Below are positions 1-64,000 of a stretch of 64,000 nucleotides of DNA, in pieces; position 1 is the stretch's first letter, and each line of letters opens with the position of its first letter. A program made the position numbers and the translations under genes. The DNA is taken from the NCBI GenBank assembly GCA_017456005.1, contig JAFTLJ010000037.1:7808-71807 (forward strand), in the 5' to 3' direction. The notes below the pieces were generated by a model. The model was not told where the DNA came from, did no database searches, and worked only from the letters and a program-made list of their open reading frames with translations. This DNA comes from Clostridia bacterium. Lineage in GTDB: Bacteria; Bacillota; Clostridia; Oscillospirales; CAG-272.

Positions 1-1
1 A

Positions 2-1648
2 AACAACATCGTTGACATTACAAACTACGTAATGCTCGAATACGGCCAGCCTATGCACGCTTTCGACTACGTTTGCCTCGGCGGCAAGAAAATAGATATC
101 CGTACAGCGGGCGACAAGGAAATTTTCCGCACGCTCGACAGCGTTGATCACGAGCTTGAACCCGATATGCTCGTTATCGCAGACGAAACAAAACCTGTTG
201 CTCTCGCAGGTGTTATGGGCGGCGAAAACAGCGAAATTACGGAAAATACAAGCACGGTTGTGTTTGAATCTGCTATGTTCCACGGTTCTTCCGTTCGTAT
301 CACGGCAAAGAAGCTCGGTATGAGAACAGAAGCAAGCGCACGCTTTGAAAAGGGCCTTGATTGCGAAAACACGCTCCCCGCGCTCGAAAGAGCTTGCGAG
401 CTTGTAGAGCTTCTCGGCGCAGGCGAAGTTGTTCCCGGCATAATAGATGAATATCCCGTTAAAAAAGAAGTGGCTCGCGTACCCTTCGAGCCCGAAAAGA
501 TAAGCCGTTTCCTCGGCCTTAACATAAGCGCAGACGAAATGAAGAAATACCTCGAAAGACTTTTCTTCACGTTCGACGGCGACGAGATCATCGTTCCTTC
601 CTACCGCGATGACGTAAGATGCATGAACGATATCGCAGAAGAAGTTGTACGCCTCTACGGCTACAACAAAATCGAATCCGGCAATATGGTGTTCCCGATG
701 ACACAGGGCGGTCTTAACGAAAGCCAGAAGTTCAAATATGACCTCGGCAATCTCCTTCTAGGTGCGGGCTACACAGAAATCTGCACATATTCCTTTATGA
801 ACGCTTCCAACTACGATAAGATACGCCTTGCCAAGGACGATGCACGCAGAAAATCTGTTGAAATTGCCAACCCCTTCGGCGAAGACAGCAAAACTATGCG
901 TACAACAGCGCTCCCCACACTTTTCGAGGTTGTGGAAAACAGCTCTCGTTCCGGTGTTGAAAACGTTGCTATATATGAAATGGCAAAGGTGTTTATCCCC
1001 AGAGAAGGCGTTGTAACGAACGAACATGGCTTGGAAGGCACACTTCCCGAAGAAAAAATGAAGCTCGTTCTCGGTGCGTACGGCGCAGCAGATTTCTACA
1101 CGCTCAAGGGCGCTGTAGATAAGGTTATGCAGTTTGCAGGCATCGATGCTTCCTACGTTGCGTGCGAAACAGAGCCCACGTTCCACCCCGGCAGATGCGC
1201 AAACGTTGTCGCTGCCGACGGCACGATTCTTGGCACGTTCGGCGAGCTTCACCCCCTTACAATGAAGAACTATGAATTTATTTCCACGGTTTATGCCGCA
1301 GAGCTTGACCTCGATGCTATCTATGCGAACGCAAGCTTTGAAAAGGCATACAAGCCGCTTCCCAAATTCCCTGCATCCACGCGTGACTTCTCCTTTGTTT
1401 GCGACGATGCTCTCGAAGTTGGCACGATAGAAAAGGTTATGAAAGAAACAAACTCCAAGCTTATCGAAAGCGTAAAACTTTTCGATATTTACCGCGGCGC
1501 ACAGCTCGGTGAGGGCAAAAAGAGCGTTTCCTTCTCCGTTTCCTTCCGTTCCCCCGACCACACGCTCACTGTTGAAGAAACAGACAAAGCTGCGAAGAAG
1601 ATCCTCGGCGCGATAGAGCATAAACTCGGTATTACAATAAGACAGTAA
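2..1648 (+). CDS. pheT: phenylalanine--tRNA ligase beta subunit (5' end outside window)
   Basis: Frame of ORF 32..1648 stays open to the window edge. PheT hallmarks YGQPMHAFD, VMGGENSE and C-terminal FDIYRG..LGEGKKSVSFSVSF. Confidence 0.93.
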   Translation, partial: NNIVDITNYVMLEYGQPMHAFDYVCLGGKKIDIRTAGDKEIFRTLDSVDHELEPDMLVIADETKPVALAGVMGGENSEITENTSTVVFESAMFHGSSVRITAKKLGMRTEASARFEKGLDCENTLPALERACELVELLGAGEVVPGIIDEYPVKKEVARVPFEPEKISRFLGLNISADEMKKYLERLFFTFDGDEIIVPSYRDDVRCMNDIAEEVVRLYGYNKIESGNMVFPMTQGGLNESQKFKYDLGNLLLGAGYTEICTYSFMNASNYDKIRLAKDDARRKSVEIANPFGEDSKTMRTTALPTLFEVVENSSRSGVENVAIYEMAKVFIPREGVVTNEHGLEGTLPEEKMKLVLGAYGAADFYTLKGAVDKVMQFAGIDASYVACETEPTFHPGRCANVVAADGTILGTFGELHPLTMKNYEFISTVYAAELDLDAIYANASFEKAYKPLPKFPASTRDFSFVCDDALEVGTIEKVMKETNSKLIESVKLFDIYRGAQLGEGKKSVSFSVSFRSPDHTLTVEETDKAAKKILGAIEHKLGITIRQ

Positions 1649-1654
1649 ATATAA

Positions 1655-1697
1655 AATACCAATGGCAGGCTGAAAAGTCTGCCATTGGTATTTTATA
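1655..1697 (+). terminator. rho-independent terminator after pheT
   Basis: Perfect 12-bp stem TACCAATGGCAG (1657-1668) / CTGCCATTGGTA (1679-1690) followed by a T-run. Confidence 0.8.
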
Positions 1698-1787
1698 TAA
1701 AAAATCGGCGATGTAAAAGTGAATTTTGTACAAAGATACAAAAAATAGCATTTTATTGAAAATGTTTAAAAAAATGTGAAAAATTTA

Positions 1788-1816
1788 TTGATTTTTCACG
1801 AGTTATAGTATATAAT
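1788..1816 (+). promoter_or_regulatory. sigma-A type promoter
   Basis: TTGATT (1788-1793), 17-nt spacer, TATAAT (1811-1816), upstream of the 1872 start. Confidence 0.55.
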
Positions 1817-1871
1817 ATTACAAGTAAGGGCAATACGCCCAATAAAAATTATTTTTTGGAGGCTTTCTGAA

Positions 1872-2096
1872 ATGAAAGATTTGATCAGAGTTTTCGACAA
1901 TTTCCCTTGGATCGTTAAAATCCTTCTCGCTATTTTCCTTGACGTTGTAATTCACATCTACCGTGTAGTTAAAGCTGTTGACGCAAAGAATACAACTGCT
2001 ATCGTAGTTAGCATTATTCTTTTCTTCGTTCCTTTTATGGGTCTCATCGACCTTATCTACATTCTCGTTAAGAGAAAATACTGGTCCATGGCGTAA
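1872..2096 (+). CDS. small hydrophobic membrane protein, unknown function (74 aa)
   Basis: GGAGG 8 nt upstream of the ATG. Two predicted TM stretches. Own promoter and terminator. Confidence 0.65.
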   Translation: MKDLIRVFDNFPWIVKILLAIFLDVVIHIYRVVKAVDAKNTTAIVVSIILFFVPFMGLIDLIYILVKRKYWSMA

Positions 2097-2112
2097 GTAT
2101 TTAATACATAAG

Positions 2113-2145
2113 AAAAACTCACCGCAAGGTGAGTTTTTTCTTTTA
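2113..2145 (+). terminator. rho-independent terminator
   Basis: AAAAACTCACC-GCAA-GGTGAGTTTTT hairpin followed by a T-run. Confidence 0.8.
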
Positions 2146-2180
2146 AATGTGAAAACTACAAGCGGAATTTTGTATCAATA

Positions 2181-2216
2181 AAAAAATCACTCCGATTTTC
2201 TCGGAGTGATTTTTAT
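2181..2216 (-). terminator. rho-independent terminator after rny
   Basis: AAAAATCACTCCGA / TCGGAGTGATTTTT hairpin immediately downstream of the rny stop; flanked by A/T runs, so it may act in both directions. Confidence 0.75.
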
Positions 2217-2225
2217 TTAACGTGA

Positions 2226-3782
2226 TTATTTTGCGTAATCTACAGCGCGGCTTTCGCGGATAACGTTTACTTTGATCTGGCCGGGGTATTCAAGCTCTGC
2301 TTCGATCTTCTTAACTATCTCGCGGGCAACAACGATCATCTGGTCGTCGTTTACGTGCTCCGGTTTAACCATTATGCGTATTTCTCTGCCTGCCTGTATA
2401 GCGTAGGACTTATCAACACCGGGGAAGCTGTTGGAAATTTCTTCGAGCTTCTGAAGGCGCTTGATGTAGTTGTCGAGGTCCTCTCTTCTTGCGCCGGGGC
2501 GTGCCGCAGAAATAGCGTCTGCCGCTGCAACGAGAACCGCTGTAACAGAGCGTGCTTCCACGTCGCCGTGGTGCGCCTCTATTGCGTGTATTACCTCTTT
2601 ATGTTCTTTGAATTTACGCGCTATCTCTACGCCGAGCTGAACGTGGGAGCCTTCAACCTCCTGCGTGAGCGATTTGCCTATATCGTGGAGCAAGCCTGCG
2701 CGCTTTGCAAGCGTGCCGTCGAGCCCGAGCTCGTTTGCGAGCATACCTGCGATGTAAGCAACCTCCATAGAGTGAACGAGCACGTTCTGACCATAGCTTG
2801 TACGGTATTTGAGCCTGCCGAGGAACTTTACAAGCTCGGGGTTGAGCCCGTTTACGCCTGTTTCCATAGCGGCTTCTTCGCCCGCGCGTTTAATGGAAAG
2901 CTCTACTTCCTTGCGCGCTTTTTCTACTGTTTCTTCGATGCGTGTGGGGTGTATACGTCCGTCGGAAATGAGCTTTTCGAGCGTGAGTCTTGCTATTTCG
3001 CGGCGAATGGGGTCGAAGCACGAAAGCGTTATAGCTTCGGGTGTGTCGTCTATTATAAGGTCAACACCTGTGAGTGTTTCGATCTTGTGAATGTTACGTC
3101 CTTCTCTGCCTATGATCCTGCCCTTCATTTCATCGGAGGGGAGGGGAACTACGGAAACAGTTGTTTCGGAAACCTGGTCGGATGCAAGCCTTTGTATAGC
3201 CAGAGAGATAATATTGCGCGCTTTTTCTTCAGCGGCGTCGTGAAGATCGCTTTCGATCTGCATAAGCTTGGCAGCGGCTTCGTGTTTTGCTTCGTCCTCT
3301 ATCTGGGTAACGAGCTCTGCTTTTGCGGTTTCGGCTGTATAGCCTGAAATTTCTTCGAGGCGGGCCTGTGCGTCTGCTTTTTTCTGCAAGAGCTCTTCTT
3401 TAAGAGAATCGTTGTCTTTGATCTTCTGTGCAAGCTGCTCTTCGCGTCTTTCGTAATTTTCGAGCTTTCTGTCGAGAGTTTCCTCTTTGGCGATAGCTCT
3501 GTTTTCAAGTCTTATAACTTCCTGTCTGCGTTCTTTGTTTTCGCGTTCAGCCTCTGTTTTTGCTTTGAGTATTTCCTCTTTCGCTTCAACGAGCATTTCT
3601 TTGCTCTTGGCTTCTGCGGAAACTACTGCTTCATCCATGATTTTCTTTGCGTGTTCTTCCGCAGAGGAAATCGTGGCTTCTGCGCTCTTTTTGCGCGCTA
3701 CATAGCCTATAAGCACACCGAGTGCGAGCATAACAACGCCCACTATAACAGGAATTACAATGTCGGGTGGGTTAATTGGCAA
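2226..3782 (-). CDS. rny: ribonuclease Y
   Basis: N-terminal TM, coiled-coil, KH ([11 protein letters not shown]) and HD (LLHDIGK) motifs. I chose the TTG at 3782 because AAAGGAGGTG lies 8 nt upstream. The ATG at 3806 and the ORF-track start at 3857 have no SD. Confidence 0.93.
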
Positions 3783-4061
3783 AGTTATGACACCTCCTTT
3801 TACCATAATCAAATAGAATCTTTTACTTTTTATAAAAATATAAGAAAATTCAACCAAAATATTCCTATACCTTTTATATTATAAATTATATTGCTCCATA
3901 AGTCAATAAGCGAGAAAAAAATAAAACGCTCCAAAAACAAAAAAATTGACATATCACAATCTTTTTTTGTGTTTTTATTGCCGAAACGGAATTTTTGTGC
4001 ATTTAAAAACAAAAAAGTTCCTCTGCCGAAGCAGAAGAACTTTTGGTGTTGTATACGTTAT

Positions 4062-5513
4062 TTACATTGTTACAAACGCAAATTTAGCAACGAAGATAAG
4101 CGCGATAATTGCGGCAACGATATCTTTCTTTGTGAATTTGCCTGTGAAGATGGAAATAAGAACGTAGGAGATGCAGCCGATACCGATACCGTTGGAGATA
4201 GAGTATGTGAGGGGCATCATAATGAGTGTGAGGAACGCGGGAACAGCGCTTCTCATATCGTTCATATCAACTTTTGCAAAGTTTTTAAGCATAAGCACGC
4301 CTACGAAGATGAGCGCGGGCGCTGTTGCGCAAGAGGGAACGATGTTTGCAAGAGGTGTGAGGAAGAGGCAAGCGAGGAAGCAAAGGGATGTTACAAGGCT
4401 TGCAAAGCCTGTTCTTGCGCCTGCCGCTACACCGGAAGCGCACTCTACGAAAGTTGTGCAAGTGGAAGTACCGAGAACCGCACCTGTGAGCGTGCCTACA
4501 GAGTCGCAAGCCATAGCTTTATCCATATCGATAGGGTCGCCGTTTTCATCGAGCATACCTGCCTCTGTCGCCGCGCCGTAGAGCGTGCCTACGGTATCGA
4601 ACATATCGACGATGCAGAAGGAGATTATGAGAACTATTGCAGAGAACACGCCGCCTATGTGTTTACCGGAGAAAGCAAGGTTCCATGCTTCTGCATTGAA
4701 AAGACCTGTTATACCGATCTCGCCGAAATCCTTGAATGCCTGACCGATGGAAGAAAGGTCGAATGCGGGAATCTGCCACGTTGCAACGTAGTAGAGAACG
4801 GCGGAAGAAAGCACGCCGATAAGAACGGAGCCCTTTACGTTGAGCTTTGTAAGAACTGCTATAATGATAAAGCCGAGCAAAGCAACGATAGCGGGGGCGA
4901 TAGTGCGCCAAGCTTCGAGCGTTACGCCCTCTTTGAAAGCGCCGCTTATGTCTACAAACTGAACGAACGTGTACTGGTTGCCTGTGATGATACCTGCGTT
5001 TTTAAAGCCGATGAATGCGATGAAAAGACCGATACCTGCGGAAATGGATTTTTTAATGCATTCGGGCATCGCTTTTGCTATGTATTCTCTGGCGCCTGTA
5101 ATAGAGAGCACAAGGAATACTATACCGGAAATAAAGATTATTACCATACCGGAATGGTAGCCGCCGATAAGGTCTACGCCTGCGAAATATGCACCGGAAA
5201 TGAAGCAAGTGCAGAAGAAGGAGTTAAGACCCATACCGCAAGCCTGCGCATAGGGAAGCTTTGCATAGAAAGCGTAGAGCATAGTACCGACGAAGGCAAC
5301 GAGAACGGAAGCTATGAAAACAGAGTTCCATATCTTGCCGAGCGCCGCGCTGTCGGCACCTGCACCTGCGAGCCAGCCGTTTGCGCCGTCTGCCGCTATC
5401 TGTGCGGGGTTAACGAATATGATATACGCCATTGCAAAGAATGTCGTAAGACCGCCGACGATCTCTTTTCTGTAGTTAGATCCTCGTTCGGTGATTTTGA
5501 AAAACTTGTCCAT
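4062..5513 (-). CDS. NCS2/AzgA-family nucleobase (adenine/guanine/hypoxanthine) permease
   Basis: MDKFFKITERGSNYRKEIVGGLTTFFAMAYIIFVNP is the typical N-terminus of PbuG/PbuO/AdeP-like permeases. About 12 TM segments. GGAGG SD. Confidence 0.9.
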   Translation of the reverse strand: MDKFFKITERGSNYRKEIVGGLTTFFAMAYIIFVNPAQIAADGANGWLAGAGADSAALGKIWNSVFIASVLVAFVGTMLYAFYAKLPYAQACGMGLNSFFCTCFISGAYFAGVDLIGGYHSGMVIIFISGIVFLVLSITGAREYIAKAMPECIKKSISAGIGLFIAFIGFKNAGIITGNQYTFVQFVDISGAFKEGVTLEAWRTIAPAIVALLGFIIIAVLTKLNVKGSVLIGVLSSAVLYYVATWQIPAFDLSSIGQAFKDFGEIGITGLFNAEAWNLAFSGKHIGGVFSAIVLIISFCIVDMFDTVGTLYGAATEAGMLDENGDPIDMDKAMACDSVGTLTGAVLGTSTCTTFVECASGVAAGARTGFASLVTSLCFLACLFLTPLANIVPSCATAPALIFVGVLMLKNFAKVDMNDMRSAVPAFLTLIMMPLTYSISNGIGIGCISYVLISIFTGKFTKKDIVAAIIALIFVAKFAFVTM

Positions 5514-5662
5514 TGTTTTTCCTCCGAAAAATTATTTTGTGGAAATATTATATATTATATATAATAAAAAATCAATATTTTGTTAAAGAAAATTTTACAT
5601 TTTGCGCCGTACTTCGGCAAAAATTATATTGTGGGGGTGTTTGCCGTATTTCCACTATGTTC

Positions 5663-5691
5663 TTGACATATCATACGTTTTGATTTAAAAT
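5663..5691 (+). promoter_or_regulatory. sigma-A type promoter for the PRTase gene
   Basis: TTGACA (5663-5668), 17 nt, TAAAAT (5686-5691). Confidence 0.5.
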
Positions 5692-5726
5692 TATAATATA
5701 AATCAAATTTTTGGAGGCATCTTTGA

Positions 5727-6284
5727 ATGAAAAAGACATATACACTTAAGGTGGCAGGGCTCGAAAGGGAGCTTACGCTTTGCTCGCTCAACAGCGAAAT
5801 TTCCATAGCCGGTTTCATTATATTCGGCGATGTGGAGCTTACTTGCGCTTGCGCACGAGAGCTCTTGAAAAAAGCGCCCGAGCACGACATAATGATAACA
5901 TCCGAAAGCAAGGGCATACCGCTTATATTCGAGATGGCGCGCCAATCGGGGGCGAACAATTATATCGTGGCAAGAAAAATGCAGAAGCTTTATATGAGCG
6001 ATACGTTTGCCTGCGAAGTAAATTCCATAACTACGGCTAAAAAACAGACCCTTTACCTCGATGGCAAGGATGCAGAGCTTATGCGCGGCAAGCGTGTGCT
6101 TATTGTGGACGACGTTATAAGCACGGGCGATTCCTTGCGCGCGATAGAAGAGCTCGTAGAGCACGCGGGCGGCAATATTGTGGGCAAAATGGCGATACTC
6201 GCAGAGGGCGACGCACAGTACAGAGATGATATAAAATATTTGGAGGTTCTGCCGCTTTTCCACGCAGACGGAACAGAACTTTAA
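5727..6284 (+). CDS. purine-salvage type phosphoribosyltransferase (Xpt/Apt-like)
   Basis: PRPP-binding loop VLIVDDVISTGDS. Xpt-like layout (ESKGIP...ARK). Divergent from the nucleobase permease. GGAGG SD. Confidence 0.8.
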   Translation: MKKTYTLKVAGLERELTLCSLNSEISIAGFIIFGDVELTCACARELLKKAPEHDIMITSESKGIPLIFEMARQSGANNYIVARKMQKLYMSDTFACEVNSITTAKKQTLYLDGKDAELMRGKRVLIVDDVISTGDSLRAIEELVEHAGGNIVGKMAILAEGDAQYRDDIKYLEVLPLFHADGTEL

Positions 6285-6295
6285 AACACATAAAT

Positions 6296-6332
6296 AAAAC
6301 CGCACAAAAATATAATTTGTGCGGTTTTATTT
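6296..6332 (+). terminator. rho-independent terminator
   Basis: AAAACCGCACAAA / TTTGTGCGGTTTT hairpin followed by a T-run. Confidence 0.8.
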
Positions 6333-6438
6333 GACAAACACCAAAACTGTGTCGAAAATAGCAGAAAATCTTGACTTATTGGCGTTTTTATTTTAAAATT
6401 ATATTGTATAGCATATAATTAGCTTGGGAGTTAAGCTT

Positions 6439-6981
6439 ATGGAAATAAAAAATAAGACTTTTATAGACAAAAAGACCTTTGTGGAATTTCAAAGGTTTCA
6501 TGCGCGCACTTTTAAAAAATCCGCTTTGGCAAATATAATTTATCATATTATTATCTCAATACTGATATTATGGTTGGCGCTTATTTCTTTTATTATAATT
6601 GCTTCGGGTAACGGTACTGCCGTTTTGTATTTAGGTTGGATTTTAGTTATTATAGGAATTACTTTCAAGGCTTTAAATTATTTTCTGCCCCCCGTGCTCT
6701 ATAAATCCTCAAACCTTTATAATATGACCACTGTATACACTTTTACTGAAGAAGAACTTACAGACGAATCGAGCAACGAAACAACACAGTCCAAAACGAC
6801 ATATAAAAACAAATCACTCTATAAAGTTTGCGAAAGAAACAGCTTTTTCTACATATACATTGCTGCCGGTATGGCGCTCATAGTTTCCAAATACGGCTTT
6901 GCTTCCGATGAAGATTTGAACGCCGCACGTGAAATTCTCAAAAAATCCGTTCCCAAAAATAAATATATAGTTACAAAATAA
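6439..6981 (+). CDS. membrane protein, possibly YcxB-like
   Basis: ATG at 6439 is preceded by GGGAG. Two central TM helices flanked by soluble regions. Visibly AT-rich. The family call is tentative. Confidence 0.6.
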   Translation: MEIKNKTFIDKKTFVEFQRFHARTFKKSALANIIYHIIISILILWLALISFIIIASGNGTAVLYLGWILVIIGITFKALNYFLPPVLYKSSNLYNMTTVYTFTEEELTDESSNETTQSKTTYKNKSLYKVCERNSFFYIYIAAGMALIVSKYGFASDEDLNAAREILKKSVPKNKYIVTK

Positions 6982-6998
6982 ATTTACGAGGTGATATT

Positions 6999-8393
6999 AT
7001 GAATATAAAATGCCGTCAGTTTATAGAAAATCATTTTTCCGAAATGGTGCGCGACCTTGCCGCGCTCGTAGCTATTCCCAGCGTTAAGGGTGAGCCCGAG
7101 GAAGGCAAGCCTTTCGGCGAAGGCCCTGCCGCCGCGCTCGACGCTATGCTCGCGCTTGCCGAAAAATACGGTTTTCAGACAAAAAATCACGAGGGCTACG
7201 TTGGCACGATAGACCTTGACCCTACGTTGCCCACCACACTCGGTATACTCTGCCACCTCGACGTTGTGCCCGCAGGCAAAAGCGGCTGGAAATCGCTGCC
7301 GTACTCGCTTTTTATAAGCGGCGGCAAAATGTACGGCAGGGGCGTTATAGACAATAAAGGCCCTGCCATCGCCGTGCTTTACGCTATGCGCGCCATAAAA
7401 GAAACAGGATATCCCATAACGCAGAACGTGCGCCTTATTGTTGGCACGGACGAAGAAAGCGGCTCTTCCGATATAGCGTATTATAAAAAGAAAGAGGTTC
7501 TGCCGAAAAGAGTTTTCACCCCTGATGCGGAATATCCGCTTATTAACATAGAAAAAGGCAGAATACGCGGCGAGTTTTCCACATATTCCGGCTTTGCTGT
7601 GGGAAACCGCAGTATTCTCAGCGCATTCGGCGGCACAGTTTTCAATGCCGTGCCCGAAAGCGCGTATGCCGTTGTTTGCGGCTTCCCTGAAGACGAGCTT
7701 CGCACGGCGGCGCGTGCCTTCCCCAAGCTCGGCTTTGAGTTTACGAAAACAGAAGACGGCTACACAAAGGTTACGGCAAAAGGTGTTTCTGCGCACGCTT
7801 CCCAGCCCGAAAGGGGTGTAAACGCAGTAACGGGACTTTGCGCTTACCTCGGCTCGCTTACCACAGACGACGAAACCGCGCGCTCCTTTGCTCGTGTTTC
7901 CTCTGCTTTCCCCTTTGGCGATAACCTCGGGGAAGGGCTCGGCGTTGCGGAAAGCGACTAAGAAAGCGGCGCTCTCACGGCTGTGTTCAGCATTTTGGAA
8001 TACAAAGACGGTGTTATAAACGGCAAATTCGATTGCCGCTTCCCCGTTTCCGATACGGTTGCGGGTTTGAGCGAAAAATATTCCGCTTGCTTTGCGAAAT
8101 ACGGCATTCGCATAACGGGTATGCAGGGCGTAGAGGGGCATAAGGTAGACGCGGAATCCGATTTTGTAAAAACACTTCTCGGCATATACGCGAAAACGGC
8201 TTCCGGCATAGCAAAACCCATCGCTATAGGCGGCGGCACGTACGTTCACGAAATAGAGGGCGGTGTTGCCTTCGGCGCGGAATTCCCCGGCGAGGTGAAC
8301 AATATGCATGGTGCAAACGAATGCTTTTCTATGGCAAGCTTCAGAAAGAACACGTGCATTTTTACGGAAGCAATAGAGGAGCTTTGCAAGTAA
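6999..8393 (+). pseudogene. pepV: dipeptidase PepV (M20 family) interrupted by one in-frame TAA at 7959-7961
   Basis: ORFs 6999..7961 and 7983..8393 share a frame (both coordinates divisible by 3). Reading through gives ...GVAESD*ESGALTAVFSILEY... Motifs include LCHLDVVPAG, GRGVIDNKGP, GTDEESG and a C-terminal GGGTY. Confidence 0.8.
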
Positions 8394-8410
8394 GTTAATA
8401 TTTAAAGATG

Positions 8411-8440
8411 AAAAACACAGAGCAATCTGTGTTTTTTTTG
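8411..8440 (+). terminator. rho-independent terminator after pepV
   Basis: AACACAGA-GCAA-TCTGTGTT hairpin followed by T8. Confidence 0.8.
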
Positions 8441-8639
8441 CGCGATTTTTCAGAAAAAATAAAAAAAATAAAAAAATTTTTGAATTTTTGTCACACTTGC
8501 TATGTTTTTTCCGTATATATAGGTGAAGGGGAAAAACAAGAAACCAATTGAAGCAAATTGTAAACTTTTTAAATTCGATTATTATTTTGTTGCAATTTTT
8601 GCAATAAAGTGATAAAATAAATTAAAGGAGGACATCGTA

Positions 8640-8813
8640 ATGAAAAGGATGTTCAAATCAACCATAAGTTTATTGCTCATAGCGGCGTTTCTGCTGACAC
8701 CGCTTGTGGGCACCACAGCTTCCGCAAGTGATGAGTTTGATATGCTTAAATACTATGAATATTGGTGTGATGAATGCTTAACTAAAATAAAAAATAATGC
8801 AAATAAATATTGA
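8640..8813 (+). CDS. small secreted peptide precursor (57 aa; predicted 28-aa mature CxxC peptide)
   Basis: Below the ORF-track size cut-off. AAAGGAGG lies 7 nt upstream of the ATG at 8640. Translation is MKRMFKSTISLLLIAAFLLTPLVGTTASA|SDEFDMLKYYEYWCDECLTKIKNNANKY, with TGA at 8811-8813. Confidence 0.6.
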   Translation: MKRMFKSTISLLLIAAFLLTPLVGTTASASDEFDMLKYYEYWCDECLTKIKNNANKY

Positions 8814-8831
8814 TTAAATAAGGAGAAAAAT

Positions 8832-9482
8832 ATGAAAAAATCAATTTTAGCAATAATGCTTCTTGTATCGCTTTTACTTTGTTCCTGCGGAAATACGGGA
8901 AATGTTCAAACAACTGCTTCCACAACACAAACTTATCCCGATCCCGCAGATATCGATTATTCTACTGATTTACATTTTAAAGATTTTTCTGAAATGTGTG
9001 CGGATGAGAGCTTAAAAGAATTTTCGGAAGGACAAAAAATCTCCTTGTTCAATTATATAGACGGAGATATGATAACACCCAAGGGCTTTAAATCTGCAGG
9101 GAGTCTTAATTTTTCAATATTTAATGATCTGGTAAACGGCGAAGATTTGGTGGCGACGGGCGAGCATTATATAGAGCTTTATTTTCATGAAGAATCCTGT
9201 AATTGCTATAATGTTTTGTGCCAGCCCACAGGTTTAAGATATAATATCTGGTATGAGCCGGATGGACTTGAAACAGATCTTAAGGATGATGAAAAGATTT
9301 CTGAAAATCATTATGCATACAAAGTTGCCATGGGGTACATTACTCATATTTTTATGGTAAATGAACGGTGCAGAATAATGTTTTCTCTGCCAGAAGCGCT
9401 TGAAAACTATGATGCTGTGCTCGAAGACGTGGAAGCATATGCGGATTACTTGCGTGTTTCTATTGCAGAGGATGAAAAATAA
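8832..9482 (+). CDS. lipoprotein, unknown function
   Basis: AAGGAG SD. Signal peptide with lipobox LLLCSC|G. AT-rich. Confidence 0.75.
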   Translation: MKKSILAIMLLVSLLLCSCGNTGNVQTTASTTQTYPDPADIDYSTDLHFKDFSEMCADESLKEFSEGQKISLFNYIDGDMITPKGFKSAGSLNFSIFNDLVNGEDLVATGEHYIELYFHEESCNCYNVLCQPTGLRYNIWYEPDGLETDLKDDEKISENHYAYKVAMGYITHIFMVNERCRIMFSLPEALENYDAVLEDVEAYADYLRVSIAEDEK

Positions 9483-9510
9483 AAATTGTACATTACAAAA
9501 AAATCAGAAT

Positions 9511-10113
9511 ATGTTAGGAAATTTTTTTATAAAAAACAAAATTATATCTTTAGCTTGCATACTTTGTATGCTTGTGAGTTTGATTTCGTCGTGCGGTAAC
9601 GTGAATACCGGTGATATTGTTACCACTACTTCTCCTTCATATGAAGTTACGCCTATTTTCCCGAAATTTCACAATATAAATGATTTTGCGGAGGCTGTAC
9701 AGAACAAAGACAGCGAAGTTTCTAAATATATCAATATAGAGAATATGAACGATATAATTTATCCCGAAATAAAAATAGAGGGCTATTCTCTTGTTGAAAT
9801 AATTGTAAATTACAATATATACAGTTATTATTTTTATCCGGAAGAGCTTATAGAAGATTTTTATATTATCGATGACAAATATGATTGTGTTATAAATGTT
9901 TTCCAAAACAGCAATGGTAATTTAGATGAATTTCTTTCTCAAAACTATAAATATGTAATACTTGAAGACGGAACAAGGTACTGCGAGGCAGACAGAGAGT
10001 TTTATTTTTCCTATAATAACAAAATATGTTGTCTTACGTATCCCGAAACATACACAGGTGAAGTAGATATCGAAAGTTTTATTGAAATGAAGAATATGCT
10101 TATTGAGGAATAA
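9511..10113 (+). CDS. lipoprotein, unknown function
   Basis: Start chosen at the ATG at 9511, giving MLGNFFIKNKIISLACILCMLVSLISSC|GN (lipobox). The ORF-track start at 9400 overlaps the upstream gene; 9472 is an alternative. No clear SD. Confidence 0.65.
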   Translation: MLGNFFIKNKIISLACILCMLVSLISSCGNVNTGDIVTTTSPSYEVTPIFPKFHNINDFAEAVQNKDSEVSKYINIENMNDIIYPEIKIEGYSLVEIIVNYNIYSYYFYPEELIEDFYIIDDKYDCVINVFQNSNGNLDEFLSQNYKYVILEDGTRYCEADREFYFSYNNKICCLTYPETYTGEVDIESFIEMKNMLIEE

Positions 10114-10120
10114 AAATATG

Positions 10121-10150
10121 AAAAACAGAGGGTAACACCTCTGTTTTTCA
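10121..10150 (+). terminator. rho-independent terminator
   Basis: AAAAACAGAGG-GTAACA-CCTCTGTTTTT hairpin. Confidence 0.8.
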
Positions 10151-10250
10151 TATTTTTGCGCGGAAAAATAAAAAAATTTACAAAATATCTTTCCTTTTGG
10201 GGCGCTTTTGTGGTATGCTTATAATGCGAATAAAATTTTTGGAGGACGTT

Positions 10251-10961
10251 TTGAAAAAGAACTCTGTTTTGTATCATATTTTCGGGCTTTTCCTTGTGCC
10301 CGCGCTGCTTGTGTGTGCGTTTACCGCCGTAAGCTCTCTCGGTTATGCCAACTATGAATATCTGCCCTCTTCTTTTGAAAGAATAGGCGACGTTTTCTTC
10401 TATATTTCCACGTACGCCGTGGAAATACTGCTGTTTTTCTGCGTGGGCGCTTTCTGCTTTGCGCTGTATGAAAGAAACGCGCTTTCTGCCGTGCTTTGCG
10501 CCGTTATCTCTCTTTTCCATGCCGGCATTTTGCCTATGTGTATGTTCTTTATGCGCAGTCTTTTTCTTTCCGCATACACATCTGCTGCCGTAATGGATGA
10601 ATATTGGAGCTACGATGTATACAGTGCTATGTCCAATTCCACCCGTGTGGGCGTCGGTCTTGCCATAGCTTTGGTTGTTGCGCTTGTTTTCACGCTGAGA
10701 AAGAACAGTACGGAATTTAAAAAGCCTTATATCACCCCAAAAAGCGAGCCTGCTGTGGCGGCTATCGCATTTTTTGCGGCCACCGTTATATTTTCCACGC
10801 TTGTGTTCACTCTCGGCGGCACGTACAGCCACGATGAAATAATAGCGCTTATAACACAGATAATTTTTGCGGCCGCAGGTTATTTTGTGGTTATACTCGG
10901 GGCGTACGCTCAAAAATGTTTTGGTTCTAAATGCGTTATGGATAATTTGAATAAAAATTAA
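10251..10961 (+). CDS. polytopic membrane protein, unknown function
   Basis: TTG at 10251 lies 5 nt after GGAGG. TATAAT at 10220-10225. About 6 TM helices. Confidence 0.6.
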   Translation: MKKNSVLYHIFGLFLVPALLVCAFTAVSSLGYANYEYLPSSFERIGDVFFYISTYAVEILLFFCVGAFCFALYERNALSAVLCAVISLFHAGILPMCMFFMRSLFLSAYTSAAVMDEYWSYDVYSAMSNSTRVGVGLAIALVVALVFTLRKNSTEFKKPYITPKSEPAVAAIAFFAATVIFSTLVFTLGGTYSHDEIIALITQIIFAAAGYFVVILGAYAQKCFGSKCVMDNLNKN

Positions 10962-11000
10962 CGTTTTTTTTGCTGTATTTTACGAAAAAAAAACGCGCCA

Positions 11001-11029
11001 TTGACAAAGAAAACGAATGGGTGTAAAAT
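11001..11029 (+). promoter_or_regulatory. sigma-A type promoter for the LamG gene cluster
   Basis: TTGACA (11001-11006), 17 nt, TAAAAT (11024-11029). Confidence 0.55.
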
Positions 11030-11087
11030 AATTATAAAGCAAATTACAAAAACTTGTTTTTGTTAAAAATTCAGGAGGAAACCTACT

Positions 11088-12572
11088 ATGAAAAGAATCA
11101 TTTCACTTGTGCTCACACTCGTTATGGTTGTTTGCATGGTTGCGGCGTGCGGCGGTACAGGCACGGGCAATACAACAGGCAACACAAAGGGCACAACAGG
11201 CAGCTCTAACAGCACAACACAAACATCCCAGACAACAACACCTATCCCCGAAGAACCCAAGGACGAAAGCCTTTTGGTTTACCTCAACTTCGACTTTGAC
11301 AATCTTGTAGAAGGCGACAAGCCCTATTTCGAGGATATGTCCGGCAACGGCAACCACGCTTATATCGGCGGACGTATGGTTGTTGCAGATGGCCCTACCG
11401 ACGATCATGGCGAAGCTATCGAGCTTGACACAGTGGGCAACTACCTCACAATAAAACATAACGATATGTTCAACTTCAAAGCAGAAGATGAATATACGAT
11501 CGACTTCTGGTTCCAGGCAGACACAGAAAAGCTCTATTCTCAGCACACATGGCCCTGCCCCTTCACAAAAGGCTCTCCCAACAGCACAAGCTACTTTGGC
11601 TGCTGGATAAACGCAGGCAAGGTTTACTACGGCACGGGTACATACGATATTGAAAACAAGGTTAACGTAACAGGTAACAAAAACGCTGTTGTTGCTAGCG
11701 GTCTTGACGATAACTGGCATCACTTCATCGCTGTTCAGAAGGATGGCAAAATCTATACATACCTCGATGGCAAAGCAGGCGCAACAGAAATCGCAAAAGA
11801 CGTTTCCAACACTTGGGACTTCTATATAGGCGGTAAGGTTGGCGAAAAAGACGGTGCAGACGTTCTCCAGCAGTTCTTTGGTTGCGTAGACGAATTCAAG
11901 ATCTACAACCGCGCTCTTTCCGCAGAAGAGATCACAGGTGTTTACCCTGTTGAAAAAGACGAAAGCAAAGTGGTTGTAAACCTCGACTTTGCTGAAATCG
12001 CAGACGGCGTTATCGCAGATAAATCCGGCAAGGGCAACAATGCTACTGTTACAGGCGAAGCTGCTATCGTAGACGGCGCTGTTGTATTCGATACAGACGG
12101 CGAATACCTCACGATCGCAAGTGCAGATAACCTCAAATTCGGCGAAAACGATAACTTTATTATTGAATTCAAATACAGAATCGATGCGGCAGGCGGCTCT
12201 TGGCCTTGCATCCTTTCCAAAGGCGATAAGGGCAACGGTTGGCTCGGCGTTTGGATGAACAATGGTATTGTTTGGGGCGGCGATACAGGCAACTATATCA
12301 CAACACCCGATATGACAACAGGCGCTTGGCACACAATGCAGGTTGTAAGAGATGCTTCTGCTAAAGCTATCTACGTATTTATAGACGGCAACCTTACAAC
12401 ACAGATAACAACAGGTCTTGCATACCTCAGCGATCTCGACATCTTTATCGGCGGTAATACGTATGCCGGCAAGGGCGACAACACAACGACGAAAGTTCAG
12501 CAGTTCTTCGGTGCTATCGACGATTTCAAGATCTACAACTATGGCGAAGAAGCTCTCACATACAAAAAATAA
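11088..12572 (+). CDS. lipoprotein with two LamG / concanavalin-A-like lectin domains
   Basis: Lipobox MVAAC|GG and a Thr/Gly/Ser linker. The LamG end-motif occurs twice: FFGCVDEFKIYNRALSAEEI and FFGAIDDFKIYNY. Confidence 0.85.
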   Translation: MKRIISLVLTLVMVVCMVAACGGTGTGNTTGNTKGTTGSSNSTTQTSQTTTPIPEEPKDESLLVYLNFDFDNLVEGDKPYFEDMSGNGNHAYIGGRMVVADGPTDDHGEAIELDTVGNYLTIKHNDMFNFKAEDEYTIDFWFQADTEKLYSQHTWPCPFTKGSPNSTSYFGCWINAGKVYYGTGTYDIENKVNVTGNKNAVVASGLDDNWHHFIAVQKDGKIYTYLDGKAGATEIAKDVSNTWDFYIGGKVGEKDGADVLQQFFGCVDEFKIYNRALSAEEITGVYPVEKDESKVVVNLDFAEIADGVIADKSGKGNNATVTGEAAIVDGAVVFDTDGEYLTIASADNLKFGENDNFIIEFKYRIDAAGGSWPCILSKGDKGNGWLGVWMNNGIVWGGDTGNYITTPDMTTGAWHTMQVVRDASAKAIYVFIDGNLTTQITTGLAYLSDLDIFIGGNTYAGKGDNTTTKVQQFFGAIDDFKIYNYGEEALTYKK

Positions 12573-12670
12573 TTAAATAACATGCCCAATTTACCGATTT
12601 ACTGCGCAAAAACAGCAAATCGGTATACTGGGTTTAACTTAAAAACAAAAAATATGGAGGAATACTCACT

Positions 12671-14353
12671 ATGAAAAGAGCATTGGCTTTGCTGATGGCG
12701 CTTACAATGGTTATGTGCATGGTTGCGGCGTGCGGCGGCACGGGCGATACACCCACAACAGAACCCACAGGCACAACGGCATCTACAACTGTTCAGAGCA
12801 CTACTGTTACAACAGTTCAGACAACAGCTACAACAAAGAAACCCAGCACACCCGCAGGCCCCACTGTTGCAGACCAGGACGTAAACTCTCCTTCCGAAAC
12901 AGCGGGCAAAAACCCCATTCTTTGGCTTGACTTTGAAAAAGACAATATCAAAGACGGCGTTATCGATAACGTGGCAGGCGAAGGTCTCGATGCGATTATT
13001 ACGGGTAACCCCGAATATATGACAAGCCCCTCCGGCGGCTCTGCTATCCACTTCGGTCAGAATAAGAGCGTTTTCGATTACCTCACTATCAAAAACGACG
13101 ACAGACTCAACTTCACACTTGACGATGAGTTCACTATTGACTTTATGTACATGCTCGACAGAAATGCCGCAGGCTGGGATAACCTCTTCTCCAAGGGCTC
13201 TTCCGGCAACGGCTGGTACGGCGTATGGCTCGGTGCAAACGATAACTCTAATCAGGGCGTATGCTGGGGCGGCGACACGGGCAACAATAAAATAGGCTCG
13301 CTCTATTCCAAATATCAGTGGCACCGCATAACTGTTATTATGAAAAACCGCACTATCTACACTTACCTCGACGGTAAGGCTGTAGGTGCTTTTGCGGCTA
13401 AAGAATATACTTCCACAACAGACTTTTACATCGGCGGCAGAAACAGCTCTGATGCTTCCCCCGTTTCCACAGCACAGTTCCACGGCGCTATCGACGATTT
13501 CAAGATCTACGATTACGCTTTCGAAGCAAAAGACAGCGCTAAATCTATCCACGCGGCAGGCTACTACACATACGAATACGTAAGTGCAGACGGCACACAG
13601 AAGATGACACTTCCTTACCGCGTATACCTTCCCACAGATTTCAACGAAAACACAAATAAATACCCCGTGCTCTACTTCCTCCATGGCCATGGCGAGATCG
13701 GCACGGACAACGCAAAACAGCTCCGCGTAACAACAGTGCCCAATATCCTTCTCGACGATATAGTTGAAATGGATAATTGCATCATAGTTGCTCCGCAGAC
13801 AGTTTGCGATAGCGCTACGAACGTATACGAATGGGTTGCTTCCGGTGTTGGCGCACAGCCCGGCAGACACGTTTGGGATACAGGTATGCCCATACGCACA
13901 GGTACTTTGGAAGAAACTATCCACACTGTAGGTATGCAGGCTGCAGAAGCTCTTATCAAAGAGTTTGTTGCAGACGAAAAGAACAGAGTAGACCTTAACA
14001 GAGTTTACGTTGCAGGTATTTCCATGGGTGGCTGCGGCACATGGGAGATCATTGCGCGCAACCCCGAGCTCTTTGCGGCAGCAATTCCGCTTTGCGGCTC
14101 CGGTATTCTCAGCACAGCGGCTTCTCTCAAGGATATAGACATCTGGGCTTTCCACGGCTCTGCAGACCCCACGGTTCTTCCTGAAGGTACGAAGAAGATG
14201 GTAGATGCTATACAGGCGGCAGGCGGCACAAAGATCGTTTATACAGAGCTTGCAGGCCAGGGCCACAGCATCTGGAACCCCTCCTACACATATAAGAACG
14301 CATCAGGCGAAACACCCGCACAGTGGCTTCTTAAACAGACAAAAGCAGATTGA
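12671..14353 (+). CDS. lipoprotein: LamG domain fused to alpha/beta-hydrolase (esterase) domain
   Basis: Lipobox MVAAC|GG and a Thr-rich linker. LamG motif FHGAIDDFKIYDY. Esterase motifs YFLHGHGE, nucleophile elbow GISMGG, FHGSADPTV and GHSIW. Confidence 0.85.
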   Translation: MKRALALLMALTMVMCMVAACGGTGDTPTTEPTGTTASTTVQSTTVTTVQTTATTKKPSTPAGPTVADQDVNSPSETAGKNPILWLDFEKDNIKDGVIDNVAGEGLDAIITGNPEYMTSPSGGSAIHFGQNKSVFDYLTIKNDDRLNFTLDDEFTIDFMYMLDRNAAGWDNLFSKGSSGNGWYGVWLGANDNSNQGVCWGGDTGNNKIGSLYSKYQWHRITVIMKNRTIYTYLDGKAVGAFAAKEYTSTTDFYIGGRNSSDASPVSTAQFHGAIDDFKIYDYAFEAKDSAKSIHAAGYYTYEYVSADGTQKMTLPYRVYLPTDFNENTNKYPVLYFLHGHGEIGTDNAKQLRVTTVPNILLDDIVEMDNCIIVAPQTVCDSATNVYEWVASGVGAQPGRHVWDTGMPIRTGTLEETIHTVGMQAAEALIKEFVADEKNRVDLNRVYVAGISMGGCGTWEIIARNPELFAAAIPLCGSGILSTAASLKDIDIWAFHGSADPTVLPEGTKKMVDAIQAAGGTKIVYTELAGQGHSIWNPSYTYKNASGETPAQWLLKQTKAD

Positions 14354-14368
14354 TTTAAGTTTTGTTTC

Positions 14369-14403
14369 GGCAAAAACGCAGGAAAAATCCTGCGTTTTTT
14401 GCC
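14369..14403 (+). terminator. rho-independent terminator
   Basis: GGCAAAAACGCAGG-AAAAAT-CCTGCGTTTTTTGCC hairpin. Confidence 0.8.
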
Positions 14404-14429
14404 ATAATCCAAAGAAAGAGAGCTATATT

Positions 14430-15938
14430 ATGGAAAATGCAGAAAACGTAATGAAAAAAATACCCGCAAAAGCCACGCAGGACGAAAAAGCCCCCTGTGA
14501 AACAGTTGGCAGAGGCCCTATCGTATGGTACGATTTCGAGGGGGAAAATATGGCGGGCGGTATAGTGAGAAATATGGCGGGCGAAGGCCTTAACGCTGTT
14601 ATCACGGGCAGCCCCGTAACCATCACGAGCCCCACGGGCGCAGATGCGATACACTTCGGTCAATCGGAAGAGGTAGATTACATAACTATAAAGAACGACC
14701 CGAGGCTGAATTTTGCCATAGACGATGAATTTACAATAGATTTTTGGTATATGCTCGATGAGGGCGCCGCAGGCTGGGAAACGCTATTTTCAAAGGGCTC
14801 TAAAAACAACGGCTGGTATGGCGTTTGGCTCGGCGTGAATGATGAACCCACGCAGGGCGTGTGCTGGGGCGGCGATTCCCGTAACCGCAGAATAGGCTCT
14901 CTCTATTCCAGATTTACCTGGCACCATATCACCATCATTCAGAAAAACAGAATGATCTATACTTACCTCGACGGCGCAAAGGGCAGAAAAGTGCCTTCCG
15001 TTAACCTTAGATCCGATTCCGATTTTTACATAGGCGGCGCTTCCCACAGCGACGGTGTAAAGCAGTTCCACGGCGCTATCGATGAATTTAAAATTTACGA
15101 TTATGCTTGGGAAGACGTTAGTATAGAAAAATCTATATATGAATCAAAAGCATACGTATATGAATATAAAAACGCAGATGGCGAGGGAATGAGCCTGCCT
15201 TACCGCGTGTACTACCCCACGGGATATGAGAAAAGCGCGGAAAAATTTCCGCTTGTGCTCTTCCTCCACGGCCACGGCGAATGCGGCACGGATAACAAAA
15301 CACAGCTTCAGGTTTTCGGCAGAAACCTCTTCCTCGATGAGATAGCGGCGATGGATAATTGCCTTATTCTCGCTCCTCAGACTATCTGCGACGGCGCGAT
15401 AAACAAATATGAGTGGGTTGCATCGGGTTCCGGTAAACCCGGCATACACGTTTGGGACAGCGCTGCGGGAGGCCTCAAAATACGTGAGGGCAACGTAGAG
15501 GATATTCCGCACACGATAGGCATGCAGGCGGCGGAAGCACTGCTCTATGAGTTTATAGAGAACAACAGGGTGGATAAGGACAGGATCTACGTAGGCGGCA
15601 TTTCCATGGGCGGCTGTGCTACGTGGGAGATTTTGGCGCGCAACCCCGAGCTTTTCGCGGCGGCAGTTCCGCTTTGCGGCTCCGGCATACTCGGCTCTGC
15701 GGCCTCTCTTAAGGATATAAACATCTGGGCTTTCCACGGCACGGGCGATAAGACCGTGTGGACAGAAGGCACGGTGAAGATGGTAGAGGCTATACACGCG
15801 GCGGGCGGCAACAAGATACAGTACACACCCATAACGGAAAATTTTGGCCACAGCATTTGGAACCCCTCCTACACGGCAAAGAACGAAGCGGGCGAAACTC
15901 CTGCACAGTGGCTTTTGAAACAGAGAAAAGGAAAGTGA
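14430..15938 (+). CDS. LamG-esterase paralog without signal peptide
   Basis: Colinear with 12671..14353 from IVWYDFEGEN onward (LamG, GISMGG, FHGTGDKTV, GHSIW). First in-frame ATG after the upstream terminator is 14430. The ORF-track start at 14205 overlaps the previous gene. Confidence 0.8.
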   Translation: MENAENVMKKIPAKATQDEKAPCETVGRGPIVWYDFEGENMAGGIVRNMAGEGLNAVITGSPVTITSPTGADAIHFGQSEEVDYITIKNDPRLNFAIDDEFTIDFWYMLDEGAAGWETLFSKGSKNNGWYGVWLGVNDEPTQGVCWGGDSRNRRIGSLYSRFTWHHITIIQKNRMIYTYLDGAKGRKVPSVNLRSDSDFYIGGASHSDGVKQFHGAIDEFKIYDYAWEDVSIEKSIYESKAYVYEYKNADGEGMSLPYRVYYPTGYEKSAEKFPLVLFLHGHGECGTDNKTQLQVFGRNLFLDEIAAMDNCLILAPQTICDGAINKYEWVASGSGKPGIHVWDSAAGGLKIREGNVEDIPHTIGMQAAEALLYEFIENNRVDKDRIYVGGISMGGCATWEILARNPELFAAAVPLCGSGILGSAASLKDINIWAFHGTGDKTVWTEGTVKMVEAIHAAGGNKIQYTPITENFGHSIWNPSYTAKNEAGETPAQWLLKQRKGK

Positions 15939-15958
15939 AAACTTTCCTTTTTCTTTTT
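15927..15958 (+). terminator. rho-independent terminator
   Basis: AAAAGGAAAGT-GAAA-ACTTTCCTTTT hairpin overlapping the stop codon, followed by a T-run. Confidence 0.75.
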
Positions 15959-15972
15959 GTAAAAAAGTTTAC

Positions 15973-16083
15973 GGAACAAAAATCGTTTTAAACGATCTTT
16001 GAAATAATTATATTCGCGCTTTTCTTTGTCTTAAAGAAAAGCGCGGCAAAAGAAGAAAAACGTGCCGTTTTATCGCTTTGGTG
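15973..16083 (+). repeat. interspersed palindrome-rich element, copy A (5' module only)
   Basis: About 110 nt, by eye about 85% identical to 26690-26805 and 49215-49320. Contains hairpin AAAAATCG..CGAT(C)TTT, hairpin GCGCTTTTCTTT..AAAGAAAAGCGC, then GGCAAAAGAAG...GTTTTATCGCT. Confidence 0.8.
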
Positions 16084-16200
16084 CGCACAAATTCATTCGG
16101 TGTGAATAGCGTTGCGAACAAGTGTATTCAAAGCCCGAATATATCGACGCGTGAAAACTATAGCTAAATCCGAAACGAGTTTCTCGGAGCTTATTTTAAT

Positions 16201-16237
16201 GAAAAGAAAAACACCGTTGTTTTCCACAACGGTGTTG
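16201..16237 (-). terminator. rho-independent terminator after mgtE
   Basis: AACACCGTTGT / ACAACGGTGTT hairpin, followed on the minus strand by TTTTCTTTTC. Confidence 0.8.
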
Positions 16238-16244
16238 ATAATTT

Positions 16245-17615
16245 TCACATAAGCGCGGGTATGAATGCGGATGCAAACGTGAAATAGAGAACTATGGAAA
16301 GTGCGTCCACAATAACCGTTATAAAGGGGCTTGCCATTACGGCGGGGTCGAGGTGCACTATCTTTGCTATCACGGGAAGGAGCGCACCTACAAGCTTTGC
16401 CGCGCAAATTGTAACGACCAATGTGAGCGAAATTACGAGCGCTATCGTCACGCCGTTCGGCTCGCGGTAGAGCATATCGAGGTACATTACCTTTAAGAAA
16501 GCCACAGGGGCTATTGCCGCGCCGCAAATGAGCGAAACGCGCAGTTCCTTCCACAGAATTTTAAGCGTGTCACGCAGCTTTATTTCGCCCAAGGAAAGGC
16601 CGCGTATTATAGTAACGGAGGCTTGGCTTCCCGCGTTACCGCCCGTGCCCATTATCATGGGTATAAAGGAGTTGAGCACTATGCAGGCGGCGAGCGCTTC
16701 CTCATACATTCCCAGAATGTGCGAGGTGAACGTGGAAAGAAGCATGAGCGCTATGAGCCAAGGCGCGCGCTGCTTGAAAATTTTGAATGCACCGGAACGC
16801 AGATAGGGGCGCTCGTCCGGAGTGATAGCCGTCATTTTCTGCATATCTTCCGTTGCTTCTTCTTCGATGACCTCGATAGCGTCATCGATAGTTACTATAC
16901 CTACGAGCTTTTCTTCGGCATCCACCACGGGGATGGCGAGGTAGCCGTATTTTTTTATCTGACCTGCGGCAAATTCTTTGTCGTCGGTGGTTTTTACTGA
17001 GATTATGTTTTCGTGCATGAGGTCGCCCACAACCGTTTTTGGGTCTGCTATAAGAAGCGAGCGTGCGGAAACCACGCCCAAAAGGCGGCGGTTCTCCGTT
17101 ACGTAGCAGGTGTAGATCGTTTCTTTATCCAGCCCGACGCGGCGTATTTTTTCAAAAGCTTGCTCTACGGTTATGTTTTTGCGCAGGGAAACGTACTCGG
17201 GCGTCATTATACTGCCTGCGCTGTCCTGCGGGTATTTGAGCAGCTCGTTTATAAAGCCGCGTGTTTCACTGTCTGCGCTGCGCAGAATACGGGAAACGAC
17301 GTTTGCGGGCATTTCGCCTACGATGTCGGCGGCATCGTCTGCGCCGAGCTCGGAGAATACCTCGTTAAGCTCTTTGTCTGTAAGCCCGTGTATAAGCATT
17401 TCCTGTTCGTCACGCTCCATGGCGGCAAAAGTGTCTGCCGCTTGGTCTTTGCTAAGAAAACGGAATGCTATAATGAGCTCTTTTTGCGGCAAGCCGTAGA
17501 AGGCTTCCGCGATGTCGATGGCGTTTATTTCGGAAAAAAGAATTTTAAGCTCCTTGAAACGCCGTTCTTCTACAAGTGTTTGTATTTGTGTGTGCAGATC
17601 GAGTGTTTCTTCCAT
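16245..17615 (-). CDS. mgtE: magnesium transporter MgtE
   Basis: N-domain, tandem CBS domains and a 5-TM C-terminal domain with GTGGNAGSQ. Confidence 0.93.
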   Translation of the reverse strand: MEETLDLHTQIQTLVEERRFKELKILFSEINAIDIAEAFYGLPQKELIIAFRFLSKDQAADTFAAMERDEQEMLIHGLTDKELNEVFSELGADDAADIVGEMPANVVSRILRSADSETRGFINELLKYPQDSAGSIMTPEYVSLRKNITVEQAFEKIRRVGLDKETIYTCYVTENRRLLGVVSARSLLIADPKTVVGDLMHENIISVKTTDDKEFAAGQIKKYGYLAIPVVDAEEKLVGIVTIDDAIEVIEEEATEDMQKMTAITPDERPYLRSGAFKIFKQRAPWLIALMLLSTFTSHILGMYEEALAACIVLNSFIPMIMGTGGNAGSQASVTIIRGLSLGEIKLRDTLKILWKELRVSLICGAAIAPVAFLKVMYLDMLYREPNGVTIALVISLTLVVTICAAKLVGALLPVIAKIVHLDPAVMASPFITVIVDALSIVLYFTFASAFIPALM

Positions 17616-17848
17616 TTTTTGTGTGCGCGAATATAAAAATATTCGCTTCTCCTCTCTTTTTTTGTTTAAAGAGGCAGAAACGAATGCGCACGAAGAAAAA
17701 ACTCTTTATTTATCTTTTTGCGGTGAAAAAGAAAGAATTAAAGAGCCAACTTCGGGCATACGTACTACCGTTTCCGTTACCGGAATCCATCTTTTTCACC
17801 TCTCATATGCTTAAATTTTGTGTGGGTTTATTATACCCTAACAATTTT

Positions 17849-17877
17849 ATTTTATACCTGCGAAAAGAATTTGTCAA
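17849..17877 (-). promoter_or_regulatory. sigma-A type promoter for mgtE, giving a ~225-nt leader
   Basis: On the minus strand: TTGACA (17877-17872), 17 nt, TAAAAT (17854-17849). Confidence 0.5.
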
Positions 17878-17976
17878 GAAAAAATATTTCTTTTAAAAAT
17901 ACAAATTTCGGGTTTTTGAATACCCGAGAGAATATGTGAAACCAAAAGATATGAAATAAAAAAATCCGGAGAGTTT

Positions 17977-18162
17977 GGCGTGATACTCTTATCGGAGTAT
18001 CACGCCAGTTCTATTCGCCTGCGGCGAGTGATATTCGGTTTACGCCGAGTGGTATTCGTTTCGCGAGTTTTTGAGGCGAATAGAATATCACTGAAGCCGC
18101 AAGGCTTCAATATCACTATCGCGACAGCAATAATATCACTCCGACGAAGTCGGAATATAACT
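17977..18162. repeat. dense array of (A/G)TATCAC-core repeats and small GC hairpins
   Basis: 12-bp perfect palindrome GGCGTGATACTC/GAGTATCACGCC (17977-18006). Inverted cores GTGATATTCGG and GTGGTATTCG. Direct repeats AATATCACT at 18084, 18109 and 18132, and AATATAACT at 18154, separated by GAAGCC-GCAA-GGCTTC and CCGAC-GAA-GTCGG hairpins. Confidence 0.8.
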
Positions 18163-18163
18163 C

Positions 18164-18192
18164 TTGCTTTCTCTGCTGATTTGTAGTATAAT
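18164..18192 (+). promoter_or_regulatory. sigma-A type promoter abutting the repeat array
   Basis: TTGCTT (18164-18169), 17 nt, TATAAT (18187-18192). It is followed by a ~200-nt leader before the TTG at 18394. Confidence 0.5.
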
Positions 18193-18393
18193 AGGGCTAA
18201 TCAAAAGCCTCCCTTTACACAAGGGAGCCTCAGGATGCGTGCAACTTTAGGGGTATGGGCTTTGCCCTATGCCTTTGTAATACAAAGGCGAAACTGGCGA
18301 TAAAACAGAACGATAAATAAGAATTTGTCTAACAAGTTTTCACCGCGCCGTCGCAACAAACTGAAATCACAAAAATCGCAAAGGAGAATAACC

Positions 18394-19230
18394 TTGAACA
18401 GAAAAGAATCTAAGCTTTCTAACATCAAAACCGTGGCAATCGTATTGATTGGACTTGCCTTAGCGATGCTTTCGTTTATCGCAATCATTACAATAATCGA
18501 AGGATTTGCAATGAAAGAAAAGATACCGTATCTTTACGGGAGTTATGCCCCATACCGTGAGCTTCTTATTATTGGCGTTTGTATTGTTGTTTTCGTTTTA
18601 ATACTCTTGTTTAACATACGCATTAAACTCAAATGGCTTTCTGCATTGGTGAACATAATCGTTATCATATCACTATTCAATCCGTATACTCTTCTTTTAG
18701 GACTCATTGGGATTCCGAAAATTACGAATTACTATACTATTGAAAGTGAAGTTGACTTTAATCAGTGCGCAGATGATATGGGAATCGATTTTAACTATTT
18801 CCCAAAGTACAACGAATTTGATAAACAGAATGTTCGATTTGTCGGTAAGGTTGATTCCGGATTTTTCTTTTATCAGTCTGTCACAGCAATCGTAAAATAC
18901 GATAGCCTTGAACTATGCGAGGCAGACTATAAGTCTTACATAGACTCGCATCAGTTTTTGACAGATCCTGTTATTGAAAACGATGGAGATTACCTTATTG
19001 CCGCACCTGAATTTCATTACGAAGAAATCTTTTTCAAGGTTGTAACTGCGGGGGAAGAAGATCATTTCCCTAAGCAAATATACTTGATTGGTATTGATAG
19101 AGAAAACTCCACGCTGTATTACCTTTATCTTGAAGACCACGATTTAGACTATATAGCAGGTGCGGATACGCAAGACCTTGAAGGCGAGATGAGAAAGCAG
19201 ATTGCAAACCAGTTTAATCTCGGCCAATGA
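18394..19230 (+). CDS. membrane protein with C-terminal extracytoplasmic domain, unknown function
   Basis: TTG at 18394 lies 7 nt after AAAGGAGA. Three TM helices, then a ~160-aa Asp/Tyr-rich domain. AT-rich. Confidence 0.65.
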   Translation: MNRKESKLSNIKTVAIVLIGLALAMLSFIAIITIIEGFAMKEKIPYLYGSYAPYRELLIIGVCIVVFVLILLFNIRIKLKWLSALVNIIVIISLFNPYTLLLGLIGIPKITNYYTIESEVDFNQCADDMGIDFNYFPKYNEFDKQNVRFVGKVDSGFFFYQSVTAIVKYDSLELCEADYKSYIDSHQFLTDPVIENDGDYLIAAPEFHYEEIFFKVVTAGEEDHFPKQIYLIGIDRENSTLYYLYLEDHDLDYIAGADTQDLEGEMRKQIANQFNLGQ

Positions 19231-19285
19231 AACACATTTAACGTATAAAAATAAATTCCAATTTATCGAACAGAACAAAATAAAT

Positions 19286-19330
19286 ACCCCGACAGATTTA
19301 TAAAATCTGCCGGGGTTAATCTTTGTTTTC
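19286..19330 (+). terminator. rho-independent terminator
   Basis: ACCCCGACAGATTT-ATAA-AATCTGCCGGGGT hairpin (one mismatch), then a T-rich tract. Confidence 0.7.
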
Positions 19331-19352
19331 TGCGGCTCAAATATGCCTTAAT

Positions 19353-19379
19353 GGACCGTCGAGGACGCCGGTCCCTACA
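19353..19379. repeat. REP-like element (GTAG + GC hairpin), copy 1
   Basis: GGACCGTCGAGGACGCCGGTCCCTACA is identical (27/27) to 25151-25177. The reverse complement reads TGTAG-GGACCG-(10 nt)-CGGTCC. Confidence 0.8.
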
Positions 19380-19439
19380 AAGAGAAATCAAACTTCCTTA
19401 CGAGAACCACCCCTTCTCTCCGGATTTTTTTCAACTTCG

Positions 19440-20366
19440 TTATTTCCATTCGGGTATCTGCGAAAGCTCCTCGTAAAGGGCGAGGAAGCTTTCGTGGCGC
19501 TCCTTTGCTATGTCGCCGCGCTCCACAGCTTCCGTTATGCCGCAGCCGTCGTCCTTTGTGTGCGTGCAGTCGCGCCAGCGGCAATCGCATGCATAGCGCG
19601 AAAACTCTGGGAAAGTGGCGGCGAGGTCTTTTTTTCCGAAGCCCGCGATAGCTGAAAATTCAAGCACGGAAAAGCCCGGTGTGTCTGCCACGAAAACGGT
19701 ATCTTTGCCGCCCTCTGCCACGGGCACGGGGAAAAGCTCCACTGTGCGCGTGGTTTGCTTGCCTCGGCTTATTTTTTCCGAAAGCGAGCCTGTTTTTAGC
19801 GCAAGCTCGGGGAAAAGAGCGTTCATTATAGAAGATTTGCCTATGCCGGAAGCGCCTGCAAAGGCGTATGTTTTGCCTGCACCGCCCTCTGCTATATATT
19901 CGCGCACCTTGCCTATGCCTTCGCCGCCTACAGAGGAGGTTATAAACACGGGGTAGCCCGCTTTTCTGTATATTTCGGCATATTTTTCGGCAAGCTCTGC
20001 GGAAAGGTCGCTTTTGGTTATCACCACGGCGGCGTTTATCTTCGCCGCGGCGGCTACGCACAGCAGCTTGTCTATGCAGAGTATGTTCGGCATTGGTTCT
20101 ATAGGGGCAAAAGAAACGAAAAGTGTATCGAGGTTGGCGATGGGTGGGCGTATAAGCGAATTTTTACGCTCCGCGATTTTGTTTATGGCAAAAGAATCGT
20201 TCTCTTTGTGAAGGAAAACGTTGTCGCCTGCGAGAGGGGTGCTTTTGTTGTAGCGGAAAGAGCCGCGGGCGCGAGCGCACACACGCTCGCCGCCCGTTTT
20301 TTGAACGGTGTAAAGTCCGCCTACGCAGGAGATTATTTTTCCGTAAAGTTCGTTTTTTTCTGTCAT
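19440..20366 (-). CDS. rsgA: ribosome small-subunit-dependent GTPase A
   Basis: OB fold, circularly permuted GTPase (TKSDL ... GASGIGKSS) and a C-terminal Zn finger (CRWRDCTHTKDDGCGI). Confidence 0.93.
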   Translation of the reverse strand: MTEKNELYGKIISCVGGLYTVQKTGGERVCARARGSFRYNKSTPLAGDNVFLHKENDSFAINKIAERKNSLIRPPIANLDTLFVSFAPIEPMPNILCIDKLLCVAAAAKINAAVVITKSDLSAELAEKYAEIYRKAGYPVFITSSVGGEGIGKVREYIAEGGAGKTYAFAGASGIGKSSIMNALFPELALKTGSLSEKISRGKQTTRTVELFPVPVAEGGKDTVFVADTPGFSVLEFSAIAGFGKKDLAATFPEFSRYACDCRWRDCTHTKDDGCGITEAVERGDIAKERHESFLALYEELSQIPEWK

Positions 20367-21844
20367 AAAGTACCTTGCTTTAAATAAATCAGAGTTTTTT
20401 CGGCTGTGTCGCCCACGTTTGCAAAAACTGTGGGCTCGCTTACGTTTTCGCCGCCGAATGCGAGCGAAATTATGCCTATTATGGCAACTAAAAGAAGTAT
20501 TATAATGGCGATGAGTATGGCAGAGGTAGAGATCTTCTTTTTCTTTGCTTTGGTTTTTTGTGCGCCCTCTGCGTTTATCTGTGTACTGCCCGTGGGTTTT
20601 TGCGTACCTACCGAGGGCTTTTGAGCGCCGCCTGTAGGTTTTTGCATACTGCCCGTGGGCTTTTGCATACTGCCTGTGGGCTTTTGCGTACCGCCTGTGG
20701 GTTTTTGCGTACCGCCCGTAGGCTTCTGTGTGCTAACCTTGGGCTTTTGCGTGCCGGCTGCAGGCTTCTGTGTGCCGCCTGTGGGTGCCGGATCGCTTGC
20801 GAGCTTGTGCTTTTCTGTGGGGAGCGAACCTTCGTTCAGCTTATGCACGGTCGTATCCGGCGGTGTATTTTCGCCGTTTTGCGTTTGCTGTGCGATTTTT
20901 TGTTCGCCGCTTGCGGAGTGGTCGTGGCTGTGGCGCATGGTTTTCTTAAGCGTGGTTTCGCTGGTTACCGTGCGCTGTGCCGGCTTAGGAATGGTGAAAA
21001 CGGTGGTTTCATCCATTTTCAGCCTGCGGAGGTGGCGCAGCATCTGCGCCGCGCTTTGGTAGCGGTTTTTGGGCGCTTTTTCCATAGCGCAGAGTATTAT
21101 TTGTTCCAACCCCTTTGGTATCGCGGGCGCGAGCTTGGAGGGGGGCACGGGTGCGGTGTTCATATGCTTCATAATAACGGCTATGGGCGTGTCCGCCGTG
21201 AAGGGCATCTGCCCCGTTACCATTTCATAAAGCATAACGCCGAGGGAGTATATGTCGCTGCGCGCGTCTATTTTTCGGCTGCTTGCCTGCTCGGGGCTTA
21301 TGTAGTATACCGTGCCTATGGCTTTATCCACCATGGTGAGCGATTCGGAGTTCGGCATTTTTGCTATGCCGAAGTCGGTAACCTTTACCTTGCCGCCCTG
21401 CATGACCATAATGTTCTGCGGTTTTATGTCGCGGTGAACTATACCTTTTGTGTGCGCGGCATCGAGCGCGAGCGCTATCTGCTCTGTAAACTCCACTGCC
21501 TCACGCCAATCGAGCGTGCGCTTATAGTTCATATATTTGCGAAGCGTTATACCGTTTATGTACTCCATAACGATATATTTGTATTTGGTTTGTATAGAAA
21601 TATCGTGCACCTTCACGATGTTGGGGTGGCAGAGAAGCTCCAGTGATTTGGATTCGTTTATAAAACGCTTAACGGCACGGGAATCGTCGGAAAACTTTTC
21701 TTTAAGGAGCTTTAATGCTACCAGATTGCCTGTTTGCTCGTCTGTCGCCGCATAAACAAAGGACATTCCGCCCACGCCTATAACGCGTTCGGTTTTGTAG
21801 CGGCCGTCGAAGGTGAAACCTAAAAACTGATTAGAATCTTCCAT
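20363..21844 (-). CDS. Ser/Thr protein kinase (PrkC position) with heptad-repeat linker, C-terminal TM and no PASTA domains
   Basis: Hanks kinase motifs (GVGGMSFVY, HRDIKPQN, DFGIA, SPEQ). Nine QKPxxxx heptads. TM ILIAIIILLLVAIIGIISLAF, then only ~30 aa. Confidence 0.9.
   Translation of the reverse strand: MEDSNQFLGFTFDGRYKTERVIGVGGMSFVYAATDEQTGNLVALKLLKEKFSDDSRAVKRFINESKSLELLCHPNIVKVHDISIQTKYKYIVMEYINGITLRKYMNYKRTLDWREAVEFTEQIALALDAAHTKGIVHRDIKPQNIMVMQGGKVKVTDFGIAKMPNSESLTMVDKAIGTVYYISPEQASSRKIDARSDIYSLGVMLYEMVTGQMPFTADTPIAVIMKHMNTAPVPPSKLAPAIPKGLEQIILCAMEKAPKNRYQSAAQMLRHLRRLKMDETTVFTIPKPAQRTVTSETTLKKTMRHSHDHSASGEQKIAQQTQNGENTPPDTTVHKLNEGSLPTEKHKLASDPAPTGGTQKPAAGTQKPKVSTQKPTGGTQKPTGGTQKPTGSMQKPTGSMQKPTGGAQKPSVGTQKPTGSTQINAEGAQKTKAKKKKISTSAILIAIIILLLVAIIGIISLAFGGENVSEPTVFANVGDTAEKTLIYLKQGTL
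20579..20790. repeat. 21-bp tandem repeats inside the kinase gene
   Basis: The + strand shows reiterated GCC(C/T)GTGGG(C/T)TTTTGC(G/A)TAC units. They encode (T/M/A)QKP(T/S/A/K)(G/V/A)(G/S) nine times. Confidence 0.85.
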
Positions 21845-21861
21845 TTTTTCAGCCCCCTTCC

Positions 21862-22644
21862 TTAAAATTTAGCGAGCAAAACCGTTATATTGTCGCTGCC
21901 GCCGGATTGGTTTGCATATGCAACGAGGGTATCTGCTTTTTTTTCGAGCTCTTCTTGCGGTGTGGGGCGAACCTTATCTCTGCTTTGGAAAAGGAGCTCG
22001 AAAAGAATTTTATCGTCGAGGTAGTTTGTAAGCCCGTCTGTGCAGAGCAGTATGTAGCCGCTGCCCCATTTGCGCAGGTTTATGTTGAAAAAGTCTACCT
22101 CTGTTTTGGAGGCAACGCCCACAGCGCGTGTGATAACGTTTCTGCGGGGGCTGTTTTTTGCTTCTTCGGGCGTGAGCTGACCTGTTTGCACGAGGAACTG
22201 CACGAAGGAATGGTCGCGCGTGATCTGCTTCGCTTCGTGGCGTGTGATTATGTAGAGGCGGCTGTCGCCGATGTTAACGGCATACAGCATTCCGCGCGAG
22301 ATTATTGCCGCCACGAGCGTCGTGCCCATACCCGTGTATTCCTCGGAGGATTGAGCAAGACGGTATACCGCTTCGTTAGCCTCTTTAACGGCGGCAACCA
22401 AAGTGTTTTTTATATTATCCGAGCGTATTATGGGGTCTTCCGCCGTGCAGGGGCGTGAAGCCACTACGGCGCGGAAAGCCTCCATAGCCGTGCGCGAGGC
22501 GGTGTCGCCCGCTTTGTGGCCGCCCATACCGTCGCAGACGATGAGGAGAAGCCCGTCATCGTCCCAGATCGGCATGGCGCCGTAAATATCCTGGTTAATT
22601 TTGCGGCGCATACCAACGTCGCTTTTTCCGCAATAGAGCAACAT
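21862..22644 (-). CDS. PP2C-family Ser/Thr phosphatase (Stp/PrpC)
   Basis: DVGMRRKINQD, CDGMGGHKAG and GGSDNITV motifs. Sits in the prpC position next to the kinase. Confidence 0.92.
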   Translation of the reverse strand: MLLYCGKSDVGMRRKINQDIYGAMPIWDDDGLLLIVCDGMGGHKAGDTASRTAMEAFRAVVASRPCTAEDPIIRSDNIKNTLVAAVKEANEAVYRLAQSSEEYTGMGTTLVAAIISRGMLYAVNIGDSRLYIITRHEAKQITRDHSFVQFLVQTGQLTPEEAKNSPRRNVITRAVGVASKTEVDFFNINLRKWGSGYILLCTDGLTNYLDDKILFELLFQSRDKVRPTPQEELEKKADTLVAYANQSGGSDNITVLLAKF

Positions 22645-22682
22645 ACGTTTTGTCCTTTCAAAATTGGTTTTGAAGAGTAGGG

Positions 22683-22738
22683 GAATGCTGAATTAAGAAT
22701 GCAGAATAAAGAGTGCAGAGTGAAGAATTAAGAGTTGT
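22683..22738. repeat. tandem heptanucleotide array (8 units, GARTKMW)
   Basis: GAATGCT GAATTAA GAATGCA GAATAAA GAGTGCA GAGTGAA GAATTAA GAGTTGT, between the rlmN stop and the PP2C start. Confidence 0.8.
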
Positions 22739-22748
22739 GGCGGAAAAA

Positions 22749-23792
22749 TCAATTTTCCGCTTTTTTTGCGCGGAGCTGACCGCAGGATGCGTTTATATCG
22801 GAGCCGAGGTGGCGGCGCACCGTGGCAACGATGTGGTTTTTCTCCAAAACGGAGACGAATTTTTTAATACCGTCCTTACTGCTGGGCGTAAATCCGCGTT
22901 CTTTAACGGCGTTTACGGGAATGAGGTTTACGTGAATGGGCATATTTTTGCAGTATTTGCGAAGCACCGCGGCAAGCTCGCGCGCGGCTTCTTCGTTATC
23001 GTTTTTGCCGTTTATAAGAGTATATTCAAAGGAAATTCTTCTGCCTGTGGCGGCGAAATAATCTGCGCACGCTGTAAGCAGTGCTTCTATATTCCACTTT
23101 TTGTTTACCGGCATGAGAGCGGAGCGTGTTTCGTCGTTCGCCGCGTGCAGGGAAATGGAAAGCGTTATTGCCATTTCCTCCTTTGCAAGGTCGTATATAC
23201 GCGGCACTATGCCGCAGGTGGAAAGGGAAATGTGGCGAAGACCTATATTAAGCCCCTTTTCGTCGTTTACAAGGCGCAGAAATTTTATAACGTTTTCGTA
23301 GTTATCCAGCGGCTCGCCTATGCCCATGAGCACTATACCGTCTATACGCTCGCCTATATCCTTCTGCGTTTGTATGACCTGCGAAAGCATTTCAGAGGGC
23401 AGGAGCTTGCGCGAAATGCCGGAAAGCGTGGAAGCACAGAAGGCACAGCCCATAGGGCAGCCTGCCTCGGAGGAAATGCAGATAGTGTTGCCGTAGTGGT
23501 AGCGCATAATAACGCTTTCTATTTTTTCGCCGTCGTACATTTCGTATAGGTATTTTGCCGTGCCGTCTGCCGACGTTAGCTTCTGCACCTGCTTTGCAGT
23601 GGCGAGAAAAGCCTTTTCGTTTAATTTTTCTATCAGTTTTTTGGGGATATTGTTCATTTCCTCAAAGGAGGATGCGCCGCGCATGAGGAAGGTGTAAATT
23701 TGGTCGGCGCGGTATTTCGGTTCGCCAAGCTCTGCAATAAACTCGCGAAGCTCCGCGTGCGAAAGGCTTAAAATATCAATTTTGTTTTCCAT
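22749..23792 (-). CDS. rlmN: 23S rRNA/tRNA adenine-C2 methyltransferase, radical SAM
   Basis: CPMGCAFCAS radical-SAM cluster motif. The protein aligns with RlmN along its whole length. Confidence 0.93.
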   Translation of the reverse strand: MENKIDILSLSHAELREFIAELGEPKYRADQIYTFLMRGASSFEEMNNIPKKLIEKLNEKAFLATAKQVQKLTSADGTAKYLYEMYDGEKIESVIMRYHYGNTICISSEAGCPMGCAFCASTLSGISRKLLPSEMLSQVIQTQKDIGERIDGIVLMGIGEPLDNYENVIKFLRLVNDEKGLNIGLRHISLSTCGIVPRIYDLAKEEMAITLSISLHAANDETRSALMPVNKKWNIEALLTACADYFAATGRRISFEYTLINGKNDNEEAARELAAVLRKYCKNMPIHVNLIPVNAVKERGFTPSSKDGIKKFVSVLEKNHIVATVRRHLGSDINASCGQLRAKKAEN

Positions 23793-23800
23793 AATAATTT

Positions 23801-25114
23801 TTATCTCTTTGTCATTTTGGCTATGAAAAAGCCGTCTGTGTGGTGCTCGTGGGGGTAAAGCTCCGTATATCCCTCACATTCTATTTCGCCTACCTTAAAC
23901 GGCACGAGCGCAAAATCCTCATGCTCGGCAAGGAACGCTTCTACGATTTCTTTGTTTTCTTTCGGGTTAAGCGTGCAGGTGGAATATACGAGCGTGCCGC
24001 CGCTTTTAAGGTGGCGCGCGCTTTCGGCGAGTATTTTTGCCTGCACCTCGGGCAGGCGCTCTATATCCTCGGGGCTTTTGCGGCGTATATCGGGCTTCTT
24101 TGCTATAACGCCGAGACCCGAACAGGGCACGTCGCAGAGAACGCGGTCGAACATACCGCTTTCTTCCTCTTCTTTGGCGCCGTTGCGCTCCATGGTTTTA
24201 ATAATGGATATGCCAAGGCCTTCAGCGCCGCGCTCTATGAGCGAGAGCTTGTTTTTGTGCAGGTCGCAGGAGAGTATTTCGCCCTCGTTTTCCATGGAAA
24301 GAGCTATGCCGAAGCTTTTGCCGCCGGGGCAGGCGCAGGCGTCCAGCACGCGCTCGCCTTTTTTTGCCCCAAGCACCTCTGTGCATATCTGCGAGGCTTC
24401 GTCCTGTACGAAGAATTCACCCTCGAAGCGGGCGAGCGTTTCGTATGGGGTAGAGGCGCGCAGCTTTACGCCGTGCGCGGCGTTTTTCGTTTTTCGGCAA
24501 TCTATACCCTCTGCCGCGAGCTTTTCTATGAACGCTTCGGGTTCTGTTTTCAGCGTGTTCACGCGCAAGGTCATGGGAGGCACGTGGTTCATAGCTTCGA
24601 AAATGCTTTCCGTTTTCGATTTGCCGTAGTTTTTTGCAAATAGCACGCAGAGCCATTCGGGCATAGAATATTTAACGGAAATGTATTTTATATAATGTTT
24701 TTTGTTATCGGGCATAGGAATTTTATCCTTTTGGCGGATAAAACCGCGCAGAACGGCGTTAACAAAGTTTTCGCTGTTCTTTTTTGCCCAGAAACGGCGC
24801 GCCAGAGCTACGCTTTCGTTTACAGCGGCGCTTTCGGGCACCTTGTCCATATACATAAGCTGGTATAGCCCTATTCGCAGCATTATAAGAACGTCGCGGT
24901 CTATTTCTGAAATTTTGCGCTCCGATAGCTTGGAAATATAGTAGTCCAGCGTGATGCCGCGCTCTATAACACCGTAGAAGAGCGCCGTGAAAAACGAGCG
25001 TTCCACGCCTGTAAGCGCATATTTTTTTATCGTGCCGTCCAGCTCTATATTAGAGTAGGATGCATTGTTTTCATACTTTAAAAGCGCGGTGTAAGCCGCT
25101 TCGCGTGCGTTCAT
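23801..25114 (-). CDS. rsmB: 16S rRNA (cytosine967-C5)-methyltransferase
   Basis: NusB-like N-domain. DACACPGGKS SAM motif. DVPCSGLG and TCT catalytic Cys motifs. Confidence 0.92.
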   Translation of the reverse strand: MNAREAAYTALLKYENNASYSNIELDGTIKKYALTGVERSFFTALFYGVIERGITLDYYISKLSERKISEIDRDVLIMLRIGLYQLMYMDKVPESAAVNESVALARRFWAKKNSENFVNAVLRGFIRQKDKIPMPDNKKHYIKYISVKYSMPEWLCVLFAKNYGKSKTESIFEAMNHVPPMTLRVNTLKTEPEAFIEKLAAEGIDCRKTKNAAHGVKLRASTPYETLARFEGEFFVQDEASQICTEVLGAKKGERVLDACACPGGKSFGIALSMENEGEILSCDLHKNKLSLIERGAEGLGISIIKTMERNGAKEEEESGMFDRVLCDVPCSGLGVIAKKPDIRRKSPEDIERLPEVQAKILAESARHLKSGGTLVYSTCTLNPKENKEIVEAFLAEHEDFALVPFKVGEIECEGYTELYPHEHHTDGFFIAKMTKR

Positions 25115-25150
25115 ATGGTGTCCTTTATTTATAATTTGATATTATTTTGC

Positions 25151-25177
25151 GGACCGTCGAGGACGCCGGTCCCTACA
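25151..25177. repeat. REP-like element (GTAG + GC hairpin), copy 2
   Basis: 27/27 identical to 19353-19379, in the same orientation. Lies in the 83-bp gap between fmt and rsmB. Confidence 0.8.
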
Positions 25178-25197
25178 CGGATTTGCGTTGTGTCTTA

Positions 25198-26139
25198 TTA
25201 AAATTCGAATACGTCGCCCTCTGCGGCTCCTCTGCCGCGCACGAAATCGCCCGCCGCCATTTCTTTTTTGCCTTCGGGAATAAGCTTTTCTATGCTCAGC
25301 ACACCGTCGCCTGTGGCAACGAGCATTTTGCCGGCACCCTTCGGGGAAACCGAGCATACCGTGCCGGGGGCTTTATCGCTTTTTTCGCCCGTTACGGTGG
25401 CTTTTACGAATTTTATATTCTTGCCGTTTATGCGCGCAAAGGCATAGGGCGCGGGGGCAAGCGCGCGTATCTTATTGCGGATATTTTCCGCACTTTTCGA
25501 AAAATCTATCTTGCAATCTTCTTTTTCTATTTTTTCGGCATAGCAGGAAAGCGCATCGTCCTGCTTTTCGCGGGGGAGCGATTCGCCGTTTTCTATTTTT
25601 CCCAGCGTTTCTATTATCATCCTTGCGCCGAGCTCTGCAAGAGTGTTTTCGATTTCACCCTTGTTTTCTTCTTCAAAAGCAAGCTTTTCTCGGGAGAGCA
25701 TATCGCCTGTATCAATGCCTTTGTCCATATACATAATGGTTATGCCAAGCTCTTTTTTGCCGTCCATAATAGCGCGTGCTATGGGTGCGGCACCGCGGTA
25801 TTCGGGGAGATAAGAGGCGTGTATGCATAGGCAGTATTTAGGGTAGTTCAGCACGTATTCGGGCAAGATCTTGCCGTATGCCGCAACCACGATTATGTCG
25901 GGAGCGAGGCTTTCTAGCGTTTGCCTGAAGTTTTCTTCCTTCAGGTTCTGCGGTTGGTAAACGGGCAAGCCGAGCTCCAGCGCCGCAACTTTTACGGGTG
26001 GGGGTGTGAGCGCGTGTCCGCGGTTTTTGGGCATATCTATGCGCGTAACAACGCCGACAACGTCTTCTTTATATTTTGTGTAAATGGCGCGAAGTGCCGT
26101 AACGGCAAAATCGGGGGTGCCCATAAAAAGTATTTTCAT
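25198..26139 (-). CDS. fmt: methionyl-tRNA formyltransferase
   Basis: Start at MKILFMGTPDFAV (26139). The ORF-track start at 26370 runs through def. HASYLPEYRGAAPI motif. Confidence 0.93.
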   Translation of the reverse strand: MKILFMGTPDFAVTALRAIYTKYKEDVVGVVTRIDMPKNRGHALTPPPVKVAALELGLPVYQPQNLKEENFRQTLESLAPDIIVVAAYGKILPEYVLNYPKYCLCIHASYLPEYRGAAPIARAIMDGKKELGITIMYMDKGIDTGDMLSREKLAFEEENKGEIENTLAELGARMIIETLGKIENGESLPREKQDDALSCYAEKIEKEDCKIDFSKSAENIRNKIRALAPAPYAFARINGKNIKFVKATVTGEKSDKAPGTVCSVSPKGAGKMLVATGDGVLSIEKLIPEGKKEMAAGDFVRGRGAAEGDVFEF

Positions 26140-26141
26140 TT

Positions 26142-26633
26142 TTATTCCTCGCTGTTTCCGTAGTATGCTTCCAGTTCCTCTTCGGTGAGCATTCTGTCTG
26201 CCACGTCTGTGTAGAGCTCGCCGTCGAGGTGCGCTATTTCGTGGCAGAAGCAGCGGGCAAGAAGCCCTGTGCCTTCGTATATTTTTTCTTCGCCGTTTCT
26301 GTCGAGCGCGCGAACACGCACGTAATCGGGGCGAGTCACTATGCCTGTTCTTCCCGGCACGGAAAGGCACCCCTCGTAGCCTGTCTGGCTGCCCGCTTTT
26401 TCTATTATAACGGGGTTTATAAGCTCTATAACATTGCCTTCCTCTACCTCAATAACGGCTATGCGGCGGAGCACGCCTACCTGAGGGCCTGCAAGACCCA
26501 CGCCGTTTGCCTTGCGCATTGTTTCGAGCATATCGTCGAGAAGAGTGAGGGTTCTTTTTGTTATTTCCGTAACCTCGCGCGATTTTTTGCGCAGGGTAGG
26601 TTCATTATCCTTTAAAATTCTGAGTTTTGCCAT
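26142..26633 (-). CDS. def: peptide deformylase
   Basis: GVGLAGPQVG, EGCLSVPG and HEIAHLDG motifs. Confidence 0.95.
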   Translation of the reverse strand: MAKLRILKDNEPTLRKKSREVTEITKRTLTLLDDMLETMRKANGVGLAGPQVGVLRRIAVIEVEEGNVIELINPVIIEKAGSQTGYEGCLSVPGRTGIVTRPDYVRVRALDRNGEEKIYEGTGLLARCFCHEIAHLDGELYTDVADRMLTEEELEAYYGNSEE

Positions 26634-26689
26634 AATAGACTCCTTTGGGCAAAAACCGTTTTAAAAAACGGTTTAAAATTTATTTTTGT

Positions 26690-27141
26690 GGAACAAAAAT
26701 CGCTTGCACGATTTTTGAAAATATTATATTCGCGCTTTTCTTTATCTGAAAGAAAAGGCGCGGCAAAAGAAGCAGAAAAACGTGCCGTTTTATCGCTTTG
26801 TTTGGTGCCGTTTTTAGATATGTTATGCGACCGCCGTCACGAATTTTCACTCCGTTCCGTCGCAAAAATTGTGCCGAACCCCGTCGCAAGGTTATGGTTT
26901 ACAGACTTGCTATGTCTGCAAACGCGCTAAGGCGCGTATAAACTTAAAATTTTTTCTTTGAGCCCAACCGCGTGGTTCCACGCAATTTTCCGCAGGAAAA
27001 TCGAGCGTGGGGAGCAGTTCTCGTTTCGGTTTTCAGCAGAACTTAGCGATAAACCTGCAAGGTTTTTTTCTTCTTTTTGCCTCTTTTTCTTTAAACAAGA
27101 AAAAGAGGAGAGATTTCCAAAGAGCGCCTGAGCGCTCTTTG
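26690..27141 (+). repeat. interspersed palindrome-rich element, copy B (full length, ~450 bp)
   Basis: The 5' module matches copies A and C. The internal block CACGAATTTTCACTC..CGCAAAAATTGTGCCGAACC is shared with C. The 3' module TTTTTTCTTCTTTTTGCCTCTTTTTCTTTAAACAAGAAAAAGAG...AAGAGCGC-CTGA-GCGCTCTTTG is shared with C. Confidence 0.8.
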
Positions 27142-29583
27142 CTAAATATTGCTTGGGTTTATATCCACGGAAAGCGAAAGCTTTCCGCCCGCTATCTTTC
27201 CGTATTTTTTCAGCATCTCCGCAAAAAGCGCGCGGCTCTTTGCGTTGTTTTTGTGTTTTACTATTATTTGCTTGCGGAATTTGCCGCCTATTTTGTATAT
27301 CGCCGCATCGAACGGGCCGTAGATTATAAGCGGTATGTCTGCGTATTCTTTTTTCTGCTTTTCGCGTATCTCGCGCCCGAAATCCTCCGCAAATGCGGCA
27401 AGGCTCGCTTCCTCTGCGGCGGCGAAGCTGAAAAGAGCAACGTCGCAAAACGGCGGAAAAACGAAGTTTTTGCGCATCATTATCTCGCTTTCGTAGAACT
27501 TTTCAAAATTTTGCTCTGCGGAAAGCAGCAGGGTTTCGTTTTCGGGGTTATATGTTTGTATCATCGCTCTGCCGGGGTGCTCGCCTCTGCCTGCTCTGCC
27601 CACTACCTGGGTAACAACAGAAAATGTGCGCTCGCCCGAGCGGAAATCGTTCATAAAAAGGGAATTGTCTGCGTTAACAACGCCCACGAGCGTTACGCGC
27701 GGAAAGTTGTGCCCTTTTGTTACCATCTGGGTGCCGACGAGAATGTCTGCCTTGCCCTCGCGGAAATCGGAAAGTATTTTGTCCTGTGCGAACTTTGTGC
27801 GCGTGGAATCGGCGTCCAGGCGCAAAATGCGCGCCGTGGGGAAGCGCTTTTTCAGCTCTTCTTCTATTTTTTGTGTGCCGAACCCGCCGCCCGCAATATG
27901 CTCGCTGCCGCATTCTGGGCAGAGGCGAGGTGTGGGTATACGGTGGCCGCAGTAGTGGCACTGCAAATAGCTTTTTTCGCTTTTTTTGTATACGTGATAC
28001 GTCATCGTTACGGAGCAGTTCGGGCAAAGCACCGCTTTTCCGCAAGCGTGGCAGGAATAGTAGCTGTTGTATCCGCGCCTGTTGAGAAAGAGTATGGATT
28101 GGAACCCCTCGTCCAAGTTCTTTTGCAGCTCTACGGCGAGCTCGCTGCCTATATTTTCTTTACATTCGGGAATAAGGTTTTCGCGCAGGTCGGAAACAAA
28201 TACGCGCGGCATCTGCGCCATGCCGAAGCGCGAGGAAAGCTTCACGAGTGAATATATGCCGCTTTTGGCGCGGTAATACGTTTCCACGCTCGGCGTGGCG
28301 CTCGCCAGCACCATAAGCGCTCCGTGCTCTGCGCACAGAAAACGCGCCGCATCGCGCGAGTGGTATTTCGGCGACATATCGGATTTATAAGTGTGCTCCT
28401 GCTCCTCGTCTATGACGATGAGCCCTATGTTTTCAAACGGGGCAAAGAGCGCGCTTCGCGTGCCCAGCGCCACGTCCACCTCGCCGCGCGAGATGCGCTT
28501 GAAGGTGTCTGCTTTTTCTCCGTCGGAAAGAGAGGAGTGTATAACGGCAAGACGTTCGCCAAACCTTGCGGCGAAAAGCGAAACGGATTGCCACGTGAGC
28601 GCTATTTCCGGCACGAGCACTATGGCCTGACGCCCTTTTTTTACAATATCCTCGCAAAGCTCCAAAATAACGCTTGTTTTGCCCGAACCTGTAACACCGT
28701 AGAGCAGGGCGGCGTGCGGCTTGCCGTCGGCAAGGGCGAGTAGCTTTTCCTTTGCCTCTGCCTGCTCTGCTGAAAGGGCGGGGCGTTCTTCGCTTTTTTT
28801 GAAATCTTTATATGGGTTTCGCAGTATCTCATGCTTTTCCGTGCGTATAAGACCCTTTTTTTCCACCGCCGAAATTTGCGCCGGCGTAAATCCGTCGGCA
28901 AGCAATGTCTTTTTCTCTATCGCGCCGCATTCGCAAACGTAGCAGTAGAGGTCCACGTGTGCCTGCGGCGTGCGCGGCTTATCCAGCACGTTTGTGTCTG
29001 CGTTTTCCACGGGCATAACGAGGCTTATATATGCGCCGCCCGAAAGCACGGGGCGCGCAAGCTTCGTAAGAAAGCCCTCGCGGCAAAGCTTTGCCAGCGT
29101 TTCCGCTGTCATACCCGTTTCGCGCATAAGGCGTTCGCGGGAAACTGCGCCGTGCTCCGCTATATAAGCGAGCGCGGCGGCGTGGCGTTTGGAAAACGCC
29201 GTGGGCTCTGCGCCCTCTTCCACAGCAAAATATTCGTTCGCGTGGGGTATAAGATCGCTCGGTACAAGCCTTTTTACGGCTTCGCCGAAAGAACAGAATG
29301 TGCGCCCGCAGAGAAAGTCGGCAAGGCGCATCATTTTTTCCGAAAGTTTTATCCCGTCATCGTAAACCTTGAAAACGGGCTTGAGCTCTCTGTAATCTGT
29401 GGTTTTGGAAAGCGTTGTGGCAACGGCGGGCACCTTTTTGTTGCTCGCGCCGAAGGGCACGAGCAGAAAATCGCCGCGCTTTATTTCGGGAAGCGTTTCG
29501 GGCACGTAGTACGTATATTCAATGTCTGCGTGGTACGGCACGTCGAGCATACGCACCCCTGCCGTTCTCATATGCGCTTCCAT
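27142..29583 (-). CDS. priA: primosomal replication protein N' (helicase PriA)
   Basis: Walker A GVTGSGKT, DEEQE, and Cys-rich Zn region CHACG..CPNC..CHYCG..CPECG. Confidence 0.93.
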   Translation of the reverse strand: MEAHMRTAGVRMLDVPYHADIEYTYYVPETLPEIKRGDFLLVPFGASNKKVPAVATTLSKTTDYRELKPVFKVYDDGIKLSEKMMRLADFLCGRTFCSFGEAVKRLVPSDLIPHANEYFAVEEGAEPTAFSKRHAAALAYIAEHGAVSRERLMRETGMTAETLAKLCREGFLTKLARPVLSGGAYISLVMPVENADTNVLDKPRTPQAHVDLYCYVCECGAIEKKTLLADGFTPAQISAVEKKGLIRTEKHEILRNPYKDFKKSEERPALSAEQAEAKEKLLALADGKPHAALLYGVTGSGKTSVILELCEDIVKKGRQAIVLVPEIALTWQSVSLFAARFGERLAVIHSSLSDGEKADTFKRISRGEVDVALGTRSALFAPFENIGLIVIDEEQEHTYKSDMSPKYHSRDAARFLCAEHGALMVLASATPSVETYYRAKSGIYSLVKLSSRFGMAQMPRVFVSDLRENLIPECKENIGSELAVELQKNLDEGFQSILFLNRRGYNSYYSCHACGKAVLCPNCSVTMTYHVYKKSEKSYLQCHYCGHRIPTPRLCPECGSEHIAGGGFGTQKIEEELKKRFPTARILRLDADSTRTKFAQDKILSDFREGKADILVGTQMVTKGHNFPRVTLVGVVNADNSLFMNDFRSGERTFSVVTQVVGRAGRGEHPGRAMIQTYNPENETLLLSAEQNFEKFYESEIMMRKNFVFPPFCDVALFSFAAAEEASLAAFAEDFGREIREKQKKEYADIPLIIYGPFDAAIYKIGGKFRKQIIVKHKNNAKSRALFAEMLKKYGKIAGGKLSLSVDINPSNI

Positions 29584-29909
29584 TATTCTGCAACAGCTTC
29601 TTCTTCAGCTTTTTCCGCTGCTTCTGCCGCTTCTTCTTCGGGCATGGGGTCTACAACTATTTCAAATTCGCCTGCTGCGAGCGCCTGAACGGCGTTTTCC
29701 ACAGCCTTTTTATCGCGGATGTCGCCTTTTATAAGGGCGGAAAGGCTCTTGTCTGTCTGCCCGTCGCGGATCATCTGCTCTGCGTGCTCGCGCTGCTGGC
29801 AGTATTCGTCTGTAATAACTCTGGCAACCTTGCTTGTTGCTATAACGAGTTCGTAACGGTTGATCTCGCCACCGTTTGTAAGCTGGTCGATAGACGGTTT
29901 AATCATCAT
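29583..29909 (-). CDS. rpoZ: RNA polymerase omega subunit
   Basis: MMIKPSIDQL...NRYELVIATSKVAR N-terminus, acidic tail, position between gmk and priA. Confidence 0.85.
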   Translation of the reverse strand: MMIKPSIDQLTNGGEINRYELVIATSKVARVITDEYCQQREHAEQMIRDGQTDKSLSALIKGDIRDKKAVENAVQALAAGEFEIVVDPMPEEEAAEAAEKAEEEAVAE

Positions 29910-29990
29910 GGTAGATGTACCTCCTGAAATTTTATGTAATGAATAGTAATTTATTAAATTATGAATAGTTTGGGTATTCCCTTGGGGTGT

Positions 29991-30593
29991 TTACAGAAAT
30001 TTTTCTTTAAGCTCTGCGTTTCTGCTTGCACGTAGCTTTTCTGCGGCTGCTATGCCCATTATGGCTTTTGCCGCTTCTTCCGATTTGCCGTTTTCGTTTA
30101 CTATGGCGTAATCGTATTCGCAGAGAAGCGCAACCTCGCGCTGAACCTGCGCCATGCGCGTTTCTATAACCTCGGCGCTTTCCGTGCCTCTGCCGGTAAG
30201 GCGGGCGCGTAAGGTTTCTATGTCGGGCGGCAAAATGAATATAAGTACCGCTTCGGGCATGATTTTGCGCACCTGCAAAGCGCCCTTTGTTTCTATTTCC
30301 AAAATGACGTTTTTGCCCTCTGCCAGAGCTTTTTCTACGGCAAATTTCGGCGTGCCGTAGTAGTTGCCGGAATATTCTGCATATTCGAGCATTTCGCCCT
30401 GTGCGATTTTTTCTTCAAACTGCGCACGCGTTACGAAATAGTAGGTAACGCCTTCTTTATCCTCGCCTCTGGGGGCGCGGGTGGTGGCGGAAACGGAGTA
30501 GAAGTATTCGCCTGTTTCAAGCAAATGCTTCATAACCGTGCCCTTGCCCGTGCCGGATGGGCCGGAAACAACAAAAAGCAAACCTTTTTTCAT
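29991..30593 (-). CDS. gmk: guanylate kinase
   Basis: Start at MKKGLLFVVSGPSGTGKGT (ATG 30593); YFVTR..F and EYAEYSGNYYGT motifs. Confidence 0.93.
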   Translation of the reverse strand: MKKGLLFVVSGPSGTGKGTVMKHLLETGEYFYSVSATTRAPRGEDKEGVTYYFVTRAQFEEKIAQGEMLEYAEYSGNYYGTPKFAVEKALAEGKNVILEIETKGALQVRKIMPEAVLIFILPPDIETLRARLTGRGTESAEVIETRMAQVQREVALLCEYDYAIVNENGKSEEAAKAIMGIAAAEKLRASRNAELKEKFL

Positions 30594-30594
30594 A

Positions 30595-30870
30595 TCATTC
30601 CTCCGATGTATCGGCATCGTCGTCGCCGTCGTCGATCTGGCCGTTCAGACGAACGGCTATCGTTTCGGGCTGAACCGCGGAAAGTATAACGTGCTCGGAA
30701 TCTGTTACTATAACGGAGCGCGTTCTTCTGCCGCAGGAAACGTCTATAACTCTGCCGGAATCTTTTGCGTCTTGAATAAGTCTTTTTATGGGCGCGGAGT
30801 CGGGGCTTACGAGTGTTACGACTCTGTGGGAAGCGACCATATTGCCAAAACCGATATTTATAAATTTCAT
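30595..30870 (-). CDS. remA: RemA/YlzA (DUF370) regulator
   Basis: INIGFGN...[17 protein letters not shown]...[25 protein letters not shown] closely matches B. subtilis RemA as I recall it. Confidence 0.9.
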
Positions 30871-30880
30871 AGCAAAACCT

Positions 30881-31765
30881 TTATTCTATATTCTGTATTT
30901 GTTCGCGTATTTTTTCGAGCTCGGATTTCATTTCCACGACAATGCGAGCTATTTCCACGTCGCAAGCCTTGGAGCCTATCGTGTTTGTTTCGCGGTTCAT
31001 TTCCTGCATGAGAAAATCAAGCTTTCTGCCCACGGGCTCTTTGGCTGTAAGAATTGCATCGAAAGCCTCGAAATGGGAGGCAAGGCGCACTATTTCTTCG
31101 TCTACGGCTATTTTATCCGCATAAACGGCACATTCCGTTATGAGCTTTGCTTCGTCTATCTGCACGCTTTCGCCAACAAGGTCGCGTATGCGCTCCTTCA
31201 TTTTTTTGTACTGCTCCGCTTTGTCGCGCTCGGAAAGCGGTGCTATCTTTTCTGCCAGCGCCTTTACGTTCGCTTTCTTTTCGGCTATGTCGCGGCGCAT
31301 ATTTTCGCCCTCGCTCTCTCTTGCGGCGATGAATGCATCGAGTGCTGCGTTAAGCACGGGGAGCAGTGCCTGCCATTCGGCTTCGGCATCTTCTTCTGCT
31401 TTTTTTACTGCGAAAATATCGCGGTTCTGCGCCACGCGCATCGTGGTTATGTCGCAGGGGAGGTCAAATTCCGCAGAAAGCTTTTTCAGCGCGTCTATAT
31501 AGCTTTTTGCGTAGGTTCTGTCTATATCCACCTCCACGCCTGCCGTGTCCGTAACGTCGATGGTTATGTAAACGTCCACCTTGCCGCGGGCAATACCGCG
31601 TGCGGCGATCTGCTTTTTTACATTATCTTCGAGAAAAGCGAAAAGACGGGGGAGCTTCACCTGGCAATCGAAAAAGCGATTGTTTACGGATTTTATCTCT
31701 ACAATTATGTCGCGTCCGGGGGCTTTTCCCGTGGCACGGCCGAATGCTGTCATACTTCTTATCAT
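30881..31765 (-). CDS. YicC/YloC family protein
   Basis: [12 protein letters not shown]-terminus, C-terminal [24 protein letters not shown], and its position in the ylo cluster. Confidence 0.88.
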
Positions 31766-31962
31766 TATTTTTGCCTTTCGGTAACGTATATATTTATTTA
31801 TGTTTATTGATTGCGTTTTTAAAGGGGGGCTAACATTCCCCCATTCTAAAAGTGTATAGATATATTATATATTATTCATTGTTCACTTGTCAACTTTATT
31901 CGCCTAATTTTGGTTAAAATAACGGGGAATTTTTTGAAAATTTGTTTGAAACGACGGTGAAG

Positions 31963-31996
31963 AGCAGAGAAAGCACCTTGCGGTGCTTTCTCTGCT
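31963..31996 (-). terminator. terminator hairpin after the htrA-like gene
   Basis: Perfect 15-bp stem AGCAGAGAAAGCACC / GGTGCTTTCTCTGCT with loop TTGC. Confidence 0.7.
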
Positions 31997-32035
31997 AATA
32001 TTTATCTTTCTTCACAAAAATGGAGAGGTTGGCTT

Positions 32036-33421
32036 TTAGGGGTTGTTGGGGTTAAACTCCACAAAGGTGAGCTTAAGCTTTATTTCCTCGCATTTACGAA
32101 GGTATGCATAAGGGTCTGTCTGCTTTTTGGCTTCCTCTGTGGGGCGGAGCACCGTTATTTCCACTGTGTCGCCCACGGAATATGCCGTAAGCATCTTTTT
32201 GAGCGTTTCAAAGGAGCTTATCGTTTGCCCGTTTATTTCATAGAGTATATCGCCTGCCAATATGCCAGCTTTTTTCGCGCTGCCCTCGGAGGCTGTGGAA
32301 ACAACTGCATTTATACCCGTGCCTGCGTACGTTTTGCCGTTTGCGAGCGTGATATAATTGTTAACCGATACGCCCAGACGCGCTACACCTTGAACATAGC
32401 CGTGCTCCTTCAGGTCGTTTACACATTTTACCACTGTAGACATGGGAATGGCAAAGCCCGTATTGTCTATGCTCGCGCCGGAGGAGGTCGTGCCCGAAAG
32501 CTTGGAGTTTACTATGCCTATAAGCTGGCCCGACGTATTGAAAAGACCGCCGCCCGAGTTCCCGTTGTTTACGGCAGCGTCTATCTGGATAAGTGTCATA
32601 GTTTCATATGTTGAAGAGAAGTATACGTCGCTTGCGGGGGCGCTTATAACGCCTGCCGTTGTGTTAAAGCCCCTGCCCAGGGCGTTGCCTATGACCATAA
32701 CGGGCATCATGTGCGATACGTTCGCCGTGGATATTTCCGCGTAGGTGCAGTCGTTCTTCTCTATGCGTATAACGGCGATATCGTTGGCTTCGTCGCCGTA
32801 GATATACGCTGCGGAAAGCTCCTCGCCGCTGTAGAGCGTTACTGTTATTTTGTTGTCGTTGTTGCTTACAACGTGGTAGTTGGTGAGAATATATCCGTCC
32901 CCGGTGTATATAACGCCGGAGCCGCTGCCTACGTTTTCGACCTTTATAAGCACGCTCGCGTTAAGGCATTTTTCCACTACCGCGCTGTCCCACTGAACAT
33001 AGCTTACCGTGGGGAGCGTGCTGCCCGTGCCGGGGGTTATGCCGGGGGCTGTGGCTTGCGTGCCTGTGGTGCCTTGAGCGCCCGTGGTGCTCTGTGTGGT
33101 GGCGGCTGTGTTGCCTGCACCTATGCCGCCCCAAGGCATATTTCCGCCGCCTGCAAAGGAGCCTATGAATATCGTGGCCGCAAAGACCACAACGCAAACG
33201 AGGAGCACGGGCAAAATACCGCCCGATTTTTTCGGCTTTTTGGGGGCTTTTCTGCCAGAGCTTCCGCCGCCCTCGCCGCTATAGCTTTTGTAGAAATCTC
33301 CGCCGCGGCTGAAAGGGTCGCGCTCGTTAAAATCGTCGTCTGTGCGCGGCTTTTCAAAGCCTTGCTCCCCTGTGCCGTTTTCGGGTGTTTCGTTTTTGTT
33401 TTCTTCGTCAAAAGACCACAT
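32036..33421 (-). CDS. HtrA/DegP-like trypsin-family serine protease with PDZ domain
   Basis: TM anchor, TNYHV (His), DIAV (Asp), GNSGGGLFN (Ser), C-terminal PDZ (AGILAGDILYEINGQ). Confidence 0.9.
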   Translation of the reverse strand: MWSFDEENKNETPENGTGEQGFEKPRTDDDFNERDPFSRGGDFYKSYSGEGGGSSGRKAPKKPKKSGGILPVLLVCVVVFAATIFIGSFAGGGNMPWGGIGAGNTAATTQSTTGAQGTTGTQATAPGITPGTGSTLPTVSYVQWDSAVVEKCLNASVLIKVENVGSGSGVIYTGDGYILTNYHVVSNNDNKITVTLYSGEELSAAYIYGDEANDIAVIRIEKNDCTYAEISTANVSHMMPVMVIGNALGRGFNTTAGVISAPASDVYFSSTYETMTLIQIDAAVNNGNSGGGLFNTSGQLIGIVNSKLSGTTSSGASIDNTGFAIPMSTVVKCVNDLKEHGYVQGVARLGVSVNNYITLANGKTYAGTGINAVVSTASEGSAKKAGILAGDILYEINGQTISSFETLKKMLTAYSVGDTVEITVLRPTEEAKKQTDPYAYLRKCEEIKLKLTFVEFNPNNP

Positions 33422-33653
33422 ATAAATTCTCCTTTTCGGTTATTTTCCAATGCTTGTGGTTATATAATAAATCAATTTTGTTACGAATGCGTGAACATAA
33501 GTTTGATTTCATGTAAATAAGACAAATTTTTATTGAATTTTTAAAGTTTTTACCGTATAATTAAAGTATAGTACAAAAATTTGATTTTGTGAATAGTATT
33601 TTTTATTTAATATCTATTATATACCCATTTTTTTAAAAATAAAAGGCTGTTTT

Positions 33654-34229
33654 ATGAATAAATCCGAACTTTCTTTATTTAAAAAGATTCCCGTTATAAC
33701 CACGGAACGCCTTGTTCTGCGAAAGCTTATACCTGCGGACGCAGACGATATGTTCGAATACGCCGAGAACCCAATTGTAACGCAGTTTCTGCTGTGGGAA
33801 CCGCACGTCAGCCGCAAGTTCACGCACAGCTACCTTAAATTTGTGCAGGGGCAGTATGCCTCGGGCGGCTTTTTCGATTGGGCGGTTACTCTCGCCGAAA
33901 GCGGAAAGATGATAGGTACATGCGGCTTTGCCTCCATAGACCTCGAAAACGATACGGGCGAAATAGGCTATGTTATAAACCCCGATTTTTGGGGCGCGGG
34001 CTATGCCACAGAGGCGCTGCAGCGCGTTATGAGCTTCGGCTTCGGCGTGCTGGGTATGCACCGCGTGTACGTGCGCATAATGTCGGGCAACCTCGCCAGC
34101 GAGCGTGTGGCGAAGAAGTGCGGTATGCGGCACGAGGCAACGCTGTATTCCTCTTTGCTTGTGAAGGGGGAGTACCGCACTATAAAAATTTACGCCATTC
34201 TGCGCGATGAATTTTACAAGGGCAGATAA
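33654..34229 (+). CDS. GNAT family N-acetyltransferase (RimJ/RimL-like)
   Basis: TERLVLRKL..., WGAGYATEA and ASERVAKKCGM motifs. Confidence 0.88.
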   Translation: MNKSELSLFKKIPVITTERLVLRKLIPADADDMFEYAENPIVTQFLLWEPHVSRKFTHSYLKFVQGQYASGGFFDWAVTLAESGKMIGTCGFASIDLENDTGEIGYVINPDFWGAGYATEALQRVMSFGFGVLGMHRVYVRIMSGNLASERVAKKCGMRHEATLYSSLLVKGEYRTIKIYAILRDEFYKGR

Positions 34230-34284
34230 TACCATACACCGCTTAAGATGAACTAAAGAAACATAAACCACAGAGGAAAAAAAC

Positions 34285-36822
34285 ATGAAAAAACTTCTTG
34301 CAGTAGACGGAAACTCTATACTCAACCGCGCGTTCTACGGCGTGCGTGCGCTTACCACGGCAGACGGTCTGCCAACAAACGCCGTATACGGCATGATAAA
34401 CATAATAAACCGCCACGTGGAAGAGCTGAACCCTGATTATTTCGCCGTGGCGTTCGATATGCATGCGCCCACGTTCCGCCACAAGGCGTTCGACGCCTAC
34501 AAGGCAAACCGCCACGGTATGCCGGAGGAGCTCGCCGCGCAACGCCCGTATGCCTACGATTGCTTAGAGGCTTTCGGTGCGCATTGTATAGAAAAAGAGG
34601 GCTTCGAGGCAGACGATATACTCGGTACGCTCGCCGCTATGGGCGAGGCCGAGGGCGATGTGGAGATATATATACTAACGGGCGACCGCGATTCGCTACA
34701 GCTCATTTCCAATAAAACACGCATAATTTTAGCCACGAACACAGAGCCGATTCTTTTTGATGAAGCGGCATTCAAGGAAAAATACGGCGTGCGCCCCGAC
34801 CAATACGTGGACGTAAAGGCGCTTATGGGCGACAGCTCCGACAATATCCCGGGTGTAAAGGGCATAGGCGAAAAAACGGCATTCAAGCTTATAGCAGAGC
34901 ACGGTAGCCTCGATGGGCTGTACGATGGCATAGAGGGCAAAAAAATAGCCCCCGCCGCGCTGAAAAAGCTTACGGAGGGCAAGGAAATGGCGTACACCTC
35001 GCGGTTTCTCGCCACGATAAAGCGCGACGTGGACCTGGGCGGCGATTTCGAGGCGTTCCGCTACACGGGCGCGGATAAACCCCGTCTGCGCGAGCTTTTC
35101 ACACGGCTTGAATTTACAAAATTCATAAAAAAATTCGCGCTTGACGATGATGGCGGCGAAAACACGGATTTAACGGCGGCAAGTGCGGAGGAGGCGGAAT
35201 TTACGCTCTGCGAAAAAGGCGCGGAAGCGCTCGAAAAGGGTGAAAAATACGCGCTATCGCTCGATTTGGAAGATGGAAAGGTTTATTTCTGCCGCGGAAA
35301 CGAGCTTTTTGCAGATACGGTGGAAAACGCCCTGCCTTATCTTTCGGATAAAGACTATGCCTTTATCGTGCACGATGCCAAGGCGGCGTACCACGCGCTT
35401 GCGCCATATGGCACAGATTTTGCCGCTTGTTGCGACGATATAATGCTTATGGGCTACGTTGCGGCGGTTTCGGAAAACGATTTTTCGCTGGAAAAGCTTG
35501 CTTCGCGCCTGCACGGCAAAATACCGCAGACGGGCGCGGAGAAGGCATACTGCACTTTTGCGCTTTACGGCGAAATATACGGCGAGCTTGAAAAAAGCGA
35601 ACAGCGCGAGCTTTACGAAAAAATAGAATTTCCGCTTGCGCGCGTGCTGTATAATATGGAAAAAGAGGGCTTCTTTGTAGATACGGCGAGCCTTGCGGCG
35701 TTTTCTGCGAAGCTTTCCGAAATGATAGAGCTTCACCTTGAAAAAATATATATTCTCGCGGGTGAGCAGTTCAATGTAAACTCCCCAAAACAGCTCGGGC
35801 ACGTGCTTTTCGAGGTGCTCTGCCTGCCGCCTGTGAAAAAGACAAAAAGCGGATATTCCACCGATGCGGAGGTTATGGAAAAGCTGCGCCCCTACCACCC
35901 GATAATAGGCGAAATTCTCGATTACCGCAAGGTGGCGAAGCTGAAGAGCACTTATGCAGACGGCTTGCTCGCCGCGGCAGACGAGCGCGGCAGGGTGCAC
36001 ACGTCCTTTAAGCAAGCGCTTACAGCCACGGGCAGGCTTTCCTCTACAGAACCAAATTTGCAGAATATACCGATAAAAACGGAGCTCGGGCGCGAAATGC
36101 GCAAGTTCTTTGCGGCAGAAAAAGAGGGGTACGTGCTTATCGACGCTGACTATTCGCAGATAGAGCTACGCTTGCTAGCGGCGATTTCGGGTGATGAGGG
36201 TATGCTTGCCGCCTTTTCGGAGGGGGCAGACATTCATACATCCACGGCGATGAACGTTTTCGGCGTTTCGGCAGAGGAAGTGAGCGTGGAGCTGCGCAAG
36301 CGCGCAAAAGCAATAAACTTCGGTATTGTGTACGGTATGGGAGCTTTTTCGCTTGCGAACGATTTGAATATACCCGTTTACGCGGCGAAGGAATATATAG
36401 AGGGATATTTAAAATCCTACCCCATGGTAGAAAAATATCTTTCCGACATAGTGGAAAAGGCGAAGAAGGATGGGTTTGTAACCACACTTCTCGGCAGAAG
36501 AAGATATATAAAAGAGCTTTCCTCCAAACGTAAAATGGAGGTTGCCTTCGGCGAGCGCGTGGCGATGAACAGCCCCATACAGGGCAGTGCCGCAGACATA
36601 ATAAAGCTGGCTATGGTAAATGCAGAGCGCAGGCTGCGCGAGGGCGGCTATGACGCGCGCCTTATTATGCAGGTGCACGACGAGCTTATAATAGAGGCAC
36701 ATGAAAATTGCGCAGAAGAAGTGAAAGCGCTGCTCGTGCGCGAAATGGAGAGCGCCGTAGCGCTCCCCGTAAAGCTTGCGGCAGAGGTTGGCGTAGGCAA
36801 AACGTGGTTCGACGCAAAATAA
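34285..36822 (+). CDS. polA: DNA polymerase I
   Basis: 5'-nuclease domain (LLAVDGNSILNRAFY, GDSSDNIPGVKGIGEKTA). Pol motifs DYSQIELR, RRAKAINFGIVYG and QVHDELI. Confidence 0.95.
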   Translation: MKKLLAVDGNSILNRAFYGVRALTTADGLPTNAVYGMINIINRHVEELNPDYFAVAFDMHAPTFRHKAFDAYKANRHGMPEELAAQRPYAYDCLEAFGAHCIEKEGFEADDILGTLAAMGEAEGDVEIYILTGDRDSLQLISNKTRIILATNTEPILFDEAAFKEKYGVRPDQYVDVKALMGDSSDNIPGVKGIGEKTAFKLIAEHGSLDGLYDGIEGKKIAPAALKKLTEGKEMAYTSRFLATIKRDVDLGGDFEAFRYTGADKPRLRELFTRLEFTKFIKKFALDDDGGENTDLTAASAEEAEFTLCEKGAEALEKGEKYALSLDLEDGKVYFCRGNELFADTVENALPYLSDKDYAFIVHDAKAAYHALAPYGTDFAACCDDIMLMGYVAAVSENDFSLEKLASRLHGKIPQTGAEKAYCTFALYGEIYGELEKSEQRELYEKIEFPLARVLYNMEKEGFFVDTASLAAFSAKLSEMIELHLEKIYILAGEQFNVNSPKQLGHVLFEVLCLPPVKKTKSGYSTDAEVMEKLRPYHPIIGEILDYRKVAKLKSTYADGLLAAADERGRVHTSFKQALTATGRLSSTEPNLQNIPIKTELGREMRKFFAAEKEGYVLIDADYSQIELRLLAAISGDEGMLAAFSEGADIHTSTAMNVFGVSAEEVSVELRKRAKAINFGIVYGMGAFSLANDLNIPVYAAKEYIEGYLKSYPMVEKYLSDIVEKAKKDGFVTTLLGRRRYIKELSSKRKMEVAFGERVAMNSPIQGSAADIIKLAMVNAERRLREGGYDARLIMQVHDELIIEAHENCAEEVKALLVREMESAVALPVKLAAEVGVGKTWFDAK

Positions 36823-36825
36823 AGC

Positions 36826-36860
36826 AAAAACTCTGTTGGTGTTCAGCCAACAGAGTTTTT
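36826..36860. terminator. bidirectional terminator shared by polA and the convergent small gene
   Basis: AAAAACTCTGTTGG-TGTTCA-GCCAACAGAGTTTTT hairpin. Confidence 0.75.
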
Positions 36861-37184
36861 TCCGTCTATACGCGTAAAAGCTGTATCTATTTCGCCTTTG
36901 GCGATAAGGTCGTTTATAACGGATATTATTTCCTGCTTGCCTATCTTTTCTATAAAAACAGGCTTATCCACACAAAAATATTTACCGAAAAGAAATTCGC
37001 CCGTGGCGCGGTTTTTGCGCGCCTGCGAAAAAAGGTTTTCGTATGTAAAAAACGTGCCGCAGTAAAGCGCGCCGTCGCTCAGCTGAAAAATAACGTCTGT
37101 GTTTTCGTCTTTTTCGTTAAAGCTCTCGGCCCATTCTTCAAATTCAAACCATATATCTAAAAGCTCGCGTGTGTCTTGCTTTTT
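36843..37184 (-). CDS. hypothetical cytoplasmic protein (113 aa)
   Basis: ATG at 37184 lies 6 nt after GAGG. The ORF-track start at 37202 would overlap the upstream gene. No recognisable motif. Confidence 0.55.
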   Translation of the reverse strand, partial: KKQDTRELLDIWFEFEEWAESFNEKDENTDVIFQLSDGALYCGTFFTYENLFSQARKNRATGEFLFGKYFCVDKPVFIEKIGKQEIISVINDLIAKGEIDTAFTRIDGKNSVG

Positions 37185-37194
37185 CATGGCCGCC

Positions 37195-37734
37195 TCATTC
37201 ATTCAGCATAAGCTTTGCTTTTTTCAATGCCAGAACTATTATAGGCACGAGCGCTATCTGCAAAATTATGCCGGGTACGCTGCCTGCAAACGCGGAAGCC
37301 CAGAAAACTGTGAAGCTGAAGCTTGTTTCGCGCAAGCCTGCTAGAGCAAAGCTCACAGCGCCCCAAGCTATTCTGCCCGCAAGCATGGATGCCACGAGCG
37401 TTATGTAGATATAAACGGTTTTTTTGGGCAGAAGCTTGTAGAGAAGCCCTGCGCAAAGCCCGTATACGGCAAGCTCAAAAGCCATAGGTATAGCGCTCCA
37501 GAGAAGCGGCATGCCGAATATGAAATGGCGCATAAGCGGCGCGATAGCGCCCACAGCCGCACCGCACAGAGGTCCGCATATAAAACCGCAGAGAAGCACG
37601 GGTATGTGCATGGGGCAGAGCGCGGCGCCGAAGCTTTGCATTTGCCCCGTGAGAAAGGGGAGCAGGAGAGCTATGGCGAGAAACATTGCCGAATATACGA
37701 GTTTTTTTATAAAAAATAAATTTTTTTCTGTCAT
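37195..37734 (-). CDS. ECF-transporter S component (substrate unknown)
   Basis: 179 aa, about 6 TM. The ...CPMHIPVLLCGFICGP... pattern resembles ThiW/QueT-like S components. No ECF A/T genes are adjacent. Confidence 0.65.
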   Translation of the reverse strand: MTEKNLFFIKKLVYSAMFLAIALLLPFLTGQMQSFGAALCPMHIPVLLCGFICGPLCGAAVGAIAPLMRHFIFGMPLLWSAIPMAFELAVYGLCAGLLYKLLPKKTVYIYITLVASMLAGRIAWGAVSFALAGLRETSFSFTVFWASAFAGSVPGIILQIALVPIIVLALKKAKLMLNE

Positions 37735-37755
37735 TATTTGCCTCTTTACGGATTT

Positions 37756-37974
37756 TTATTTAAATTTTCGCGGCTCGCTTAGAATTCCTGCAAGGTAATC
37801 GAGCGAAACGTTATAGAATTTTGCGAGAGTTATAAAATGGTGCATGGGCATTTCGCGTTTGCCGCTTTCGTATAACTGATATTGTTGCGTTGTTATTCCC
37901 AAAATCTTTGCTGCTTTTTCTTGTGTAAGGTCGAAATCCTCTCTCAAATCGCGAAGTCTTTGATAAATGTACAT
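37756..37974 (-). CDS. XRE-family HTH regulator (72 aa), copy 1
   Basis: LRDLREDFDLTQEKAAKILGITTQQYQLYESGKR is a Cro/C1-type HTH. C-terminal HHFITLAKFYNVSLDYLAGILSEPRK is shared with copy 2. Confidence 0.88.
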   Translation of the reverse strand: MYIYQRLRDLREDFDLTQEKAAKILGITTQQYQLYESGKREMPMHHFITLAKFYNVSLDYLAGILSEPRKFK

Positions 37975-38004
37975 AAAAAGTCTTCCTTTCGAGCAACAAA
38001 AATG

Positions 38005-38223
38005 TTATTTTAATTTTCGCGGTTCGCTTAGAATTCCTGCAAGGTAATCGAGCGAAACGTTATAGAATTTCGCGAGAGTTATAAAATGGTGCAGGGGTAT
38101 CTCCCGTTTTCCGCTTTCGTATGTTGCATATTGCTGGCGCACCATTCCCAAAACTTCCGCTATTTCTTCTTGAGTTTTATCGTTATCTTCTCTTAAATCT
38201 TTAAGCCTTCTGTAAAAATACAT
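38005..38223 (-). CDS. XRE-family HTH regulator (72 aa), copy 2 (tandem duplicate, 249-bp period)
   Basis: LKDLREDNDKTQEEIAEVLGMVRQQYATYESGKR. The 3' ~85 nt is near-identical to copy 1. Confidence 0.88.
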   Translation of the reverse strand: MYFYRRLKDLREDNDKTQEEIAEVLGMVRQQYATYESGKREIPLHHFITLAKFYNVSLDYLAGILSEPRKLK

Positions 38224-38277
38224 ATAATTTCACCACGTATATATAATATTTTTTGTTTATTAAGCAGATTATATCAC

Positions 38278-38349
38278 GCAATCATTTGATTGCACTTGAA
38301 ATGCAATCAAATGACTGCTATAATAATGATATGCAACCAAATGGTTGCG
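38278..38349 (+). promoter_or_regulatory. promoter TTGAAA-17-TATAAT overlaid by three palindromic operators
   Basis: O1 GCAATCATTTGATTGC (38278-38293). -35 TTGAAA (38296-38301). O2 TGCAATCAAATGACTGC (38302-38318) fills the spacer. -10 TATAAT (38319-38324). O3 TGCAACCAAATGGTTGCG (38332-38349). Confidence 0.7.
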
Positions 38350-38366
38350 AAAAGGAGGTGGAAGAT

Positions 38367-38597
38367 ATGACGGAAATGAAGGCAGAGAAGAATTTTCTTC
38401 TTTGTAATTGCGAAGATAAAATACACAATATGGTGTTCCGCTTGAATTTTTGGCGCGAGGTATACAGCTGTGTGGGGCCGGAATTATACGAAGTTTTTCT
38501 TTTTCTCGTTTTCGAGGAACTGGACAGGTATTCGAGCGTGCTTTCGGAAGTAGCAGACGGTCTTGAATCGGCGCGGAAAATGCCCGATATAGCATAA
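38367..38597 (+). CDS. small hypothetical protein (76 aa)
   Basis: ATG at 38367 lies 6 nt after AAGGAGGTG. MTEMKAEKNFLLCNCEDKIH... Terminator follows. Confidence 0.6.
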   Translation: MTEMKAEKNFLLCNCEDKIHNMVFRLNFWREVYSCVGPELYEVFLFLVFEELDRYSSVLSEVADGLESARKMPDIA

Positions 38598-38605
38598 TTT
38601 AACGC

Positions 38606-38632
38606 AAAAAACGCACCAAATGGTGCGTTTTT
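38606..38632. terminator. bidirectional terminator
   Basis: AAAAACGCACCA-AA-TGGTGCGTTTTT hairpin between convergent genes. Confidence 0.8.
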
Positions 38633-38641
38633 GCTTTTGTA

Positions 38642-40522
38642 TCAGGTTACAAGACCTGCGCTTTGCTTGTTGTAGAGCTTGGAGTATTCTCCGCCCTTCT
38701 TGATAAGCTCTGCGTGGTTGCCGGATTCCGCTATCATACCGTCCTTGAGAACGATTATTACGTCGGCATCGCGTATGGTAGAAAGGCGGTGGGCGATGAT
38801 GAATGTTGTTCTGCCTTTCATAAGGTTTACCATAGCTTTTTGAATGTTCATTTCCGTGCGCGTGTCTACAGAAGATGTAGCTTCATCCAAAATGAGTATT
38901 TTCGGGTCTTCCAAAACGGCGCGCGCTATGGCGAGCAGCTGGCGCTGGCCCTGCGAAAGGTTCGTGCCGCCCTCGGAAAGCTGTGTGGCATAGCCGTCCG
39001 GCAGGCGCTCTGTAAAGTGGTCTGCCATAGCGGTGTCTGCCGCCGCTTTAACCTGTGCGTGTGTGGCATCTATTTTGCCGTAGCGTATATTGTTCTCTAT
39101 GGTGTCGCCCCAAAGCACCGTGTCCTGCAAAACTATGGACGTGTGGCGGCGCAGGCTTTGCTTGGAAATTTTCGTTATATCTACGCCGTCTATGGTTATT
39201 TTGCCGCTTTGCGGCTCGTAGAAACGCATAAGCAGGTTGATGATTGTGGTTTTGCCGGAGCCCGTGGCGCCTACTATGGCTATTTTCTGCCCGGGGGAAA
39301 CGGAAAGCGAGAAGTTTTTAAGCACTGTTTTTTCGGGAACGTAGCCGAAATATATGTTTTGGAACTCTATTTTTCCTTCCATTTTTTCTGTATCCAGCTC
39401 ACGCACACCATCGTTTATTTCATCGGGCTCGTCCATAATGGCGAAGATGCGCTCTGCACCCGCCAAAGCCGTCATAATAGTGGAGTATTGGTTTGCTATC
39501 ATATTTACGGGGTGGGTGAACTTTTTGGAATAGAGAAGTATAGACTGTATCGTGCCGGGGGTGAGCCCTGCGCCGATGGGCAGGTGGTTGAACTTAACCA
39601 TAAGCACGCCGCCCGTTATTGCGAGAAGCACATACTGCAGGTTGCCCAGAAAGTTCATAATAGGACCCATAAGAGATCCGAAAACACGCGCTTTTATGGT
39701 GCATTTGCGCAGCTTATCGGCGCTTTGTGCAAAATCTTCCACGGCGGCTTTTTCTTTGCCGTAGGAAACGACGGTGCGGTAGCCGGAAACCATTTCCTCT
39801 ACGTGCGTATTGAGCTTGCCGAGCAGCTTTTGCTGTTCTGTGAAATATTTGCGCATAAACTTGGCAAGGTTTGTGGAAACGAGCACTGTAAGCGGTATGG
39901 TGATCAGCGCGATAAGCGTCATAAGAGGGCTGAGGTAGATCATCATGGCCGCAACGCCCGCGAGCGTGATTATGGCAGAGAAGAGCGTGGAAACCGACTG
40001 CGAAATAGCGTTGGAAACGTTTTCTACGTCGTTTGTCATACTGCTCATCATATCGCCGTGGCGATGGCTGTCTGTATAGCTGATGGAAAGGTGGGAAATT
40101 TTTGCGAAAAGGTCGCCGCGCATACGGTAGACCGTATTTTGCGCCAGCTTTGCGGAAAGCAAGCCCTGCACGTAAGTTACCACAGCGCTTGCGGCGAAAA
40201 TTATGCCCATAAGCACGAGGTATTTTTTCATTTCCTCTAAGTTTACGGTGAATTTGCCGTCTACTATCTTGATAGTGTCTATGGCTTTACCCTGGAGCAT
40301 GGGGCCGAGTATATCTGCGCCCGTAACCACTAGCACGAGCACTAGCAAGGTTATGAGTATGGCACGGCTTTTGCCTATGTAGGAAAAGAGGCGGGCGAGC
40401 GTTTTGCCAAGGTTTTTTGGCTTTTGCGCGTTCATTCTTGCGCCCATAGGGCCGCCGGGGCCGCCGCCCGGTCTGCCCACGTTCGGCATATTGGAGGGGG
40501 GAGCTTTTCTTTCTTCTGCCAT
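38642..40522 (-). CDS. ABC exporter, fused permease/ATPase (heterodimer subunit)
   Basis: 6-TM domain. Walker A GATGSGKTT, signature LSQGQRQ, Walker B ILILDEATS. Gly/Pro-rich N-terminal extension. Confidence 0.92.
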   Translation of the reverse strand: MAEERKAPPSNMPNVGRPGGGPGGPMGARMNAQKPKNLGKTLARLFSYIGKSRAILITLLVLVLVVTGADILGPMLQGKAIDTIKIVDGKFTVNLEEMKKYLVLMGIIFAASAVVTYVQGLLSAKLAQNTVYRMRGDLFAKISHLSISYTDSHRHGDMMSSMTNDVENVSNAISQSVSTLFSAIITLAGVAAMMIYLSPLMTLIALITIPLTVLVSTNLAKFMRKYFTEQQKLLGKLNTHVEEMVSGYRTVVSYGKEKAAVEDFAQSADKLRKCTIKARVFGSLMGPIMNFLGNLQYVLLAITGGVLMVKFNHLPIGAGLTPGTIQSILLYSKKFTHPVNMIANQYSTIMTALAGAERIFAIMDEPDEINDGVRELDTEKMEGKIEFQNIYFGYVPEKTVLKNFSLSVSPGQKIAIVGATGSGKTTIINLLMRFYEPQSGKITIDGVDITKISKQSLRRHTSIVLQDTVLWGDTIENNIRYGKIDATHAQVKAAADTAMADHFTERLPDGYATQLSEGGTNLSQGQRQLLAIARAVLEDPKILILDEATSSVDTRTEMNIQKAMVNLMKGRTTFIIAHRLSTIRDADVIIVLKDGMIAESGNHAELIKKGGEYSKLYNKQSAGLVT

Positions 40523-40523
40523 T

Positions 40524-42341
40524 TTACAGCACCTCCTTTTTGCCGTATTCGCGCATCTGGGAATTGTAGATGTCGCGGTACGTTTCGCTTATTTCAAGCA
40601 GCTTTTCGTGTGGGGCGACGTGAAGTATGGAGCCATCGTTTTCTATAACGGCTATTCTGTCTGCCTCCATAACGCTGGCAATACGCTGTGCCACCATAAC
40701 AACAGTTGTTTCGGCAGAGCTTTCGCGCACAGCCGTGCGGAGCTTTGCCTCTGTTACAAGGTCGAGCGCGCTTGTGGAGTCGTCTAAAATAAGTATTTCG
40801 GGCTTGCGCACGAGCGCACGGGCTATGGACACACGCTGTTTCTGGCCGCCGGAAAGGGATGCGCCCTTTTCAGCTACAAATGTGTCGTAGCCATCGGGGA
40901 AACGAGAGATAAATTCATCTGCCTGCGCGATTTTTGCCGCCGCCAGCACTTCTTCGTGCGTGGCATCGGGCTTGCCCCAGCGGATATTACCCTCTATTGT
41001 ATCGGAGAAAAGCTCGCTTTTCTGCATAACGTAACCTATTTTGGAGCGCAAAGCGTCGAGGTCGTGCTCTTTTATGTTTATACCGTCTATAAGCACCTCG
41101 CCCTCTGTGGCATCATAGAAGCGGGGGATAAGATATACGAGCGAAGATTTGCCGCAGCCTGTGGAGCCGATAATGGCGAGGGTTTCGCCCTTCTTGATAT
41201 CGAGGTTTATGTTTTTAAGCACGGGTCTGCCGTGTGTGCCGGGGTAACGGAAGGAAACATCGCGGAAGGAAATCGCTGTTTTATCCGGGGAAGCAGTTTT
41301 CCTGCCGCTTACGATAACGGGCTTTGTGGAAAGTATCTCGTTAACACGCTTTGCGGAAGCGCCCGCACGGATGATGGATTGGAAAATATTCGTAGCCATC
41401 ATAACGGACATAATTACCTGTGTTATATAAGTGATTGCCGCCATAATATCGCCCGTGCTCATGCCCGCGCTCTCTATGCTTATGTTAAAGCCGCCTATGT
41501 AGATTACAGCGATGATGGAAAAGTTCATTATTATAGTAAGCACGGGGGAGATTATTGCCATTGTGGTGAGCGCTTTTAAGTTTTCGTCGCGCAGGGCGCT
41601 GTTTGCTACGTCGAAGCGCTGGCATTCATAATCCTCGCGCACGAAGGCTTTTACCACGCGCGCGCCGCCTATGTTTTCGCCCACAACAGAGTTTACTTTG
41701 TCCAGCTTCTGCTGTATACGCGTGTAGATGGGTGTTACGCGTATGAGCACGCCGATAACCACAGCCAGCAGCACGGGTATGGCACAGAGCAGCACCGTGG
41801 TGAATTTGAGGTCCAGCATAATTATCATAAACGTGCCGCCGATGATGAACATGGGGGAGCGCACAAAGCCGCGCATTATCATTTCGAAAAATTCCACCAC
41901 TATGGAAATATCGTTTGTCATTCTTGTGATGATAGAGCCCGTGGTGAATTTATCCGTCTGCTCTATTGAAAGGGACATAACCTTGCCGTATGCATCTCGG
42001 CGGAGGTCGTAGCCGAGGCCGTGCGCCGCTTTTGCGGAGGTGTATGCACAGAACATGCCGAAAAAGCCGCCGAGAAGCGTTATAAGAAGCATGGTTATGC
42101 CGAAGGTGACGATTATATCTACTTGCGTGTAGTGTTCGCCGAAGATGAAGTTAAGTATACCCGCGGCGAGCTTATCGCCCTTTTCGGGGTCTGTTACCTT
42201 TATGCCCTCTATGCCGTAGTTTACGATGTATTTCATAAAGTTCGGCAGGGAAAGGTCTGCCGCAACCTCTGCCATCATCATAAGCGGGGATATGATGGCG
42301 AGAAACCAATAAGGCTTCAGGTATGAAAACATTTTTTTCAT
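40524..42341 (-). CDS. ABC exporter, fused permease/ATPase (heterodimer subunit)
   Basis: GSTGCGKSS, LSGGQKQR and ILILDDSTS motifs. Separated from its partner gene by 1 nt. Confidence 0.92.
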   Translation of the reverse strand: MKKMFSYLKPYWFLAIISPLMMMAEVAADLSLPNFMKYIVNYGIEGIKVTDPEKGDKLAAGILNFIFGEHYTQVDIIVTFGITMLLITLLGGFFGMFCAYTSAKAAHGLGYDLRRDAYGKVMSLSIEQTDKFTTGSIITRMTNDISIVVEFFEMIMRGFVRSPMFIIGGTFMIIMLDLKFTTVLLCAIPVLLAVVIGVLIRVTPIYTRIQQKLDKVNSVVGENIGGARVVKAFVREDYECQRFDVANSALRDENLKALTTMAIISPVLTIIMNFSIIAVIYIGGFNISIESAGMSTGDIMAAITYITQVIMSVMMATNIFQSIIRAGASAKRVNEILSTKPVIVSGRKTASPDKTAISFRDVSFRYPGTHGRPVLKNINLDIKKGETLAIIGSTGCGKSSLVYLIPRFYDATEGEVLIDGINIKEHDLDALRSKIGYVMQKSELFSDTIEGNIRWGKPDATHEEVLAAAKIAQADEFISRFPDGYDTFVAEKGASLSGGQKQRVSIARALVRKPEILILDDSTSALDLVTEAKLRTAVRESSAETTVVMVAQRIASVMEADRIAVIENDGSILHVAPHEKLLEISETYRDIYNSQMREYGKKEVL

Positions 42342-42817
42342 TTATTGTTGCCTCTCTTTCGTTCGGGTGGACCGTATAATTTTGCTTCCTCGCCGAATTT
42401 ATAGTCCCAATCGGCGAGCAGCTTGTTCATAAGGTTTTCCAGCGTTGTCAGTTCCTCAGATGTGAGCGAAAGCATCATTTGTTTAACAGCTTCCTGCTGC
42501 TTTACCATAACCTCTTCCGTGATTTTTCTGCCGTTTTCCGTTATGGTAACGTTTATATTGCGCTTGTCGTCGTCGTGGCAGGTGCGCACTATAAGCTCTT
42601 CGCTTTCCATCTTTGCCAGAATATCGCTGGCAGAGGAGGGGCGGATGTTCATTTTCTCCGCAAACACCTTTTGCGTTATCGTGCCGGAATCGTAGAGTAT
42701 GCGCAAAGCGCGGTCGCGCCCCGGTTTTTCGAAAAAACGGTGAAAAATATAATGCGCATACTTTTCCATAAGGAAAATAACGCGCGTTTTTTGCTCTAAA
42801 TTTTCGTTTTCTGTCAT
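42338..42817 (-). CDS. MarR-family transcriptional regulator
   Basis: ATG at 42817 follows AAAGGAGC. Winged-helix region QKVFAEKMNIRPSSASDILAKMESEELIVR. Overlaps the first ABC gene by 4 nt. Confidence 0.85.
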   Translation of the reverse strand: MTENENLEQKTRVIFLMEKYAHYIFHRFFEKPGRDRALRILYDSGTITQKVFAEKMNIRPSSASDILAKMESEELIVRTCHDDDKRNINVTITENGRKITEEVMVKQQEAVKQMMLSLTSEELTTLENLMNKLLADWDYKFGEEAKLYGPPERKRGNNK

Positions 42818-43018
42818 TTTTTGCTCCTTTCTGAAATTTTTACATAATAATATGATACACCCGTACACAAAAAATGTCAAGGTATCTAACAAAAAACTTT
42901 CGGTATCGAATGAATTTTGCGGCTGATCTGTAAAAAATGTTTTTTGGAAAATTTTTTCTTTAATTTATGTTACGTCAGCGAAAAAAATGGTACTATATTA
43001 GTGAAAGGGGGCACTTTT

Positions 43019-43576
43019 ATGAAAGACAGCGATATTGTAGAGCTTTATTTCGCACGTGATGAGCGTGCCATAGAAGAAACAGAGCGAAAATACGGGCGGT
43101 ATTGCCGAACGGTTGCATATAACGTTTTCGCAAACGAGGCAGATGCGGAGGAAACCGTGAACGATACGTACCTCGGCGTGTGGAACATCATTCCGCCTCA
43201 AAGGCCGCGCATTTTTTCCGCATTCCTCGCGAAAATAACGCGCAACCTCGCGCTGAAAAAACAGCGCGCAAAGTCGGCTCAAAAGCGCGGTGGCGAAGCG
43301 GAGCTTACGCTTTTGGAGCTGTGCGAATGTGTGCCCGATGAAAGCGACGTGGAAAAAGAGCTTGAGGTGCGCGAGCTTTCCGCCGTAATAGATGCATTTC
43401 TGCGCGAGCTGCCCGAAACCGAACGCCGCGTTTTTATGCGTAGATATTGGTATATGGATAGCATAGACGACATCTGCCGCGCACACGGCTTTACCGAGGG
43501 CAAGGTGAAGATGCTCCTTTCACGCACGCGAAAGAAACTTTTGGCAAGACTTATGAAGGAAGGTGTTAACTTATGA
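43019..43576 (+). CDS. ECF-type sigma-70 family RNA polymerase sigma factor
   Basis: Region 2 (EETVNDTYLGVW) and region 4 (ERRVFMRRYWYMDSIDDICRAHGFTEGKVKMLLSRTRKKL). ATG at 43019 follows GAAAGGGGG. Confidence 0.88.
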   Translation: MKDSDIVELYFARDERAIEETERKYGRYCRTVAYNVFANEADAEETVNDTYLGVWNIIPPQRPRIFSAFLAKITRNLALKKQRAKSAQKRGGEAELTLLELCECVPDESDVEKELEVRELSAVIDAFLRELPETERRVFMRRYWYMDSIDDICRAHGFTEGKVKMLLSRTRKKLLARLMKEGVNL

Positions 43577-44997
43577 AGATAAAAAAAGGCGAAAAATTGC
43601 AGGACGCCATAGGTATGGTGGGAGATGACCTCGTGGCAGAGGCGGCGCAAGCGCCCAAAAAGGCAAAATCAAGGCGCAAGATTTGGGTTTCCGCGCTGGC
43701 GGCGTGCCTTGCGCTGTGTATAATAGCTTTTGCTGTTCTGAACCCGTTTGAGCCCGCCGTGGGCAACGCATACGCGCTCGTTCTGGCGGAATACCCCGAA
43801 ACGCCGCGTTACCCGGGTAGTTTTAATTATGATTCACCGGAATACGAAGCTTGGAGCGAAGCCAGAAGCGAACGCTGGGCGAATATTGAAAACATAGATG
43901 TGGAAGCGTTTACGGCTTTTATAGGAAAGACGGTGCCCGAATTTTTGAATACGGAAAACGGCGAAAACGCGATATATTCGCCGCTTAACGTATATATGGC
44001 GCTTGCGATGATGGCGGAAAGCTCAAGCGGAAACAGCCGAAAACAGATACTTGAGCTTATGGGTATGGAAAACATAGAGGCTTTGCGCAAAAACACGCAC
44101 GCGCTTTGGTGCTTGAACTATATGAATGACGGTACGTCTACCTGCATACCCGCAAATTCCGTGTGGCTCGACGATGGCGCGGCGTTTAAAAAATCCGTGC
44201 TGGAAACACTTTCCGAAAAATATTACGCCTCCGTTTTTCGCGGCGAAATGGGTTCGGAGGAATACAACGAGGCTTTCAGGGCTTGGCTTAACGAGCAAAC
44301 GGGCGGTCTTTTGGAAGATCAGATAGGCGAAATGGGCTTTTCGCCCGAAACGGTTATGGCGCTCGTTTCCACACTGTATTTCAAAGCGCCTTGGCAAAAT
44401 GAATTTTCGGAAGAAAATAATATAAAAGGAATTTTTTATACACCGAGCGGCGAAGCGGAATGCGAGTTTATGAATAAGACATACGTGGATTCATATTATT
44501 ATCTGCCTAAATTTTCTGCGGTTTCGCTGAATTTCAAAAACAGCGGAAAAATGTTCTTTGTGTTGCCCGACGAGGGGTATACGCCCGAAGACCTGCTGGC
44601 AGACGTGGATTTTGCGGATTTTGTGGCGTATGGCGGTTCTGCTTCGCCATATAAGAACGTTATAGTGAATCTTTCCGTGCCGAAATTTGACGTTTCCGAT
44701 GAAACGAGCCTTAAAGAAGGCTTGCAAAACCTCGGTGTAACGGATATTTTCGACAGCTCCAAGGCAGATTTCGGAATACTTACGGGAAAACCGCTTTTCG
44801 TAGCCTCTGCCAAACACAGCGCAAGAGTTGTTATAGACGAAAAAGGCTGCGTGGCTGCGGCAATAACGCTTCTTGAGGTAGGCGCAGGCATACCCGATGA
44901 CGAGGTTGATTTCGTGCTCGACAGACCTTTTATATTCGTTATAACGAGCGACGCCGGCTTGCCGCTTTTTGTGGGTATTGTAAACTCGCCGAATTAA
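43573..44997 (+). CDS. membrane-anchored serpin with short sigma-partner-type N-terminus (candidate anti-sigma)
   Basis: ATGA start/stop overlap with the sigma gene. Residues 1-35 cytoplasmic (LQDAIGMVGDDLVAEA...KKAKSRRK), then TM WVSALAACLALCIIAFAVL. Serpin body: IYSPLNVYMALAMMA, LYFKAPWQNEF, hinge EKGCVAAAIT and DRPFIFVI. Confidence 0.85.
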   Translation: MKIKKGEKLQDAIGMVGDDLVAEAAQAPKKAKSRRKIWVSALAACLALCIIAFAVLNPFEPAVGNAYALVLAEYPETPRYPGSFNYDSPEYEAWSEARSERWANIENIDVEAFTAFIGKTVPEFLNTENGENAIYSPLNVYMALAMMAESSSGNSRKQILELMGMENIEALRKNTHALWCLNYMNDGTSTCIPANSVWLDDGAAFKKSVLETLSEKYYASVFRGEMGSEEYNEAFRAWLNEQTGGLLEDQIGEMGFSPETVMALVSTLYFKAPWQNEFSEENNIKGIFYTPSGEAECEFMNKTYVDSYYYLPKFSAVSLNFKNSGKMFFVLPDEGYTPEDLLADVDFADFVAYGGSASPYKNVIVNLSVPKFDVSDETSLKEGLQNLGVTDIFDSSKADFGILTGKPLFVASAKHSARVVIDEKGCVAAAITLLEVGAGIPDDEVDFVLDRPFIFVITSDAGLPLFVGIVNSPN

Positions 44998-45003
44998 GCT
45001 TTT

Positions 45004-45031
45004 AAGGGACGGTTTTACCGTCCCTTCTTTG
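45004..45031 (+). terminator. rho-independent terminator
   Basis: AAGGGACGG-TTTTA-CCGTCCCTT hairpin followed by CTTT. Confidence 0.7.
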
Positions 45032-45108
45032 GTACGCTTACGGCTTTTTACCTTGACGGGGCACGGGAAAAGTGTTAGAATAAAGAAAAGCTCTCTTTCG
45101 AGGTAATT

Positions 45109-45951
45109 ATGGAAAACAGAAAAATTATAAACGATATACTTATGTGCCCCGTGTGCGGCGGCAGACTTTTGCTTACGGCAGACGGCAGAAGCGCCGCGTG
45201 CGACGGCAGAGGGAAACGCCACCTTTTCGATTTTGCTTCGGGTGGATATATAAACCTATATACCTCCCGTGCGGCGGGCGGCGACAGCGCCGAGTGCATA
45301 AACGCGCGAAATGCGTTCCTTGCAAAGGGCTACTACGAAAAAATTTCCGATGCCGTGAACGCACTTTTGGATAAATATGTTGGCGCAGGCGCGCGCGTGC
45401 TGGACGCAGGCTGCGGTGAGGGGTATTATACGAACAGAATGGCGGCAGAGGGAAACAATGTTTTTGGCTTTGACCTTTCCAAGGCAGGCGTGAACACGGG
45501 CGCTAAAGCGGCAAAGCGTGCCTCTTTGCCCTCTTTCTTTGGCGTGGCGAGCGTTTTTGCCTTGCCTGTACTTTCCGGCAGTATGGATGCCGTTACCACT
45601 ATCTTTGCCCCATGCGCAGAGGAGGAATATGCGCGCGTTCTGCGCGAAAACGGCATACTGCTGCTGGCAGGCGCCGGCAAAGAGCACCTTATCGACCTAA
45701 AAAAAGCCATATACGATTCCGCATATGAAAACGAGGGCAGACGCGACCTGCCCACGGAAAAATTCGAACTTTTGGAGGAAACGAGCGTAACGTACGATAT
45801 AACGCTCGAAAGCGCCGCCGATGTGCAGAACCTTTTTGCCATGACACCGTATTTCTACCGCACCTCGCAGAAGGACAAGGAGAAATTGCATACAATTTGT
45901 GAACTTTCCACAAAAATAGACGTGGAATTATTTATATATAAGAAAAAATAA
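45109..45951 (+). CDS. RlmA/RrmA-type 23S rRNA (guanine-N1)-methyltransferase
   Basis: N-terminal Zn ribbon CPVCGG...C..RGKRHLFDFASGGYINL and SAM motif VLDAGCGEGYY. Promoter TTGACG-17-TAGAAT at 45053-45081. Confidence 0.85.
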   Translation: MENRKIINDILMCPVCGGRLLLTADGRSAACDGRGKRHLFDFASGGYINLYTSRAAGGDSAECINARNAFLAKGYYEKISDAVNALLDKYVGAGARVLDAGCGEGYYTNRMAAEGNNVFGFDLSKAGVNTGAKAAKRASLPSFFGVASVFALPVLSGSMDAVTTIFAPCAEEEYARVLRENGILLLAGAGKEHLIDLKKAIYDSAYENEGRRDLPTEKFELLEETSVTYDITLESAADVQNLFAMTPYFYRTSQKDKEKLHTICELSTKIDVELFIYKKK

Positions 45952-45956
45952 AAGTA

Positions 45957-45985
45957 TTGACTTTTTTTATATCGGAATGTATAAT
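45957..45985 (+). promoter_or_regulatory. sigma-A promoter of the T-box leader
   Basis: TTGACT (45957-45962), 17 nt, TATAAT (45980-45985). Confidence 0.65.
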
Positions 45986-46019
45986 ATTGCACATAACTGT
46001 TCAAAGAATTTTTAAAAGC

Positions 46020-46301
46020 GTTTGAACGGAGAGAGGCAAAGTACAAAAGCGCACAGAGAAGCGTCGGTCGGTGCAAGACGTTGGTAAGTAGGCTTTGATA
46101 TACACTCCGTAAGCTTCGCGGGGAAACCCTTTGTAAAACGAGGGGAGTATTTGGCGACGGGTGCCACCGTTATACGGCAAAAGCTATTGGCTTTATGAGG
46201 TCTTGCGCGCAAGCGCAGGGCGAAGCAGGGTGGTCCCACGATTTTTGCAATATAAAAATTCGTCCGTGCAACTTTTATAGGTTGCACGGGCTTTTGTTTT
46301 T
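46020..46301 (+). promoter_or_regulatory. T-box riboswitch leader, candidate specifier UAC (Tyr)
   Basis: Stem I with GA/AGUA motifs (ACGGAGAGAGGCAAAGTA) and distal GGTGCAAG loop. Specifier loop GATA-TAC-A (TAC 46101-46103) before CTCCGT. F-box CCGTTA. T-box AGGGTGGTCCCACG (46227-46240). Terminator CCGTGCAAC/GTTGCACGG (46264-46289) followed by a T-run. Confidence 0.88.
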
Positions 46302-46382
46302 ACCGCCCGTTTAATTTTCGATAAAATCCCCAAAAGGGTTTTTATATAAAAATAATTTTTTTAAATACAGGAGAATTTCACA

Positions 46383-47360
46383 ATGAAAAACATCAAAAGA
46401 ATCGTTGCTCTTGCGCTCGCAGCAGCACTCATCGCTTGCTCTTGCCTCGCGTTCACATCTTGCGGCGACGACGGCAAGTACACAATAGGTATCCTTCAGC
46501 TCGTAACACACGACGCTCTCGATGCCGCAACACAGGGCTTCAAAGACGCTGTTATCGAAAAGCTCGGTGCAGAAAACGTTACGTTCATCGAACAGAACGC
46601 AAACAACGAAATCAACCTTTGCAACACTATCGCTACAGACTTTGTTTCCAAAAACGTTGACCTCATCATGGCTAACGCAACACCTGCTCTTCAGGCTGCT
46701 GCTTCCGCAACACTCGATATTCCGATTCTCGGTACATCCGTAACAGAATACGGCGTTGCGCTCAGCATTAAAGATTTCGACGGTCTCGTTGGCGGCAACA
46801 TTTCCGGTACATCCGACCTTGCCCCCCTCGACGAACAGGCTCAGATGATCCTTGACCTCTGCCCCACAGCTACAAAAATCGGTCTTCTTTACTGCTCTGC
46901 GGAAGCAAACTCCCAGTACCAGATCGACGAGATCACAAGAATCCTCGTTGAAAAGGGCGTATCTGCCGACAACATCAAGGCATACCCCTTCACAGACACA
47001 ACAGACCTTACAGCCGTTACAACTGTAGCTGCTGCAAACAGCGACGTTATCTATGTTCCCACAGATAACACAGTTGCAAACAACACAGAAACAATCAACG
47101 CAATCTGCCTCGATGCAAAAACACCCATCGTAGCAGGTGAAGCAGGTATCTGCGGCGGCTGCGGTATCGCAACACTTTCCATCAGCTACTATGACCTCGG
47201 CTACCTCACAGGTGAAATGGCTGCCGAAATTCTCAAAGGCGAAAAGAAAATTTCCAAAATGCCTATTCAGTACGTTACAAAATTTGAAAAGAAATACAAT
47301 GCTGAAAACTGCACAGCTCTCGGTATCACCGTTCCCGAAGGCTATGCTCCCCTCGGCTGA
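46383..47360 (+). CDS. ABC importer substrate-binding lipoprotein (COG2984 / ABC_sub_bind type)
   Basis: Lipobox LAFTSC|G. KYTIGILQLVTHDALD... is typical of this family. Confidence 0.88.
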   Translation: MKNIKRIVALALAAALIACSCLAFTSCGDDGKYTIGILQLVTHDALDAATQGFKDAVIEKLGAENVTFIEQNANNEINLCNTIATDFVSKNVDLIMANATPALQAAASATLDIPILGTSVTEYGVALSIKDFDGLVGGNISGTSDLAPLDEQAQMILDLCPTATKIGLLYCSAEANSQYQIDEITRILVEKGVSADNIKAYPFTDTTDLTAVTTVAAANSDVIYVPTDNTVANNTETINAICLDAKTPIVAGEAGICGGCGIATLSISYYDLGYLTGEMAAEILKGEKKISKMPIQYVTKFEKKYNAENCTALGITVPEGYAPLG

Positions 47361-47387
47361 TAATAAAATTCGGAGATAAATTATACT

Positions 47388-48374
47388 ATGGATATGCTCT
47401 TAAGTCTTTTGCGATCTATGCCCGGCGCCATTTCCTTGGGCCTTATCTGGGGTATAATGGCGATAGGCGTATACGTTACATATAAAGTTCTTGATATTGC
47501 CGACCTTACCGTAGACGGCTCTATCTGTACAGGCGCTTGTGTTTGCGCCATCCTTGCCACAAATGGCGTAAATATTTGGGTAGCGGTGCTTGCCGCTATC
47601 GTTGCGGGTATGCTCGCCGGCTTTATAACGGGCATATTCCATACGGTATTCGGCATACCTGCCATTCTTGCGGGCATTATAACACAGCTCATGCTCTGGT
47701 CCATCAACCTCAAAATACTTGGTAAGGCCAACGTGGGTATAAGCGCGCGCACGATAAAGGTTATTATTACACAGCTTAAAACAAGCAACGCCATAATGGC
47801 GCTTATCGGCTTTGTAACCGTTGTTATCATACTTCTTTACCTTTTCTTTGGTACAGAGCTCGGTTGCTCTCTGCGTGCTACGGGCTGCAACCTTAATATG
47901 AGCCATGCACAGGGTATAAACACGAAAGTAAATAAAATTCTCGGCCTTGTAATTTCCAACGGTATCGTTGCTCTTTCCGGTGCGCTTCTCGCACAGTATC
48001 AGGGCAGTGCGGATATCAATATGGGCAGGGGCGCTATCGTAACAGGCCTTGCAGCCGTTATTATAGGCGAAGCGCTTTGCAGCCATATTTCCATAAACTT
48101 CGGTGTGCGTCTGGCAGGCGTTACGGCAGGCGGCGTGGTATACTATATAGTATATCAGATAATCGTTTGGGCAGGCCTTGACCCCGAGCTCCTAAAGATG
48201 TTCGCGGCTCTCGTTGTTGCGCTCTTCCTTGCTATACCGTACCTCAAGAGCACATACTTCTCTTACACGCCCCAGTTCAAGGCTGAAAGAAAAATGCGCA
48301 AAATACAGGCACGACTTGCCAAAAAAGAAGCACAGCTTGCAAAAAAAGCCGCTAAAAAAGGAGGAAAAGCATAA
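47388..48374 (+). CDS. ABC importer permease (COG4120 type) with Lys-rich C-terminal tail
   Basis: Polytopic membrane protein. Ends ...AERKMRKIQARLAKKEAQLAKKAAKKGGKA. Overlaps the ATPase start. Confidence 0.88.
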   Translation: MDMLLSLLRSMPGAISLGLIWGIMAIGVYVTYKVLDIADLTVDGSICTGACVCAILATNGVNIWVAVLAAIVAGMLAGFITGIFHTVFGIPAILAGIITQLMLWSINLKILGKANVGISARTIKVIITQLKTSNAIMALIGFVTVVIILLYLFFGTELGCSLRATGCNLNMSHAQGINTKVNKILGLVISNGIVALSGALLAQYQGSADINMGRGAIVTGLAAVIIGEALCSHISINFGVRLAGVTAGGVVYYIVYQIIVWAGLDPELLKMFAALVVALFLAIPYLKSTYFSYTPQFKAERKMRKIQARLAKKEAQLAKKAAKKGGKA

Positions 48375-49168
48375 TGCTTGAACTCAAAAATATTACTAAA
48401 ACCTTCAATGCCGGCACGGTAAATGAAAAGATCGCACTTAACAATATAAACCTTACGCTTGAAGAAGGCGATTTTGTAACGATAATAGGCGGCAACGGCG
48501 CAGGTAAATCCACCATGCTGAATGCCATTGCGGGCGTTTGGCTCCCCGACCATGGCTCTATTGTGGTAGACGGCGTGGATATAACCGATATGCCCGAATA
48601 CAAGCGCGCAAAGTTCCTGGGCAGAGTTTTCCAGGACCCCAGAATGGGTACGGCAACGGATATGTGGCTGGAAGAAAACCTGGCTCTTGCAAAACGCCGC
48701 GGCAAAAGCCGCACGCTCCGCTGGGCTATAACGAGAAAAGAACGCGATGAATACCGCGATATGCTCAAAGAGCTCGACCTCGGGCTTGAGCACAGACTTA
48801 CCACGAAGATGGGTCTTTTCTCCGGCGGTCAGCGCCAGGCGGTAACGCTTCTTATGGCGACGATGCAGAAGCCGAAGCTTCTTCTTCTCGACGAGCACAC
48901 GGCCGCGCTCGACCCTAAAACGGCGGCAAAGGTGCTGGAGCTCACAGATAAATTTATCAAAGAGGGCAACCTCACAGCTCTCATGGTAACGCATAATATG
49001 AAGGATGCCATTGCACATGGCAACCGCCTTATTATGATGAACCAGGGCAGGATAATCCTCGATATCAAGGGTGAGGAAAAGAAGAACCTTACGGTTGAAA
49101 TGTTGCTCGAACAATTTGCGAAAGCGAGCGGCACGGAATTTATGAACGACCGTGCGCTCCTCGGATAA
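48374..49168 (+). CDS. ABC importer ATP-binding protein (COG1101 type)
   Basis: GGNGAGKST, FSGGQRQA and LLLLDEHTAALD motifs. Confidence 0.92.
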   Translation: MLELKNITKTFNAGTVNEKIALNNINLTLEEGDFVTIIGGNGAGKSTMLNAIAGVWLPDHGSIVVDGVDITDMPEYKRAKFLGRVFQDPRMGTATDMWLEENLALAKRRGKSRTLRWAITRKERDEYRDMLKELDLGLEHRLTTKMGLFSGGQRQAVTLLMATMQKPKLLLLDEHTAALDPKTAAKVLELTDKFIKEGNLTALMVTHNMKDAIAHGNRLIMMNQGRIILDIKGEEKKNLTVEMLLEQFAKASGTEFMNDRALLG

Positions 49169-49175
49169 AAAGTAT

Positions 49176-49205
49176 TAAAAAAGACCTCGAAAGAGGTCTT
49201 TTTTG
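49176..49205 (+). terminator. rho-independent terminator
   Basis: AAAAAAGACCTC-GAAA-GAGGTCTTTTTT hairpin. Confidence 0.85.
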
Positions 49206-49214
49206 CGTTTTAAT

Positions 49215-49716
49215 GAGCAAAAATCGCTTTCGCGATTTTTGAAATATTATATTCGCGCTTTTCTTTGTTTGAAAGAAAAGTCGCGGCAAAAGAAGCAAAA
49301 AAACTTGCAGTTTTATCGCTAAGTTCTGCGGAGAACTATGGCGAGAGCGGCTCCCCGCACGAATTTTCACTCGCTTACTCGCAAAAATTGTGCGGAACCG
49401 CGCCGCTGATTTCAAAGTGAAAAAAATGCTTTCTGCAAAGTGGTGCGAACAAAGTTTTGGCTTAATATTTCTCGCTCATATCTGAACCACTATTGCGGGA
49501 CGAAACGGCTATGGAATTAGCACACACCAATAGCCGTGGGAGAAAAAATTGCTTGGATACTGTTTCGGCTTGTGGTGTTCGCTGTGCGTGATAAATTTCG
49601 GATTGCCTTGAGCGAGAAATGCCGCTAAAGCCGGCGAGTCTTTTTTCTTCTTTTTGCCTCTTTTTCTTTAAACAAGAAAAAGAGTATAAGCTCCCAAGAG
49701 CGCGGAGCGCTCTTTG
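49215..49716 (+). repeat. interspersed palindrome-rich element, copy C (full length, ~500 bp)
   Basis: Same 5' module, internal CACGAATTTTCACTC..CGCAAAAATTGTGCGGAACC block and 3' module as copy B. The central ~230 nt is unrelated to B. Lies between two convergent terminators. Confidence 0.8.
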
Positions 49717-49727
49717 AAGTAATTAAG

Positions 49728-49760
49728 AATAAAAAAGGAACGGTGCAAGCCGTTCCTTTC
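49728..49760 (-). terminator. rho-independent terminator after the EF-G paralog
   Basis: AAAGGAACGG-TGCAAG-CCGTTCCTTT hairpin with a T-run on the minus strand. Confidence 0.8.
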
Positions 49761-49767
49761 TGTGAAA

Positions 49768-51840
49768 TTATTCTTTGTTTGCTTCTGCAATAACCTTCTG
49801 TGCTATCATATCGGGCACTTCTTCGTATCTTTCGAAGTCGAACGTGTAGCTGCCGCGGCCCTGCGTGATAGCGCGGAGCTGAGCTGCAAAATCGTTCATT
49901 TCGGCAAACGGAGCTTCCGCTTCTATAACCTGTTCGCCCTTCTTTTCCGTGTGTTCCATACCGAGCACTCTGCCGCGGCGTTTTGTTATAGCGCCCATAA
50001 TGTCGCCGAGCATATCGGAGGGGGCGTAAACCGCAAGCTTGCCGTAGGGCTCGAGAATGATGGGTTTTGCTTTCGCAAGGCCAACCTTATATGCCATATT
50101 AGCGGCAACCTTGAACGCCATTTCAGAGGAGTCTACGGGGTGGTAGGAACCGTCGTAGAGGTCGCATTTAAGGCTCTTAACGGGGAAGCCCGCAAGAACA
50201 CCTTCCTGCATGGATTCGAGCAAGCCTTTTTCTACAGCGGGGTAGAAGTTTTTGGGAACCGTGCCGCCTACAACAGACTGTGCGAACTCGAGACCGTCTT
50301 TTTCGCCGGGAGCAAAGCGAACCTTGATATGACCGTACTGACCGTGGCCGCCGGACTGTTTTTTGTATTTCGCTTCTGTGTCTGCCGTGCCTTTGATGGC
50401 TTCGCGGTATGCTATTTTCGGTTTGGAAAGCGTTACTTCTACGCCGAAACGTGTTTTGAGGCGGGACATAGTAACTTCAAGGTGCATATCACCCTGGCCG
50501 TAGATGACCTGTTCCTTTGTTTCTGCGTTGTTTTCGTATTTGATAGAGGGGTCTTCTTCCAGAAGTCTTGCAATACCTGCGGCAATTTTGTCTTCATCGC
50601 CTTTTGCTTTGGGCTTGATAGCCATCTGCATGAAGGATGTGGGGAATTTTATTGCCGTGTATTTATACATATTCGGGTTTGTGGAAAGCGTGTCGTTTGT
50701 GTTTGTATTGGCAAGCTTCGCCGTCATACCGATGTCGCCCGCGCAAAGCACGTCAACCTCTGTCTGTTTTTTGCCGCAGAGAGTGTACATACGGGAGATC
50801 TTTTCCGTGCCGCCCGTCGTGAGGTTGTTGAGCACGGTATCCTTTGTGAGCTCGCCCGTCATAACCTTGAAGTAGGACATTTTACCAACGAACGGGTCTG
50901 CAACCGTTTTGAAAACGAGAATGGATGTGTTGCCTGTTTCCGTGATACGGAAGTATTTCATGCCTTCGTCTGTCATGATCTTTTCCGCGCGGCGGGAAAT
51001 GGGGCTGGGGAAGGTGTCTACTATTGTGTCGAGAAGCAAGCGGATGCCCCAAAGGTTTGTGGCGGAAACGGGGATAACGGGGGAAATGGAACCATCGAGG
51101 AAGCCTTTTGTGAGCGCTTCGTTTATTTCTTCAGTGGTGAAAGCTTCGCCCTCGAAGAATTTTTCCATAAGCTCGTCGCTTGTTTCTGCGAGAGATTCCA
51201 TAAGCATGTTGCGGTAGAGCTCTACCTTTGCGGAATATTCTTCGGGAATTTCCGTCTGCTGGCGCGTACCCGTGCCGTCTGCCTTGTATGTATACTTGCA
51301 GAGGTTTATGAGGTCTATGATGCCTTCCTTGCCCTTAACCTCGTTTACGGGGAGGTAGATGGGGCAGGCGGTGTGACCGAACGTATCGCGGATCTGCTTG
51401 AACACCTTTTCAAATTTAACCGCGGGGTCGTCTACCTTATTTATAACGAATGCGTGGGGAACGTCTGCTTCGTTTGCGCGGTCGAGCGCTATTTCCGTGC
51501 CAACCTCGACACCTGCCGCACCGTCTACAACGATAAGCGCGGAAGCCGCTACGCGCAGAGCCTCCAAAATACCGCCGGAGAAATCGAAATATCCGGGCGT
51601 GTCGATAAGGTTTATTTTTGTGTTTTTCCAATCCATGTTTGCCACGGAAGAGCAAACGGAGAAGCCTCTTTTTACAGATTCTGCATCGAAATCGCAAACC
51701 GTGTTGCCTTCGCTGACCTTGCCGAGTCTGTCTGTACGGTTGGCTATATAGAGCATTGCTTCCGCAATACTTGTTTTACCTGCGCCGGAGTGACCGAGCA
51801 AGCATACGTTTCTAATATCTTGTGCGAGAGTTTTAGCCAT
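49768..51840 (-). CDS. elongation factor G paralog (EF-G2-like translational GTPase)
   Basis: 690 aa. G1 GHSGAGKTS, DTPGYFDF, INKVD, and EF-G domains II-V. Monocistronic and not in an rpsL-rpsG-fusA-tuf context. Confidence 0.88.
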   Translation of the reverse strand: MAKTLAQDIRNVCLLGHSGAGKTSIAEAMLYIANRTDRLGKVSEGNTVCDFDAESVKRGFSVCSSVANMDWKNTKINLIDTPGYFDFSGGILEALRVAASALIVVDGAAGVEVGTEIALDRANEADVPHAFVINKVDDPAVKFEKVFKQIRDTFGHTACPIYLPVNEVKGKEGIIDLINLCKYTYKADGTGTRQQTEIPEEYSAKVELYRNMLMESLAETSDELMEKFFEGEAFTTEEINEALTKGFLDGSISPVIPVSATNLWGIRLLLDTIVDTFPSPISRRAEKIMTDEGMKYFRITETGNTSILVFKTVADPFVGKMSYFKVMTGELTKDTVLNNLTTGGTEKISRMYTLCGKKQTEVDVLCAGDIGMTAKLANTNTNDTLSTNPNMYKYTAIKFPTSFMQMAIKPKAKGDEDKIAAGIARLLEEDPSIKYENNAETKEQVIYGQGDMHLEVTMSRLKTRFGVEVTLSKPKIAYREAIKGTADTEAKYKKQSGGHGQYGHIKVRFAPGEKDGLEFAQSVVGGTVPKNFYPAVEKGLLESMQEGVLAGFPVKSLKCDLYDGSYHPVDSSEMAFKVAANMAYKVGLAKAKPIILEPYGKLAVYAPSDMLGDIMGAITKRRGRVLGMEHTEKKGEQVIEAEAPFAEMNDFAAQLRAITQGRGSYTFDFERYEEVPDMIAQKVIAEANKE

Positions 51841-52052
51841 AATATTTAAGCTCCTTATTTGAAAAATCTATAAAGGATTTTCTGAAAAAATCCGTTCACG
51901 ATATCTATTATATAGTAAAACCGTGCGCTTTACAAGGAAAATTATTGTATATTTTTCGCAAACAACAGAGAAAAATTTCTTATAGGTTTGTATATATTTC
52001 ACATAAATTACGTTTTAAGAGCCGAAAACGACAAAAAATAAGGAAAAATGTA

Positions 52053-52081
52053 TTGACAACTCCTCCGGGGGAAAGTATAAT
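52053..52081 (+). promoter_or_regulatory. sigma-A type promoter
   Basis: TTGACA (52053-52058), 17 nt, TATAAT (52076-52081). Confidence 0.65.
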
Positions 52082-52119
52082 TATAGTTGTATCTTTATAT
52101 TTGAATGGAGGAATTTAAA

Positions 52120-52317
52120 ATGCAGGTTACAAAAAATTCTGTTATAGGTGATGTTCTTGATATGGCTCCCGAAACAGCACAGTTTTTCTTTGAAATAGGA
52201 ATGCACTGCCTCGGTTGCCCTTCCGCACGCAGCGAAAGCATCGAAATGGCTTGCGCAGTTCACGGTACAGACGCAGACGAGCTCGTTGCTAAAATCAACG
52301 CTTTTCTTGCGAAATAA
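52120..52317 (+). CDS. DUF1858 / hybrid-cluster-protein-associated redox disulfide domain protein (65 aa)
   Basis: ATG at 52120 lies 8 nt after GGAGG. GMHCLGCP motif. Confidence 0.75.
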   Translation: MQVTKNSVIGDVLDMAPETAQFFFEIGMHCLGCPSARSESIEMACAVHGTDADELVAKINAFLAK

Positions 52318-52393
52318 GCATTTTAAGAACACGACAAAATCCCCCTTTTCCGCTTTCTGCGGGAAAGAGGGATTTCTTTGAAAGGTAATACAT

Positions 52394-53098
52394 ATGGAAA
52401 TTACAGCAAGACTTATGGCTGTGGCATCCTTCGTGCGCGAGGGGGCGTACCTTTGCGATGTGGGCACAGACCACGCATATTTGCCCATCTACCTTGCCGA
52501 AAACGGCAGAATACGCGCGTGCCTTGCCTCCGATATACACGAGGGGCCGTGCGAAAGCGCGCGAGCGCACATCGCGGCAAACGGCTTTGCCGATATTATA
52601 AAGGTAAAACGCGCAGATGGCCTCAGCGGCTTTACACCCTGCGGAAAAACAGATATTGTTATAGCCGGCATGGGCGGCGCGCTCATATGCGAGATTTTGG
52701 AAAAGGCAGAGGGTATAAAAACGGGCGATGTACGCCTTATTTTGCAGCCCATGCGCAACGTGCCGGATTTGCGTGCATATCTCTATGAAAACGGTTTTGA
52801 TATAACGGGCGAAAAGCTCGCGCGCGAGGAAGAGCGCATATACGAGATAATATGTGCCGAATACAGCGGCGAAAAACGCACCGCGAGCAAGCTTTCGCTT
52901 TTGCTCGGGGAAAAGAATATAGAAAACAAAGCACAAGACAAAGCGCTCTTTTACGCCTTTTGCGAAAAGCAGGCGGCGGCGCTGGAAAAAAAGATAGCGG
53001 GAATGCGCACGGGCGGTGCGGACACGGGCGCAGAGGAAGAGCTGCTTCGAGAGTGCAGAATGCAGAGTGCAGAGTGCAGAGTGCTGAATGAAAAGTGA
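52394..53098 (+). CDS. trmK: tRNA (adenine22-N1)-methyltransferase
   Basis: L.DVGTDHAYLPIYL and IAGMGG motifs, with a nif3-family gene downstream as in B. subtilis yqfN-yqfO. The last ~16 codons lie inside a heptamer repeat array. Confidence 0.88.
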   Translation: MEITARLMAVASFVREGAYLCDVGTDHAYLPIYLAENGRIRACLASDIHEGPCESARAHIAANGFADIIKVKRADGLSGFTPCGKTDIVIAGMGGALICEILEKAEGIKTGDVRLILQPMRNVPDLRAYLYENGFDITGEKLAREEERIYEIICAEYSGEKRTASKLSLLLGEKNIENKAQDKALFYAFCEKQAAALEKKIAGMRTGGADTGAEEELLRECRMQSAECRVLNEK

Positions 53099-53099
53099 A
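53051..53099. repeat. tandem heptanucleotide array (7 units, GARTGMW)
   Basis: GAGTGCA GAATGCA GAGTGCA GAGTGCA GAGTGCT GAATGAA AAGTGAA. Encodes the TrmK C-terminus and its stop, and abuts the nif3 SD. Confidence 0.85.
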
Positions 53100-53112
53100 G
53101 GAGGAAAGAACA

Positions 53113-53889
53113 ATGCCTACGATAAAAGAACTTTACGATTATTTGGATAACGAGATACCCCGTGCGCTTTCCTGTGAATGGGATAACGACGGGCTTATGG
53201 TATGCGCCGATGCTTTTGCACGCGCAAAAAAGGTGCTTCTCGCGCTGGATGCGACGGATGCTGTGGCGGAATATGCTGTGGCAAACGGCTTTGACGCCAT
53301 TGTAACACACCACCCCATGATATTTTCGCCTATTTCCGCGCTGAATACGTTTGACCCCGTGGCGCGCAAGGCGATGTTTTTGGCAAAGAACGGCGTGGCT
53401 GTTATGAGCTTCCACACGCGCCTGGACGCGCGCGAGGGCGGTGTTAATGACGTGCTAGCCGCAAAGCTCGGCATTATGAATACAGTACCCTTCGGGCCCG
53501 AGGGGGAGAAGCTGGGCAGAATAGGCAATTTGCCCACGCCCGTGGAATTTCGCCTGTTCTGTGCAAGTGTTTCCGAAGCGCTTGCTTCACCGATGGTAAA
53601 CGCGATAGCGGCAAAGCCCATGGTGCAGAAAATAGCCGTGCTCGGCGGTGGCGGCAAGGATTTTGTGGGCAGCGCCATAGCGGCAGGCGCAGACGTGCTT
53701 GTTACGGGCGAGGTTACGTATAACGTCATGCTTTCGGCAAAGGCAGAGGGGCTCTGTCTTGTTACGGCGGGGCATTACCACACGGAGCGCCCCGTGCTTT
53801 GCGCACTTTACAAAATGATAAAAGAAAAATATGAAGAAATCGAGGTAACGGAATACCCCTTTGATACGGAGATATTCACTGTTAAATAA
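53113..53889 (+). CDS. Nif3-like dinuclear metal centre protein (YqfO family)
   Basis: ATG at 53113 follows GAAGGAGG. THHPMIF, SFHTRLD and AGHYHTE motifs. Confidence 0.9.
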   Translation: MPTIKELYDYLDNEIPRALSCEWDNDGLMVCADAFARAKKVLLALDATDAVAEYAVANGFDAIVTHHPMIFSPISALNTFDPVARKAMFLAKNGVAVMSFHTRLDAREGGVNDVLAAKLGIMNTVPFGPEGEKLGRIGNLPTPVEFRLFCASVSEALASPMVNAIAAKPMVQKIAVLGGGGKDFVGSAIAAGADVLVTGEVTYNVMLSAKAEGLCLVTAGHYHTERPVLCALYKMIKEKYEEIEVTEYPFDTEIFTVK

Positions 53890-53892
53890 ATA

Positions 53893-55413
53893 ATGAAAAA
53901 GCTGCTTGGTAAAATTTTAAACCGCAAAGTCATTACTATGCTGGTTATAGCCATTCAGATGGCGTGGGGAGTGGGGCTCGTGTTCAGCACGGCGCTCATT
54001 TTCCCCGTGCTAAATACTTTTTTCTATGCGATAGGGCTTTGCGTTGTTATTTATATTATAAACAGGGAAAGCAACCCTGCCTATAAAATAGCGTGGATCG
54101 TTCCCATAACTGTTTTTCCGCTTTTCGGCGTGCTTATATATTTGCTATATGCCAACAAGCGCCCAAGCAAATATTTGCGCAAAAGGTTTGAAAAAACAGA
54201 GGAGCTTGTAACAGAGAACCTTAAGCAGGAGCAGGGCGTGCTCGATTCCATGCCCTCGCGCGATGCCACGCGCGCACGCTACCTTTCCGATATGGGTTAC
54301 CCCGTTTGCGGCAGTACGGAGGCGCGCTATTTTGCCTCCGGAGAGGAAATGTTCCCGTATATTTTGGCGGAGCTTGAAAAAGCGGAGCATTTTATCTTCC
54401 TTGAATATTTTATAATAGAGGAAGGGGAGGTTTGGAACTCCATGCTCGAAATTCTCGCGCGCAAAGCGGCGGCGGGCGTGGACGTGCGCGTGATATACGA
54501 CGATATGGGCTGTGTTGGAAAGCTGCCCACGGGATACAACTTCAAGCTGGAGTCTATGGGCATAAAATGCACGGCGTTCAACCCGTTTGTGCCGTTTATA
54601 AGCGTGGTTATGAACAACCGCGACCATAGAAAGATACTGGTGGTAGACGGCCACACGTCGTTTACGGGAGGTATAAACCTCGCGGATGAATATATGAACA
54701 TAAAAAGCCCCTTCGGATACTGGAAGGATACCGCCGTTATGCTTCACGGCAAGGCTACGTGGAACCTTACTTATATGTTCCTGCAAATGTGGGACGTTTT
54801 GCGCGGCACAAAGGAAGATTTCGATATATACCGCCCCGAAAGATACCACGTGGAAAGCTTTACGGGCAAGGGCTTTGTTCAGCCGTTCAGCGATAACCCC
54901 CTGGACGACGAGGCTATTTCCCAAAACGTGTACGTGGATATAATTTCCCAGGCGGAAAAGTACGTGTACATCTGCACACCGTACCTTGTGCCCGACGACG
55001 AGATGAAAAATGCACTTATACGCGCGGCGAAGCGCGGCGTGGACGTGCGCCTGATCACCCCCGGCATACCCGACAAAAAAATGATATACCGCCTTACGCG
55101 CTCCTATTACCCCACGCTTCTCGAAGCGGGCGTGAAGATATACGAGTATACGCCGGGCTTTGTTCACGCAAAATCCATCGTCTGCGACGACAGAATAACG
55201 GTTGTAGGCACGATAAATATGGATTTTCGCAGCCTGTACCTGCATTTTGAATGCGGCGTGCTTATGACGGGCACGGGTATTGCACACACCGTGCGCGACG
55301 ATAACCTCGCTATGATGGAAAAATGCAGAGTGGTGCAAAAGGGCTTTCCCAAGCGCACGCTTGTGGGCAGAATAATAGATTCCATTTTGCGCACGTTTGC
55401 ACCGATGGTGTAA
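53893..55413 (+). CDS. cls: cardiolipin synthase
   Basis: Two N-terminal TM helices. Two HKD motifs (HRKILVVDG and HAKSIVCDD). Confidence 0.92.
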   Translation: MKKLLGKILNRKVITMLVIAIQMAWGVGLVFSTALIFPVLNTFFYAIGLCVVIYIINRESNPAYKIAWIVPITVFPLFGVLIYLLYANKRPSKYLRKRFEKTEELVTENLKQEQGVLDSMPSRDATRARYLSDMGYPVCGSTEARYFASGEEMFPYILAELEKAEHFIFLEYFIIEEGEVWNSMLEILARKAAAGVDVRVIYDDMGCVGKLPTGYNFKLESMGIKCTAFNPFVPFISVVMNNRDHRKILVVDGHTSFTGGINLADEYMNIKSPFGYWKDTAVMLHGKATWNLTYMFLQMWDVLRGTKEDFDIYRPERYHVESFTGKGFVQPFSDNPLDDEAISQNVYVDIISQAEKYVYICTPYLVPDDEMKNALIRAAKRGVDVRLITPGIPDKKMIYRLTRSYYPTLLEAGVKIYEYTPGFVHAKSIVCDDRITVVGTINMDFRSLYLHFECGVLMTGTGIAHTVRDDNLAMMEKCRVVQKGFPKRTLVGRIIDSILRTFAPMV

Positions 55414-55555
55414 AATAAGTTCTATATCGAAAGCCGGAGAAAACAACAGACGGTAAAAAAAGATGAGCATATCTTAAAAATCCGCTCGAATGAAGTTATC
55501 AAACAAACATTCGCAGTAGTTTAAGATATGCTCAATTTGTATTATTTAGGGAATA

Positions 55556-56188
55556 TTATTGTTCTTCTTCCAATATCCAGAATTCCAAGTAATGCGTTTT
55601 TCCGTCCAAAAGCGGAATTACCAATCTGTAGGCTCCGGGGGTGAATTCATAAGTAGCTTTTAAATTTTCTTGTAAATAGATTTTACCTGCTCTTTCGTTT
55701 TCGGCAACGGTATCCAACGCGTCTTCTTCTGTCATAAAAGGAATACGCACCCAAGCAGGAAGAGAAGTGGAGCTTGCGCCACCGAGAACTATGTTAACAG
55801 GGGGGTTATCAATATCGTATATGTAGGAATAAAATTTTTCAATAAACATTAGCGAATAGAGAGCGGGGTCGCCCGTTTTGTTTACTATGTCGATTTCGAG
55901 ATATTCGGGAACTTCATAAAATCTATCTTCCGCTAAAGAGAGCTCATAATCAAATTTAAATACGGTTGTAGGGTCAATCAAAGAGCCGCCGCTGTAATAA
56001 TCGGCTGTAAAATTCCAAGGTTCGTCGGCGCGGGGTTGCCACTGCTCTGTGGCAGGAGCGTTGCAATTACATTCGGGATTGCCGCAGGAGGTACTGCTAT
56101 TGCCGCAAGAGCAAAGAAAGCAAGAAAAAACAAGAATCATACAAAATGCCAAAAAAACGGATGTAAATCGTTTTATAATAGTTTTCAT
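55556..56188 (-). CDS. lipoprotein, unknown function
   Basis: GGAGG SD. Lipobox FLCSC|GN and a Cys-rich stretch CGNPECNC. AT-rich. Confidence 0.72.
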   Translation of the reverse strand: MKTIIKRFTSVFLAFCMILVFSCFLCSCGNSSTSCGNPECNCNAPATEQWQPRADEPWNFTADYYSGGSLIDPTTVFKFDYELSLAEDRFYEVPEYLEIDIVNKTGDPALYSLMFIEKFYSYIYDIDNPPVNIVLGGASSTSLPAWVRIPFMTEEDALDTVAENERAGKIYLQENLKATYEFTPGAYRLVIPLLDGKTHYLEFWILEEEQ

Positions 56189-56407
56189 TTTTATTAAACC
56201 TCCGAATATTTTTAAATTTGATTTTTTGTGATTTGCATATTAGAAATTCATCGGTATCACACCATAAATTATTTATATCATTAAGTATATACCTGATTAG
56301 AGAAAATGTCAATGCTTGGTAAAAAAATAAAATTTTGTTAATAATTTCCTGTTTTTTGTTCAAATATTTGCGTGTTGTATAATATGATAACTTTGATATG
56401 TTATAAC

Positions 56408-56440
56408 AAAAGAGCAGAACTTCAAAAGTTCTGCTCTTTT
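56408..56440 (-). terminator. rho-independent terminator after pepF
   Basis: AAAAGAGCAGAAC-TTCAAAA-GTTCTGCTCTTTT hairpin. Confidence 0.85.
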
Positions 56441-56444
56441 TACA

Positions 56445-58133
56445 TTAAATCTGATGTTTCTTAAGCCAGATTTTAAGTTTTTCTGCTATGCTTGCTATAG
56501 CGCCTTCGCCGTAGGGAAGCTCGAGCTCGGCGCTCTTTACAATACCCTCGAACGTGTCGGTGCCCGCTTTATCCACAAAAGCGAGGTATTTTGCCCACGC
56601 GAGCGCACGGTCTTCATTTGCCAAAAGGAAAATTTCCAGCGAGATAGTCTGCGCCATGCAGTAGTCTATATAATAGAAAGGATACATAAAGATGTGCAGC
56701 TGCCTCTGCCAGCCCGCACCGCGAGAGTAGAAGGGCAGAGCATCGAAATCTATATACGGGCGGTATTTTGCTTCCAGCGAGAGCCAAACTTCGTTTCTTT
56801 CCTCGGGCGTGAGCTCGGGGCGCTCGTACATAATATGCTGAAATTCATCTACCATACAGCCGTAGGGTATAAATATCATAGCGTCCTCTACCTGATAGAG
56901 CGAGTATTTTGCCGTGTCTTCGCCGAAGAAAAGATGGTGGTAGGGAGAAGTGAGAAATTCCATAGACATAGAGTGGCATTCGCACGTTTCCATGGTGGGG
57001 TTCTGCAGGTCGTGGGGGATGCCTGCGCGCATAGCGCGGTATGCAGCGAAGGCGTGGCCCATTTCGTGCGTGAGCACGTCCACGTCACCGCTCGTACCGT
57101 TGAAGTTGGAGAAAACGAAGGGCGCTTTGTAATCGGCTATTTCCGTGCAGTAGCCGCCGGGTGCTTTGCCGTCTTTTGCGAGCACGTCGAAAAATTCGCC
57201 GTCATACATAAAATCTATAAATTCGCGCGTTTCCTCGGAAAGTCCGTGGTACATTTCCTTGCCTGCGGCGAGAATATCTTCGCTCGTGCCGTGGGGCTTT
57301 GCGTTGCCGTCCGGGAACATAAAAATATCGTCGTAAAGCTTGAGCTTGTCTACACCTATGCGGTTTTTCTGCGTTTGCTTTATGCCTGCCACGACGGGCA
57401 CCATATCGCGCGCAATCTGCTCGCGGAAGGCTTTCACCTTTGCGCTGTTGTAGCAGTTTCTGCCCAAGCGGTCGTATGCAAGCTCTACAAAGCTTTCATA
57501 TCCGAGCGTTTTTGCAATTTCTGTGCGGATGCTTACAAGCTCTGCGAAAATTCTGTCGAAATCTTCGCGTCTTGTGTCAAAAGCTTTGCCCTCTGCCTCG
57601 TATGCCTTTCTGCGCACCGTGCGGTCCTTGCTCTGCTTGTACGGGCCGAGCTTCGGAATGGGCAGCGTTTCGCCGCCAAACTCTGCCGTGGTGGTGGCGT
57701 AGAGCTTCTGGTACTCCGTAGTGAGCGTGTTTTCTTTTTGGAGCAAGGGGATTATTTCGGGGGAGAAGGTTTTTTTGTCTATCTCCATATTTATGAAGAT
57801 GAGCGAGCCGAGTGCCGATTCCAGCTCCGCACGGAAGCGGGAGGAAAGCACGGCGTTCATAAACTCCTGCGCCTTTTCTTCGAGAAGCGGACCGTTTTCA
57901 TCGAAGAAATCGTTTTCCTTTTCGTAGAATTCGTCGCGCGTGTCTATGGTGTGGCGAATGGAGGCGATCGTCGCCTGCGTGGAAAATGCGGAAAGAACAG
58001 CCTCTTTTTCCTTTATTATATCGAGCTGTTCAGCGGCGCTTTCCGCCTTTTTAATCTTTTCTGTAAGAAGCGAAAGCTTTTCGCATACCGCCGCTATATC
58101 GGGGCGTGAATAGGGAAGTTCTGTGAATTTCAT
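56445..58133 (-). CDS. pepF: M3B oligoendopeptidase F
   Basis: HEMGHAF zinc motif; the length and overall layout fit PepF. Confidence 0.9.
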   Translation of the reverse strand: MKFTELPYSRPDIAAVCEKLSLLTEKIKKAESAAEQLDIIKEKEAVLSAFSTQATIASIRHTIDTRDEFYEKENDFFDENGPLLEEKAQEFMNAVLSSRFRAELESALGSLIFINMEIDKKTFSPEIIPLLQKENTLTTEYQKLYATTTAEFGGETLPIPKLGPYKQSKDRTVRRKAYEAEGKAFDTRREDFDRIFAELVSIRTEIAKTLGYESFVELAYDRLGRNCYNSAKVKAFREQIARDMVPVVAGIKQTQKNRIGVDKLKLYDDIFMFPDGNAKPHGTSEDILAAGKEMYHGLSEETREFIDFMYDGEFFDVLAKDGKAPGGYCTEIADYKAPFVFSNFNGTSGDVDVLTHEMGHAFAAYRAMRAGIPHDLQNPTMETCECHSMSMEFLTSPYHHLFFGEDTAKYSLYQVEDAMIFIPYGCMVDEFQHIMYERPELTPEERNEVWLSLEAKYRPYIDFDALPFYSRGAGWQRQLHIFMYPFYYIDYCMAQTISLEIFLLANEDRALAWAKYLAFVDKAGTDTFEGIVKSAELELPYGEGAIASIAEKLKIWLKKHQI

Positions 58134-58343
58134 ATATGAAATCTCCTTTTTCGGGGTGAAAAAATTTATTACAAAACCATTCTACCACCTTTGCGCGAAA
58201 AATAACAGAGTATTTTGTTAAAATTTGTGAAGAATTTTTGAACACTTGCTTTTTTTGTTTATGCAAAATTGCAAAAAAAATACCCAAATTATTGACTTTT
58301 TGTAAAATTTGACTTAAAAAGCGCCAAAACTTTCGCCGAGGTG

Positions 58344-58372
58344 TAGACAAATCAATTTTTGCGGTATATAAT
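58344..58372 (+). promoter_or_regulatory. sigma-A type promoter of the ABC-2 operon
   Basis: TAGACA (58344-58349), 17 nt, TATAAT (58367-58372). Confidence 0.5.
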
Positions 58373-58484
58373 AGATATGTTATTTTGGCATTTTATATTT
58401 TGTGAAATCAAATAGTAAAACTCGCTGCTTTCGCGAGTTTATAGAATGATAAAATAAAAATAAAGAATGGGAGGCTCTCTCTGA

Positions 58485-59465
58485 ATGATAAAAGTAGAAC
58501 ATCTTGTAAAAAAATACGGAGAAAGATATGCCGTAAACGACATAAGCTTCGAAGTAAGAAAGGGTGAGATAGTCGGCTTCCTCGGCCCTAACGGTGCAGG
58601 TAAAACGACAACGCTCAATATTCTCACAGGTTACCTTTCCTCCACTTCCGGTAAAGCTATGGTAGACGGGCTTGATATTCTCGAACACCCCATGGAAGTT
58701 AAAAAGAAAATAGGCTTCCTTCCCGAACAGCCGCCGCTCTACCTCGATATGACGGTGCGCGAATACCTCAATTTTATTTATGACCTTCGCAAATGCAAGC
58801 TCAACAGACGCGAGCATATAAATGAGATCTTAAAGGTCGTTAAGCTCGAGGGCACGGAAAACCGTATGATCAAAAACCTTTCCAAGGGTTACCGCCAGCG
58901 TACGGGTATCGCGGGCGCTATCGTGGGCAACCCCGAGGTTATTATCTTCGACGAACCCACGAACGGTCTTGACCCGAAGCAGATAATCGACATACGCAAC
59001 CTTATAAAGGAGCTTGGCAAGGATCACACCGTTATTCTCAGCACACATATCCTTTCCGAGGTTAAATCCATTTGCGACCGTATACTTATTATAAACGACG
59101 GCAAAATAGTTGCCGACCAGATAACGGGCGATATAAACAAGGAATTCCACGGCAACAAGCGCCTTTCCGTGCGCATAGAAGGCCCCAGCGCCGCTGTGCT
59201 TGCGGAGATCAAGCGTATTCCCGGTGTGGTATACGCAAGAGTGGGCGCGGAATATGCAGACGGCTCTGCTTCCTTCCTTCTCGAAAGCAAAAACGAGGTT
59301 GATATCCGCAAGCCGCTTTTCTACATGCTTGCCAAAAACTCCTGGCCGATACTCGCGCTTGAATTCCCGGGCGCAAGCCTTGAGGACGTGTTCATCTCTG
59401 TTGTAGACGACACGGAAAAGCTCGAAAACGTGAAAGAAAACAAAAAAGGGGGCAATAGAAAATGA
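58485..59465 (+). CDS. ABC-2 type transporter ATP-binding protein (GldA-like)
   Basis: GPNGAGKTT, LSKGYRQR and IIFDEPTNGLD motifs, plus a C-terminal accessory domain. Confidence 0.92.
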   Translation: MIKVEHLVKKYGERYAVNDISFEVRKGEIVGFLGPNGAGKTTTLNILTGYLSSTSGKAMVDGLDILEHPMEVKKKIGFLPEQPPLYLDMTVREYLNFIYDLRKCKLNRREHINEILKVVKLEGTENRMIKNLSKGYRQRTGIAGAIVGNPEVIIFDEPTNGLDPKQIIDIRNLIKELGKDHTVILSTHILSEVKSICDRILIINDGKIVADQITGDINKEFHGNKRLSVRIEGPSAAVLAEIKRIPGVVYARVGAEYADGSASFLLESKNEVDIRKPLFYMLAKNSWPILALEFPGASLEDVFISVVDDTEKLENVKENKKGGNRK

Positions 59466-60172
59466 TAGCTATTTATAAACGCGAAATGCGCTCTTATTTC
59501 ACATCATCCATCGGTTATATTTTCGTGGCGCTCTTTATGGCTGTAAGCGCTTGGTTCTTTATGTCCTATACGCTTCAGGCAGGCGAAAAATCCAATTTCG
59601 GCACGTATTTCCAGATGATACTCGTGCTCTTCGTTGCAATACTTCCGCTTCTCACGATGAAGCTGATGAGCGAAGAAAGAAAGCTTAAAACAGAACAGCT
59701 TATACTCACAGGGCCCGTGACGCTTGCAGGGCTCGTAATGGCAAAATTCCTCGCCGCGTTTTCTGTTTTCGGCGGCGCATTCCTGCTTTCTTCCTTTATT
59801 TATTATATTCCCCTTGCGCTCTACGGCAACCCCAGCCCCGTTATATACTTCTGCTGTGTTCTCGCCGTTCTTCTCGGCGGTGCGGCTTTTATAGCTATGG
59901 GCGTTTTCGTTTCCGCGCTTACGGAAAACCAGTTTATCGCCGCTTTCGGTACGATGGCGATGATAATCCCCTTCCTTTTCGCAAGCTCTCTTAACACATA
60001 TATCAACAACGAATTTGTTCGCGCAATACTTTCCGGCATATCCATAACGGCACGTTACGCATCTTTCGCCGCAGGTATTTTCGACTGGGCAGCACTGCTT
60101 TACTACTTCTCTCTTTGCGGAGTGTTCCTTTTCCTCACCGTAAGAGTGCTCGAAAAGCGCCGTTGGTCTTGA
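59462..60172 (+). CDS. ABC-2 type transporter permease (GldF-like)
   Basis: MIAIYKREMRSYFTS N-terminus is typical of this family. 6 TM. 4-nt overlap with the ATPase gene. Confidence 0.88.
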   Translation: MIAIYKREMRSYFTSSIGYIFVALFMAVSAWFFMSYTLQAGEKSNFGTYFQMILVLFVAILPLLTMKLMSEERKLKTEQLILTGPVTLAGLVMAKFLAAFSVFGGAFLLSSFIYYIPLALYGNPSPVIYFCCVLAVLLGGAAFIAMGVFVSALTENQFIAAFGTMAMIIPFLFASSLNTYINNEFVRAILSGISITARYASFAAGIFDWAALLYYFSLCGVFLFLTVRVLEKRRWS

Positions 60173-60191
60173 TAACACGGAGGAAGATACA

Positions 60192-61778
60192 ATGAAAAAA
60201 ATGAATGTAAATAAAAGAAATCTTAAATACGGCGGATTTGCCGTTGTGCTCACAGCACTTATTATAGTGGCGGTTATTTTGCTCAATGCGGCGGTTACTG
60301 CCCTTGGAAGTGCGTTTTCCTGGTACATTGACCTTACGGGTTCTTCCGTTTACTCTGTTTCCGATGAATTTTATGATCACGTAGACGAGCTTATGGACGT
60401 GAACTCCGATAACGACCCCGAAAACGACCTTTACCTTAACATAGTTTTGCTTATGGAAAAGGATGCTTTCCGCGATTACAACGCATATACTTACTATGTT
60501 TATCATACTATAAATCAGATAACGGCAAATTGCGAATATATCAATCTGGAGTATATAAACTCCATACAGAACCCCGAGCTCGTGCAGGACAGATATATGA
60601 AGATCTCGGGCGATACCCCCGCTATAACCGACGTTATCGTTGAAATTGCCGAAAAAGGGGAGGACGGCGAGTTTGTTTCCAGAAGCGACCTCGGCTTCAA
60701 AAAACACGCAATAAACTCCTTCTATATGGCAGACAGCGAAAGCAACAGCATCATAGGCTACAATGCGGAAACAAAGTTTCTTTCCGCTATAGCTCAGCTC
60801 GCCGGCAAGGTTGGCGAAGAAACGTCCCCTACGGTATATTACCTCCAGGGCCACAGCGAGCCCACGCTTGACGAAGCAGACGATTGGAAAAAGCTTTTCG
60901 AAGATGCAGGTTATATTGTGAAAGAAACCAACCTTCTCAGCGAAGATTTCCCCGAGAAGATAACAAAAGGCAGCCTTGTGTTTATAAACTGCCCCAAAAC
61001 AGACCTTTCCGCATCTACTTCCAGCGGCGTGAGCGAAATTAAAAAGCTCCGTGCATTTGCCGCAACAAGCTACGGCAACGTTATAGTAACGCTCGATTCC
61101 TCCTCCACTGCGGCAAGCCTTCCCACGCTCGACGCGCTTATGAGCGAATGGGGCGTAGGTATAGGCGGCGGTATTACAGACGATGAGCATTCCGTTTCCG
61201 GCTCCGGTGCTGTAAGAGTGCTTGCAGACTACAGCCTTACAAAAACATCTATTGCAAAGTCCATTATCAATAAAGCCACAGGCACAAACGAAAACCGTGC
61301 CCCCACGCTTTTCACAAATCCCCGTGCTATTTTGGTTTACGATAACTCCAAAATAGTTTCCCCCACGAACTCCGCTGCCGCTTGTGAGGTGCTTCTTGCG
61401 CCCTATTCCTCGGCAAAGGTTTCCGGCACTACCCCCGCAAACGCACAGGTTGCGCTTGCATCTATCACTCGTATTATCGCTAACGTAAGCGAGCCCGAAG
61501 ATACAACACATTACGTTATGTGCATCGGCTCTTCCGATTTTGTAGACCCCGAGCTCGACAAAACGAACTACAACAAAATGCTCGTATATCAGGCACTCTA
61601 CGTAATGTGGTCCGGCGCAATGACATTTGACGATATTACCTATAAAAAGTTTGATGATAACGCGCTCACCGTTACAACAGAGCAGACGAATGCGTGGACT
61701 ATAGCCTGCGTAGCCGTTATTCCCGCTGCGTTTATAATTGCGGGCACAGTTGTTTGGGTAAGGAGACGTCATTCATAA
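60192..61778 (+). CDS. GldG-family ABC transporter auxiliary protein
   Basis: N- and C-terminal TM anchors. Large external domain with VYYLQGHSEP, resembling the GldG VYFLxGHGE motif. Confidence 0.8.
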   Translation: MKKMNVNKRNLKYGGFAVVLTALIIVAVILLNAAVTALGSAFSWYIDLTGSSVYSVSDEFYDHVDELMDVNSDNDPENDLYLNIVLLMEKDAFRDYNAYTYYVYHTINQITANCEYINLEYINSIQNPELVQDRYMKISGDTPAITDVIVEIAEKGEDGEFVSRSDLGFKKHAINSFYMADSESNSIIGYNAETKFLSAIAQLAGKVGEETSPTVYYLQGHSEPTLDEADDWKKLFEDAGYIVKETNLLSEDFPEKITKGSLVFINCPKTDLSASTSSGVSEIKKLRAFAATSYGNVIVTLDSSSTAASLPTLDALMSEWGVGIGGGITDDEHSVSGSGAVRVLADYSLTKTSIAKSIINKATGTNENRAPTLFTNPRAILVYDNSKIVSPTNSAAACEVLLAPYSSAKVSGTTPANAQVALASITRIIANVSEPEDTTHYVMCIGSSDFVDPELDKTNYNKMLVYQALYVMWSGAMTFDDITYKKFDDNALTVTTEQTNAWTIACVAVIPAAFIIAGTVVWVRRRHS

Positions 61779-63958
61779 TGAAAAAAAACAAAACTATGGC
61801 AAATAACGGTCCTGCGGGCGAAGCAAAAGCCACAAAGACCACTTTGCAGAAGCAGGGGATATTTATCTGCGTGGCTTCTGCGCTCGTTGCGCTGTTTTTG
61901 ATATTCTATTTTGCGGTGTTGCCGCATATTCAGAAGCAGACGGCAACCGTAACGTACACCTACGAGGGTGAATATTACGACGGCACTACGCTTTATCTCA
62001 TAAAGCCTATCTACCGTATATCTATACAGAAAATAACTGTTAAGAACAGCGAGGGTACGTATGTTCTTAACGCGCAGGGCAGCGGCGCGGGCAAGACCTT
62101 CACGCTGGAAGGTGCCCCCGAAACCGTACTGGATGAATATTCCGTTGCGGGCGTTGTAGTTGCGGCGGGACAGCCAATAGCTGCCCCTGCAGACAGCAAG
62201 ACCTTCCGTGCACATGAAAAAGCTACGGAAAAGGACCTTGCGAGATACGGTCTTGACGCCGCAAGCGACCCCAGCTGGTACGAGCTTGCTTGCACCGACG
62301 GCACAACGTACAAGGTGTACCTCGGCAACAAGCTTCCCACAGGCTCCGGCTGCTACGCTTATGTAGAGGGCGAAGACAGAATGAACACCTACGTAGACGA
62401 AGACGGAACAGAGAAAAAAGGCTATATAGTATATGCGCTCGATTCTACGACATACAAAGCGCTCAGCTACGGCAAAACGGCGCTCGTTAACACGAGCATC
62501 GGCACCGCTATGGGCAACGGCGTATACTATACGGAAAAGTTTGAAATATACAGATACGAAAACGGCGAAAGAAAAATTGCCGTGAATATCGTTAAAAACG
62601 AAAATGCCTCCAATACGGGCGCAGACAGCTTTAAAATAGTTTACCCCGGCGGCTATAATATAAACTCCGATGTGTTTAATCAGAACGTGCTTTCCACAAT
62701 GGTATCCTTCGCGGCAGAAAGCGTTGTGGCTCTCGGCGACGAGATATATTCCAAGGAAGTTTATGAAAAATACGGACTTGACCTAGACCGCGAAAAGCTG
62801 GAAAACGGTACGGATACGAACGATACGAAGTTCTATATAAAGGCGATAGATTCTTCGAGCAAGAAAGTGGAGATAACGCTTTATATAAGCAAGGTCCAGC
62901 TTCTCGAAGACGGCACATCTTGCTACTATGCATACGTTCCCGAACAGCACGAAATAGTAAAGCTTTCTGCGGACACATATGAATGGTTCTCTTGGGATTT
63001 CGGCGAATACGTTAACCTGCGTATGTTCTTTGAATATATCGGCTCGCTCGATTATTTCACGGTTCTTTCCGCAAAGGACGATCTCGACGTTCGCTTCACT
63101 CTTTCCGGCAACCCCTACAACTACCACGTTGCAGTTACGGATTCCACAGGCAAGACCACTCTCGTAGACCCCGAGACGGGCGAGGAGATAGTTTTCGACG
63201 TGGAATGGGACGACACGGTGGTAAACCCCGAGTTCAAGGGCAGCTTTGAAAACTTCCGTGCGCTCTATTACGTTCTTATCACCCGTATGCTCGATGGCAG
63301 CGAAGAACCGCGCAAGGTAGATGAAAACGAAAAGCCCGTTCTTTCCATTACCGTTCAGTCTATCACGCGCGACAGAAACCTTCAGTATTACCTCTATGAC
63401 GATAACGGCGAATATATTCGCGATGAAAACGGCAAGGCACAGGTCGTAACGTACCAGGGCGGCTACGTTCTCGTTAAGAACCTCAAGGGTAAAACGAAAG
63501 ATGGCTATATGCTCACGTACGAAGAAGCGTACTACGATGAAAAAACAGGCAAATATTTCGTGAAGACAGAGGATACGGCAGACGGCAACGAAAAGCCCAG
63601 AAGCTTTACGCATAAGGACGGAATAGTTATTCCTACCTACCTCACTCTTACGGATATAACCGCAGAATATACTTTGGTAAATTACGAATATAAATTCTAT
63701 GATCTCTACGATGAATTTACCGATGAAAGCGGAAACGTTACCAAAAAGCTCAACCAGACGTATATGCTCGTTGTTCCCACAACGACCACAAGCGTATGGC
63801 GCATAGAAACAGACGGGACGAAAACGCTTGTAAGCGAAGAAGTTTCCGAAAACGACGGAAAAGGCTTCTATATCCGTACTGCTTCTGTAGATAAGCTCGT
63901 TTCCGATACAGGCAAGGCGCTTGCAGGCATCGAGATCGACGAATGGGGCGTAAACTGA
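61778..63958 (+). CDS. large N-terminally anchored protein, probably DUF4340 family
   Basis: ATG at 61778 overlaps the gldG-like stop (TAATG). TM IFICVASALVALFLIFYF, then ~680 aa of beta-rich extracytoplasmic sequence. The position after gldG is typical for DUF4340. Confidence 0.7.
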   Translation: MKKNKTMANNGPAGEAKATKTTLQKQGIFICVASALVALFLIFYFAVLPHIQKQTATVTYTYEGEYYDGTTLYLIKPIYRISIQKITVKNSEGTYVLNAQGSGAGKTFTLEGAPETVLDEYSVAGVVVAAGQPIAAPADSKTFRAHEKATEKDLARYGLDAASDPSWYELACTDGTTYKVYLGNKLPTGSGCYAYVEGEDRMNTYVDEDGTEKKGYIVYALDSTTYKALSYGKTALVNTSIGTAMGNGVYYTEKFEIYRYENGERKIAVNIVKNENASNTGADSFKIVYPGGYNINSDVFNQNVLSTMVSFAAESVVALGDEIYSKEVYEKYGLDLDREKLENGTDTNDTKFYIKAIDSSSKKVEITLYISKVQLLEDGTSCYYAYVPEQHEIVKLSADTYEWFSWDFGEYVNLRMFFEYIGSLDYFTVLSAKDDLDVRFTLSGNPYNYHVAVTDSTGKTTLVDPETGEEIVFDVEWDDTVVNPEFKGSFENFRALYYVLITRMLDGSEEPRKVDENEKPVLSITVQSITRDRNLQYYLYDDNGEYIRDENGKAQVVTYQGGYVLVKNLKGKTKDGYMLTYEEAYYDEKTGKYFVKTEDTADGNEKPRSFTHKDGIVIPTYLTLTDITAEYTLVNYEYKFYDLYDEFTDESGNVTKKLNQTYMLVVPTTTTSVWRIETDGTKTLVSEEVSENDGKGFYIRTASVDKLVSDTGKALAGIEIDEWGVN

Positions 63959-64000
63959 TTTTTGGCACAGAAAGTGTAGGGATCGTATGGGTAAAAGAGA

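Follow-up and report, generated by a model that had tools for sequence, protein, structure and literature searches.

ECF sigma/anti-sigma pairs are one of the main ways in which bacteria read their surroundings, while the signal to which most of them respond is unknown. The best model for the serpin-containing pair described here is SigV-RsiV of Bacillus subtilis, Enterococcus faecalis and Clostridioides difficile, which likewise combines an ECF sigma factor with a single-pass anti-sigma factor that has a short cytoplasmic segment. The RsiV ectodomain binds the host hydrolase that is sensed, lysozyme (PMC4183432, PMC5014341, PMC6066255), and the sigma factor is released through a site-1 cut by signal peptidase, followed by RasP, in a system whose operon is autoregulated (PMC4183432, PMC5014341, PMC6066255, PMC9044953). 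The SigI-RsgI systems of Clostridium thermocellum and its relatives are modular, with a single sigma family and a single conserved cytoplasmic tail joined to many ectodomains, which set the signal (PMC10328401, PMC7826278); the RsgI sensor domains bind polysaccharides, and none is known to be a protease inhibitor. Serpins of gut Clostridia, namely the siropins (PMC5127057) and BMG-1 (PMC13376542), inhibit elastase-type proteases. In the literature searched on the siropins, miropin, the B. longum serpin, BMG-1 and tengpin, neither anchoring by an anti-sigma-like tail nor a sigma-adjacent gene is described. A preliminary description of the present locus, made from the DNA letters, had stated that no sigma/anti-sigma system with a serpin sensor was known, and our literature search, the supplements of the ECF re-classification aside, likewise found none.

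The pair is located in a 64,000-nucleotide stretch of DNA from a Clostridia bacterium, hereafter the window. An ECF sigma-70 gene of the lineage here termed type A (positions 43019..43576, plus strand) starts with the ATG at 43019, just downstream of AAAGGGGG, and encodes a 185 amino acid protein which contains the Pfam domains Sigma70_r2 (residues 24-86; E=1.4e-8) and Sigma70_r4_2 (residues 124-174; E=1.3e-9) and matches the sigma70-ECF model TIGR02937 (E=1e-19; 70.7 bits, cut-off 42.9). With sigma-2 and sigma-4 regions only and a length within the range of about 160-200 amino acids, the protein belongs to the ECF (group 4) sigma factors. The equivalog and subfamily NCBIfam models of named ECF subgroups (SigV, SigW, SigM, SigX and others) scored far below their cut-offs, no SigV model is found among the best 25 of 61 NCBIfam matches, and the closest solved sigma structure is matched at E=3e-4 only. 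The sigma factor also differs from SigI in carrying Sigma70_r4_2 instead of the SigI C-terminal domain. Its stop codon TGA (43574-43576) lies within the sequence ATGA (43573-43576), which also holds the start codon of the second gene (43573..44997, plus strand). The 474 amino acid product of the latter comprises, in order, a 36-residue cytoplasmic tail, a single transmembrane (TM) helix and a complete serpin domain. Genes, overlap, tail, TM helix, serpin domain and motifs had all been read in this way in the preliminary description, and on re-reading they were borne out throughout; the profile searches proposed there returned Sigma70_r2 and Sigma70_r4_2 above their cut-offs, and Serpin (PF00079).

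The two genes form a bicistronic operon with one promoter and one terminator. The predicted ECF-type promoter (42968..43011, plus strand) comprises a -35 element TGTTAC (42968-42973), a 15-nt spacer and a -10 element GGTACT (42989-42994), and is followed 3' of the -10 element by the conserved sequence ATATTAGTGAAAGG, in which AAAGGGGG also provides the sigma gene with its ribosome-binding site. A corresponding family motif, TGT[GCAT]AC-N15/16-(G)CG[TA]CT or ACGGTA-TATAGGTGAAAGG, which can be summarized as TGTnAC-N15/16-CGTC/CGAC-like, was observed ahead of the sigma gene in 28 or more of 44 loci, and shows the AAC-type -35 and CGT-type -10 elements of autoregulated ECF promoters. Across 85 loci, 28 matches attained a score of at least 24, all of them directly upstream of a type A-family sigma gene. 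In the window the promoter takes the weaker form TGTTAC-N15-GGTACT, also seen in the closest relatives (loci L001 and L052); this copy scores 21.7 against a maximum of 17.1 or less in shuffled sequences. The conservation of this promoter 5' of the operon implies autoregulation, with this sigma factor as the presumed user of the promoter. A second strong copy of the promoter is present in the window at 8489-8530, suggesting that the regulon is perhaps wider than the serpin. The type A factor or a paralogous sigma factor may control such additional genes, and a simple self-replenishing loop may be an incomplete description of the system. At the 3' end, the operon is closed by a terminator-like hairpin (45004..45026, plus strand), which begins seven bases past the serpin stop codon and has a 10-bp stem (AAGGGACGGT/ACCGTCCCTT). 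A simple terminator scan missed this hairpin, which was picked up by folding (-17.8 kcal/mol; z=-3.7; 0/200 shuffles as stable).

On the minus strand, divergent to the sigma gene, lie a gene for MarR (about 42338..42817) and a pair of ABC exporter genes (38642..42341), which had initially been mentioned as next-door neighbors. This neighborhood is not conserved in other loci, and the idea that the MarR/ABC exporter genes are part of the sigma-serpin system was rejected. Apart from sigma and serpin, a search for conserved neighbors returned only antisense shadow ORFs; with no third conserved gene, there is no other anti-sigma candidate in the locus.

Membrane anti-sigma factors are encoded directly 3' of their sigma gene, with which they are co-transcribed, and have a single TM helix and a cytoplasmic N-terminus; judged by its sequence and gene order, the serpin protein shares these features. 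Its N-terminal module (residues 1-36, including KLQDAIGMVGDDLVAEAAQAPKKAKSRRK; 43573..43680, plus strand), the proposed anti-sigma domain, contains a helix motif conserved in the family, K-L-x-D-A-I-G-x-[VI]-x-D-D-L-[IV]-x-E-A, followed by a K/R-rich stretch. At 53% mean pairwise identity, this helix is conserved as well as the serpin core (55%), while the flanking linkers share 23-29%. The TM helix (residues 37-58, I37-P58, IWVSALAACLALCIIAFAVLNP; 43681..43746, plus strand) is preceded by six K/R in ten residues and followed by one in 27, placing the N-terminus of the protein inside the cell and its C-terminus outside. The cytoplasmic half of the helix contains a near-invariant [VIL]-A-A motif, represented in the window by L42-A43-A44, followed by C45; in the family alignment A43 never varies, A44 is conserved to at least 90%, and [VILM]AA is found in 142 of 149 module representatives. 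This motif presumably parallels the '...VAA' of RseA and the alanines of RsiW, and may serve as a degradation tag after a site-2 cut; by chance alone, TM helices rich in alanine are frequent as well. In the AlphaFold2 (AF2) model, residues 42-56 form a helix at low confidence, and residues 1-64 have pLDDT values below 50.

The tail resembles class I (zf-HC2/RsrA-like) and class II (CnrY-like) anti-sigma domains in its proposed function, its position and the gene order, and in its shortness it may be closest to class II. It differs from both in that it consists of about one predicted helix, lacks the HxxxCxxC zinc motif and has no Pfam anti-sigma match. Scans of residues 1-125 against Pfam and NCBIfam returned no significant match, the RsiV-type link being limited to a non-significant DUF4179 hit over the TM helix (E=0.23), and none of the known anti-sigma domains (class I ASD/zf-HC2, RskA, RsgI_N, DUF4179 and others) was recognizable in the tail. 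Set apart by these results, the tail probably represents an undescribed family of anti-sigma modules.

The ectodomain begins with a variable tether (residues 59-65) and a conserved N-terminal extension (residues 66-118; together 43747..43926, plus strand). Identity in the tether region is low (27% over residues 59-66), and the low AF2 confidence extends to residue 64. Within the extension lie A66-Y67-A68 and Y74-P75 (family consensus AYAxAEAxYPEMAxYP); Y74, P75 and W94 are invariant in alignment A1, and pairwise identity over residues 67-81 is 61%. The extension is modeled with pLDDT values of 63-91, residues 68-70 forming a strand and residues 89-107 a helix, and is also found in lipoprotein forms of the serpin. 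The serpin domain proper (residues 119-474 and stop; 43927..44997, plus strand) is full-length (PF00079; E=1.2e-64; residues 119-473; profile positions 9-370 of 370). Among sequences of solved structures it matches conserpin (2e-38) and tengpin (3e-33), and its core is modeled in a native-like fold (pLDDT 80-95) for which native tengpin is the best Foldseek match (2pee_A; E=1.4e-29; TM 0.81). The protein further resembles tengpin, a serpin of Thermoanaerobacter tengcongensis, in having a conserved, ordered extension before helix A (PMC1905895), although the two extensions lack sequence similarity and the alignments begin only at query residues 121-124.

The hinge and reactive-centre loop (residues 423-443, EKGCVAAAITLLEVGAG followed by IPDD; 44839..44901, plus strand) were delimited by alignment to conserpin carrying the alpha-1-antitrypsin loop. 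The window protein has the hinge EKGCVAAAIT, the loop LLEVGAGIPDDEVD and the motif DRPFIF. Taking E423 as P17, the P1 residue falls on G439 by counting and on A438 by alignment to loops of the alpha-1-antitrypsin type, in keeping with the small P1 residue that had been anticipated, and P1 is Ala, Gly or Ser in 176 of 193 family members. The inhibitory hinge consensus (P17 Glu, P15 Gly, uncharged P14, small P12-P9) is likewise found throughout the family: P17 Glu and P15 Gly are present in 193/193 sequences, P12 Ala in 190, P11 Ala in 161, P10 Ala in 190 and P8 Thr in 189. P14, usually Thr or Ser in serpins, is Cys in 125 and Val in 66 members and is charged in none. Cys or Val at P14 and an aromatic P9 are unusual for a serpin hinge, yet uncharged. 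The loop itself is variable (33% identity) and mostly of canonical length in the family, the window loop being one residue shorter than the family mode. In the AF2 model residues 428-440 form an exposed, low-confidence loop, and the best fold matches are native-state structures. Judged by their residues, hinge and loop are of the inhibitory type, as had first been supposed, and the domain is expected to inhibit proteases.

The combination of sigma factor and serpin is not a peculiarity of one genome, which the preliminary description had named as a circumstance that would count against it. Among 80 related loci from sampled species-level genomes, a serpin gene is located directly behind an orthologous type A sigma gene (E=1e-38 to 1e-68) in 50, and at least 50 such gut genomes thus carry the pair. 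One type A pair (locus L010) belongs to the Oscillospiraceae isolate B95_20_FP_BP. The same 4-bp overlap is found in 44 of these 50 loci from different species-level genomes, and is therefore not due to chance. The tail and TM module is present in all 48 scorable sigma-linked serpins, while the 21 serpins that lack the module are all without a sigma gene (Fisher p=4e-13); most of the sigma-less serpins have lipoprotein signal peptides instead. About 21 of the 80 loci encode the serpin ectodomain as a lipoprotein unaccompanied by any sigma gene. The two anchor types are interspersed on the tree of serpin cores, with approximately 16 switches between them.

The module is furthermore not restricted to serpins. 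A search with a tail-module profile recovered 5881 cluster representatives (E<=1e-3; 50% clustering), among which non-serpin ectodomains such as P0157, P0249, P0270, P0235 (with Big_14) and others also bear the module. The three non-serpin module proteins whose context was checked and two more within the related loci are each encoded directly behind a type A sigma gene, and the non-serpin module genes overlap the paralogous sigma gene upstream by 4 bp. At least four ectodomain types other than the serpin are joined to the same module behind type A sigma genes, an arrangement as modular as that of SigI-RsgI; RsgI_N is not matched here. The top match of the tail profile, P0121, is a repetitive protein that was matched through its low complexity and was discarded. 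In four further loci (L064, L065, L072 and L074), serpins are coupled through the same overlap to an ECF sigma factor of a different lineage (type B) and have a different tail. As the type A and type B couplings differ in both sigma factor and tail, the serpin ectodomain has been drawn under sigma control at least twice. The type B sigma scores 58.5 bits with the SigV model, the cut-off being 190. No significant matches to Pfam or NCBIfam were obtained for the type B tail or the non-serpin ectodomains, and a proposed resemblance of the type B tail to RsiV was set aside. The coupling of the genes, their own promoter and terminator, the strict co-occurrence of tail and sigma factor and the reuse of the tail on other ectodomains are the hallmarks, in comparative genomics, of a sigma/anti-sigma pair, as had originally been proposed for these two genes.

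We consider it fairly probable that the operon constitutes a self-contained ECF sigma/anti-sigma module in which the surface serpin is both sensor and effector. The tail helix (residues about 8-26) would hold the co-translated sigma factor inactive at the membrane, while an inhibitory-type serpin is displayed outside, on the cell surface. The signal would be an extracellular serine protease that, like elastase or subtilisin, prefers small residues at P1; its attack on the loop would irreversibly consume the serpin. The spent or clipped anti-sigma factor would then be removed by regulated intramembrane proteolysis, in which a first cut, outside the membrane, would precede cleavage of the helix near [VIL]-A-A by a site-2 protease. 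The freed sigma factor would transcribe its own ECF-type promoter and so replace both itself and the surface serpin, and expression would track the protease load. As in SigV-RsiV, the ectodomain would directly engage the hydrolase that serves as the signal; the ectodomain here is a serpin, however, and engagement would be covalent and irreversible with a protease, in place of the reversible binding of lysozyme by RsiV.

A different division of labor appears rather unlikely to us: the tail would be a true anti-sigma domain, but the system would respond to another signal, for example general stress on the envelope or cell wall, or unspecific cutting of the tether. The serpin would then be cargo, a protease shield on the surface whose quantity the sigma factor determines, and no sensor. 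ECF operons normally autoregulate, and any fused ectodomain would be induced alongside; proteases might cut unspecifically within the variable tether (residues 59-65), and the sigma-less lipoprotein serpins point to a stand-alone protective role. However, ECF systems whose anti-sigma factor is a single-pass protein generally receive their input through its extracytoplasmic domain, the locus contains no other conserved sensor gene, and two independent recruitments together with the many exchanges with lipoprotein forms suggest selection for the coupling itself. Under a further proposal, the N-terminus would be a plain signal anchor without anti-sigma function, with the sigma factor governed by its own transcription or an unlinked factor and the serpin as its first target. 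Some ECF groups are without anti-sigma factors, and a tail of about 35 residues, predicted at low confidence and without a match to any known anti-sigma family, might be read in this way. A plain anchor needs no conserved helix, whereas the tail helix is 53% identical next to a linker of 23%; nor would it be expected to co-occur with one sigma family in every scorable serpin while being absent from all copies without sigma, which mostly have ordinary lipoprotein signal peptides, or to recur with a 4-bp overlap on unrelated ectodomains behind paralogous sigma factors. We therefore regard co-expression alone as a very improbable explanation.

The serpin might also act as a receptor of another kind, as a ligand-binding module or proteolytic bait without the covalent suicide mechanism. 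Non-inhibitory serpins exist, and Cys or Val at P14 in place of Thr or Ser would be compatible with one. Against this stand the invariant P17 Glu and P15 Gly, the almost invariably small P12, P10 and P8 (Ala, Ala and Thr), the predominance of Ala at P11 (161/193), a P14 that is never charged and a loop of mostly canonical length. The nearest structural relative, tengpin, is moreover inhibitory (PMC1905895), and serpins of gut Clostridia inhibit elastase, whatever their kinship to the present branch, and such a receptor hence seems very improbable.

Within the favored reading, in which the serpin is sensor and effector, the stressed-to-relaxed transition of the serpin could itself be the transmembrane signal, a variant that we put forward tentatively and think improbable on balance. 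In the native state, the extension just outside the membrane (A66-Y67-A68...Y74-P75) would be clamped on the serpin body. Upon cutting of the loop and its insertion into sheet A, strand s1A would take the place of the clamp and release the extension, as in tengpin, where s1A moves into the place of the clamp on loop insertion (PMC1905895). The A-x-A site thereby unmasked would become accessible to signal peptidase, after which RasP and Clp would free the sigma factor, following the same gating logic as in RsiV (PMC6066255). If true, this would be the first bacterial suicide-substrate receptor, in which one protease hit releases one sigma factor, and a widespread means by which gut commensals count attacks by host or microbial proteases.

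Since a serpin sensor domain names its own class of ligand, the serine proteases, the question of the signal becomes directly testable in this system. If confirmed, the pair would be the first example of a serpin in bacterial signal transduction, and of a sigma pathway tuned to extracellular protease load, whose sensor is at the same time the protective effector. Host elastases and pancreatic proteases shape the gut community, whose bacterial serpins are under study as agents against inflammatory bowel disease. The operon may enable cells to detect an attack by proteases and respond to it. Beyond the serpins, the 5881 representatives delimit what would be a large and so far unannotated family of short anti-sigma tails with interchangeable sensor domains. 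Oscillospiraceae and Lachnospiraceae from the gut of humans, mice, rabbits, chickens and ruminants commonly carry the module.

The candidate protease-sensing pair of an ECF sigma factor and a membrane-anchored serpin is encoded by two overlapping genes on the forward strand. The first (ATG 43019 to TGA 43576) codes for a 185 amino acid protein with matches to Pfam Sigma70_r2 and Sigma70_r4_2 and to the ECF signature TIGR02937, while the second, of which the start codon shares the ATGA at 43573-43576 with the sigma stop codon, ends at 44997 and codes for a 474 amino acid protein. The open reading frames and domain matches bear out the coordinates and sequence details of the preliminary description, and the products represent a bona fide ECF sigma factor and a bona fide serpin. 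The latter consists of a tail (residues 1-36; MKIKKGEKLQDAIGMVGDDLVAEAAQAPKKAKSRRK), a single hydrophobic transmembrane (TM) helix (residues 37-58) and a serpin domain (residues 119-473; Pfam E=1.2e-64). The ten residues preceding the TM helix include six Lys or Arg and the 27 following it include one, which places the tail in the cytoplasm and the serpin outside. A stable hairpin follows the stop codon (45004-45026; -17.8 kcal/mol; 0/200 shuffles equally stable).

Relatives of the serpin protein number in the thousands, and the tail and TM module is present in 119 of the 120 best, most of which are full-length (about 470-490 amino acids). Their tail motif reads K-L-x-D-A-I-G-x-[IV]-x-D-D-L-[IV]-x-E-A or, as a variant, D-[IM]-[FY]-D-G-[IV]-T-D-I-R-D-D-L-I. 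A scan with one genome per species identified relatives in at least 568 genomes, chiefly those of gut bacteria of animals and humans that belong to the Oscillospiraceae, the Lachnospiraceae or unclassified Clostridia. The possibility, raised previously, that the adjacency is unique to this genome does not hold: among the best 80 loci of these at least 568, an ortholog of the window sigma is located directly upstream of the serpin in 50 (phmmer E=1e-38 to 1e-68), with a 4-base overlap in 44/50. An HMM of the tail and TM segment detects the module in all 48 scorable sigma-linked serpins, and none of the 21 serpins without it has a sigma factor of the window's family, type A (Fisher p=4e-13). Seven apparent exceptions are explained by a long insert (one), a second sigma lineage, type B (four) and matches in the TM region only (two). 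The majority of the sigma-less serpins begin with ordinary lipoprotein signal peptides. Serpin genes also occur in tandem, as serpin-sigma-serpin (locus L004), sigma-serpin-serpin (L036), two serpins (L028) and serpin-sigma-module protein (L032), and these loci mix sigma-coupled and sigma-free copies, which suggests that genes were duplicated locally and swapped their anchors.

When the tail and TM segment was searched as a 55-column profile against 1.84 billion representatives, 5881 proteins matched (E<=1e-3). The top matches are mostly serpins or serpin fragments, and several carry unrelated ectodomains, including P0157 (708 amino acids), P0249 (555 amino acids; same family as the partner protein in locus L049), P0270 (355 amino acids), P0235, which contains a Big_14 domain, and others that lack a Pfam match. 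Wherever the context of non-serpin module genes is readable (loci L081, L082, L085 and the second pair of L049), they lie directly behind a 186 amino acid type A-family sigma with a 4-base overlap, and the module partner in L032, the gene of which is cut by the contig end, begins right at the end of the sigma. The highest-ranking match, P0121 (681 amino acids), contains 11 near-identical repeats (…HEALLQALGEVEPEEVDEAQTW…) matched via their acidic helix pattern; the match is most likely spurious, owing to low complexity, and the protein non-bacterial in source.

The serpins of four loci have a different cytoplasmic tail (M-x-x-Y-K-x-A-N-x-x-I-x-x-P-x-x-L), and their genes overlap the end of an ECF sigma of the unrelated type B lineage (...WGDMVWRLALARTA..DAEDVFQEVFLRYF...), which is not detected with the window's sigma as query. 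In these pairs (L064 3522-5482, L065 3267-5272, L072 3255-5311 and L074 3363-5260) the serpin ectodomain came under sigma control independently, and the coupling arose more than once. On a neighbor-joining tree of the serpin core, the 50 type A, four type B, 21 lipoprotein and five other anchors are interspersed; parsimony on this rough tree gives about 16 anchor switches, an approximate picture that shows repeated exchange of the plain lipid anchor and the sigma-coupled anchor. By its co-occurrence with sigma factors, portability and repeated coupling, the tail is a predicted anti-sigma module under the usual comparative criteria; it matched none of the families described in Pfam and NCBIfam.

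By mean pairwise identity in an alignment with relatives, the tail helix (residues 8-24; 53%) is conserved like the serpin core (residues 119-425; 55%). Identity is lower in the basic linker that follows it (residues 25-36; 23%), in the TM helix (42%) and in the tether (residues 59-66; 27%). That so short a cytoplasmic helix matches the core while the linkers run free argues for a putative intracellular binding partner. Higher identities are observed in an A-Y-A...Y-P-E segment (residues 67-81; 61%) and the hinge (residues 423-432; 79%), and 33% in the specificity part of the reactive-centre loop (residues 433-443). A near-invariant [VIL]-A-A within the TM helix (L42-A43-A44 in the window) is found in 142 of 149 module representatives. 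In RseA and RsiW, site-2 cleavage exposes Ala-rich ends which serve as Clp degradation tags; by analogy, the motif is a hint of regulated intramembrane proteolysis, short of evidence for it. Individual variants include a long Glu/Arg/Gln-rich repeat (ERGEQERRKQ...) separating tail motif and TM helix (L037, 3680-5368), a tail motif doubled in tandem (P0108) and an extracellular Ser/Thr-rich tether of about 50 residues (P0036).

Alignment to conserpin carrying the alpha-1-antitrypsin loop places the hinge at E423-K-G-C-V-A-A-A-I-T. All 193 family members have Glu at P17 and Gly at P15, and nearly all have Ala at P12 and P10 and Thr at P8; P14 is occupied by Cys in 125 and by Val in 66, P2 by Gly in 158 and P1 by Ala, Gly or Ser in 176. 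The hinge conforms to the inhibitory rule, P14 being unusual yet uncharged. P1 is G439 (VGAG↓IP) counted from the P17 Glu and A438 by alignment, so the small P1 residue proposed previously is retained either way, which points to proteases accepting small P1 residues as the likely target. AlphaFold2 (25 sequences) models the serpin core confidently (pLDDT 80-95), with an exposed loop (428-440) and, at the N-terminus of the ectodomain, an ordered extension (strand 68-70, helix 89-107). The best structural match of the model is native tengpin. In tengpin the native state is metastable and is held by an N-terminal extension acting as a clamp, whose position is taken by strand s1A once the loop inserts (PMC1905895). 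We consider it probable that the serpin domain inhibits a protease; a non-inhibitory serpin fits these data poorly and is very improbable.

All functional steps of the following model are inferred from sequence. The tail would retain the co-translated sigma at the membrane, attack of a serine protease on the reactive-centre loop would use up the serpin, and the spent or clipped protein would be removed by an extracellular cut and then a site-2 protease cut; the freed sigma would re-express the operon, and the replacement of surface serpin would be proportional to the protease load. A sigma/anti-sigma relationship is highly probable, protease-triggered release of the sigma stands at even or slightly better than even chances, and this suicide-sensor model as a whole is moderately likely. 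Its main rival, in which the tail is likewise the anti-sigma and the serpin is cargo without a sensor role, is unlikely, though the least so of the alternatives. Pure co-expression of sigma and serpin, which the data fit poorly, has very little probability.

The closest worked-out parallel to a serpin-based sensor is SigV-RsiV, in which the anti-sigma ectodomain binds lysozyme, unmasking a signal-peptidase site (PMC4183432, PMC5014341, PMC6066255); like RsiV, a serpin anti-sigma would directly engage a host hydrolase. RsgI systems are built alike, with one tail and many sensor heads. The serpin protein has no match to RsiV-type families (DUF4179 not significant) or RsgI_N, and the window sigma has a canonical sigma-4 and reaches no named ECF subgroup; the pair therefore belongs to neither system. 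Relatives are named only 'hypothetical protein', 'serpin family protein' or 'serpin B' in the databases, and full-text literature searches retrieved no paper in which a serpin is described as belonging to an anti-sigma factor or as encoded directly after a sigma factor. New here are a kind of proposed sensor domain unseen before in a known signalling architecture and a previously unannotated family of predicted anti-sigma tails.

The divergent MarR/ABC exporter genes noted previously are present on the reverse strand (38642-42892; a MarR-family regulator and exporters of 605 and 626 amino acids), with a good sigma-70-type promoter (TTGACA-17-TATCAT, 42880-42852), but are specific to the window genome: across 80 related loci neither this neighborhood nor any third gene around the pair is conserved. 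The downstream gene (45109-45951, forward strand) encodes an RlmA-like methyltransferase (Methyltransf_25/11; N-terminal zinc ribbon, Zn_ribbon_RlmA slightly below cut-off), with a promoter-like site of its own (45053-45081), and bears no relation to the module.

Upstream of the orthologous sigma genes lies a two-block motif, TGT[GCAT]AC, 15-16 nt with a T-rich end, (G)CG[TA]CT or ACGGTA, then TATAGGTGAAAGG, in agreement with the AAC / CGT pattern seen in Bacillus-type ECF promoters. In the window it reads TGTTAC (42968-42973), N15, GGTACT (42989-42994) on the forward strand, scoring 21.7 versus <=17.1 in shuffles, and all 28 matches scoring >=24 in 85 loci are directly upstream of a type A-family sigma. 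The operon thus bears the hallmark of ECF autoregulation, and the window's sigma would be predicted to use the promoter. Past the -10, a conserved TATAG-GTGAAAGGG (window 42995-43011; L004, L007, L008, L009, L014, L015, L022, L049 and others) equals the promoter in conservation; in the window the same bases double as ribosome-binding site, while at many loci they lie 30-60 nt 5′ of the start codon, before a second Shine-Dalgarno sequence, and could mark a conserved 5′ end or act as an SD-like stabiliser of the mRNA. A second, stronger copy of the promoter motif, TGTCAC-N17-CGTAT-ATATAGGTGAAGGG (8489-8530, forward strand; score 31.2, shuffle maximum <=17.1), is followed by no sigma gene. The genes behind it (8640-8813, 8832-9482, about 9553-10113 and 10197-10961) encode a 57 amino acid secreted peptide (MKRMFKST...CDECLTKIKNNANKY), two lipoproteins and a multi-pass membrane protein, all four without a Pfam match, and the site is a candidate regulon target of the window's sigma or of a paralog elsewhere in the genome.
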